From NCBI GenBank assembly GCA_951406725.2, contig OX597823.1, forward strand, positions 12,586,001-12,650,000: DNA of 64,000 nt, given 5' to 3'. A program made the position numbers and the translations under genes. The notes below the pieces were generated by a model, which saw nothing but the letters and a program-made list of their open reading frames with translations, had not been told where the DNA came from and ran no database searches. This DNA comes from Octopus vulgaris (Eukaryota). Below are positions 1 through 64,000 of this stretch, piece by piece (position 1 is the stretch's first letter; each line of letters begins with the position of its first letter).

Positions 1-653
1 CGAACGTTTGAAAATATGAAGAAACTGAACTGAGTATTATGTAAGTATTTATTAGAAATGAATTTCATTTCAAAGGACCAGTTTTCGAAATTAGAATTAA
101 TTTCTCGAGGTGCTTCGAAAATTTAATAAAAAAGGCCGAGAAAATTCTCCTCACGAAACTAGCCTTGAACCATGTACGAGAGTGACGCAACACTGCTAGC
201 AAATTAGAGAACCATATACAAGAAAAAAAGTTTCCTGTGAACAAGTTGATAAGTGTAGTGAACATTGTTCACATTTACTCTTTTCTCTCTTGATTAGTGT
301 AGCGAGTTAAGAACGCGACAAGAGAGAATACTTACCACAGAAAAACAATCAATAATTATGGGGAAAAAATTAATGCATTGCTTTAGAGGACATAAATTCG
401 TTGCCACCACTGAGGTATGTTCCATGACGTAACTTTGTTAAAACCCTTGACACTAAACTGCCATAAATTCAAAACTACAACTTGATTACCTTAATAGAAA
501 ATATCTTCAGCTAGTGCAATATATTCTATCTTTGAACATGCGTAAAACGCATAATGAAATTATAGAATAATTTATGGATGAGGAAATGCCGTTAGATTTG
601 AAACTGCTGGGAAAACATCTCGGAGTATTTTTGTTATATATTCTATTTTGAAA

Positions 654-699
654 TGATGATGATGATAATAATAATAATAATAATAATAATGAAGATAAT

Positions 700-764
<65 letters not shown>

Positions 765-765
765 T

Positions 766-809
<44 letters not shown>

Positions 810-811
810 TG

Positions 812-878
<67 letters not shown>
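654..878. repeat. (AAT)n microsatellite, 5' flank of the Dong-like insertion
   Basis: Trinucleotide tract visible directly; source of the poly-Ile ORF 653..910. Confidence 0.97.
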
Positions 879-879
<1 letters not shown>

Positions 880-2046
880 GACTATATATACAACGTATAG
901 AAGGTGGTAGAGGCCTTATACAGCTGGAAAACTACTATAAAATAACCACCATAGGACTGCAAAAATACCTACTTCAGAAGGAAGGAAAACTGATCCAGAT
1001 AGCAGCAAAACACGAGCAAAACAAAAAACTGTTCTCAGTATTTAAGGAATGACAAATACAAACAAGAAATCATACCACCTAATAAACACAAAGAAGAAGA
1101 AGAAGATGATGAAGAAACAACAAAAGCTATAAAACAAATGAAATCCAAACTAAAAATAGAACAGCAACGAGCCATGATAAAATGATGGCAAGAAAAGTCC
1201 CTTCATGGTAAATACTGCACTAAACTAAACGCAAAAGAAATAGACAAAGAAAAATCCCAGCAATGGTTGAGAAGCTCAGGACTCAAAGCAGAGACAGAGG
1301 GATTTTTAATTGCAGCACAAGACCAAAGCCTCCCCACCAGAAATTACCAAAAACATGTAATGAAAAGAAATATAACAAGTAACTGCAGAATATGTGGAGA
1401 TGGACAAGAAACAATAAATCATATCATCTCTGGCTGCCCAGTCCTGGCAAAGAAGGAATATATTCACAGACATGACAGAGATGGAACCTACTTACATTGA
1501 AAGCCATGCCAACATTATGGAATAACAACAGAAAAAAGATGGTATAGGCACACACCAGAAAAGGTCGCAGAAAACGAGAAAGCAACCATACTCTGGGATA
1601 TGCCGATACACACAGATAGAGAAATTAAGGCCAACAGACCAGATATAGTTGTCAGAGATCATGAAGAAAAAAATGCTTTCTAATTGATGTGTCAATACCG
1701 ACAGATGACAACGTGTCTCTAAAAGAAATGGAGAAACTCTCAAAATACAAAGACCTGGAAATAGAGGTAACTAGAATGTGGAACCTGAAAACAGAAACAA
1801 TTCCTATCATAGTAGGTGCATTAGGCATGATAAAAAAATATTCAGACAAATACATAACAAAAACACCAGGACTTACAAACACATATAACATACAGAAAAT
1901 TGCACTACTAGGCACTGCACACATCCTACGCAGAACACTTTCCATACAATAACCATCAGAGCATCACAACAAATCACAGCACATACCCAAGGCACACAGA
2001 GCTGCGCTCGGTAGTGAAGTGAAAGCACTCTATAAAAATAAAACTA

Positions 2047-2049
<3 letters not shown>
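879..2049 (+). mobile_element. 5'-truncated, degenerate R4/Dong-clade non-LTR retrotransposon (RT C-terminus, CCHC knuckle, restriction-like endonuclease, 3' UTR)
   Basis: Translation gives RLYIQRIEGGRGL, CRICGDGQETINHIISGC (CCHC), ANRPDIVV...IDVSIP...EKLSKYKDL (PD-D-K-type REL nuclease) and IPIIVGALG, with stops and frameshifts. Flanked on both sides by (TAA)n, the known Dong target. Confidence 0.9.
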
Positions 2050-2120
<71 letters not shown>

Positions 2121-2365
2121 GTCGAAGAAGAAGAAGAAGAAGATGAAGATGAAGAAGAAGAAGAAGAAGAAGAAGAATATGCAGAAGAAGACGAAGAAGA
2201 AAGAGGTGGAAGAGAGGAGAAGACGAAGTAAAATAGGAGGAGGAGAAGGAGAAGGAGAAGGAGAAGGAGAAGAAGAAGAAGAAGAAGAAGAAGAAGAGGA
2301 TAAATGATGCTACATTTTGAAATAAGATAACAGTTTTGGTGCAGTTTCATCTCTTGATTTTCTCT

Positions 2366-2440
<75 letters not shown>
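2050..2440. repeat. Compound (AAT)n / (GAA)n / (CA)n microsatellites
   Basis: Directly visible. Confidence 0.95.
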
Positions 2441-2443
<3 letters not shown>

Positions 2444-2724
2444 TGCATATGTTTATACTTAAGAGAATATTAAAAATTTCGTGGAACTTACACAATGGCA
2501 AGTGGTAGAGGCGATATTATCGGAAAATCACGGGAATAAAAGAGAAATGACAGTCTCCTGATGTATTAAAGACAAGATAACATCAGTGAATGTGTGGAAG
2601 TGCTTATTAAGACAGCTGGAGTTTACCATTATATGTTGCCATAATGATTACTTATTTAAAATAGATTGCACTTGTTACATATATGTGGTTCATAATCACT
2701 TCATTATCTCCTGTTTGAAAGTAG

Positions 2725-2727
<3 letters not shown>

Positions 2728-2769
<42 letters not shown>

Positions 2770-2814
2770 TAGACAGATAGATACGCATAAATATATCTGT
2801 ATATGCATGTATGC

Positions 2815-2904
<90 letters not shown>

Positions 2905-3306
2905 ATATATATATGTGTGTATATATATATAAATATATGTATATATATATGTATATATATATATGTTTATATATGTATATATATATATATCTATATATAT
3001 ACATATATAAATATATACAATAAAACATACGCGTACATATATACATATATGCAAATATATAAAAATATAAGTACACACACACATGTACATATAAATGTGT
3101 GAGTTTGTGTATATGCATGCGTATATGTATGTACACACATACATATATGTATACATAGGGTCCCACGCATACACAGACATATGCAGACGCTTATGTGTAA
3201 TGAAGTAAATACGTGCAGTGTTATTTTGTATAGTGTGCGTGCAGTTAAGATCATGTGTGTGTGTGTGTGTGTGTCAGTGTGTGTGTGTGTCAGTGTGTGT
3301 GTGTGT
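2728..3306. repeat. (TA)n/(TG)n low-complexity tract
   Basis: Directly visible; explains the Y/I and V/C repeat ORFs. Confidence 0.93.
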
Positions 3307-3595
3307 ACGTACGTCCGGTGTTTATAATGCGATATAATCGAATGTTTTTTGGCAGAGTGTAATGCACCGGTGCAACGCTGAATTTAAATATAAAAGAATG
3401 CAATCATGAAAAGTAAATTTGAAAATCTATTGAAAGCCACACAAAGCAGTTATTAGACAATTAATTTGGAAGAAAAAAAAAAGCAATGTATTAAGTAAAT
3501 AAATAATTGCATGAATAAATAATATCTTTACTACGTTCCACTTTCTGGTATGTTCAGACCCCTTCACGTGAGGCTATACGATAGAACCATGTTGA

Positions 3596-3996
3596 TACGA
3601 GGTGGTATCAAAATATTCCCGGATTGATTCTGTAGCTCGCTAACGGGTGGTAACACTTGGTTGCGTGCACAGTGAGAGCTTTTCATGAGTTAGTCTGCCC
3701 AGTGACACAATTCTGTGATTACTGTGCAAGTTGTGAAATTTGTATTTTGTAATATTTCGTGTGCGCTGTAGTCTGCGATTTTGTCATGGAGAGGAAGTTA
3801 TAAGAAAAAGCCAGCCTAAAATTTTACGTGATACTTGGAAAATCTGCTACAAAGGCATTGAGCATACTTCGACAAGCTTACGGCGAAGAGGCAATGTTTC
3901 GAGTGGCACAGGCGCTTCGAAAGCGGAAGAACGTCCCTGGAAGTGATTTTTTATTAAGCATAACTACTCGGAGAACTTACTGATACCACCCTCATA
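3596..3996 (+). mobile_element. Internally deleted mariner element (N-terminal HTH remnant between TIRs)
   Basis: TA-flanked imperfect TIRs TACGAGGTGGTATCAAAA / TTACTGATACCACCCTCATA. From 3786: MERKL*EKASLKFYVILGKSATKALSILRQAYGEEAM, frameshift, FEWHRRFESGRTSLE, matching a mariner transposase N-terminus. Confidence 0.8.
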
Positions 3997-4059
3997 CCTT
4001 ATCCAAAGGTATCTCGACTCATTAGAGGTTTAGAGAAACTGACTGAATACAAAACAGCA

Positions 4060-4128
<69 letters not shown>

Positions 4129-4767
4129 CCTGATGCAGTGTCACGCAGTGGCTATGCCCTGATGCAGTACCAGGCAGTGGCTATACCCTGATGCAGTACA
4201 AGGCAGTGGCTATGCCCTGATGCAGTACCAGTCAGTGGCTCTGACGGCTTCTGATCTTAACTGATTGGAAGTGTTATCATGTGCATTGTTTTGTCTTGGT
4301 ATAAAAGATGGGCTACTGCAAATATTCTGCTCAATACTACAGATTTGCTTGTCTGTTGTTTGACCTTAACCAGTTGAGCATGTCTCTTAATGGTTGACAA
4401 TATGTGCATCTCTGATCACGAGCAGAAGTAGTGGGGGAGCATCATAACCATGTATCGAGAGGGATTCTTTGGGGTTTGAATAATTCAGCTCTGGAAACAT
4501 GGGTGGTTCGTTCAACATCCTTATACAGCCCTTATTCAGGGAAAATTTTAGCGGGATGGGTTACTCCACCAGAAGAAAATTCTAACTGGGCCTCACCTGC
4601 AAGGTCATGTGCTGTTTATCTTGATATGGGATCACCATGTCACGCAGATATGGTTGTGATGCATGTGCCTAGAGTACCCTTATCAGACGGGTAGTCATGA
4701 TGGGTATACTCGGCTTTGTATATTTTACCCAAGTGTCACTTTGATGGCATCCACTGCTCTCAAACTC
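4129..4767 (+). mobile_element. Non-coding ~640-bp interspersed element embedded in (TAA)n; about four 29-bp tandem units at its 5' end
   Basis: Flanked by (AAT)n at 4059-4128 and 4768-5037; homologous copies at 5052-5246 (+) and 45396-45847 (-). Confidence 0.75.
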
Positions 4768-4819
<52 letters not shown>

Positions 4820-4832
4820 GAGAATAATAATA

Positions 4833-4868
<36 letters not shown>

Positions 4869-4930
4869 TAATAATAATAAAAATAATAATAATAATAATG
4901 ATAATAATATTAATAATAATAATAATAATG

Positions 4931-4962
<32 letters not shown>

Positions 4963-5050
4963 AATGATAATAATAATAATAATAATAACAATAATGATAA
5001 TAATAATGATAATAATAATAATAATTATAATAATAATGGCAACAACAACA
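4768..5050. repeat. (AAT)n/(GAT)n microsatellite
   Basis: Directly visible. Confidence 0.95.
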
Positions 5051-5051
5051 A

Positions 5052-5246
5052 TACCAGGCAGTGGCTGTCATGTCTTCTGATCTTAACTGATTGGAAGTGT
5101 TAACGTTTACATGTTTTGGTTGGTGTAAATAATGATCTACAACATATATTTTGCTGATTACCACAGATTTCCATGTCAGTTGCTTGACCATATCCAGTTG
5201 AGCGTGTTGCTTAGTGGGGCTGTGATAACGTGTGTCGAAAGAATTT
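5052..5246 (+). mobile_element. Diverged partial copy of the 4129-4767 element
   Basis: TACCAGGCAGTGGCTGTCATGTCTTCTGATCTTAACTGATTGGAAGTGTTA matches ~4225-4276. Confidence 0.7.
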
Positions 5247-5509
5247 ATGTGGAATAGGCAGCTTATTTAACTGAAGTTTGGTATCTAGTAAATTGCTCTG
5301 TTCGTAAAAGAATCAAATTATTCACGTTGGGTTTGACCTCTCTGCAAATGATTAGGAAGACCACAGTCCCACCCAATTAATCTAAGAAGCTTCATCAGAT
5401 TCTGTTTCATACATTGTTACATATGCAATCGTATATCAATCTATTCTTACGCCCACATAACACAGTGGATACTTGGATTCACAGAATCAAGCAGAACACA
5501 CAGTGTATG

Positions 5510-5580
<71 letters not shown>

Positions 5581-6518
5581 CTTTATATGAATGTGTCTAT
5601 GTGTACGTGTATATATGTGTGTGTGTACACACAGGGAAAAAAGAGTCACACGCACGCACACATATACATATGCACAGATACAGTGAGGAAGACTGAGTGT
5701 ATATGTGTGTGAGTGAGATGGTCAATAATGTACAGTAGAATTGATCGTGTGGCTTACCTTAGTAAGACTATATATGTCAAGTGTTCTCGATACTTAACAT
5801 TACAACACTTGTGTATGTTTAGATGCTTCTATTGTAATATCGCCCTTCAGCAGAGATAGTCATCTCCTTATCAAATCGTGCTACATTTTCTGGACACTCA
5901 AAAACGAAATACATACTTTTTTGTTAATGACTATAGAAGTATCTGTCTATAGAAATATTTGCAACAGTAAAAGTGGCAGTAAATGAGACTCAGATATGTA
6001 ACGGACTTATCAGTCAAATATACATAGAACCATAGGTTTATTTATACTCAAATACAATCATCTACCCACACAGACTCGCGCATAAACATTCACTTAAATA
6101 TTCCCAAACGCATGCATTTACACAGGCACACATTCAAATAAACGCTGACACCAATTCGTGTTCTCTTTTACTTACATCTTAGCACACAGAATACCCTCTC
6201 GAAATATACACATGCATAAAAACATACACATACATACACATGCATAAAAACACGCATGCATACATATGTACATTTACACACACGAATATGCACAGAGTGC
6301 TCTACAAGACAATACGTACGAGGTAGCTTCTCATTTAAGTAGAAACTGGAGCCAAAATTGAAATCGCTCTAAAAGTCACAGTCATGTTCTCACAAAGGTA
6401 GGAAGAACATTTTGGACAAGCAACAGTCCATGGTATGTTAAAAAGGATGGACGGTCACAACTGGCATTCTATTCAGAAACTACAAGACAAAAGCGCAAAA
6501 AAAAAACACCCACTACAC

Positions 6519-6558
<40 letters not shown>

Positions 6559-6973
6559 CTCTCTTACGTATACACTCACTGACAAACTCTCTCACTCACC
6601 CATATACAGATATGTTGAAATTTGATGTACGTCTTTGGCAGAAATTTATGTTTACACTTTTATTTCTGATAGTTCCTACATTATTTCAGCAGTTGGCAGG
6701 AAGCGCATGGCCAAGCGCTTATGATGTTAGGTTTTGATACATAATGTCCCTGACTCGATTCCGGCAACAGAAACCACATTTTGTCCATCAAATTGTCATT
6801 TGGTATTTCGTGCTCAGCTGAAAGTGAGCGCAAACCAAGTACAGATGTGGTTGTCGTTCTCTCCAGCTCTCACCAACTGGATGTTTCGCTAGGTCTATGG
6901 TTGAAAGGGATCAAGAGATTCTCTGATGTCTCTGTCTGCTCGCGACTAAATAGACAAACAAGCGGATGTGTTC

Positions 6974-7543
6974 TATTGTATTGTCCGGAAAGTTCGTGCT
7001 TATTTTTAAAGGAAAGAAAAAGTTCAATAAATACTTGCCATTACATTTTTAATAAACCAAATATCAACCATTTTGTTGCACAATTCATCTCCATCTTTCC
7101 TTTAACTTGATAATACCATCTTCCCAGAATTGAGGTGGTTTTATGGTAAATAATTTATCAAGGTATCGTTTTACGTCATCCAAGGAAGTGAAATTTTTAC
7201 CATTAAGACTATTCTGCAGAGACCTGAATAAGTGGAAATCCGAAGGAGCAATATCTGGTGAATATGGAGGGTGGGGTAAAACATCCCAGCCGAGCTGCAG
7301 CAATTTTTGTCTGGTTCCCAAAACATCAAGTGCCGAAAATGACCTTTCTTATCTTCCATTTTCAAGGGTTACGGAATTAACACAGGTTATAGGAACATAA
7401 ACCTTCTTCCACGAAAAGATAGCTTAAACTGTTCGCTAAATGAAGGTGTAGTGAAATCCTATTTTATGGACTCAAACATGTTCTAAAATAAGTCGAAATG
7501 TAAGCTACTATAAATCGGCACGAACTTTCCGGACAACCCAATA
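6974..7543 (-). mobile_element. Internally deleted mariner (mellifera-like) element
   Basis: TIRs TATTG(T/G)(A/G)TTGTCCGGAAAGTTCGTGC at both ends, with TA. N-terminus MEDKKGHFRHLMF is joined to C-terminus LGWDVLPHPPYSPDIAPSDFHLFRSLQN (YSPDLAPSD motif). Confidence 0.92.
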
Positions 7544-7858
7544 ATTACTCTCTTGACAAAGCTTGGCGAACCTGATCGTTCATCATATAGGATTCCTTCT
7601 CTCAGCATCAATGCTGGAAGCACTTTTGATTCAGTTCAGTTCTTAATCTGCCTCTTCATAATCCTCCATTTTGCAGTTCTATGATTCGTTATATTCCCAA
7701 TAGGTTGGCTGAACAGGTGCTATGCCGTTGGCAAATGGTAGCCCTTAGCTATGCACAAACATTTCCTCATTATTTAAATAATCTACGACTCCGCATGTCG
7801 CATAAAATAACAAAGGAAGCGGACAATGTCACGCCGCTCTCAAGAACGAATATGAGCG

Positions 7859-7904
<46 letters not shown>

Positions 7905-8249
7905 AAGGAAGAGAAACAGACAGACAGCAGGGAAAGAAAATAGAGAACGAGAAAGCTTGTAAAATCTTTAAAAGCTAAAAATAAAATGTGTGTGGTGGGT
8001 TAGAACATTGACCAAACTATCGGTTGGTCAATGTTCTTCCTCCATGTATTTCTTTTCCTTTTTATTATTTTGCACGTTTACTCTACTTGTTCTGTTGCTA
8101 GTATATTATACTTATATATAATAATACCATCATGCGCAGATAATTATGTATCTATGCACACATATACAAAGATGCTTCTACGTCGGTTTGGACACAGGGA
8201 ATTCGGTGGTTAGGTCAACTGAATTCTCTGATCTTTAAAATTGATTTGA

Positions 8250-8652
8250 AATTTTGGAACAAGGCCAGCAAGTTCGCAGCAACGGAAAGGTAGATTTCAT
8301 CGACATCGGTGCTCAACTAGTAGTCTTTTTTTTTTATCGAAACTCGGAGGGACGAAAAGCAAAGTCGATCTCAGGGTGATTTGACCTCAGAACGTAAAGA
8401 CGGACGGAATGTCACTAAACATTTTGGTGGGTGTGCTAACGATTCCTTTTTTACTGTAGGCACAAGGTCCGAAGTTTTTTGAGGGAGGGAGCCAGTCGAT
8501 TAGATCGACCCCTATACGCAACTGGTACTTGATTTATCGACCCCGAAGGGATGAAAGGCAAAGTCGACCTCGGCGGAATTTGAAGGTAAAGACAGACGAA
8601 ATACTGCTAAGCATTTCGCCCGGTGTGCCAATGTTTCTGCCGGCTCGCCGCC
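8250..8652 (-). mobile_element. Two tandem copies of SINE family A (GGCGGCGAGCTGGCAGAA head, GCCTTTCATCCTTTCGGGGTCGATAAA core)
   Basis: Matches many other copies in the window; the core resembles the Meta-SINE domain as I recall it. Confidence 0.85.
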
Positions 8653-8740
8653 TTTCTTTGCTCCTTGAATTAACATGTACGTGAGTGAGTATTTCACAGC
8701 AATGTGCACTCTTAATGAAATCCTCAGCAAATATATATAG

Positions 8741-8808
8741 AGGGGCAAAATGTCATTTTTCAAAAATTTGTCTGGATTTCTTTTTATCATTGTCTTGTGT
8801 GTGTGTGT

Positions 8809-8854
<46 letters not shown>

Positions 8855-9242
8855 TGTGTGTGTGTGTGTGTGTGTATGTGCGAGCGTGTGTGTGGGTGTC
8901 TGTGTATCTGAAAGTAGTGTCAAATGGAAAATCGAATAAAAGGAAGGAGGAGGAGAGAAGGAACAAAAAAATGTGTTTAGATTTTTGCAGCTGGTCAGTC
9001 TTTCAATAGTAAATGATTCTTGGCTTTTAGAAACAGTAAACCCAGCTGCTCACTTTAAGGGGAACAAAATGTCACATCTCAAAAAATTGCCTGGAATTCT
9101 ATTTATCATTGTTTTGTGAGAGATAGTGTGTGTGTTTATGTGTGTGTGCACGTGTGTGTGAGTGCCTGTGTATCTGAAAGGGTTGTCGATGGAGAAGGGA
9201 AGAAAGAAGAAAGAGAGGAAGAAGAAATAATTGTGTTGACAT
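8741..9242 (+). repeat. Two diverged tandem copies of a ~320-bp unit; an inverted third copy lies at ~10722-11010
   Basis: GGGGCAAAATGTCA...TTTATCATTGT...TGTATCTGAAAG repeated; 8985-9048 is the reverse complement of ~10729-10792. Confidence 0.7.
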
Positions 9243-9429
9243 TTATACCACTGTTCACTTCTTACAATTCAATGTTTGATTCCTGTGCTGATACGGTCAG
9301 GAAAATCTGGATAAAAGATTGTTTTATTTTTGTATATGTGCATATGTGTAGTACTGTGTGTGTGTGTGTGTGTGTGTATGTGTGTTTGTGTGTGTGTTTA
9401 ATACAATTTACTTTACAAAATTGGTCCTT

Positions 9430-10660
9430 CATCTAGTACAAATTATTATAGAAATATTTCCAGCCATTCAATTTGGGGGATAATTTTGTTATGAGATATT
9501 TTTCCATATTTCTCCTGAAGGAGGTGTCATTCTCTGGACATTTGTAGAAGGGAAATATCTTAAATTTTCCTTATCCACATGTAGCTAGGTGTTTACTCAG
9601 TGGAATCTTTCGCAGTTCATCCTGTCGGACATGTTGTCGGTTAATCCTGGCTCGTTGGCATAAAGAATTTTCAGTTTCACCTATATAATTCTCCTTGCAT
9701 GTGGGGCAGGTTATGCAGTATATTACGTTCTGCGTCTTGCAGTTCATGTCTGCATTTACTTTGAATATGTGACCACGCTTACATTTTATTTGTTTATCTC
9801 CCGCTATATATTTCAAGGTGGGGTTACTGCAGACCCCACATCTACCATCTCTATACTCTTTTACAAAGAATTCGGTTTTAGTTTCTGATAAGAATTTCGC
9901 TCTTGTTAGTTGTTTATCCAGGTTTTTGTCTTGTCATTTACTGTTTTTTATGCGATATTTGTTTAATATGTTTCCCATTTTGGGGCTTTGTAGGACTATT
10001 GGTAAGTTTGAATGTATGAATTGAAACATGTTGGTAACTCCAGGGTTGTGCGTGTTTATGAAAGGGATGATGTTTTCTTAGTTTCTCGTTTTTAGAGTTC
10101 TGAGTTGTGTGATGTCTAGTTAGTTTCATTGCTCTTGAGATTCCATTTTTTATTACTTTGAGTGGGTATTTTTGTTCTAGTAGGAAGTTTTTAAGTTCAT
10201 TTAGTCTTATTTGGCGTGTTTGTGAGTCGGTTACTATGCTGCATATGCGTTTTGCCATACTATATGGGATGTTTTTTTGTATGTTGCATGGGTGGCAGGA
10301 GTAGAAATTTAAATATTGGTGTGTGTCGTTTTTTTTTTTTGTAGTGGATGTCTGTTGAGATGATGGAGTTGTGTATCTTGATGTTGATGTCTAGGAAAGG
10401 AAGTTCGTTGTGGCTTGTATCTTTCATGAAGTTGATAGATGGGTGTAGTATGTTGAAGATGTTGCGGAATGTTCGTAGATCTTCTTCTGATATGTTCCAA
10501 AAGATGAAGCAGTCATCGAGGTAGCGTTTCCACTTTTTCTTGATGTCTTCTCTGAAGTCATGTTCGAAGACTTTCCCTATTTCATCGTATAGTTTTTCTC
10601 AAGGAAACCCATCACAATGTTGGCATATGAAGGTGCGAATTTTGTACCCATAGCTGTTTG
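9430..10660 (-). mobile_element. Penelope-like element remnant (RT C-terminal part, Cys linker, GIY-YIG endonuclease); pseudogenised
   Basis: Minus-strand TAMGTKFAPSYANIVMG, WKRYLDDCFIFW, LPFLDI, MAKRICSIV, CKTQNVIYCITCPTCKENYIGET...RARINRQH; frameshifts present. Confidence 0.92.
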
Positions 10661-11156
10661 AGGAATACAACTATGAAGTGGCTTAGTTGCTGTGTTGTCA
10701 ACTGGGGCCCTGCACTACTGGTGTGACTAGCTGGGTTTGCCATTTATAAAAGCCAAGAATCATTTACTATTGAAAGACTGACTAGCTGCAAAGATATCAA
10801 CAAGAAATTTTTTCTTCTTTCTCTCCTTTTTCCTTTGCTTCTCACTTTCTTTAACACCTCTTTCAGATACAAACACATACACACGCTCTCTCTCAATTTT
10901 CCCCCATTCCTCACCCTCTTGTACTATATTATATCTCTCCCCATTCTACACACACAATAATACTATAAAAAGAGACAAAATTCCTGCAAAAGTTCAATTT
11001 GACAACTCCACTAGAGTGGACGAAAGCACTATGATATGATATATGATTTATTAAAACATGTGACATACTAATAAATATCTGTAAATATAAAACCATCCAG
11101 ATTTCTGAGTACCTCATTTCTTCTAATATATAATACCTGTAATTCATCTCCAAACC

Positions 11157-12895
<1,739 letters not shown>

Positions 12896-13107
12896 CGTAA
12901 CGTAGCAGCTGGATAAGCAGGAAACTTAAGTAGGTTGATGAAAATATAAACTGAAGTTTTTGGTTCGTTTATATAGGTGAAATTACCTGTGTTTATGTGT
13001 GCGTATATGGTTTTTTGTGGGTATGTGAATGTTCATGTGTGGGAGTGTGAATGTTCGTGTGCACACACATACACATACACATCTATGTATATGTACGTGT
13101 ATGCGTG

Positions 13108-13214
13108 CGTTGTCGTTGTTGTTGTTTGCCTGTATAACTCAAAGTTACACAGAACCTTGTTATGGAATATAGATCTCAGTGGGAAGGTATTCTCTGACAG
13201 TATTCTCTTAGTAT
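13108..13214 (+). repeat. ~105-bp inverted repeat, left arm (partner 15029-15130)
   Basis: TGTATAACTCAAAGTTACACAGAACCTTGTTATGGAATATA versus TATATGTTCCATAACAAGGTTCTGTGTACCTTTGAGTTATACA. Confidence 0.8.
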
Positions 13215-13354
13215 AATTCAATAATAAAGTCACTCTCTGTCTGATGCAAACATTATTATTAGTAATACTTAATCGTACTTAAAGAGGTTTACTGCAGTAG
13301 ATGCCATGAGAAAAATTCTCATATAGTCTTTTGGCGTAAAATGCTGATGTTCTA

Positions 13355-13985
13355 TATATTGCTGGTGAGGAGATGAGTCGCTGCAACCTCTATGATTTGC
13401 TACAATCTCTAGCGGTCGAGCGTCCATCATTGATGAGAAAAAGGAAGATTGAAATTACGTGATCTCGTGGTCTCGGCGCTAGAGGTGGAGGTAAGTTAGC
13501 GATATAAATAAGCGTGCATTTTGCACAAAATCCAGTATGAGAGTTTCTTTCTTGATATCTGCCACAGTAAAATTTGTCTTAACAGGACATCTACGTTTAA
13601 GCAGGAATAAATATGACCTCTTGGTATTAAAACTCCCTCTATCACTAATATATGTTTTTTAGAAAGCTGACTGATAAATCACCCCACCAGTGCCTGTTCA
13701 GGCACTTATTTCCTGTATATCGCTGGCGGGTAGATGAGTTGCTGCTGTCTCGAACGGTCGAGCGTCAATCAATGACAAGACCAAGGAAAGTCGAAAGTAC
13801 ACGATCTGGGGTTGGTGGAGATTTATCTCTCCACTAACGATATAAACAGGTGTGCATTTTGCACCAAAATCTTCTGTAACAGTTTCTCTCGTGGTATCTA
13901 TTGCAGTGTCAGTTATAACAGAACATCCCCGTTTGATTGGGAATAAATATTTTCTCTTGATATTAATATTGCCTCTATCGTTTAT
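13355..13985 (+). repeat. Diverged tandem duplication (period ~350 bp)
   Basis: GCTGG...AGATGAGT.GCTGC...CGGTCGAGCGTC...GATATAAA...GTGCATTTTGCAC...GGAATAAATAT...CCTCTATC occurs twice. Confidence 0.7.
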
Positions 13986-14297
13986 ATATATTATTATTAG
14001 TGCTTAGCTTTAAAATCATAATTCTTTCTCTCTTCCCTGATTTCGCTGTACAAACATATTTCTGTACCTTTGTGCATATATAATCAATGTACAGTCTTGA
14101 TTCATTGAATATATATATATATATATATATAACTCTAATATAGGATAAGATTTTTCGAACAAAGTTCTATCAATGGGTAGCATATCAAAAAAAACCTTTA
14201 AAGGTTAAATTTATAAACATTTTATAAGTATGGGCAAAAGAAAAAATTTCTAATGCCAAAATATGCCGAAAATAGACACAACGTGAATAACCATGTA

Positions 14298-14421
14298 ATT
14301 TATCACTACAAGCACGCGTTTCGAAGAAAGCCGACAGAAATTTCTAAAAATCCCGTTATTACCATATCGGACCCGATTTCAGAGTTAGTTCATAAGAGCC
14401 TTCCCTTCATCAGTGATAAAT
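14298..14421 (-). ncRNA. Hammerhead-like motif (type I, long helix II insert) in a TA-flanked pLTR-like island
   Basis: Minus strand: ATTTATCA-CTGATGA-AGGGAAGGC...GCTTTCTTC-GAAA-CGCGTGCTTG-TA-G-TGATAAAT. A-C pair closes helix II and there is one extra G after the triplet. Confidence 0.55.
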
Positions 14422-14470
14422 GTGGCAAAGAAATAAGTGAAATACTTACTTATACCCATGGGAGAATACT

Positions 14471-15028
14471 CTTCTCTACTCTAAGTACAAGGCCCATAAT
14501 TTTGGGAGAAGGCCAGTCATTTAGGTCGACCTCAGTACGCAACTCGTACTTACTTTATCGTTCCCGAAAGGATGAAAGGCAAAATCTATTTCGGCTGAAT
14601 TTGAAATCAGAATATAAAGACAGACGAAATACCTATTTCTTTACTACCCACAAGGGGTTAAACACAGAGAGGACAAACAAGGACAGACAAACGGATTAAG
14701 CCGATTATATCGACTCCAGTGCGTAACTGGTACTTATTTAATCGACCCCGAAAGTATGAAAGGCAAAGTTGACCTCGGCGGAATTTGAATTCAGAACGTA
14801 GCGGCAGACGAAATCCCTATTTCTTTACTACCCACAAGTGGCTAAACACAGAGAGGACAAACAAGGACAGACAAACGGATTAAGTCGATTATATCGACCC
14901 CAGTGCATAACTGGTACTTATTTAATCGACCCCGAAGGGATGAAAGGCAAAGTCGACCTCGGCGGAATTTGAACTCAGAACGTAACGGCTACGCATTTCG
15001 CTCGGCGTACTAACGTTTCTGCCAGCTC
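14471..15028 (-). mobile_element. SINE family A multimer (three body units, ~184-bp period)
   Basis: CCTATTTCTTTACTACCCACAAG at 14632 and 14816; head ends GCCAGCTC at 15028. Confidence 0.9.
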
Positions 15029-15130
15029 ATACTAAGATAATACTATCAGAATTACTCTTCACACCGCGATATATGTTCCATAACAAGGTTCTGTGTACCT
15101 TTGAGTTATACAACAAAAACAACAACAACA
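15029..15130 (-). repeat. ~105-bp inverted repeat, right arm (partner 13108-13214)
   Basis: Reverse-complement match to 13108-13214. Confidence 0.8.
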
Positions 15131-15899
15131 CACACAGACACATAATACGTACACATGGACACCTTATCGGTTGTTTTGCGCTTGTATTTGTAACATTTTC
15201 GTTTCATATTTGCTGCGAGTTCTCTTTCCTCACTCAATACTCACAACAAAGACACATTTTCAGTGAATCACTTTGCCACCCACTCTAGCCAACTGCTTAT
15301 TGAATTCAGTGAATTCCCTCAGGACGGTCAATTACGATTATTAAAGCTAAAACAACTGATTTGATCACATTTACGTGAGAAAATCGGACTGTGGAAAGTA
15401 TTCGTTTGAAGATTTAGCTTCAAAAGAATTACTAAATAATCAGTATTTATTTAGTACTCATTTCTTTTTTGTTTTTCCTCGGTATTGTTCAACACACACA
15501 CACACTTACGCACACACACGCACATACGCACGCATGCACACACGCATGGACTCACACACACAGACTCACAGACGCTCACACGCATGCACACACACACACA
15601 CACACACACATATGCGTGCGCGTGATTATGACTATGTAGCCGTTGATGCGGGTGTATACACACATCTAAATATACATGAATACAGAGATCTATACATACA
15701 TATGCGTCTATGAATGTATCTATATGTATGTACACACACAGACATATATATATATATATATTAACTCAGGCACAACGATAGCAATCTCAGTCAAATGCGT
15801 TCAGTCTATACGACCGACAACAATACTCGACTGGAAATAATGAGGAAAGTTTAAGTTGATCTTGGCGGGAATTGAAACCGCAATGTAATGACCATCGCT

Positions 15900-17484
15900 G
15901 GTGAGAGTGATCACTCCAGTAGCCACAGCATTGCATCCTTATCCGCTACAGAGTTTATTCCTGTCTGAGATACCAGCATCCGGCCGGGAAGAATTAGAGA
16001 GAAAAGGCCAATGGAGAGACCGTTATATTCTCCTAGCTGAAATTCGCAAATTTCGTTATAGGTTGTCGAGAGAACATGTTGAACCAGAAGTGACTGGAAA
16101 AATCTACCTCAACAATTGGTACATATTATTTAATGAAATAAGAGAGAAACTGAAAGAATTTGAAATACTATTAATTCAATTTTCAAAACTGTAAAATTCG
16201 CAATGAAATGCGGCCAAGACCATCTCTCCACTTCTAGACAGTTATTGAAATGTCTAAAATTCAAATGGAAGAAACCGTAGGCTATAAATTCAAAGACACT
16301 AAACATTATCTACTTTTCAATTCGTTCAATCTGAAAGACATCAGAGTAAGCGTCCCGTATAATTTAGTCAAAAGGAGCAGGACAATGGTACTCGACAAAA
16401 ACAAGAGCGACGTAGTATTTGAAGAGCTTAAAGACACACTCCTGGACCCAAAATTACCCATTAAGTTTGATAGCTGATTGGATACAAGTAGTCAAAATAT
16501 TTTATATAGAGATACTTAGACAAACAAAAGAAAGAAATGTCTCTTCTCTATATCTCCATCTACAATGCTAAATACTGCTAGACCTACAATGTCATTTCGC
16601 AAAATATACCCAAATTAAAAGTGTACGCCAGAATAAATGATATCTTACATACACTTACCATTAAAAGCTAAAGAACTAATGGTAAATGTTAACAAATACT
16701 AAAACAATGATTGAACTATACACGTCTCCGAAGAACAAACAGTAAAAAGTGTGAACGTTCCAAATGTGCCGCGTCTTTAAACTTAAAAGATGGATCAGAG
16801 TTATCTTTTAAATGGATATAAATTTTTCATATAAAAATCAAAACTTTACTTGAGCATACGAAAACTTAATTCGTACAAATAGCCCTCAGTGAATATATTG
16901 ATACGTTTAGTGATAAGAAAGATACATATTTTACAATTTTAGTCCTTGTATCAATATGTCGCCCTCCCATCGAAACAGCATAGAATAAATAAGGAAGTCA
17001 TATCTATACCAAAATGGCGACCACATCTCAATATGTATGTGGAGTCGACCCATACCAAGGTGATCAAATAGGATAGGCAAAAATAGTACAGAAGCCCATC
17101 AAATGGAGATTATATCTGCAGTTTAAATGGCACAGCATTGTTACAATTTCTGTGGAATTGATTCTGCCTGAAAATTCTGTTACGAGTACGAGAATATGCA
17201 GAATGCGAGGGTGCTTAAACGTTAGTTCAAGAGCAATAAATTCAGTTGACCAAACAATTAAAAACTCATCCTCGAAGACAGAGAACACCTGTAGCCACTA
17301 CACACATTTTTATCTCTCCTTGTTTCTTTCTGTATTCCTTTCTGTGGAAGAGCGTAGGCTCGAAACGTTAAAGACTTTTTTTCAATTCCCGACCGTTATA
17401 CTAATACATCTGTTTGTTTTCTACACTAGCTGTCTTCGTTTTCTACACTAGCTGTCTTTTGTTTTTTTCCTGAATTCTCCCCCG

Positions 17485-17487
<3 letters not shown>
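15900..17487 (+). mobile_element. Highly degenerate Penelope-like remnant ending in a pLTR-like segment
   Basis: 16540-16870 translates with stops to LLYISIYNAKYC*TYNVISQNIPKLKVYARINDIL...KKCERSKCAASLNLKDGSELSFK, collinear with the linker of the PLE at 9430-10660. The 3' segment carries a minimal hammerhead and ends in (TA)n. The 5' boundary is uncertain. Confidence 0.5.
17338..17373 (+). ncRNA. Minimal hammerhead-like motif (variant core)
   Basis: CTTT-CTGTGGA-A-GAGC-GTAG-GCTC-GAAA-CG-TT-AAAG: helices I and II pair, AACGTT palindrome, core A6 replaced by T. Confidence 0.5.
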
Positions 17488-17539
<52 letters not shown>

Positions 17540-17904
17540 TATTTATTGCATGTTACTTATACTTGCTTATTTATTTACTAGTATATTTTTACATTTTATC
17601 CTGTGTACTGCTATCTCGTTCAGTGTTTACTTTTTTCCTTTTTCTCACCACCTGCTTTCTTTTTCCTCCCTTCTCTAAATACTCATAAATTCCCTCAATA
17701 CGTGTATAACTTCAGATGTTAGATCTGTAATAAGAAAATGAAATAAACTGCTTCCTTTATGATCCACTGCTGTTAAGCCTCCAAACGTACACAGAACATG
17801 CACTACTGAGTTCCGGGCAAGTGGAATAATGAAATGCATATAATCAACATCATTCTAACCATGACCATCACTTTCAATTTTTTTCAGGTATATTTTTCTG
17901 TCCG

Positions 17905-18335
17905 GGATCTTTTCGGTTTGAACGACAGTTTTTAACATAATTTCTAGGTAACTAAAAATTTTTAACTTCGTATACTGGTAGAATGTGTTTATAAAACATC
18001 TTTTTCTATTGGCTGTATTGAGAAAATTCTATGGTTTGTAAGATATTTGTTGTTTTTTTTCTTCAATTTCTGCAACAATTTCAACCAATCAAATACCTCT
18101 ATTGAGGTAAAAAACATTCTGTGCCGTATGAATATGTCCCTCGTTTAAGAAACAGATAGGTATTATTTACATTTGTGAAGAAAAAAGATACCCAACCCCC
18201 ACCCCTAACCCTAACCCTAACTAGCCCTAACCCTAAAACAGATTGAAATGCAATAGATCGATACTAGGGTCATAATTATGGGTGACAATTTCATATGACA
18301 CCACTAGAAAAACTGCCGTTCAAACCGAAAAGTCC
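17905..18335 (+). mobile_element. MITE with ~29-bp TIRs (GGATCTTTTCGGTTTGAACGGCAGTTTTT) and internal (CCCTAA)n
   Basis: TIRs at both ends; second copy in opposite orientation at 40057-40474. Confidence 0.88.
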
Positions 18336-18536
18336 TCTTGTTTTTACACGGCATTAAAATGTTATATGAGGTTATTTGGTTTCTATTTCTAGCCTTATCG
18401 AATGACCACATAAAACATGCTTAACTTCCTCACCATGTTTCAATGTTTGTAGAAGTATATTGTAAATGTGTACTGTAGATGTATATTGTAAATGTGTACT
18501 GTAGACGGGTAGAGATTGTTTATGCGTATGTATGTA

Positions 18537-18620
<84 letters not shown>

Positions 18621-18921
18621 AAGCATGTGTCATAGAGTTTAAAGTATTTATTGATAATTCAAAACAAAATAGTTCACCAGGCCGTTTACTTTGATGTTCA
18701 TTATCGCTGTGGGAATACTGTGAGTAATGATGCTGTAAACGCTATCTAATGAGAACTCTCAACTCCTACATAGTTATAACGTTTCGAAGTTGCCTCTGTG
18801 TACTTGCGCATGCGTATGTGTATGTGTGTATGTGTGCGTGTGTGTGCGTGTGTTTTTATGGTATATGTGCCAATATGCAGATGGTTGTGAGGGGGGGCAA
18901 ACTCTATGCGCGCATATGTGT

Positions 18922-18963
<42 letters not shown>

Positions 18964-19004
18964 TTGTACAATGATGACTCTGTCAGCTTAAATGAGTATT
19001 TAGA

Positions 19005-19230
19005 AGAGGAGGGAGAGAAAGCGGAGCTGGTGGCGGTGGTAGTAGTGGTAGAGGTGGTGGTGGTGGTGGTGAGGAGTAGGGGAGGAGGAGGGAAATGATG
19101 ATGATGAGGAGGAGGAGGGAGGAAGGAGGGAGGGGAATAATGGTGAGGAGGAGGAGGCAGAGGAGGAGTAGGAGGTGGAGGAGCAGGTGAAGGAGGAGGC
19201 GGGGGATGCGGGGGAGGAGTAGGAGGTTAG
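19005..19230. repeat. (GGA)n/(GGT)n purine-rich low-complexity tract
   Basis: Directly visible. Confidence 0.9.
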
Positions 19231-19907
19231 AAATGAACCATTAGGGAATCTGAAATAAAAACCATATAATTCTGTCCTCTATTTTAATGTATTGCGGTGT
19301 TTCCTAAAACATTTTCCGACCTAGACTTTAGCTTATTCGGGATAATACAATATAATTCAGTTACATTATCTGCTGCTTAATGGACACAGTCATACGTATA
19401 TATGTTTTGTTTAGCCCTAGGACAACCCTAATATAGCAAATCTGTATTCAAATAACTACCAACTGCATTCATCAACTCCTTTATTGAGTGTGAAGGACTA
19501 GATTACCTAATGCTCCTTTTTCTTATAAATCGTTAAAGTGAAACACGAGGGAGATTTTGCTGCTATTTCTAGCAGATCGGCTAATACATTTAGATTCTTG
19601 TTGGTTTGCCCGGCATATTAGAAGTATGCAGAAAAGTATGGCTGTATGGTTAAGGTGTTATGTAAGGATCTGCTCAGTGAGGGTTCTATGTTCATGTGCG
19701 GTAAAATTCTATAAACCTCGACAAGACGATAAATTGGAAGCGTAATTTCGATGAACAGAAAATGTGCAGAGACCCTTTTCTGTATGTATGTGAGTGTATG
19801 CATGTGTGTATTCATATGCACGCACATACGCGCACACACATGCACACAAATATATGTGTGTAAGTAAATGGGGAGAAAGAGTGAGACATGAATATGTGTA
19901 TATGTGT

Positions 19908-20291
19908 ATGGGCCATACGTCCCCTGCCCAATTCAAGATCACAGCATACATGTACACTGCAACATAATTTCTTTTCCTCAACTGGCCCTGCCCTATTCAA
20001 CATTGTCCCGAGGGAGGTCAAAGAAGAAAAGGATCCCATCAACTTTAAACGGAGTCTGGATAGATTCCTTCAAAGAATACCAGATAAACCACCCATAATT
20101 GGATACAACTCACCCAACAAGAACTCACTACTTGAACAAAACTGGATACAACTCACCCAACAAAAACTCACTACTTGAAAGGACAATAAACAAAACTTGA
20201 CTTAAACAGGATTCGAATAATCCTATCAGGTGGTGCTATTAAGTTAGACATGGCCTGGAAACATATCTAAGTTTATCTAAGTCTAAGTTTA
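19908..20291 (+). mobile_element. 3' end of a CR1/Jockey-group LINE
   Basis: TLQHNFFSSTGPALFNIVPREVKEEKDPINFKRSLDRFLQRIPDKP...GY...NSLL is a typical ORF2 C-terminus; followed by a short UTR and a (CTAAGT)n-like tail. Confidence 0.8.
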
Positions 20292-20698
20292 TATGAGTGT
20301 ACATGTGTTTATGTTGTTGATCATGTCACGTGACTTAGCAGTTTGACGAATATAGAAAGAAGTACCTAATTACAAAGGTTTGGGAAGAAGGTGTAACAGG
20401 TATCAACTCTCATATCAGCGCATACCTTTTAATAAATTGCTACGCATCGTGTATGTATGTTACTCTTTTACACGTTTCAGTAATTTGACTGCGGCCATGC
20501 TGGAGTACCACCTTTAGTCGAACAAATCGTCCCCAGGACTCATTATTTGTAAGCCTAGTACTTATTTTATCGGTTTCTTTTGCCGAACCGGTAATTTCGG
20601 GGACAGAAACACACCAAAAATCAGTTATCAAACGATGATAGGGGCCAAACACAAACACAAAGAAACACACACATAAATACATATATACACACACACAC

Positions 20699-20792
<94 letters not shown>

Positions 20793-20910
20793 AATCAAGG
20801 AACGGCCATAATAGGCCATTCACCCACTAGAAATAACAGCCAAAAGCTTTAACCGCAAAATAACATTAATTCCGTAAACCAGGAGAAAATTGAAAAACTT
20901 TTACCCTGTA

Positions 20911-21017
20911 ATTTCTTAGACGATGCACCGTTTCATCTACCGTTTAATGGTAAACTAACCTGATTAAATTAAATCAAGCCAATCCACCATAGGCCCTTAG
21001 ACTCATCAGTAAGAAAT
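20911..21017 (-). ncRNA. Type I hammerhead ribozyme, copy 1
   Basis: Reverse complement of ATTTCTTA-CTGATGA-GTCTA...TAGAT-GAAA-CGGTGCATCG-TC-TAAGAAAT; full conserved core. Confidence 0.9.
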
Positions 21018-21400
21018 AGCCAAGTCGGAACAGATATTTTTCACGAGGCATTCCTCTTGCTACCTCGGCAATATCTGACCTAAAATTTTCAAATCGTCGC
21101 ACTCGCGCCAAATTTATCGGCAGCAAATAAATATAAGCCACCGATTCCATTACGGAACTAACCAGAAAATTCATAATTAATCAATATAGGGTGGCAAAAA
21201 AATTTTGTAGAATTCTTTTGCCACCAGCGGCCTAGTAGGAAAAAATTAAATAGTCATAAACCATTTTTACGTTCAACATCACAATCAAGGAACGGCCATA
21301 ATAGGCCATTCACCCACTAGAAATAACAGCCAAAAGCTTTAACCGCAAAATAACATTAATTCCGTAAACCAGGAGAAAATTGAAAAACTTTTACCCTGTA

Positions 21401-21507
21401 ATTTCTTAGACGATGCACCGTTTCATCTACCGTTTAATGGTAAACTAATCTGATTAAATTAAATCAAGCCAATCCACCATAGGCCCTTAGACTCATCAGT
21501 AAGAAAT
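21401..21507 (-). ncRNA. Type I hammerhead ribozyme, copy 2
   Basis: As copy 1, with one substitution (21449) in the helix II extension. Confidence 0.9.
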
Positions 21508-21852
21508 AGCCAAGTCGGAATAGATATTTTTCACGAGGCATTCCTCTTGCTACCTCGGCAATATCTGACCTAAAATTTTCAAATCGTCGCACTCGCGCCA
21601 AATTTATCGGCAGCAAATAAATATAAGCCACCGATTCCATTACGGAACTAACCAGAAAATTTATAATTAATCAATATAGGGTGGCAAAAAAAATTTTGTA
21701 GAATTCTTTTGCCACCAGCGGCCTAGTAGGAAAATATATTTATTTGCTGCCGATAAATTTGGCGCGAGTGCGACGATTTGAAAATTTTAGGTCAGATATT
21801 GCCGAGGTAGCAAGAGGAATGCCTCGTGAAAAATATCTGTTCCGACTTGGCT

Positions 21853-21959
21853 ATTTCTTACTGATGAGTCTAAGGGCCTATGGTGGATTGGCTTGATTTA
21901 ATTTAATCAGGTTAGTTTACCATTAAACGGTAGATGAAACGGTGCATCGTCTAAGAAAT
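21853..21959 (+). ncRNA. Type I hammerhead ribozyme, copy 3
   Basis: Helix I 21853-21860 / 21952-21959 (8 bp); CTGATGA 21861-21867; helix II GTCTA/TAGAT; GAAA 21936-21939; GTC 21949-21951. Confidence 0.92.
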
Positions 21960-22343
21960 TACAGGGTAAAAGTTTTTCAATTTTCTCCTGGTTTACGGAA
22001 TTAATGTTATTTTGCGGTTAAAGCTTTTGGCTGTTATTTCTAGTGGGTGAATGGCCTATTATGGCCGTTCCTTGATTGTGATGTTGAACGTAAAAATGGT
22101 TTATGACTATTTAATTTTTTCCTACTAGGCCGCTGGTGGCAAAAGAATTCTACAAAATTTTTTTTGCCACCCTATATTGATTAATTATGAATTTTCTGGT
22201 TAGTTCCGTAATGGAATCGGTGGCTTATATTTATTTGCTGCCGATAAATTTGGCGCGAGTGCGACGATTTGAAAATTTTAGGTCAGATATTGCCGAGGTA
22301 GCAAGAGGAATGCCTCGTGAAAAATATCTGTTCCGACTTGGCT

Positions 22344-22450
22344 ATTTCTTACTGATGAGTCTAAGGGCCTATGGTGGATTGGCTTGATTTAATTTAATCA
22401 GGTTAGTTTACCATTAAACGGTAGATGAAACGGTGCATCGTCTAAGAAAT
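22344..22450 (+). ncRNA. Type I hammerhead ribozyme, copy 4
   Basis: Identical motif 491 bp downstream of copy 3; GTC at 22440-22442. Confidence 0.92.
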
Positions 22451-22671
22451 TACAGGGTAAAAGTTTTTCAATTTTCTCCTGGTTTACGGAATTAATGTTA
22501 TTTTGCGGTTAAAGCTTTTGGCTGTTATTTCTAGTGGGTGAATGGCCTATTATGGCCGTTCCTTGATTGTGATGTTGAACGTAAAAATGGTTTATGACTA
22601 TTTAATTTTTTCCTACTAGGCCGCTGGTGGCAAAAGAATTCTACAAAATTTTTTTTGCCACCCTATATTGA

Positions 22672-22707
<36 letters not shown>

Positions 22708-25401
22708 CGGGCTTTCAGTTTCTGTCAACCAAATCCACTCACAAGGCTTTGGTCGGCCCAAGGCTTTCTCCACATTACCTCGATGATGCAAGACTCTATT
22801 GGCATATATATATATACATACAACGGGCTTGTTAGATTTTCCGTCGTCTTAAATCACTCACAAATCTAATTGAGTAGTTTGGAATTCTTTACTGCACAGT
22901 TTGGATTATGAGTTACTAACGTAGCTTTATCCACGGTCAAAAATTCTTTCAATGGTTTTCTCGGTTTTCTTGAACCACAGCGGTATTTTAAATGTTTTAG
23001 TTTGCACTGGCCTAAGTCGTGTATAAACGATATGGCTTAATGCACATTATATACACACGGAAATAGCTCTCTTGTTAGAAATTGTATCTTTACTGCCATT
23101 TACAAACCTACGTAATTGCATTAACCTCTAGTGCTGCACAATCTTATTCAAAAGCGACTTCATGCACCACTAAACAGAAAGAAATATACCTTTGATAGTA
23201 TCATTCAACACAGAAAAACAAATGTTTTAAATTTAAAGATTAATCATGCGTTCTTTAAGACACGCGACTATTTACTTTCGGCTTGAATATTTAATTATCT
23301 TTTGTGAAATATTAATAATTTACTTGGTGTTATAAATCTCATCATGGACCACGAAAACTTTAAGTTGGGCTATTAGTGTTCGAATTAGACTTCGTGTTGA
23401 TTCCATACTTTATTTAATCCTCCGTATCCTACCATCGCTTTAAATTTTGTATTATGCACATAACACTGCTGGTGGCACAAAGAGAAATAATTCACGTTGA
23501 GATTGTTGGCACTGCAAAAGTATTTCTAGGAAATGAGGGAAGATTTTTGATGTGTGAGTGTCATGTTGGTCCAATGATTATCGAGCATATATTCCATATG
23601 ACAACAAGGTCTTCCACTGTCAGATGTTTAATTTCTTTTGCTTACGTTAAATAAATTTATATGGTTCTGCATAATACAATTATATCTTTCGTGTTGCTAG
23701 TTCTCTGATGCGGTTGTATGTTATGTAAAGTATATATGTAGAAATTCCTATACAGGAATTGTATCAACTCAGTAAACATGAATAAATTTGACTCTGAATG
23801 AATAAGCGATTGCGTTTCAAAATTAGATAAGCCATATGTTTGGAATTTTGTAAGGGAAGTAATTGTATCATAACATACAAAAGAATGGAAATCGAGGAAA
23901 TTCATCGATTAATGTGTGTATACCTTTAAATCTATTGGGAAACAAATGGGCACGTAACTTTTATCGGAGGTAGATCTTTCAGGTTTAATGTTATGGCATA
24001 CATGGCAATTTGTGGAAACCTACCGTAAATATTCGATAGAAAACAGAACATTCTGTAATTTAACAAATGACGTATCCTTATACTAGGGTTTAATTAGGAA
24101 TTATGTAACGATCTAAATCTATAGTTGTCGAAATAGTTGCACAAATACCAGACATATTAAGTAAAAATTCTCGCGAGCCAGATGTATAGTTTGTAGTTTC
24201 TGTGTTGTAGGAGATTATCTTTCATTTCGTTAGTTTTCAAACATTAATCAAAGACACCTTTGATTTGTTTCTAAATTAACATGTTTCCCTTGGAAACGTT
24301 TCCATATTCCTGCATTAGCTTCTTTTTCGAAAAAAAAAAAACGGTAAGAGTTGTTGTTGGCTTTTTTTTTTTTTCAAAATCATTTCAGAATCTTTAGAAA
24401 ATTGCTACAGGCCAATCGTCTTGGCATGATACTGTGCAATACTTTCCTTAATAATTTCTGTTTTCATAGTAAAAGTCGAATTAGTATCGACTGCAGCCAT
24501 AGTTGTTCATTTCAGATGATTTTTAATAGAATCGATATCACTTATAGTATAACAACATGATTTTCGTATGAGACAGTCCATTTATGCATGAAATAAACCT
24601 GGATGTAAATCTCCATGTAGAATTAAGAAGTTAGTAGGCGTCAGAATACATTTACAATTATATTTGCCTAGATGCAGATTACTAAGACCATTAGCATTAA
24701 AGAAATTTAGTATCGGCATCCGATTTTGTATAATCATTACGCAATAAAACGAAATGATAATATCCAAATGTAAATAAGTACCCTTAGGACTATTTTTGTT
24801 ATATATTCATGATGTGTTGAAACCTAGATAGTAAGCCAGTAATAGCCACAGAAATTCGAAACAATTGATATATATTCCTATTTGTAGGGAGTCTGTTTAG
24901 GGACTTTCTGTACGCATCATATCATCTTGGTTAAAAGCACAACCTATGTGAATTCTATTATACTATTGCAATTATATCATTATCCGACTCATCTCTATGG
25001 AAACTGATTGAAATCCAAGCTCATTTTACAGATTATTTGTGCAAAGTCTTCTACTAGGATTTTTTTCTTATCAGTTCACAAGGGAAAATTTGCTAGTTCC
25101 ATCATCTTGTCTTAACCATTACTCCTTCCTCGTTTGTACTGCCCATGAATCTGATTATGCTCACAATATCAGCCGCTGATGTGAAGAGTTCACCTGTAGT
25201 TTCTGTGGGCAGTTTCTGCAGCAAGCCAATATTTATGAAGAGCTTGTACATAGCGCGTTTTTACTATTACTGAACCTTGCAGTAGGTGGCTCCTTACTTG
25301 GATATCAATAATCACGCGGAGATTAGCTGACGAGAAAGACAGAAATTTGAAAAAAATTGGAGGACAAGAGAGATTAAGAATAAGGTTGAAAGTAAAAGAA
25401 G

Positions 25402-25445
<44 letters not shown>

Positions 25446-25529
25446 GTGTGAGAGAAAAAGTGAGAGGGAGTGTGTGTGAGAGAGAGTGAGTGAGAGAAAG
25501 AGTGAGAGAATTCGACCCAATATTTGACT

Positions 25530-25694
25530 AGACGCAGGAGTGGCTGTGTGGTAAGTAGCTTGCTTACCAAGCACATAGTTCCGGGTTCATTCTCACTGCG
25601 TGACCCCATGGGCAAGTGTCTTCTACTATAGCCTCGGGCCGACCAAAGCCTTATCAGTGGATTTGTAGACAGAAACTGAAAGAAGCGTGCCGTA

Positions 25695-25751
<57 letters not shown>

Positions 25752-25963
25752 ATATGTTTGTGTGTCTCTGTTTGTCCCCCCAACATCGCTTTACAACCGA
25801 TGCTGGTGTGTTTACGTACCCGTAACTTAGCGGTTCGGCAAAAGAAACCAATAGAGTAAGTACTTACAAAGAATAAGTCCTGGAGTCGATTTGCTCGACT
25901 AAAGGCGGTGCTCCAGCATGGCCGCGGTCAAATGACTGAAACAAGTGAAAGAGTAAAAGAGTA
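25530..25963 (+). mobile_element. SINE family B (tRNA head, CORE-like, central microsatellite), full length
   Basis: A box TGGCTGTGTGG, B-box-like GGTTCATTCTC, GGGCAAGTGTCTTCT core, tail CAGCATGGCCGC...GAAACAAGT(AAAAGAGT)n. Confidence 0.9.
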
Positions 25964-26183
25964 ATACTTCATTTTAATCGACACCGAAATAGCGAAAGAC
26001 AAAGTTGTCCAGGGGGAGATGCGAACGTAGGACCCAAAGAGAAGAATCAAATATTTCGAGGCATTTGCTGGACACTAAAATGATTCGAACACCAACCACA
26101 TACGTCCTATTTTATTTTCTCTGACTTCTTTTTCAGAAATTATAATCATTTTAGCTAACCAGAAACTAACTGAAAGGGGTATA

Positions 26184-26562
26184 TCTCTCTATATAAACGG
26201 CAGTTTGTCTGTGCGTGTTTCTGTGTGTCTGTTTTCTCGTACCCTCACTCTGACCACGGCTTTCAACCGATTCTGATGAAATTTGACACACACATAGCCC
26301 AATGTCATAATTCAAAACTAACGCAGCGAAAATTTTGAAAAGTTCCCCCAGTTCTGAAAAAAATCGATAAATTCGACATGGGGTCGAGAATTAGAAACCC
26401 AAACCACAGACCGTCTAGGGGACGCAACTCTACCTTTAACTCTCAAAAAAATTTACCATCATTTTTTTTCCATTTTTTTGCTATTTTTTGGCTATAACTC
26501 TCTAAAAATGCTTTATAGTTATTTCCCTTACAAACCTGAGCAACGCCGGGCGATACTGCTAG
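26184..26562 (+). mobile_element. Non-autonomous Helitron
   Basis: 5' TC(TCTCTATATAAA); 3' hairpin CCTGAGCAACGCCGGG then CTAG; inserted between A (26183) and T (26563) without TSD; internal CAACCGATTCTGATGAAATTTG motif. Confidence 0.85.
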
Positions 26563-26779
26563 TATATATATATATATTTGCATACCAAGCCTTCGTCGAC
26601 GGCGTGGTTAAATAATGAGCAAATGTTTATGCTCAACGCAGCATGTATAAGGTACTTAAAAATGTTTAGTAAATAAACTATTACCTTTTTTGAAGCCGTC
26701 GCTGTAAAACTTTGAATTTTGATTTAAATAACATTTGTTATAAAAACCTCCCTCTTATGTGTAATACACACATACACAC

Positions 26780-27330
<551 letters not shown>

Positions 27331-27880
27331 GTATGCGTGTGACTGTGTTCTGGCATCCTACAAAAAAGTGTCGAGAAGCGTAGTTATCTTAGGAAAAGGT
27401 TTGTTTTACCATTAATTTGAATGATTTATTTACCTCCCCCCCCCACCCCCTTAAAGTTAACAACATATTGAAAAATCAAATAAAATATAGAACCTCCATT
27501 TTGTTAGTCCAGAAAACAAATGAGCTTAACGAGAAACTTGCAGTAAATAATAAATAAAGTACCTAAGATTAATCGCTTTCAGAAAATAGTTTCAACTATT
27601 AGTGATCATCAATTTTACTGTAGACGTAATTCTTGAGCATTTTTAAATCCTTAACTATCTCTTTTTATATAATGCAACAGTGTTCTGTAAAGGAATACAA
27701 CACTGGCAACTGTTTATATTCTTGCGTTAAATTGTGCTTTCTTTACTTTCAATATTACTCTGACATATAAACATACGTGTTTATGTAATTCGTATATGAC
27801 GAAATGTTTTTTCTTAACTACTATTCCAGTTATCTAGATAGATGAAGGTGTGACAAAGTTAGTATGGTATTAAAATATCA

Positions 27881-28214
27881 TAGAGGCGCAATGGCCCAGT
27901 GGTTAGGGCAGCGGACTCGCGGTCATAGGATCGCGGTTTCGATTCCCAGACCGGTCGTTGCGAGTGTTTATTGAGAGAAAACACTTAAAACTCCGCGAGG
28001 CCACAGCAGGGGATGGTGGTGATCCCTGCTGTACTCTTTCACCACAACTTTCTCTCACTCTTACTTCCTGTTTCTGTTGTACCTGTATTTCAAAGGGCCG
28101 GCCTTGTACTCTCTTTGTCACGCTGAATATCCACGTTAATTTCACGAGCAGGCTGTTCCGTTGATTCGGATCAACCGGAACCCTCGTCGTCGTAACCGAC
28201 GGAGTGCTTCCACC
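27881..28214 (+). mobile_element. SINE family C (tRNA-Arg-like head), tail type 1
   Basis: GGCGCAATGGCCCAGTGGTTAGGGCAGCGGACTCGCGG...GTTTCGATTCCC; 12-bp TSD ATTAAAATATCA at 27869-27880 and 28215-28226. Confidence 0.9.
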
Positions 28215-28273
28215 ATTAAAATATCAACTCCTAATTCAAAATATCAAATCCATTGTAAGCATTGCTTTATATC

Positions 28274-28690
28274 TATTTCTTTATTGTCCACAAAGGGCTA
28301 AACACAGAGGAGACAAACAGGGACAGACAGACGGATTAAGTCGATTATATCGACTCCAGTGCGTAACTGGTACTTAATTTATCGACCTCGAAAGGATGAA
28401 AGGCAAAGTCGACCTCGACGGAATTTGAACTCAGAACATAAAGACAGACGAAATACCTATTTCTTTACTACCCACAAGGAGCTAAAGACAGAGAGGACAA
28501 ACAAGGACAGGTAAACGGATTAAGTCGATTATATCGACCCCGGTGCGTAACTGGTACTTATTTAATCGACCCCGAAAGGATGAAAGGCAAAGTCGACCTC
28601 GGGGGAATTTGAACTCAGAACGTAACGGCAGACGAAATACGGCTACGCATTCCGCCCGGCGTGATAATGTTTCTGCCAGCTCGCCGCCAT
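28274..28690 (-). mobile_element. SINE family A dimer inserted as one unit
   Basis: 15-bp TSD GCATTGCTTTATATC at 28259-28273 and 28691-28705. Confidence 0.92.
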
Positions 28691-28857
28691 GCATTGCTTT
28701 ATATCATGAATCTTAGTGCTTCATTCTACAATAATTCCGATTCAGAAAAAAATGTGCTAAGATTTGAAATTGTCAGAAAGTTACCAATGATAGACTGATC
28801 TGCTCATGCATTGGCGGATGTAACTTTCACCGTTTAACGATGTGTTTTTAAAAAGAA

Positions 28858-29083
28858 GGCGGCGAGCTGGAAGAAGCGTTAGCACGCCGGGCGAAACGCG
28901 TAGCCGTATTTCATCTGCCGTTACGTTCTGAGATCAAATTCTGCCGAGGTCGACTTTGCCTTTCGGGGTCTATAAATTGAGTACCAGCTACGCACTGGGG
29001 TCGATGTAATCGACTTAACCATTTGTCTGTCCTTGTTTGTCCCCTCTGTGTGTAGCCTCTTGTGGGTAGTAAAGAAATAGGTA
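28858..29083 (+). mobile_element. SINE family A monomer
   Basis: GGCGGCGAGCTGG head through GTAAAGAAATAGGTA tail. Confidence 0.9.
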
Positions 29084-29600
29084 TACTAGAGATGTTGGCT
29101 CTAGCCGACCTTTTCTCACGCTTACCAAATGTTTTCGAAACTAGATCATAGCTTTAGAATGCTGGCAGCTTATCTCCCGTTCAATGCATGTATTGTTAGT
29201 TAATCTATAAGTAGTTAAATCGCTATCCATCGGCAAAGCTTGTATTTAGTCGCCCGGTCTGCTTTCCCACAAATATGAACTTCGGTGTTTATAAAGGGTG
29301 AGGAGACATCAGATAAAATAGATTTAGGTTGAATGTCTGCGCAACAAAACAAAAAATCTTTACAGCCTTCTTGCCCTTGAATATAGGTCGGGTCTTTTAT
29401 GATTATATAATCTCCGTCAAGAAATAAGTGAAACACTACAAAGCCAAAACAATGACTGTTCGGTTCTATATTTATGAGATGAGGAATTATGTACATTGTT
29501 TACATTATTTACATTATTTAAGCTGGAGGATATATCAGCCGAAACGTTGTGTTAACAACAAACAAGATTAGGACAAGTATCCGTCAAATGTAAATAATGT

Positions 29601-29978
29601 AGGCGTAGGAACTGCTGTGTGGTAAGTAGCTTGCTTATGAACCACATGTTTCTGGGTTCAGTCCCCCTGCGTGGTACCTTGGGTAAGTGTCTTCTACTAT
29701 AGCCTCGGGCCGACCAAAGCCTTGTGAGTGGATTTGGGAGACGGAAACTGAAAGAAGCCTGTCGTATATATGTAATTCTATATATATGTATGTGTGTGTT
29801 TGTGTGTCTGTGTTTGTGCCCCCCAACACCACTTGACAACCGATGCTGGCGTGTTTGCAGGGACGTAAACACGCCAGCATAAGTCCTGGGGTCGATTTTC
29901 TCGACTAAAGGCGGTGCTCCAGCATGGCCGCAGTCAAATGACTGAAACAAGTAAAAGAGTAAAAGCGTAAAAGAATGT
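29601..29978 (+). mobile_element. SINE family B with an internal inversion/deletion
   Basis: Matches the other copies except for the fold-back at 29843-29880. Confidence 0.88.
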
Positions 29979-30919
29979 AAGCAATGTAAATGACCGTTCG
30001 ATATTGAAATTTGTTCCACTTGTTCCACAGTATACCTATTTATACCACTTATATTTGCTATACGTTTTATCTAGACTTCTATCGAGACAAAATCAAAAGC
30101 AAAAATCAAAAAGAAATATGAAATGATGGTGGGAATATATTTAGTCAAGCGTCTGCTTCGTTAGGACTGACTTGGAGTCCAACAATCACAAATTATAAAA
30201 ATGTATGTATTTTTGTCTTTGTAGCGTTCATTTTCTACGATTTCACCATATTTGGTTAATTATCCGCACAGCCAAACATTTTCAGGGCAGCTTTAGCGAT
30301 AACCTATTTTTATGACGTTTGTAGATTTCGTAGGCAACACTCTGAAATGCTGATGTTGACTTAAGAATTATCTTTCTATTTTTGATCATCAATCCTTAAA
30401 CTGAGCTCATGTTAGGATTGCTAAAGCGCCATTTAACCATGTTCCTCTATCTTTCTTTCATCTCTTCAATTCAAAAAAAATAAAAGCCAGTAAAATGATT
30501 TTATATGTATTCAGCTACACCCGACTGAAAATGTGTTGCTTGTGCCTTTAAATATTCATTAATATTACATTTAATTTTACATTAAAATTACATTGCTTTT
30601 GCGCGTGCACCACACACACACATACTTATATGTATATGTACGTCTGTATATTTATATAGACTGATTTAAACTTAAATCACACATTAAATCACGAGTATAT
30701 ACGTATTTACGTATTCCATCAGTATTTTTGCACACCCAAAGGGAAACTGTGAGTAGAACTCGTGTAGTGTGTTTCATTTGGTTGGATCTTTAGATCTGCA
30801 GGTCACAGAATACATAGACGAAGCAAAAAAAGCATGGAGTATATATACATACATGAACTTCCTTCATTTGTTTTGCTTTCTCTCACCCCCCTGAGTTCTC
30901 TTGCTTCTCTCTTTCATTT

Positions 30920-31200
30920 CTCGAAGGCCCCGAAGAGCAAGAGCCAGCGATCAATACAGAAAATCACGGTAGCTAATATGCAGTTTTGAAAAGTTGTCAT
31001 TTTCCTGGCTGCGCTACAAACAACGAGTGTTTCATTGAGATACTGAAAAAGGTCTGGGAGTCATTTAGAAGGAAGAAACAGAATAAAAATCTGCAAACGA
31101 TTCGCATTCACGACGCCAATGCGCGAAAGAACATATTTGGCAATACACTATGCAATCAAAAAGATGAGCCCGCAGCATTTTGATGACAATGAGGTGATAA
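30920..31200 (+). pseudogene. Degenerate mariner transposase catalytic-domain fragment
   Basis: TNNECFIEILKKVWESFRRKKQNKNLQTIRIHDANARK resembles mariner TVN..Y...L.RL...IRRKRP......LHHDNARPH. Confidence 0.55.
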
Positions 31201-32439
31201 TAACCGTGAAGAAATGTTCATAACAGCTCACCTAAAATCTTCTCAAAAAGGATTGAAGCATCGTTTTGGCACGACGATGGCGCCAATGTAACACTTCAGA
31301 TGAAGGCTATGTTAACTAGAAGTGTTGTATAGAAGAGTCACTCTACCGACGAGGAATTTGAATGACATGTGTTAGTAAAAATGTTATACCCACTTTTGCA
31401 TTACTTTCATTCTAACACTTGTGAAAATTCCAAAGACAATGATGCGATTGCAATGATTACTTTGTAATGCTTCCCTAATTCTAGTATCTTTCCATGTTTG
31501 TATCAAATTCACTAAGATGCTAGGCTGTTGAGAACGAAATGAATCGCTAAATATATTCCTATATATGTTCCTAATATACGATCTGTTATGCTGAACATTT
31601 ACTTTCTAACTGTCTGGGGTTGCTAGTATGTTCATATATATTGTCATATTTCTTGAATTGATTGTGGTTTTCATATCAATCTGTACTGAGTTCAAATTCT
31701 ACAGAAACCAATTTTTTTTCATTAATCAGAAGTCGTAAACATGAATTAGTCGAGTACGGACAATATCCTCATTGATTATACACATGGCTACCATTTCTGC
31801 ACTTGTACCTACTTTAGAAATCAATATTACTTTGATTCTTCTGTCGTAAAATTCTCTAATTTTTCTTCATCCTGTGTTTATCTTTTCAGTTTTATCCTTT
31901 CATGAGTACTTCTATGAAGTAGCGCTCTTCTAATTCTTCGATTTTTCTATGACTAAATCTAAATTAATATTGAGACTTTTAATTAAATTACTCTTCTTAC
32001 AATAGCTTTGGTGCATTTTTCTCATCATATTCTCATTTTTATATTATTGCTGAATTCATATGTAATTTTTATTGGTCACAGACATGGTTGCTTCGGTAAT
32101 AAGCTTGTTTTAGAATTACCCAGTTCTGTCAATTACATAGTTTGATGTCATTGTTCGACGTTATAGTCCAATATCTTCTGCAATAAACACGAATAGATTT
32201 ATAGGTGAAGTTGGGTAGACGGAAAACTATTCGGAAGCACGTTGAATATGCTATATATATTCATGGTCATCTGCTTTAAGACTACCATCTGTCTCAAAGG
32301 TATCTTTATTGGAATACACACTGTTACAATGATCAAACCAGTTCTACAAGCTAAGGAGAGTACGTAGTATATTAGCTTTCTCCACATTACCTAGATGATG
32401 CAAGACGTCATTGGCACACACACATATACATATATATAT

Positions 32440-32675
32440 TTTTTTTTTCTTCTTTACTACCCACAAGGGGATAAACACAGAGGGGACAAACAAGGATAGA
32501 CAAACGGATTAAGACGATTACATCGACCACAGTGCATAACTGGTACTTAATTTATCGACCCCGAAAGGATGAAAGGCAAAGTCGACCTCGGCGGAATTTG
32601 AACTCAGAACATAATGACAGACGAAATACGGCTACGCATTTCGCCCGGCGTGCTAACGTTTCTGCCAGCTCGCCG
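32440..32675 (-). mobile_element. SINE family A monomer in a TA spacer
   Basis: Matches other family A copies. Confidence 0.9.
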
Positions 32676-32695
32676 TCTATATATATATATACACG

Positions 32696-32860
32696 CAACG
32701 GGCTTGTTAGATTTTCCGTCGTCTTAAATCACTCACGAGGCGTTGGTCTCTCCGACGTTATAGTAGAAGGCACTTCTCCATGATGTCATGCAGTGGGACT
32801 GAACCTGGAACCATGTGGTTGGGAAGCAAGCTTCTTACCACACAGCTACTCCTCCGCCTA
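32696..32860 (-). mobile_element. SINE family B, 5' half (diverged)
   Basis: GCAGTGGGACTGAACCTGGAACCATGTGGTT...CTTACCACACAGC. Confidence 0.8.
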
Positions 32861-32864
32861 TATA

Positions 32865-32944
32865 TACAGGATGCGACAATATTATCTGACATATTTGTAG
32901 CTTTAATAAAACCAAAATGTGTCAGATCATTTTGCCCCATCCTA

Positions 32945-32946
<2 letters not shown>
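32865..32946. mobile_element. Tiny (~80 bp) Tc1/mariner-type MITE
   Basis: ~32-bp imperfect TIRs TACAGGATGCGACAATATTATCTGACATATTT / AAATGTGTCAGATCATTTTGCCCCATCCTATA, with TA ends. Confidence 0.7.
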
Positions 32947-33020
<74 letters not shown>

Positions 33021-33134
33021 TATGCACACACACAACATAAAACATCGTTTTATGTTTATTTTAAATTGAAACGGTTTATATATTTTATTAATTGACATTT
33101 TTATGTCTCGGGTTCTATATGTGACTGTTTAATC

Positions 33135-33577
33135 GTGCCACGTATAAAAGAAGCGTTGGAACTGTCCGAATCTCAAAGAGCCACTATTGTGGATTAAACG
33201 GAAGTTGGACTTAATCAGCGTAAAATTGCAGACAACCTTGGGATCCCGCTTTCTACAGTTAATAGAGTGATTGTTGAAATCACCAGAGAAGGAAAGGAGT
33301 CCGTCTACATCACCTCCTCCAGATCGATCAGGGCCCTCTGACATGACTCTTTGCTTTGTTAAGAGAAGTGTGGAGGATACTCCTCATTGCAAGGTCTCTG
33401 ACATAGCAAGGCCTCTGACATAGCACAACAAGTTGATGTCATCAAAGCCAGATCTTAAAAGAAGATCTGGCTTTGTTGGCAAGGAATTCTGCAAGAGAAC
33501 ATTCGTCACCTGTCAGAAGCATACCTAATAAGGTCCTTGCATTGAAAAATGCAAAAGGCAATTCTACTAGATACTAG
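33135..33577 (+). pseudogene. Internally deleted Tc1-like transposase
   Basis: [45 protein letters not shown] (paired-like HTH) joined to ...SIPNKVLALKNAKGNSTRY* (Tc1 C-terminus). Confidence 0.8.
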
Positions 33578-33737
33578 GTAAACACATTATGATATGAATA
33601 TCTAAATAATAAATTATTCGACGCGTCCTGAGGACATAGATAGATAGAGTGTATGTAAAATTTCATGTTTAAATGATGATTTTAATGACTATGAGTGTGT
33701 CTATTTACTTCTGTCATGATATATATATATATATATA

Positions 33738-33808
<71 letters not shown>

Positions 33809-34057
33809 TGAAAAGGAACACGCGAGTTGATATATATGGAAAATGTCAAGGTGGAAAATGCTAAAATAGTTTTATAGAAAACATTTCAGTACCGGTTTCA
33901 GTCATGGAGTAAGTACGGAAAACAATTAAATTTGGGAAAAATTAAAAGATAAGGTGTTTAAAAGAATATTTGCATAGTGTTCAAATACAAGGAGCATTTT
34001 CCTTGTTTCTGTCTCTCTTCTTTACTCTTGTGGTTTCAAGGTCGTTGTGAATTCTTG

Positions 34058-34141
34058 GAAGAAGAAGAAGAAGAAGAAGAAGAAGAAGAAGAAGAAGAAG
34101 AAGAAGAAGAAGAAGAAGAAGAAGAAGAAGAAGAAGAAGAG
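34058..34141. repeat. (GAA)n microsatellite; a second tract at ~34321-34410 has similar downstream sequence
   Basis: Directly visible; GTTAAATGGT.AAGT..CCT.AAAGTGAC follows both tracts. Confidence 0.9.
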
Positions 34142-35052
34142 AATGCGGGAGTGCCATGATAGTAGTATGTTAAATGGTTAAGTGCCCTGAAAGTGACCGT
34201 TGTGGATAGTAGTAGTGATTGAATTCCTGAAACCTCTTTTGAATGATTTGTTTGTAACATTTGCGTAGGTGTTACTCTAAACAGCAATAGTGGTAAAGTT
34301 AGGAAGGAGGTGGCCCAGAGGAAGAAGACAACGACAAAGAAGAAGAAGGAGAAGAAGAAGAAGAAGAAGAAGAAGAAGAAGAAGAAGAAGAAAAAGTAGA
34401 AGAAAGAGAGGGAGAATAAGAAGGAATGTAGGTAGTATGATACTAGTAAGGTGTTAAATGGTCAAGTAACCTAAAAGTGACTCGTTATAGATTATAGCAG
34501 TGATTGGGACTATCTTTGTTGTGTATGCATCTTAATTTTGATGCATACACACCAAAGATAGATGCATACGTACGGGGTACTGAAGCACAGTAGAAAGATT
34601 TTCAGGTTGTGTATACGAGTAATTGAACCCGACTATATCACTAGCCTTCTAGATAATCAAGAAACGCACATTGTATTAAATATACGATTCATAATATACT
34701 TCGGATCACGTAAAGATCAGGTTCCGTGAGAGGTGAATTATGAATAAATATATATTGACTAATGGATGAGGTGTTAATTCACTACAACTGCTTCCAACGA
34801 ATTTTTGATTGATTGATGGAAACATTATATCATTAGAAAAAAAGGTTTTTATCGAATAAATGCATGAACCACATTTAGAAACATCCATAATTCAACGGCA
34901 TATGCACCTTTATTATTCTACGAATCTTGTTGGTTGTAGAATTCGTTGGAGACAGCTGTAGTAAATTGATACAGTCATACATACCTACAATAGATAGCTA
35001 TCTGTGTGCGTCTGTGTGTGTGATGTAGTATTTAATAACTGTCCAATTTAAA

Positions 35053-35575
35053 GCGGGCGAAATACGCAGCCGTATTTTCTCTGCCGTTACGTTCTGAGTT
35101 CAAATTCCGCCCAGGTCGACTTTGCCTTTTATCCTTTCGGGGTCGAGTAAATAAGTACCAGTTATGCACTGGGGTCGATATAATCGACTTAATCCGTTTG
35201 TCTGTCCTTGTTTGTTCTCTCTGTGTTTAGCTCCTTGTGGGTAGTAAAGAAATACATATTTCGTCTGCTGGTACGTTCTGAGTTCAAATTCCGCCGAGGT
35301 CGCCTTTGCCTTTTATCGTTTCGGGGTCGAGTAAATACGTACCAGTTACGCACTGGGGTCGATGTAATCGACATAATCCCTTTGTCTGGCTTTGTTTGTC
35401 TCCTCTCAGTTTAGCCCCTTGTGGGTAATAAATAAATAAAACAAATTCCGCCGAGGTCGACTTTGCCTTTCATATTTTCGGGGTCGATAAATTAAGTACC
35501 AGTTGTGTACCGGACTCGATCTAAAAAACTGGCCACCTTTCTCAAAATTTCGGGCCTCGTGCCTAGAGTAGGAAC
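35053..35575 (+). mobile_element. SINE family A multimer
   Basis: Three CAAATTCCGCC.AGGTCG.CTTTGCCTTT cores in tandem. Confidence 0.88.
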
Positions 35576-35758
35576 GAATAATTTTATTGCCTTTCTCTCT
35601 GTATGTTGTTATATATTTACATTATTTTTGATGGCATATTTTCTTTCAAGTATGAAAATACGTGACTTTCTTGTAAGGTGTACTGGATCTATGATCATAT
35701 AGTCGTGTGTTCAATTCCCAGATCGGTTAATGGTGAGTCTCGTCTAGGTACTAGAACA

Positions 35759-35985
35759 CACTCTCTTTTCTCTTTCCTCTTTTACTTGTTTCAGTCATTT
35801 GACTGCGGCCATGCTGGAACACCGCCTTCAGTCGAGCAACTCGACCCCGGGACTTATTCTTTGTAAGCCCAGTACTTATTCTATCGGTCTCTTTTGCCGA
35901 ACCGCTAAGTGACGGGGACATGAAGATACCAGCATCGGTTGTCAAGCAATGCTAGGGGGACAAACACAGGCACACAAACACACAC

Positions 35986-36018
<33 letters not shown>

Positions 36019-36190
36019 CATATATACGACAGGCTTCTTTCAGTTTCCGTCTACCAAATCCACTCACAAGGCATTGGTCGGCCCGAGGCTATAGTAGAAG
36101 ACACTTGCCCAAGATGCAACGCAGTGGGACTGAACCCGGAACCATGTGGCTGGTTAGCAAGCTACTTACCACACAGCCACTCCTGCGCCT
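35759..36190 (-). mobile_element. SINE family B, full length
   Basis: Matches other copies; head ends TCCTGCGCCT at 36190. Confidence 0.92.
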
Positions 36191-36824
36191 ATTTTCCTGC
36201 AATAACCTGGTCAAAAATGGGAAGGCGAAAAGTTTGTCGATGTCTACTCACGATTAAATAAGCATCTAAGAGAGTTAGCAAAAGCTTGACGCCAGCTCTA
36301 AAGATATAGTTGCATATTAGTAACAGCTATAGTGTGATGTTCTCTCATGATCGGAACTCTTTTGTTGTGGCTGTATTTTTCCCCACCTCGAAATGCTTTC
36401 TTTTTCATTTGATGTATAGGCAGAAATACATCGACATTTTCTTCAATCCGTCATGTCATTGTAAAGATAATTTCTTTTAATTTCTTATTTCGGTTTACAG
36501 ATCTTTTAGTATTTGTTTCGATTTGTTTTTCTCTTACGTATCCTGCTTCATCTTTTCTCTGTTGCTGAGTAAGTAGAGGCAATTCACTTTTCTGTCGATT
36601 TTCATATTGTATATTTTCTTATAAATGTTTTTAATACGTTTGCGTGAGAGGAAGATTCACTCTATTAGACCAAACCTTGTTTTCAACATTGATATTGCCA
36701 TGGCTACTGAGTAAATTAGGTTATTTTGCATATTGGTGATCAGCATTTTTTTTTTCTTTGGAAAGAGTTATTGTGAAAAGACCTAGTTGTATTTGTGTGT
36801 GATATCCAAGAAATATATATGTCT

Positions 36825-36954
36825 ATACGTAAGTATATGTTTATATATATATATATGCATGTATATATATATAATATACTTATATATATATGTATATATC
36901 TATATATATGTATATATATGTATATATATATACATATATATATATATTTACTAA

Positions 36955-36985
<31 letters not shown>

Positions 36986-37151
36986 CTATCTATATATATA
37001 TGTATATGTATATATATATGTAGATATATATGTGTACATATATATATATATATGTATACCTATATACATGTACATGTATATATGTATATATATGTATATA
37101 TATATGTATATATATATATGGATATATAAATGTAAATGTATATATGACTGC

Positions 37152-37209
<58 letters not shown>

Positions 37210-37271
37210 GTATATATATGTTTGTAATATGTTTGCATATATATATATATATATATACGTATATATATGTG

Positions 37272-37309
<38 letters not shown>

Positions 37310-37349
37310 GTATATATATGTGTTTGTAATATGTTTGTAATATATTTGC

Positions 37350-37387
<38 letters not shown>

Positions 37388-37410
37388 TTGTGTGTATAAT
37401 TACATATATG
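36825..37410. repeat. (TA)n low-complexity tract
   Basis: Directly visible. Confidence 0.95.
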
Positions 37411-38346
37411 ATTATTTGTAGTTTGGGGTGATATTTCTACTGATTCATGTAACATTGATATTTTTGTGGTTATTTCTTTCTATTCTAGATTGTTCTTCTC
37501 TTGTTATCTTCGGGGTTGAGAGAATTTTTTTTTCTCAATTCGAATGATTGTTTCCGTGAGATCGACTTACATGGTTATCATCCGCATTTTGCAACGTTTT
37601 GTGCGCCTTTTTTTTTTTTTTTTTTTTCTCTTATTTGTCATGATTTTCTGATATTCGCATAAGATCTCATCTGTAGTGTTTTCGTTGTATTTCAAAGACA
37701 TATTTTTCTCTCAATGTAGAATCGATTCCACGGCGTCATTTCCTTTTTATTTAGAGGTCTCGTGTATTTTGTGTGTGGCAGCCATGCTGCTCTTCGATCA
37801 CTTTGTGCTATATGTAGATTATGTATTTTGTGGATTTCGATCTTTTGTTTTAGTTTTATTCCAGAGATCTTAATATTTATTATTAATCCGCTTACATTTG
37901 CTAATGTATTTTGAGTTCACTTTTTTTCTTTCTTCTTCAGTTTGTCTTCCGTTTTCAAACGCATCTCTCATAACCCAAGTGGGCACTGGAATGTTGTTGT
38001 TTCGTTTCAGCAGTTCTATAATCAGTATTCCAAACATAACCATTCCGTCTTCTCAAGAGTATCTAAAACTATATCATCTATAGTGTTCTTTGTCGTTTTT
38101 TTTTCTTTTGCTTGAAGACTGTAGGATTTTATTGCAGGGGAATTCGGCTACTCTTATTACCAGGTTATGCCATAACACAGAGGGCTCTTTGTTGGTTCGT
38201 GTATGTTGTGTAAGGAAGGATGTGTTCTTCCTTACACAGCCTTCCTTTCTGTAACATTACTGGGTATTGTGCTTTGAACTATTATTTCTTAATGGTCTTC
38301 GACTATTAGCTGCAGGTAGTGAGCTTCTTAACTGGGCAGCAAATGA

Positions 38347-38544
38347 ACTCTTTTACTTGTTTCAATCATTTGACTGTGGCCATGCTGGAGCACCACCTTT
38401 AGTCGAGCAAATCGACCCCCAGGACTTATTCTTTGCAAGCCTAGTACTTATTCTATCGGTCTCTTTTGCCGAACCGCTAAGTTACGTGGACTTAAACACA
38501 CCAGCATCTGTTGTCAAGCGATGTTGGGGTGATAAACAGACACA

Positions 38545-38584
<40 letters not shown>

Positions 38585-38760
38585 AATATATATATACATA
38601 CATATATACGACGGGCTTCTCTCAGTTTCCGTCTACCAAATCCACTCACAAGGCCTTGGTCGGACCGAGGATATAATAGAAACACTTGCCCAAGGTGCCA
38701 CACAGTGCGACTGAACCCGGAACCATGTGGTTCGTAAGCAAGCTACTTACCACACGGCCC
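38347..38760 (-). mobile_element. SINE family B
   Basis: Matches other copies. Confidence 0.9.
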
Positions 38761-40056
38761 GCAGTATTTGTTCCAATTCTTTGCACTCCGCGTTCAAATC
38801 CAGCAAAAGCGGATAATTTATCGGCAGGAATTTTAAAAAGTTGAACGGAATGCATTGTGTTATATATATTCTGAGTTCAAATTCCCAACTTTTCACCGAA
38901 AACTGGTGACAATCTTGATAGGAGTTGCGGCCAACAAACACAACCATCACATTGTAAAACAGAAATAAATCAAGGAATTTATATAAAGTAAAGGAAGCAC
39001 ACTTTTTGGGGAACGATCTCCCATTGCCATTTTCTGAAGACTGATACTTTTTTAGCGTTTGGAACTGAAACGCTGCACTGGTACCAAGGGTTAACGTTTG
39101 AATTAAACTGTTGTGAGACTTTTATTATACAAAATATGCAGCCATTTAAATATAAGTATTTCTTAGTTTATGACAATCTTTCTGTACAATCATAAAGAGT
39201 TAACCTGTTGCCATTACTTTTCGTTGTAAATAGCATTCATTCATATTTATTTATCCAGGTACAGGAAGCTATACATCATTGTATGTTTTGCGTCAACTAT
39301 ATCCCACCTAGGTTTCTATCGTTCTCAGTGAATAGGAGTGAATCGACCAGACACAGGTACTTTGTGTACATTGCACGCGTGTGCATGTGTGCATGTGTGT
39401 GTGTGTGTGTGTGTAATCGAGAGAGAGAGAGAGGGGGGGTGAAGGGTGAATGTTTGTATGTGTGTATATATGTGAATGATGGAATGTCTGACTGGATGTC
39501 GTGCATGAGCATGTACGCATCTATGTTTATATGAGCGTGTGTATGTGCAGTTGCTTGAGTGCGTGCACGCGTGCGTGCGTGCGTGCTTGCGTGGTTCTTT
39601 TTTTCTTCTCTAAGTGCTAATTGAATCGTAATACTTAACATCGGTGTCACACTGGGAAAGACTTTCGCTGCTCTAAGTGCTAGAGTTCGAGTCTATCAGT
39701 TAACTTAGTGTGTGTGTGTGTATGTGTGTGTGTTTGTGTGTGTGTAATGACAGTTCCTTTTCTCACACGCATTATCTCAATGCTAACAACTCTTGGCAAT
39801 ACAGATGTCTAATATCAATTTGAAAATTATTACAACTACCTCACAGAGCGAGTAACATAACTTCAGTGTAACACTTCCTCTCAAACACTGCACTAATACA
39901 CCATAGGTACAACACTAACTCACCTCCCTTCACTCCCTTCCCTCCACTGTTGCAATCACAATTCTATGCGGTTTCCGAATTATGTATGCAGCCAAAATTG
40001 TTGCAGTCATTGAATTTTTGACTGCACCTTACTATCCTTACCAAATCTACGCTACC

Positions 40057-40474
40057 GGATCTTTTCGGTTTGAACGGCAGTTTTTTTTCTAGCGGTGTCA
40101 TATGAAATTGTCACCCGTAATTATGACCCTAGTATCGATCTATTGCATTTCAATCTGTTTTAGGGTTAGGGTTAGGGGTGGTGGGAAGGGTATCTTTTTT
40201 TCTTCACAGATGTAAATAAACCCAGTCTGTTTCTTAAACGAGGGACATATTCATACGGCACAGAATGTTTTTTAACTCAATGGACGTCATTGATTGGTTG
40301 AAATTGCAGAAATTGAAGAAAAAAACAACAAATATCTTACAAACTATAGAATTTTCTCAATAAAGCCAAGAGAAAAAGATGTTTTATAAACACATTCTCC
40401 CAGTATACGAAGTTTAAAATTTTTTTGTTACCTAAAAATTATGTTAAAAACTGCCGTTCAAACCGAAAAGATCC
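40057..40474 (-). mobile_element. MITE with GGATC TIRs and internal (TTAGGG)n, second copy
   Basis: TIRs GGATCTTTTCGGTTTGAACGGCAGTTTTT at both ends; probable 8-bp TSD ACGCTACC (40049-40056) / ACTCTACC (40475-40482). Confidence 0.9.
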
Positions 40475-40809
40475 ACTCTACCATACACTACAAGCTTCCA
40501 TATACACTCTATTCCCCAAATTTCCAACCGCACTAATGCAATACTTCCTGCATTCATAGACCCTTTTCAATTGTCCCTAACAACATTCTTGATATCAATC
40601 TCCGTATTTTCATTTAAAATTTCCTTTACCTTATTAAAAATGCTTTTTTACACGTGCAGGTGACATTGAAAGAATGTTGAGATAATTAAACCTAGAGAAT
40701 AGTGTACAACACAAAAACAATGGCATAGAAATACGATGATGAAAATGTTTATGTGAGGTATGTTTTGGGGTGTGAGTGAATGTATATATTTGTGGGTGTC
40801 TGTGTATGC

Positions 40810-40858
<49 letters not shown>

Positions 40859-41071
40859 TATATATGAATATATATATATATATGTATAATCATATATATA
40901 TAATCATATATATATATATATACACACACAAACATATATATATATATATATATATGAATGAAACAGTACTAGTCCTGTAGAATCTCCTTCTATAAATATA
41001 ATATATATATATATATATATTTATATTTATGGAAATAACAATATACATGCAAAGATACACATATATATTAA

Positions 41072-41116
<45 letters not shown>

Positions 41117-41589
41117 GCGTGTATGATAAAATCAATTGGTTGATCTCATTAAGCGTGAAGTTAGCAATGAGTAACCTATCTTTGACAGTTACGCGTGTGT
41201 TTATGGACTATATATTTCAACTATCAGAGAACACACTAAAATATTCAGCTGCAATATTTCAATAGAATTTCATTTCAATTAGAAATTAATTGTTTCACTT
41301 TAATTAAAACGCAATAATTTTTTTTTTGAGAAAACTAATAGCTTTAATTTATTCTTTTAGTTCTAGCATAATAGCATATTTCTTTCTAAAGGAAGAAACA
41401 AGCACTTAGTGAATCAGTGACTTGTTATACATATATGTGCATATAATCTTCATCTATATACAGAGTTACGAAAATATACATATTGCACGTTTATAAACTT
41501 GTACCAAAGAAGGCACCTGTCATGTTAACCGAAAATACTAGAAAGTGCAAAGCCGTATCTCTGTTATTATAATCTAACATGGTTGTACA

Positions 41590-41962
41590 TAGGCGTAGGC
41601 GTGGCCGTGTGGTAAGAAGCTTGCTTCCCAAGAGTATGGTTCCGGGTTTAGTCCCACTGCCTGATATCTGGGGCAAGTGATACATTCTACTATAACCTCG
41701 GGCCGATCAAAGCCTTGTGAGCGGATTTTGTACACGGAAACTGGAGAAGCCCATTATATGTATATGTGTAGATATATATATATACTATTTAAAAATAGGA
41801 TAAAATATTTATAAGAATTTATCAAATAGTTAGCGTGGAAATCCTCATGAAAGAAAAATCCACCAATTTTTTCTCTTAAATACATTTATTTACATTATAT
41901 AGAGGGCAATACTATACATAAATGCTACACGGTAGTGTTTATTTATTTTGGTAGTTTTGACG

Positions 41963-42016
<54 letters not shown>

Positions 42017-42190
42017 GGTATCTCTACGTCCCTGTAACTCAGCGGTTCGGCAAAAGAACCTGATAGAATAAGTACAAGGCTCACAAGCAATAAGTTCTGG
42101 TGTCAATTACTTCCACTAAAACCATTTAAGGCGGTACTGCAGCATGACCGACCTCAGTCAAATGACAAAAAAGAAGTAAACGAAAAAGAA
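41590..42190 (+). mobile_element. SINE family B with a ~180-bp foreign insert (41784-41964) in its TA spacer
   Basis: Head and tail match other copies; the insert begins like the island at ~14131 (AATAGGATAA.A.TTT...TATCAA...TAGC). Confidence 0.8.
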
Positions 42191-43637
42191 AATAACATGT
42201 TAAATATATAATTTAATGTCGTCTATTTTCACTCTGTGTTTGAATGAAGGATTATACGTGCAAGGTTGGAACATGTTTGATCCTTGGTCTGCTTTTATTA
42301 GAATTGTCCATGTTTATTTTATTAAAAATCGACTTTAATCAGAGAATGAAGAGTAACTCTTATGACCTTTTGGAAATATATAGAGCTTTCGAGATTGTAG
42401 GGAGAAAGATATCTTCATGTAAGTTGGGCACAATGTTTTCAACAGAGTGTTTTCCTTAAAGAAAATCCATGAGCTTTGTGGTGATGATAAAACCCTGTAA
42501 TAAAGTATCATGTCTGCAAAACGAGAATAATCTCAGAATATTGCCTCCCAAAATTCTTCTACAGTATTTTGGTATACTCAAGACATTATACAACGTATTT
42601 CGCACTTGTCATTTTCCCCTAGATAACGTAGTCAACCGCATTGAGAGTACTTCATCCCACAGACAATTTGGTGACCAAGTATGTTAATGTATACAACAAT
42701 AATATGCTTTCACACCACATAATCCAGCAAACATACAAAGGTCAATGATTGATACTCAGGTATAATGTGTGTGTGTGTGTATATATATATATACATATAC
42801 GCTTATCAACTGACTGACTAAAATTCAGTTGCTCCGAACTACTGTAAGATTCTGAGAGAAAAGGACAAATGAAAGGAGACAACAAAAATTTTCTATTTAT
42901 AGAGATAGGGGTGAAAGAGACGTCAAAGTTCCATATAAAGAACTGTATGTAGAGAAAAGGATTGTCACACTACAATACCAATTACTACTATTTTGTAAAC
43001 AGATTTGGCATTAGGAGAACTAGGTTAATGTCAAATGGTTATAATGACACTCACAGAGAATGCAGAGATTTTATAAAACTAATATACATCAACATTATAA
43101 TCAGCTTATAGGTTCTGAGTACTTTGATACGTTGGATTAAAGGAAAATACATAGATCTAAAATTTATTCAATTTAGAGAAAAGTCTATCACTTATTATGA
43201 GTAGGCATAATACTTATTAACTGGGCGGAAAAAAGTTTTATTGATCAAGTGAATATATTAGGGGTTCAGAATATATACTAGGAAAAATGGAAGAGGAGAA
43301 ATCAAAGAAGAAAGGTATTCGTAGGTTTAGTAGAAGGTGATTCAATAATATGAAGAGAGGTAATTTTAAAACTGTTGTAATACTTACAACATTTAATAAA
43401 ATGATGTAGTGCGAAACGATCGTACAGAATTACCGAAGTTATTCTTGTTGCTTATTTTGATTATGATTACCCCATGGATTTATATGGATAACACCATTTT
43501 CTGGTGAAAAATAAGTGTTGTATTAAATATATATAAATATATAAATATAAATATGTATAAAAATATATGTAAATATGTATAAGTATAAATATATAATGTA
43601 TATGACAGTTTAAAAGTTTTGAATTAAATATTTAAAG

Positions 43638-43728
43638 CATCTTACGATCGTTTCACAGAAGAGTTCTCCCTATAATGAATCCTATATTGATAAGCATTTA
43701 TAGACAACGCTTCTGTTCTTCAGGGATA
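43638..43728 (-). ncRNA. Type I hammerhead-like motif
   Basis: Minus strand: TATCC-CTGAAGA-ACAGAAG...CTTCTGT-GAAA-CGATCG-TA-AGATG. Perfect 7-bp helix II, palindromic ACGATCGT, GUA triplet, one mismatch at the base of helix I. Confidence 0.7.
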
Positions 43729-43871
43729 TAAAATTTGAATTCTGTCGAATGATTTAAAAAAAAAATTGAAGTAAAACTATAAAATAGTGTTTGTTTGAAA
43801 GATAGATTAAAAGTAAAAAATTAATACTTTTGATGAGAGTCATATGTATAGATGAGAGTATATATATATAC

Positions 43872-43928
<57 letters not shown>

Positions 43929-43930
<2 letters not shown>

Positions 43931-44075
43931 GACAACAAGCAGATGAATAAGTATGACGCTTGGGAAGTGAAAAAGTCTTTAACGTTTCGATCCTACGGTC
44001 TTCCACAGAAAGGAACACAGAAAGAAACAAAGAGAGGAAATAAAGAATGTGTAGTGGTTAGCGATCTATCATGGC
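43929..44075 (-). mobile_element. Solo pLTR-like repeat (same family as ~17290-17430) with a minimal hammerhead-like motif at 43977-44012
   Basis: Minus strand CCTTTCTGTGGAAGACCGTAGGATCGAAACGTTAAAGAC; ends in (TA)n. Confidence 0.7.
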
Positions 44076-44139
44076 GACACACACATACACGCACGTATCT
44101 ACATACGCACACACACACATGCGCAAACATTATTGTCAA

Positions 44140-44665
44140 ATTTGTTATTCTTATTAATGGTAACAATATCGTTACTTTTATTACAATTATTATCATCGTT
44201 AATACCACTATTGTTTTTCAGTTCAACGGTTTTGATAAATCGATAGATTACATTTTCTATCGGATCACAAGCCCCTCTTTCTTGCTAGGAAGGGCCTCCC
44301 AAACTTTTCATATTATTCTTATACTGTACTGAGGAATTTCAGGATAATTCTTGCTGACACAAGTAAATAACTTTTCTACACTGCACCCACTATCAGATTA
44401 CGATCTAACTTTTGAAGATATATTCTCAAATTCCTTGAGGCTGTTCTTAATGACCCAATGATACTTGGTAGGATCATGACCGTAATAACTTCTTTGAATC
44501 AGCATTTGATAATTTCATACTTCAAGCAGATATTTTATACTGAGTTTTCTTTTACTTGATTCTGCTATCAAATCGGCTTGTCACGGTAGTTGAGAGATAT
44601 ACCTTCTTCTTATCAGCGTCAACAATATCCAGTTTGTTATGCACTATTCCCTTATTGACTTATGT
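44140..44665 (-). mobile_element. Old R4/Dong-like 3' fragment (REL endonuclease C-terminus) with decayed (TAA)n tail
   Basis: Minus-strand IVHNKLDIVDADKKK...FDSRIK, LKYEIIKC*...ILPSIIGSL...YLQKL...KSYLLVSARIILKFL, paralleling the element at 879-2049. Confidence 0.65.
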
Positions 44666-44727
44666 AGGGAAGTCACATACGAACCTCATAATAAAGAAAT
44701 TATTATCATTATTAATGTTATAATTAT

Positions 44728-45371
44728 GGCGGCGAGCTGGCAGAAACGTTAGCACGCTGGGCGGGATGCTTAGTGGTATTTTGTCTACCGCTACGTTCTG
44801 AGTTCAAATTCCGCCGAGGTCGACTTTGCCTTTCATCCTTTCGTGGCCGATTAAATAAGTACCAGTTACGCACTGGAGTCTATATAATCGACTTAATCCG
44901 TTTGTCTGTCCTTGTTTGTCCTCTCTGTGTTTAGTGCCTTGTGGGTAGTAAAGAAATAAGTATTTCGTCTGTCGCTACGTTCTGAATTCAAATTCCACCG
45001 AGGTCAACTTTGCCTTTCATTATTTTGGGTTCGATTAAATAAGTGCCAGTAACACACTTGGCTCGATGTACTCGACTTAATCCCCTCCCTCAAATTCGAG
45101 GCATCTGCTTCCAGTAGAAAAACTATTAATGTTATTATTATGATTATTGTTATTTTAAGGCGGCGAGCTGGCGGAATCGTTATTAGGCCGGGCAAAATGT
45201 TTAGTGGTATTTCGTCAGTTTCTACGTTCTGAGTTTAAATTTCGGTGAGGTCGACTTTGCCTATCATCCTTTCGGGGCTCGATATAATAATAAGCAGCTG
45301 AACATGGGAGTCGAAGTTATCGACTTATCCCCTCCCCCAAATTGCTGGCCTTGTAGCAAATATTTGAAACA
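44728..45371 (+). mobile_element. Cluster of SINE family A copies (dimer plus monomer)
   Basis: Heads at ~44728 and ~45159; repeated cores. Confidence 0.88.
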
Positions 45372-45395
45372 ATTATTATTATTATTATTATTATT

Positions 45396-45847
45396 GAGTG
45401 AGAGTGCAGCGCATTCCATCAAAGTGACACTGGGGTAAAATATACGAAGTCCAGTATATCCACTATGACTAACCGTCTGAAAAGGGTACACCAGGCACAT
45501 GCATCACAACTATATATGCGCAGCACTGTGATCTCATATCAAGATAAACTGCACATGACCTTCTAGGTGTTGCTCAGTTAAAATTTTCTTCAGGTCGAGT
45601 AGCCCATCCCACTCAAATGATCTTTGAATAAAGTTTGCTTAAGTCTGATATATAAAATAAATACATGTTTCCAGAGGTGAATTATTCCAAGAAAAAATAT
45701 TTCCTCTCAACACATGGCAACGATGCTCCTCAACTACTTCTGCTCGTGATCACATGCACGTATCGTCAGCCGCTAATGGACATGCTCAACTGGTTAAGGT
45801 CAAGTAAATGACAAGCAGATCTGTGATATTGAGCAGAATATTTGCTG
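45396..45847 (-). mobile_element. Copy of the TAA-associated non-coding element (5'-truncated)
   Basis: Reverse complement matches ~4315-4767; (TTA)n at 45372-45395. Confidence 0.8.
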
Positions 45848-46019
45848 CGTGGTAAGAAGTTTACTTTCTCGCCACATGGTTTCGGATTGAGTGTGATTTG
45901 AAGCTTGACTGAACCCAGAGCAACATAGTTCCGTGTTCAGTTCAACTATCTGTCACTTTGGACATCAGTCTTCTACTATAGCTAGGAGCCAGTGAAAGGT
46001 TTGTGGTTGGATTGAGTAG

Positions 46020-46253
46020 GCGGCGAGCTGGCAGAAACATTAGCGCGCCCGACGAAATGCTGAGCGGTATTTCGTCTGCGTTCAAATTAGTTCTGAGTTC
46101 AAATTCTGCCGAGGTCGACTTTGCCTTTCATCCTTTCGGGGTCGATAAATTAAGTACCAGTTACGCACTGGGGTCGATGTAATCGACTTAATACCTATGT
46201 CTGTCTTTGTTTGTCCCCTCTATGTTTAGCCCCTTGTGGATAATAAAGAAATA
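46020..46253 (+). mobile_element. SINE family A inserted in an old family B copy (~45848-46585)
   Basis: 15-bp TSD GGTTGGATTGAGTAG at 46005-46019 and 46254-46268. Confidence 0.92.
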
Positions 46254-46296
46254 GGTTGGATTGAGTAGACGAAATTGAAAAAAAGACCGTTGTACA

Positions 46297-46337
<41 letters not shown>

Positions 46338-46699
46338 GCACAAACATACACACACATATATATTTGAGCATGTGTGTATATGTCTTTGTGTATCCTCTCC
46401 TCCGCTTCACAGCCAGGATTGCTGCTGTGTTTACGGTTCCATAACTTAATGGTCGATGTAGCAAAGGCGATCTCTAGAACAACCACCGTTCCTAAAAAAA
46501 AAAAAAATCTGGTGTCGATCGAATCGACTAAAAATCCTTCGAAGCCGTGCCCCAACATGACGGTTGTCTAATGACTACAACGAATAAAATATTTACCAAT
46601 ATACTTTATATATGTTATCCAAATAATAAGACAAAAAAGAAATCCTTTAATACATCGTTCGTTATAATTCTTTTTGTAACAAATCTGCTTACAATGCCA

Positions 46700-46926
46700 T
46701 TTTACGTAATACTTGAAGATGGGGTTTACTTCCCGGGTAGGTTTCTCAGGTGTCCCAGTTGAACCAACTTCACGGCAGGAGGTGCAGATGAGGGCAGCTG
46801 CATCGAACTCTCTCATGCACCGGATGGCTATTGCTAAAAAGCATTCGTGAAGTAAAATCATGTAGCAACACCAAATGGCGGTGCCCCAGCATGGCCACAG
46901 CTTGTGAGCTGAAACTAACATAAAAA
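46700..46926 (+). mobile_element. Retroelement 3' end sharing its terminal motif with SINE family B
   Basis: Ends GGCGGTGCCCCAGCATGGCCACAGCTTGTGAGCTGAAACT; upstream sequence is unrelated to the SINE body. Confidence 0.55.
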
Positions 46927-47225
46927 TGTGTTAAAGGACTTTTTATTATATTATTTAGATTATAGTTTACTCAAAGCTACACCCACACAACAGTTTTACC
47001 GACGAGAAAGCAAGATTTTCTAAACGTGAAGAATTTCGCTGTTAAGGGGCTATTTTAACTCGGATTAAGTGGCTATCTGGAAATACCCTATTTTTATACT
47101 CTACGAGGGCCTATATATCTATGTATATACGTGCTTGTACATGTATGTATCCATATGGATGTGTATATATACGTGATTATATACATATAGAAAACTACAC
47201 GTACTTATATACATATGCACCTGCC

Positions 47226-47265
<40 letters not shown>

Positions 47266-47305
47266 CTTATATACATACATATATATACATATATAAATAC
47301 ATATC

Positions 47306-47393
<88 letters not shown>

Positions 47394-47799
47394 CATATAT
47401 ACATATACATATATACATACATATATGTATGTATCAACATAGGAACAAATAGGGAAGAATAATTTACAGCATTATATTTGAATACATTTGAAGACCAAGA
47501 GAAAAACACCTTTGAAAAATTTGTTTTAAATAACAGGAAGTGTCTCATCAACAGACTTGAATGGGAGTCAAACGAGATGCGAGCAAAGCTACACAACAAC
47601 TTAGGAATTAAAGAACAAGAATAACGTATTCATAACAAACATTGAATCTGTAATCTCTTTCAGTCGTATATCAAGCAATAGCTTACAACACAAGAAGAAC
47701 TAACACACAAGAAAAACAAAAACAAAAGGAAAAAAACACCAAAGCAAAGCTAAAATATAGTTATAGTTACATACATGATTTGTTTACTACGAATGTAAT

Positions 47800-49235
<1,436 letters not shown>

Positions 49236-50422
49236 TCAATTGTAAATGAGTTCTTTAAATAGTCTAAAATTTATCACTAGAATGCTAAAAGAAGAAGCGA
49301 GTAACGAACACAGAAAATAACATGCACGATAATAAAAGGAAATACGTATGTATATATTTAAGTATAATTTGAAGGTCAAGGGTTTATCTGCAGAGGAATT
49401 TGAAATTTATTTGAGCAGATTACTCACTGGTATTAACTGCTGTAATCTTGAGTTTGGAATACTTGTGGGGGTGTTTTCCAATCTCATATACATATATAGA
49501 TATATATTTACTTTTTCTTTGTAAAAACAAACGATCGTTTCATCCCTGCCATTATATTGAATATCTAATCCTGTGATGGATTTTCAACATTCTGGGCAGA
49601 GTCCTTTAGTTGTTGTCTCATATCGTTTCCTCATGTACCTTTTCTGCGGTTTGCTTCCTTTTCAAAAACAAATTCTTCTTCATCTCGTTATTACCAAATT
49701 ATACACTTGCACATGAAAATCACTGTGTCTGTTTGCACCATTAAGAAAGCTTTTCTGAAGTACTTGAATAAAACCAACACCCTCAGGAACAAGCAGTTTC
49801 GTTTACACTGATTCGTGCCCGCTGCTGACATACTCAGAATCATGACTCATGACATATGTGGTGTATTGGAAAGAACTCTTGATCTTTGCTTGTAACTGCC
49901 TTCATAGCATTTTTGAGACAACTTCAAAAAGTTTGAGACAGCTTTTGAGAACATATAACCTACCTGTTTGCTTTAGTGAGGGAATTATCAATGGAATGTC
50001 TGGAATATGTTTTTCACAATGAAATCATTTCTAACATCAAATGTGCAAGCTGTTATCAATAACACACACACGCATATACACGCACGTGTACACAGACTTA
50101 CGCATGCGCATACATAGTATTAGAATCAGATTCGTACCTCATTTCTAAAAATATATTTTATAAGCGTTGGCACAAATTTATATCATTGTTCTAGCATTAG
50201 AAATCTTTATTAATTATTTTTTTGTGAATTAAAAAAATTAATTTCTCTCTTAATGATTCAAGACACATTGATTTGCTGATTTTACTCTGGCAGTAAACTA
50301 GTGATACAATTTTATTAATTGAAATTTAATTGATTTTATATACCGATATTGTGGGATTTAAATATCCTTTCACAGTTATCTAAATGAATCTTGAATTCCA
50401 AAGTATCGATGTACAAGTTTAT

Positions 50423-50552
<130 letters not shown>

Positions 50553-50913
50553 TACTTTATGTCTCGGTGTTTGGAGACTAAAATGACAAGAAAACGGTGG
50601 AAGAGTGGTATCTATCTCCACAAAGGAAAATTAGTCATTTTTAGGAGCGAAAATTGTGTCACTAGATAACTCGCTATGTTAAATCAGCAAATTAGTGTAT
50701 CTTAAATCATGTCTGCTATTAAAAGATAAATTAAATTCTTTAATTAGCAAAAAAGTAATTAATAATGATTTTTAATATTAGTAAAACACCACACATTTGT
50801 TAGGAAGCGTATAATCGATTTAATTGAGCGATAATTTTGAAAATTGACTCTTGAAGTGAAGAGATGCAGATATAGAATTTGTAGTACTTGAACTCAGAAT
50901 GTAGAGATACATG

Positions 50914-51617
50914 CAGCGCTGGGTTAACCATTAAGCAAAATAAGCACGTGCTTAGGGAATGAAAGGGAAGAAGGGGGCACTACAGAAATAGTAACTGGTT
51001 TATGGCACAAAGAAAATAATTTAATATTGCTAAAATAATATTCGGGATGCTTTTATCTCTACTAAGTATAGATGTATATGTGTTACCTAAGGTTAATTTT
51101 GAGGATCTGGTCAAAGACTTTGCAATTCAAAAATGTAGGAGGAAACTTTTCAAATAAAGTGGAAGTAGACAAAAATAAACATTACTTTCCATCTTACTGT
51201 TTCGTTTCGTTTTGAAAAATAAAAAATTATTTCATGGTTTGTATTTTGAATTACATAATCTTTTAATGGCTTAGGGCTTCGATGGGTCTTAATCCAGCCC
51301 TGAGGAGGCACACGGCCTAGTGGTTAGAGCAGCGGACTCGCGGTCGAAGGATCGCGGGTTCGAATCTCAGACCGGGTGATATGTGTGTTTATGAGCGAAA
51401 CACCTGAGCTCCACGCGGCTCCGACAGAAGGTAATGGCGAACTTCTGCTGACTCTCTCGCCACAACTTTCTCTCACTCTTTCCTCCTGCATCTTGCATCT
51501 CACCGGCGATGGACCGGCGTCCAGTCTAGGTGGGGACCATATACGCGAAGGAAACCGGGAAACCGGCCCTATGAGCCAGGCGTGGCTCGAGAAGGAACAA
51601 ACAACAATCCAGCCCTG
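50914..51617 (+). mobile_element. Non-autonomous hAT-type element carrying a SINE at its right TIR
   Basis: TIRs CAGCGCTGGGTTAA / TTAATCCAGCCCTG; perfect 8-bp TSD GATACATG at 50906-50913 and 51618-51625. Confidence 0.88.
51303..51605 (+). mobile_element. SINE family C (tRNA-Arg-like head), tail type 2
   Basis: GGCCTAGTGGTTAGAGCAGCGGACTCGCGG...GGTTCGAATCTC; 12-bp TSD AATCCAGCCCTG at 51291-51302 and 51606-51617. Confidence 0.92.
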
Positions 51618-52007
51618 GATACATGACTAAATACTGAAAAGCATACTGTCCATTACTCTACTGGTTCACTGAATAGTTTGTATTAATGATAAGTTCCAAC
51701 TTATGAGCATTCATTTGGGAAGACTGGTTTCATCGATTGCGTTGTCCTCTGAATTGTTCTGGTTCTTATTTTATCGATCCTGGCAGTTTAAAAGACAATG
51801 ATGACCTCCACTGTCTTTGAACCAAGGATATGAAGAGACGTAAATATTCCTCATCCTGGCTGGTTCTCCTGAGTAACTATTTACCCGACATGCGTAACGT
51901 CTGTTTTCAGTTCAAAGCTGCTGAAGCGTATACTTGCAGATACTTACACGTATACATCTACACAAAGAAATGTCATGGAAAACGTACAAAGCATGGGTAA
52001 TATGAGG

Positions 52008-52437
52008 AACTCTTTTCTCTTTTTTACTCTTTTACTTGTTTCAGTCATTTGACTGTGGCCATGCTGGAGCACCGCTTTAAGTCGAGCAACTCGACCCTGG
52101 GACTTATCCTTTGTAAGTCCAGTACTTATTCTATCGGTCTCTTTTGCCGAACCGCTAATTGACGGGGACATAAACACACCAGCATCGGTTGTCAAGCAAT
52201 GCTAGTGGGACAAACACAGACACACAAACATACACGCACACACACACACATATATATATATATATACATATATACGAGGGCTTCTTTCAGTTTCCGTCTA
52301 CCAAATCGACTCACAAGGCTTTGGTCGGCCCAAGGCTATAGTAGAAGGCACTTACCCAAGGTGCCACGCAGTGGGACGGAACCCGGAACCATGTGGTTGG
52401 TATGCAAACTAGTTACCACACAGCCACTCCTGCGCCT
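52008..52437 (-). mobile_element. SINE family B, full length
   Basis: Matches other copies. Confidence 0.92.
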
Positions 52438-52879
52438 GTACAAAGAGAAAAACTTGAATACATTGCTTGATTTTACGACAAGTGAACAACAATTTACATT
52501 TTGAAAATTGTAAAAGAAAAATGTAACTTATCCTAAATATTTCATATCGTTAATGTATAGAATCGACAAAAAGTTCTATTGTATTAAAAGGTTTCATATA
52601 TTTTCTTCTATGTCTCTCTATATATGATATTGTTTTGTTAGAAAACATTAAATTTGGTTGTTTAATTTTAACCATAAACGAGTGACCTACGATCAGTGGC
52701 ATTCAAGCCCTGGCCATCCAACATTGTTTTTGTGTGCAGTTGTACTGGCTGCTTTGATTTTACAGAAAATTGGTTTCTAGCAATTGAGAGGAACGATGGT
52801 TTGAAATTTTTTAAAGGTATTCATAGATTCACAGTAGTGGATCTATGAATGACATTGTGCAGCTTCAAACAATTAAGGC

Positions 52880-53240
52880 AAACTCCCCTAATCTTACGAC
52901 GATCATGAAGAACGCGGCGAAAATATAATGTTCAATGCAGCAATTTACCAGAGTTTTTATATGGCTCAACTGAATTATTCTCGCAGTAAAATTTATGGAA
53001 AGAATGGAAGAGTTATTAACATGGTGGGTGGAAGACTTGAACTAGAAAACATTCCATTGAGCCAAGCTGTCATTTGTGATAAGGCAATGTCTATTTTTAC
53101 TGAACTGAAGCAGAAACAGGGTGGAGATAAAATATTAACAGGTTGGAAGGGATCGTTTGTAAGCTATAAGAGTAATAATAAGTGTGTGCGATGTTAAGAT
53201 GCTAGTGAGAGAGTAAGTGCAGATAATGAAAGCGACTACT
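52880..53240 (+). pseudogene. pogo/Tigger-like transposase CENP-B HTH remnant
   Basis: MERMEELLTWWVEDL, frameshift, ENIPLSQAVICDKAMSIFTELKQKQGGDKILTGWKGSFVSYK. Confidence 0.75.
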
Positions 53241-54153
53241 GCATTCCTTACAGAATTCCAAGTCGCAACACAGAGTAGTAAATGTCAAAAGGATTCTATT
53301 TTCATTGTAAATGACGCATTAAATATATAGGTTTAAGTACCAACTTAAAGATGAAGAAATTGTAAGAGAGAGCTATAGTTATGATATGTGCACATATAAG
53401 TGAGTTGTGACAACCTCCAATTATATTTATGTTTGCAATTCATAATTTTAGTAGAAATTATTTGAGGAAGGTTAAGTTTTTGGAGAAAGCCTTTGATCCT
53501 GTGCGTTCGATAGTTTTTGCACTGATATTCTTCAAAAGAGGCTACATTTTGGAAATAGTTAAATACTCTGGTTTAGCACTGAACTTTCTACAACATGAGG
53601 GTCAGCTATATGTGTGAAATTGAGATGTAAGGCTAAATAATTTTATATACGGAAACGCACACACACACTCACACACATTTGAATGTGTGATTATTCAAAG
53701 AGAAAATATATCACATGGCCAGAACCTATAATACGTACATTGTAGATCTCTGTGTTTGCTCATGATTCGAACGTGGCCGAGAACATCATACTCGGTTAGA
53801 GTGTTTCAGATCTGCAATTATCTTTCCTACTTTTCATCTCAAAGTCTACGAAATATGGAATACTGATGAAATAAAAACATATCTTAGTCTAGTTGATCAC
53901 TGGTCTGCCCACCTTTGTTCCTTTGTTCCCCGACAATGCATTATTTGGTTTCTATTTGACATTTAACTTCCTTCACATACAGAATTGCTTTTATCAGTTT
54001 CAAACTCACTCAGTACCCCCCCACCTCTCTCCCTCTCTCTTTCTCTTTCTTTCTTTATCCTTTCTGTGTGCATTCATGTATGCATTCTACACATTTTCGT
54101 GTAATCATAATAAACATATAGGAATAGAGATGCGAATATACATATCTATCATG

Positions 54154-54154
<1 letters not shown>

Positions 54155-54250
<96 letters not shown>
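54155..54250. repeat. (TATC)n tetranucleotide microsatellite
   Basis: Directly visible. Confidence 0.97.
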
Positions 54251-54251
<1 letters not shown>

Positions 54252-54563
54252 CTATATATATACATATATATATATAATTATAATGAGTCATGATTACACG
54301 AGTGTATGTGCAATTAAGCGAGAAATTACTTACCAAGGTGAATTGGAGTAGGTGAATTGGAATTCAATGCTCAAGGTGGTTGAGTCACACCCTAAGTTTC
54401 AAGATTTGCTGCCTTAGACCACATTAATATAAACACTTGATTTCGAATACCTAACGCTCTCTCTCTCTCTCTCTCCATATATATTTCAATATGTGACCTC
54501 ATGAGTACCGCTGCCGATTTTTTTTCCTCTGTCTTCCCTTCTCGGGATCTTTCCTTCTCCTAT

Positions 54564-54598
54564 GTTTCCGACGAAGAGGTCCGCTCGAAATGTTAAAC
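54564..54598 (+). ncRNA. Minimal hammerhead-like motif (variant, probably decayed) in the TA-flanked island 54478-54703
   Basis: GTTT-CCGACGA-A-GAG-GTCCG-CTC-GAAA-TG-TT-AAAC. Confidence 0.5.
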
Positions 54599-54738
54599 CC
54601 TTCTTCTTCCCTTCTTTCCTGGGCGTCTAATAATACTTTATTTGTTCCACGTCCTCGCGTTGCAGTGTTTTTTTGCTTTTTTGTGTTTTCTTGTTTGGAT
54701 TAACTATATATATATATATATATACGTATATATATTTA

Positions 54739-55665
54739 TATATGCATGTATATATACATGTAGATGTAGGTACGTACATATATGTATGTATGCATATATT
54801 TTATTTTTTACACTATTGTATGACTGAGCGCCCTCGCGTCGATTCGATTCGTTTCGTTTCGTTTCTCCTTCTCCAAGTACAATTTTTATATATAATTATG
54901 ACGCGAAACTCTATTACTCTTTGCTTGACCTTCCCTTTCTCTCTCTTTCTCCCTCCTCCTCATATCTCTCTCTCTCTCTCGCCGCTTGTCTTCCTCTCTC
55001 TCACTCCTCCTCATCTCTCTCACAGCCAGCCAACTACTTCCTTTTGCAGGCGGCCTCTCAACTGTAAACACACGGTTTTTGCGCTCTTTGAATTTCTCCC
55101 CGTCTAGGCCATAAGGCCCTCTTTGTTTGTTTTCTTGCTTGTTTTTATTTCTTGTATTGTATTTTTTTGTAATTGTATTTTTATTTTGTATTTTATTTTG
55201 TATTTCATTTTGTAATTTTATTTGTATCGTTTTTACGTCCTGTTTGTGTCACATCCTTTTCTTTCCTTGTTTTTACCCCTCTGCGAAGTAATGTTATTTA
55301 ATTTCTTCGCAGGAAGGGTTAGTTCGATGAGTCGTGTTCTGTCCGCACCTTCGAAACACACTGGAGTTGAACTAGGGACAGCTGATGAAGGGGATTTTTC
55401 CTTGTGTAGTTTGTCTTGTACACAGTTATTTCGTTGTTAAAAAAAAGGTCCGTTCCATGCTTGTTTTTTCGTTTTCGTTTCTCGTTGAGTTCTACGCCTT
55501 ATTGTAGAGTCCTGTACCCACGTATATGCATGTATATATACATTTAGATGTAGGTACGTACATATATGTATGTATGCATATATTTTATTTTTTACACAAT
55601 TGTATGACTGAGCGCCCTCGCGTCGATTCGATTCGATTCGTTTCGTTTCTCCTTCTCCAAGTACA
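54739..55665 (+). repeat. 143-bp direct repeats (54739-54881 and 55523-55665) bracketing a ~640-bp segment
   Basis: Near-identical TATATGCATG...GAGCGCCCTCGCGTCGATTCGATTCG...CTCCAAGTACA; period 784. Confidence 0.88.
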
Positions 55666-55668
55666 GTT

Positions 55669-55726
<58 letters not shown>

Positions 55727-55959
55727 AATATAACTGTCTATATGCATGTGTGTGAGTATATATATATGTATGTATCGAGAAAAGCAACATTTATTAAATT
55801 TCTGAGCGAGAGAGAGAGAGAGAGAGAGAGAGAACTACAGTGTCAGTACTGGATAGTAATGTTTATATGCCAATATAACTTGACATCCCTGTAAAGGATG
55901 ATGTTACTGTCGTTTTGACCCCCAGGAAAACGTCTTTTCCAGCTGGCTAACGACACCTA

Positions 55960-56001
55960 GTCTGTGTCTGTACATAGTAAATACTATGTACAGACACAGA
56001 C
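55960..56001. repeat. Perfect 20-bp inverted repeat with 2-nt spacer
   Basis: GTCTGTGTCTGTACATAGTA-AA-TACTATGTACAGACACAGAC. Confidence 0.95.
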
Positions 56002-56307
56002 GAGGGAGAGCATCGCTCACATCTCTTAAGTGATACTCACAGCATTACGTGATATATACATGCATAGGTATCTGAATGTTATCCATCCTCAGTGTGTGTA
56101 TGTGTGTGTGTGTGTGAGTGCATGCGCGTGTGTGCGCACATACATATAATGGTTAAGTTCTTATTTATAGCAATATAGGGGCCATTCAGCACTCTCAGTT
56201 ACAATTACTGACGATTAATATTTTCATTTATGGTTTCATATTGCTCGTAGTCAGTTACTTTATTTTTATACACCCTCACACACACACAACACTCACACAC
56301 ACACACA

Positions 56308-56339
<32 letters not shown>

Positions 56340-56797
56340 ATGCACACACACAATTATATATATATACAAAAATACTTATGCATATACACGCATACGCATA
56401 TACACTCACAAGCACGCATACACACACACACACACACTAAAGCAGGCATATAATATACACATAGGTGTGTGTGTGTGTGTGAAGAAACTTCTGCCCAGAA
56501 ATTTTGGGGCCAGGGAAATATTGTAGTTTATCATTTTGAAGCTAAAATATCTTAGTTGTGGTGGAAAGAAGGCTGACAGGCTGAATCTGAAGAAAATTGA
56601 TATTGTACTGTAGGATATCTATAGCCTTATTAATGAAGTGCTTTACTATGGCCGTCTCTCCAGGGATGGCTTCTTGTTGGATTTGGTCTAGAGCATGTTA
56701 TATATGTGAAAACGAAGGAAGCACAGATTGAATAACTGTACATAGAAAGTTTTTTGAGCTCCATGTCATTTCTTATGAGCCCATTTATAATTAATGT

Positions 56798-57049
56798 TTC
56801 TTTATTACACACAAGGGGCTAAACATAGAGGGGACAAACAAGGACAGACAAACGGATGAAGTCGATTACATCGACCCCACTGCGTAACTGGTACTTTATT
56901 TATCGACCCCTAAAGGATGAAAGGCAAAGTCGACCTCGGCGGAATTTGAACTCAGAACGTAACGGCACACGAAATACGGCTACGCATTTCGCCCGGCGTG
57001 CTAACGGTTCTGCCAGCTCGCCGCCTTATATAATATATAACATGATCTC
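56798..57049 (-). mobile_element. SINE family A monomer with 24 extra 5' bases
   Basis: 19-bp TSD GCCCATTTATAATTAATGT at 56779-56797 and 57050-57068; head ends at 57025. Confidence 0.92.
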
Positions 57050-57385
57050 GCCCATTTATAATTAATGTGATTTCTGTTGGGTGGGATCTTGACCTAGATT
57101 ATCTACCACGCTCTTACTTTATTGTGAAATGTAAGTAAGACTAACCCAATATTTGGCGATTCTTTCTAACAGTATGAACAACCATGTAGGGGTCCAGGCT
57201 GTGTGTAGTCATCCAATATCGATAATAGCTGTTGTCTGGAATAAATTCGCGTACCAGACTGAAGACTAATGAGACCAGCACAGTCTAACGTTGACAAATT
57301 ATTGTACTATAGGGAACGAAATACCACGAAATATGTCCAATTTACTTTTTATAGCAAGCAGTTCGGGGTCACATAATATGGAAAT

Positions 57386-57698
57386 TTTCTTTTTTTTTTC
57401 TTTTGCGACCAGACCATCAGATGTTGTTACACATCGCTGGTCACAATGCGTTCGCATTGTTTTAGCCTTCAAATGACGCCACCCCGCTGGCTAAGCGAGC
57501 AGGCCAACAGAAGAAAGAGTGGGAGAAAGTTGTGGTGAAAGAGTACAGCAGAGATAACCACCATCCCCTGCCGGAGCCTCGTGGAGCTTTTAGGTGTTTT
57601 CGCTCAATAAACACTCACAACGCCCGGTCTGGGAATCGAAACCACGATCCTACGACCGCGAGTCCGCTGCGCTAACCACTAGGCCATTGCGCCTTCAC
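57386..57698 (-). mobile_element. SINE family C (tRNA-Arg-like head), tail type 3 with poly(A)
   Basis: Head matches the 27881 copy; 11-bp TSD AATATGGAAAT at 57375-57385 and 57699-57709. Confidence 0.9.
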
Positions 57699-57739
57699 AA
57701 TATGGAAATACCACTAATAATATCGTGATTCGGGAAAAA

Positions 57740-57984
57740 TACGAGCGAATACAGAAAAGTTCCTGGCTATGAGTAAAAGCAAATTCAGTACTACCAGTTA
57801 ATTATGATTCTATTCAAGATATTTCTCTCTCAGATTCAGACACTTATTGCATTCAGACACTATATTTCACTATAGAGTGTCCTTCAGGTTTTCCAAGCCC
57901 TGTAAAGGAACTAGTAAAGTTGAGCCTCCAATCAGGTCCTTCATGATAAGCTTAAAGCCAGGAACTTTTCAGCATGCGCTTGTA
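57740..57984. mobile_element. Mariner-type MITE
   Basis: TIRs TACGAGCGAATACAGAAAAGTTCCTGGCT / AGCCAGGAACTTTTCAGCATGCGCTTGTA with TA ends. Confidence 0.75.
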
Positions 57985-58361
57985 TGACAGGATGGGTCGG
58001 ATAGGATGTTTTTATATAAATTCAAATCAATCCTCACCTATCAGACTACGGGCATCTGCATGCCGACAGTAAGGATCTCTTAGCTCTCTCTTTTATATGT
58101 AGGCTTTTAGAACAAAACCGAGAAGGATTTTTACAGATCTGAAACACTTTAACCGAGCATGATGGTTTCGGCCACATTCGAATCATGAGTAAATTCAGAA
58201 CTGTACCATGTATGTCGTAAAGGTTCTGGCCATGGGCTATATTTTCCATTTGGATGATCAGATATTCAACTATATATGTGTGTATGTGTTTGCGTATGTG
58301 TGTGTGAGTGTGCGAGTATGTGAATGTGTGTGTGTCTGTCTATTTCTCTGTGTAGCTGTCT

Positions 58362-58783
58362 ATACTCTTTACTCTTTTCCTCTTTTACTTGTTTCAGTCA
58401 TTTGATTGTGGCCATGCTGGAGCACCGCCTTTAGTAGAGCAAATCAAGCCCAGGACTTATTCTTTGTCAGCCTAGTACTTATTCTATCGTACTCTTTTTG
58501 GCGAACCGCTAAGTTACGTGGACGTAAACACACCAGCATCGGTTGTCAAGCGATGATGGGGGCACAAAAACAGAAACACAAACATATACACATACACACA
58601 TACATATATATATATACATAATACGATGGGCTTCTTTCCGTTTCCGTCTACCAAATCCACTCACAAGGCTTTGGTCGGCCCAAGACTCTAGTAGAAGACA
58701 CTTGCCCAAGGTGTCACACAATGGGACTGAAACCCGAACCATGTGGTTCGTAAGCAAGCTACTTACCACACAGCCACTCCTAT
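58362..58783 (-). mobile_element. SINE family B
   Basis: Matches other copies. Confidence 0.9.
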
Positions 58784-59131
58784 GTCAGAAAGAATGTAAA
58801 ATACTATATATTTCTGTGCTTCGTACGGTAATTCGAAGCAGAATTCATTTAGAATTCAATTAAACTGTGAATTCACCGATACTCCAGACATGGCAGGAAT
58901 GGATGTCTAAGAGTAACCGATATTTTAAAATTTTCCCGCAGAGTTATATTTCATTGCGAGGTTTGCATTAGGAACATTTTACTTCCTTGAATCATGAATA
59001 GGGTCTGGTGATCAAAAACCTATAAATGAATTAGATTTTCATTACCTATTGATACTGCTTTCTAAATATGATTTATATACGTATATGCGCAAGCACAGAC
59101 ATGTGTGCATGCATATACACACGCATACTTA

Positions 59132-59213
<82 letters not shown>

Positions 59214-59879
59214 ATTGATGTATATGTATATATTCGTGTGCGCACACAAACGATGTACGTGAGCATGGTGGCATAAATAATGAGGAATATATTAATGTGG
59301 AGTTACATTGATACGTAGAAACAGAGATAAGAGAGAGAGAAAGAAAGAGAGAGGGAAAATGAAAGAAAGAAACAGAGAAAGAGAATGAAAGAAAGTAAGA
59401 AGATGCTGAAAAAGAAATAATATAGAATAAGTGATGTAGGCAGTTGTGAGGAGGTTTTCAACTAAAATAACATCTTCTTACTGATAAGAAAGTAATATAT
59501 TCCTTATAATCGTAACATTGCAAAAGTTAACCGCGTTAACGGTCGTCTACGTGAAACTATTTGATCTTATTTTACGCGAACGGAAAGATACGTGAGTGGC
59601 TGTTTGTGAGTGACGGCGTATATGTGATTATGTGTGTATGTGCGTTTGTATATATATATATATGTGTGTGTGTGTGTGAATAATGTATTATAGGTTTCTG
59701 ATTTTCGAATGTATGTGGAGTGTATGCATTGTATGCATGTGTTCTTTTTTGGTTTATATGTACGAATGAATATGCAAGCTTTTATGAAACCGAATAACAA
59801 AAAAAAAAAAAAAAAAAATAAAACGAAAGAGAAAAACATGCCTTCACAACGAGGCCAACGAATGCCAGATCCCTCCTAC

Positions 59880-61205
<1,326 letters not shown>

Positions 61206-61241
61206 ACAATATGTATACAATATGTTACATTACGGTAGTCA

Positions 61242-61304
61242 AGATAAAACTCTGAGTTTCAGATGCCGAAGTGGAAATCCACAACACCATCTCTTCGGTT
61301 ATCT
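61242..61304 (-). ncRNA. Hammerhead-like motif (CCGAAGA core variant), left arm
   Basis: Minus strand AGATAA-CCGAAGA-GATG...CATC-T-GAAA-CTCAGAG-TT-TTATCT. Confidence 0.6.
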
Positions 61305-61704
61305 GGCTATTTGAAAACGTTATGAAAAAATACCGTTAAAAATGAAGGGAAATTACTCTGTTATAACTCTGCTTTGCCTGCGTACTTATACATCGCTCGC
61401 ATTTTTCGTCATAAAAATTATATAAAAATACATAAAAATATATAAAAATATATAAAAATATATAAAAATATATAAAATCTTCTTGGGACATAACACAGAA
61501 AGCATGTTCTATCCGTTTTCTGTGTTATGTCCCAAGAATATTTTCATATATTTTTATATATTTTTATATATTTTTATGTATTTTTGTATAATTTTTATGA
61601 CGAAAAATGCGAGCGATGTATAAGTACGCAGGCAAAGCAGAGTTATAACAGAGTAATTTCCCTTCATTTCTAACGGTATTTTTTCATAACGTTTTCAAAT
61701 AGCC

Positions 61705-61767
61705 AGATAACCGAAGAGATGGTGTTGTGGATTTCCACTTCGGCATTTGAAACTCAGAGTTTTATCT
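61705..61767 (+). ncRNA. Hammerhead-like motif (CCGAAGA core variant), right arm
   Basis: 6-bp helix I AGATAA/TTATCT, GAAA at 61749-61752, quasi-palindromic ACTCAGAGT, GUU triplet. Confidence 0.6.
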
Positions 61768-61865
61768 TGACTACCGAGTAATGTAACATATTGTATAGAT
61801 AAATTTCCTGTATTTACATAATATTGAGGTCTCTTTCTTTCTTTTGTTATCTTACCGTTTTATCA

Positions 61866-61938
<73 letters not shown>

Positions 61939-61939
61939 G

Positions 61940-61972
<33 letters not shown>

Positions 61973-62138
61973 TTATATACATGTACGTATACATATATAT
62001 TATATATATGTATGTACGCACATATATGCATATGTAGTTTCATATATATATATATATATATATGTATATGTGTATATATGTATATATGTATATATGTATA
62101 TACGTATGTATGTATATATATATATATGTATATATGTA

Positions 62139-62186
<48 letters not shown>

Positions 62187-62440
62187 TATATAGACATATA
62201 TATATATACATATGCATATATACATATATACATATACCTACATACATGCATACACATATATATATAAATACATATATATACATTTATATATATATATATA
62301 TACACATATATATATGAATGTATATATGTATGTATATATACGTGTGTGTGTGTATGTATATATATATATATATGAATATCTGTGTGTGCAAGCATGTATG
62401 TATATATGTACATGTATGTATGTATGTATGTATGTGTGTA
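61866..62440. repeat. (TA)n/(TATG)n tract
   Basis: Directly visible. Confidence 0.95.
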
Positions 62441-63340
62441 CGTCTGTAATGGAAGTAAAACAGGGAATGGTGGAGACAACTGTTATATTGTATTGATATT
62501 AATGTGCGAAGCATTGATTTAATTATGATTCAATAGACATAGAGACAACACACTGACAACAAAATATATAGCTTTGAATATCTGTTAAAACACGTTAGCC
62601 ATTTTAAAAGAATATCGAATGACTTGCTTCTTCTAATAGCGTATTTTATTCAAGTAGTCGCAGCTTCTAGATTTCAGTTAGAATAACATTTACTTTAAAA
62701 TTGCACTTGTTGAGAATTGTTAGAGCTGGTTGGAAGTTTTCAGAGAGCCAATCCTTCGTTCATTTCCTTTTTCTTTCATTTTTACTATTTCTTTTTTTTC
62801 TTTTTTTTTTTGTTAGATGAGAGCGATATGGAAGTGTATGTAACTCGACAAGGAACAAATATCGCAAAGATTCAATTTGGAAAGAACGAATATCGCAAAG
62901 ATTCAAGTTCGTAGGTTTTCACGCTTATGCGTTAGATCCTTTACTGATATACTAAACAATGATTAAAGATACATGCGTATATACGAAGACACATGGATGT
63001 GCAGGTGCACACACACACACACTATCGAACACACGCACACACGCACATCACTCACAACTCGAATCTCTGGAAGAAGTGTCTAAGGTGACACTAAGGTGAC
63101 ACGCAATAGCAGTAAACCCGGGGAAAATGCATTTGAGAAGCCAACTGAACCTCATTCTAATGCCGGAACCTAGAGCATAAAATTGTATCGAGCGTGGAAT
63201 TTCTTAGTTATTCATCCTTTAAATTACTTACATTACATTGTAATGCCTGACTAGAAAGTTCCCAGTAACTTATTCAACCACATAATATCCTCATATGTAT
63301 TGGTTCTGTTCATTTCAGAAGTAATTCTTATTACTTGGTA

Positions 63341-63544
63341 TACTCTTTTACTCTTTTACTTGTTTCAGTCATTTGACTGCGGCCATGCTGGAGCACCGCC
63401 TTTAATCGAGCAACTCTTTTGTAAGCCCAGTACTTATTCTATCGGTCTCTTTTACCGAACCGCTAAGTGACGGGGACATAAACACACCAGCATCGGTTGT
63501 CAAGCAATGCTAGGGGGACAAATACAGACACACAAACACACATA

Positions 63545-63600
<56 letters not shown>

Positions 63601-63750
63601 TACGACGGGCTTCTTTCAGTTTCCGTCTACCAAATCCACTCACAAGGCTTTGGTCGGCCCGAGGCTATAGTAGAAGACACTTGCCCAAGATGCCACGCAG
63701 TGGGACTGAACCCGGAACCATGTGGTTGGTAAGCAAGCTACTTACCACAC
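63341..63750 (-). mobile_element. SINE family B; another partial copy runs from ~63855 to the window end
   Basis: Matches other copies, with a short internal deletion. Confidence 0.9.
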
Positions 63751-64000
63751 CAGTTATTTTCCTGGCTAAGTTGTTTTATTATTTCTCATATATTTCATAC
63801 GAATGTCTTCTTTTTAGATTTCTGAGTTATCGTTTTTCACCTTAATTTTCTTTAACTTTTTAGTCGAATCATTCGACCCCACGATTTATTTTTAAAGCCT
63901 AGTACTTATTTTATCGGTCTCTTCCACTGAACCGCTCAGTTACGGGGACGTAAACACATTAACACCGGTTTTAAGTGATGGTGGAGACAAACACGGACAC

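Follow-up and report, generated by a model that had tools for sequence, protein, structure and literature searches.

The hammerhead motif considered here lies in a 64,000-nucleotide stretch of Octopus vulgaris DNA (the window) and is probably a ribozyme of an (AT)n-inserted, Penelope-pasted retrozyme, predicted to cut best as a dimer joined through helix III, with its long helix II hairpin likely serving as a folding brace. Its host is a young, non-coding, non-LTR retrozyme-type tandem repeat with Penelope-type scars. The tandem units are dispersed and highly self-paired, each contains one type I hammerhead, and their G+C content is below 50% (181 of 491 nucleotides); within the insertion itself, no ATG frame is longer than 66 amino acids. 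In the window, the insertion (20788-22679) consists of two back-to-back arms within (AT)n (Table 1). A 24-base pattern detected at least 2,562 family copies in the 2.8 Gb genome (227 contigs), in which a control pattern had no match. Subfamilies diverge by up to about 15%, and the family is also carried in contigs of four other organisms.

Table 1. Coordinates of the tandem-repeat insertion, its arms and its predicted hammerheads, given as positions in the window
Feature	Position	Strand	Basis or remark
Full unit, cut site to cut site, 491 nt	21952..22442	+	37% G+C, fold z -5.7
Right arm: unit positions 275-491, 1-491, 1-237; outer end = fixed site B (unit 237)	21735..22679	+	
Left arm: unit positions 163-491, 1-491, 1-131; outer end = fixed site A (unit 131)	20788..21737	-	
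(AT)n target, left	20734..20789		
(TA)n target, right	22677..22705		
Predicted type I hammerhead, copy 1	21853..21959	+	sequence, folding
Helix I, copy 1	21853-21860/21952-21959	+	
Core CUGAUGA, copy 1	21861-21867	+	
GAA (core GAAA), copy 1	21936-21938	+	
Predicted cut; cleavage triplet GUC ends at 21951	after 21951	+	
Helix II arm, 68 nt, copy 1	21868..21935	+	
Proximal helix II, 5 bp, GTCTA/TAGAT	21868-21872/21931-21935	+	
7x7 internal loop of helix II	21873-21879/21924-21930	+	
Distal stem, 19 bp, G-U-rich, UAAUUU loop	21880..21923 (strands 21880-21898/21905-21923)	+	folding
Self-complementary helix III, ACGGTGCATCGT	21939..21950	+	energies, centre variants
Extended helix I, with a small internal loop and then a distal 4-bp stem (21846-21849/21962-21965)	21846..21965	+	fold
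Hammerhead copy 2, identical to copy 1, 491 bp downstream	22344..22450	+	
Hammerhead copy 3; its extension has a C-A mismatch at base 21449	21401..21507	-	
Hammerhead copy 4	20911..21017	-	

The window motif is a real type I hammerhead in structure and probably active, self-cutting being predicted from its sequence and fold. It contains the core CUGANGA / GAAA / UH, and folding together with haplotype comparison yields three helices with an open-ended helix I. Across 103 insertion-haplotypes, whose sampling pattern itself demanded the fixed core bases, N7 is T in 52, A in 22, C in 19 and G in 10, while H17 is A in 59, C in 44 and never G. Among 29 distinct haplotypes, two-sided changes occur at three of the six helix I pairs and at two of the five proximal helix II pairs (A-U to G-C in seven of the 29), whereas six slid controls show none; kinship among these 29 sequences inflates the shuffle control. 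The usual G10.1-C11.1 pair, which is typical of hammerheads and inessential, is replaced by G-U in the window motif and by A-U in 24 of the 29 haplotypes (most older subfamilies). It is G-C in one of the 29, and a genome pattern search for the G-C version returned a single match. At the gathering threshold, Rfam has no match within the window. All four window copies reach 22 bits with Hammerhead_1 (RF00163), short of its gathering score of 34, with E 0.03 and a match over model positions 1-45 of 45; relative to the model, the long helix II counts as an insertion. Rfam matches to microRNA families scored far under gathering and coincided with microsatellites or with the junction of the DNA inversion; they were set aside as artefacts.

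The best predicted fold of a lone motif is inactive, with the core CUGAUG paired to CAUCGU of the helix III side. The active fold costs 2.3-4.5 kcal/mol, or 4.8 in a circle, and such costs are overstated by nearest-neighbour models for catalytic cores. Internal loops are present in both helix I and helix II; GGCC and GGCT are nearly constant across haplotypes without covariation, and GGCT and TTACAGGG are likewise nearly constant. The extended helix I may dock with the internal loop in helix II. Because of the inactive best fold, the G-U or A-U pair at 10.1-11.1 and the precedent of Xenopus, eight of whose nine retrozyme dimers are reported as inactive in vitro (Li, Clavereau & Pollet 2026 preprint, 10.64898/2026.07.22.740005), the window ribozyme may be slow or dead.

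Helix III was described preliminarily as self-complementary with a two-nucleotide loop. Its self-complementarity stands, imperfect in that the homoduplex contains two G-U pairs; a two-nucleotide hairpin loop, however, is sterically impossible. Folding gives the monomer helix III as A15.1-U16.1 plus three pairs closed by a UGCA loop, at -0.1 kcal/mol, and the 12-bp homoduplex at -17.5 kcal/mol. The two central bases of the palindrome would be looped in the monomer and paired in the dimer. In five of six real two-copy stretches, the dimer fold is better than two monomer folds by 7.4-12.8 kcal/mol (9.9 in the window, and 7.4, 12.6, 11.5 and 12.8 in the others), whereas it loses by 3.5 kcal/mol in an array with an AC centre. 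With its self-complementary helix III in tandem copies, the motif resembles dimeric hammerheads, which are established for type I (PMC4209133, PMC7229834, PMC6765202 and PMC3088659, including its Fig. S8 legend), and the earlier statement that a short palindromic helix III allows dimers is already in the literature on type I motifs of animals (PMC4209133, PMC7229834, PMC3088659).

Natural variation at the palindrome centre bears on the same question. The centre is GC in 73, AT in 19, GT in one and AC in 10 of the 103 haplotypes, a sample enriched for AC. Genome-wide, AC-centre copies number 27 in nine places, four of them multi-copy, and AT-centre copies number 808; the AT centre is also present in contigs of two other organisms. 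On the tree, GC is basal (locus L073), followed by an AC clade with the AT clade inside it. As read from the sequences, GC to AC to AT is a restoring double change through which self-pairing was regained. Since this is one event and the AC lineage did transpose, with four multi-copy insertions, it shows a preference for the dimer rather than a need. Furthermore, a scan without a palindrome filter, covering 877 kb of partly overlapping DNA, met 10 other hammerhead motifs, of which eight have a fully self-complementary helix III, and the reversed and complemented DNA used as controls gave no match.

An alternative reading regards the palindrome as incidental and the ribozyme as active in monomers, for which it would be enough that the two internal loops touch each other. 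The arrangement of an 8-bp helix I with internal loop facing a 5-bp helix II with internal loop does resemble extended hammerheads, and newt motifs with looped helix I extensions are reported to cut as monomers (PMC6155905). Nevertheless, the bases that would be free in a monomer loop stay self-complementary in all but the 10 AC haplotypes, as they do in eight of the ten unrelated motifs, and this reading appears improbable. Dimer-enhanced cleavage is judged likely, and a strict requirement for the dimer unlikely. Of the suggestion that this ribozyme may need two copies, dimer competence is supported by the modelled energies, the double change at the centre and the eight other motifs.

The number of ribozymes per arm was also examined across the family. 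The preliminary description had traced the presence of exactly two in each arm to the need for a dimer; this explanation fails, since the count holds in the window but not for the family, in which 114 arms from 83 insertions contain one ribozyme in 68 cases, two in 26 and three to nine in 20. These insertions were chosen non-randomly from pattern matches, mostly on C1, and the strict ribozyme pattern can miss variants. Thirty-one of the 83 hold one ribozyme in all and two hold none by pattern. A ribozyme unable to cut alone, which would fix two copies per arm, is therefore difficult to reconcile with the 68 single-ribozyme arms, although the -0.1 kcal/mol monomer hairpin, the roughly 10 kcal/mol advantage of the dimer fold and the axolotl and newt motifs reported to need dimers (PMC7229834) would all fit it. 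Moreover, templates with an AC centre, for which no dimer advantage is predicted, gave the four multi-copy insertions noted above. The Octopus helix III is also one pair longer than that of certain invertebrate hammerheads, which have a weaker helix III (2 bp plus a tetraloop) and are reported in the same source to cleave as monomers (PMC7229834). On balance, an obligate dimer seems a poor candidate.

The outer ends of the insertions follow a strict rule. In 48 of the 83, both lie at fixed sites, and all 48 combine site A (unit position 125-138) with site B (230-246), with no A/A or B/B case (p 7e-15). Another 28 have one fixed and one truncated end, and seven are irregular. Hairpins occur directly upstream of each fixed priming site (unit 102-116 and 184-221; window 22053-22067 and 22135-22171), and sites A (131) and B (237) fall in stretches predicted to be weakly paired, which, together with the hairpins, are candidates for enzyme recognition. 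In 15 of 21 multi-unit insertions, units resemble one another more closely than they do any other insertion, and in the remaining six they are no closer; private variants are common to all units in eight of the 21 and extend across both arms in three. This likeness fits repeated passes round one template, and a homogeneous linear multimer would also be possible. In one six-unit arm (L067), units 1 and 4 share a variant, a period of three; a trimeric circle proposed from this pattern was rejected, as it occurs in that array only and was not upheld in others.

The linear alternative holds that the template is uncut multimeric RNA, with a ribozyme that is protein-assisted or nearly silent and with no circle. 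It draws on the Penelope-like element of the anole, which is reported to use mainly uncut RNA and whose hammerhead cuts only with protein (PMC11167929), and on the finding that none of the 83 insertions has its 3' end at the cut site. The core and helices are, however, under purifying and compensatory selection, and private variants common to units of both arms call for a homogenising step such as a circle, which makes an uncut linear template a rather doubtful reading.

A Penelope-like origin of the scars is indicated by an inverted 5'-truncated copy, a tail at one end and a microsatellite target, (AT)n. Published descriptions of Penelope-like insertions include an inverted copy and a one-sided tail (Craig et al. 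2021, PMC8557442), as well as initiation at two internal sites with extension of both strands (Frangieh et al. 2024, PMC11167929); in the portions of the literature searched, no description of twin priming for Penelope elements was found. The genome contains an intact autonomous element with the same scar, encoding a 781-aa protein with reverse transcriptase (RT) and GIY-YIG domains. Past its own hammerhead it stops at +70/73 or +108, with (AT)n as the insertion target, and one inverted copy (L115) has one end of each type. This plausible mobiliser of the 491-bp repeat is unproven as such because it has no sequence in common with the unit. Comparison of the unit with the tails of 45 GIY-YIG loci, drawn from 150 scored of 6,136 GIY-YIG candidates, revealed no sequence likeness, the sole strong match being a nested 53-bp scrap.

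The young autonomous element is found at L113-L122, for example at L121:1289-6510, with an intact 781-aa frame matching RVT_1 and GIY-YIG. A CxxxxCxxC motif precedes the nuclease, an arrangement that is Neptune-like by the description available in PMC8557442. An overlapping upstream frame of 479 aa has no Pfam match, and the 510-bp terminal repeat contains a hammerhead with a U3-A8 core variant. In addition, decayed Penelope-like RT/nuclease coding fragments, 32-43% identical to the 781-aa protein, lie in the window at 9466-10657 (- strand) and 16392-16803 (+ strand).

The helix II arm is unusually long. Its extension was confirmed for copy 1 from sequence and folding as paired at 19 of 19 positions, six of them G-U (pairs 6, 7, 9, 11, 12 and 14), and the claim that it folds well on the ribozyme-sense RNA alone is borne out: the distal stem reaches -21.7 kcal/mol on the sense strand (z -8.7, 0 of 200 shuffles as good) and -5.3 kcal/mol on the antisense (z -1.7, 17 of 200). 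Complete pairing is limited to the youngest subfamily. Over the 29 haplotypes, 11 of the 19 pairs are invariant, six vary on one side and pair 5 is mostly mismatched (24 of 29). The covariation proposed as a check was not seen, since no pair of the 19 changes on both sides. Changes at the six one-sided pairs nearly always keep pairing (G-U to A-U or C-G and back), an outcome to be expected anyway for about two-thirds of random transitions, given how many G-U pairs the stem has. The inverted repeat has six mismatches at the DNA level, all of the type that pairs on sense RNA, a sign that the pattern arose, or was selected, at the level of RNA. As a stem, the extension is conserved on the sense strand. 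When it was forced open in folding, helix II probability fell from 0.85-0.89 to 0.05-0.08; this modelled drop reflects only the cost of a 58-nt loop and is no evidence that the extension is required. The 7x7 loop may act as a docking loop, and the distal stem is likely a brace.

The distal stem could also be a functional module in its own right, to which the Penelope protein binds or from which small RNAs arise. Almost no variation occurs in its apical 25 nt, G-U pairs 7 and 14 are unchanged in all 29 haplotypes, and similar long arms recur in unrelated families. The regions before sites A and B of the unit are, however, equally invariant, and dicing would destroy the template. A stem of 19 bp with five or six G-U pairs is also short for Dicer or Drosha products, which counts against a small-RNA role. 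As for binding, the protein of the anole element is reported to need sequence downstream of the ribozyme rather than stem II (PMC11167929). Nothing in the analysis supports a small-RNA or protein-binding role, and an independent module is unlikely.

The richness in G-U could also reflect A-to-I editing of the RNA that reverse transcription then carried back into DNA. Each of the six G-U pairs is compatible with a sense-strand A-to-G change, and inherited branches carry 26 A>G against 13 T>C changes (p 0.002), compared with eight and nine after insertion. The ratio of A>G to G>A is likewise 26:23 on inherited branches and 8:37 after insertion (p 0.0005). The same bias would nevertheless be expected from selection for pairing, under which A-U to G-U is tolerated and U-to-C is not. 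Reversals from G to A occur at pairs 9, 11 and 12, A>T is also high (18), and parsimony polarity is noisy on so shallow a tree. The A>G excess therefore reflects either editing or selection for pairing, inseparable here, and editing is possible without being the favoured explanation.

Helix II arms of 42-69 nt occur in six of the 10 other hammerhead motifs, which makes such architecture common in this genome. A genome pattern search for a relative with a short helix II and the same helix III gave one match only, a deleted family copy. In the literature, helix II is already described as long at 6-8 bp (PMC4209133, PMC13725137), and the parts of the work on retroelement hammerheads that were covered contain no helix II of 60-70 nt, which Lunse et al. 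2017 or the supplement of PMC7229834 may show. The long arm is thus apparently an undescribed variant. The long-armed families from the scan without a palindrome filter, whose helix II spans 42-69 nt and whose helix III is self-complementary, lie in the flanks of L072, L076, L082, L117, L120 and L156. At L091:120-570, a second, unrelated hammerhead element forms an inverted pair beside (AT)n and has a 59-nt helix II arm and a palindromic helix III. The window itself contains another type I hammerhead at 14354-14420 (- strand), beside a 184-bp repeat, with a 26-nt helix II and a 12-nt self-complementary helix III; its family is also present at L078 and L094. Dispersed 184-bp tandem repeats of 2-2.5 copies, about 88% alike, lie in the window at 14526-14989, 28269-28640 and 35076-35438.

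A mechanism can be proposed that connects these features. Read-through transcription of a tandem array would generate multimeric RNA, in which adjacent ribozymes are predicted to form the 12-bp helix III duplex. This duplex would remove the competing CUGAUG/CAUCGU core pairing preferred by a lone motif, and both paired ribozymes would then cut and release unit-length RNA. In each ribozyme, the 7x7 loop after the 5-bp helix II may replace loop II and face the helix I internal loop, and the distal stem, kept paired on the RNA strand, would close the 7x7 loop. The released unit might be ligated into a circle, in which a single, slow ribozyme would leave the template stable, as results in PMC7229834 suggest. 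The scar points to a Penelope-type enzyme that would nick (AT)n and prime both DNA ends on one RNA, one near unit position 131 and one near 237, and run round it for zero to nine passes before the two copying products join back to back. The number of ribozymes per arm would thus be set by the extent of copying, not by a need for two.

A broader reading is distinctly tentative: a class of 'long-armed' hammerheads, with a 40-70-nt helix II, a docking loop, a G-U-rich stem and a palindromic helix III, would act as a copy-number switch in circles copied by Penelope dimers, with A-to-I edits in the stems written into the genome. Such a motif would be active in multimers but silent in the circle, and copying would start from each end of the DNA at one of two fixed positions on the RNA. 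If this recurrent class is real, its members would escape both Rfam and any descriptor that limits the length of the helix II spacer. Hammerhead totals for such genomes are likely too low, because a long helix II keeps the motif under the Rfam threshold and outside searches with core spacers of 7-17 nt, as used in PMC8557442. The strict A/B pairing of ends also provides a concrete model for the unexplained one-sided 'tail' of Penelope insertions, in which both DNA ends are primed at different sites on one RNA. The dimer idea is already known and gains natural support from the Octopus family. Dimer cleavage of animal hammerheads has so far rested on in vitro constructs, and the GC, AC and AT centres constitute a natural mutant-and-rescue set that makes the relevance of dimers in vivo directly testable.

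Among known systems, the repeat resembles metazoan non-LTR retrozymes, as presented in the available text of Cervera & de la Pena 2020 (PMC7229834) and the preprint 10.64898/2026.07.22.740005, in its low-GC tandem units, which are non-coding and contain a single type I hammerhead apiece. Further similarities are dispersed multimers and co-occurring Penelope-like elements, and the axolotl retrozyme shows dimer-enhanced cleavage (PMC7229834). Unlike those retrozymes, however, the Octopus unit measures 491 nt, and its helix II arm spans 68 nt where theirs is a stem of 4-5 bp with a loop. Arms placed back to back and two fixed priming sites in (AT)n are undescribed for non-LTR retrozymes in the passages available, which likewise include no cephalopod-type genome; circles and cleavage in Octopus are predicted.

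With Penelope-like insertions, as described in the accessible parts of PMC8557442 and PMC11167929, the repeat shares partial tandems, an inverted 5'-truncated copy, a tail at one end and microsatellite targets, as well as two-site internal initiation with extension of both DNA strands (PMC11167929). In contrast to Penelope-like elements, it has no open reading frame (ORF), its tail is about 106 nt rather than 30-40, both insertion ends have AT microhomology to the target, and there is no pLTR homology to the sampled autonomous families.

Finally, the dimeric hammerheads of Penelope-like elements and of newt and ASBVd (Cervera & de la Pena 2014, PMC4209133; PMC6765202; PMC3088659) are reported to have, like the Octopus motif, a self-complementary helix III and loop able to pair between tandem copies. 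They differ in having a helix III of 1-2 bp with a 2-4-nt loop, whereas the 12-nt Octopus palindrome allows a monomer fold to exist, and the Octopus helix II greatly exceeds the 7-8 bp there termed 'larger than usual'. Unlike those hammerheads, the Octopus family also offers a natural GC-AC-AT series.
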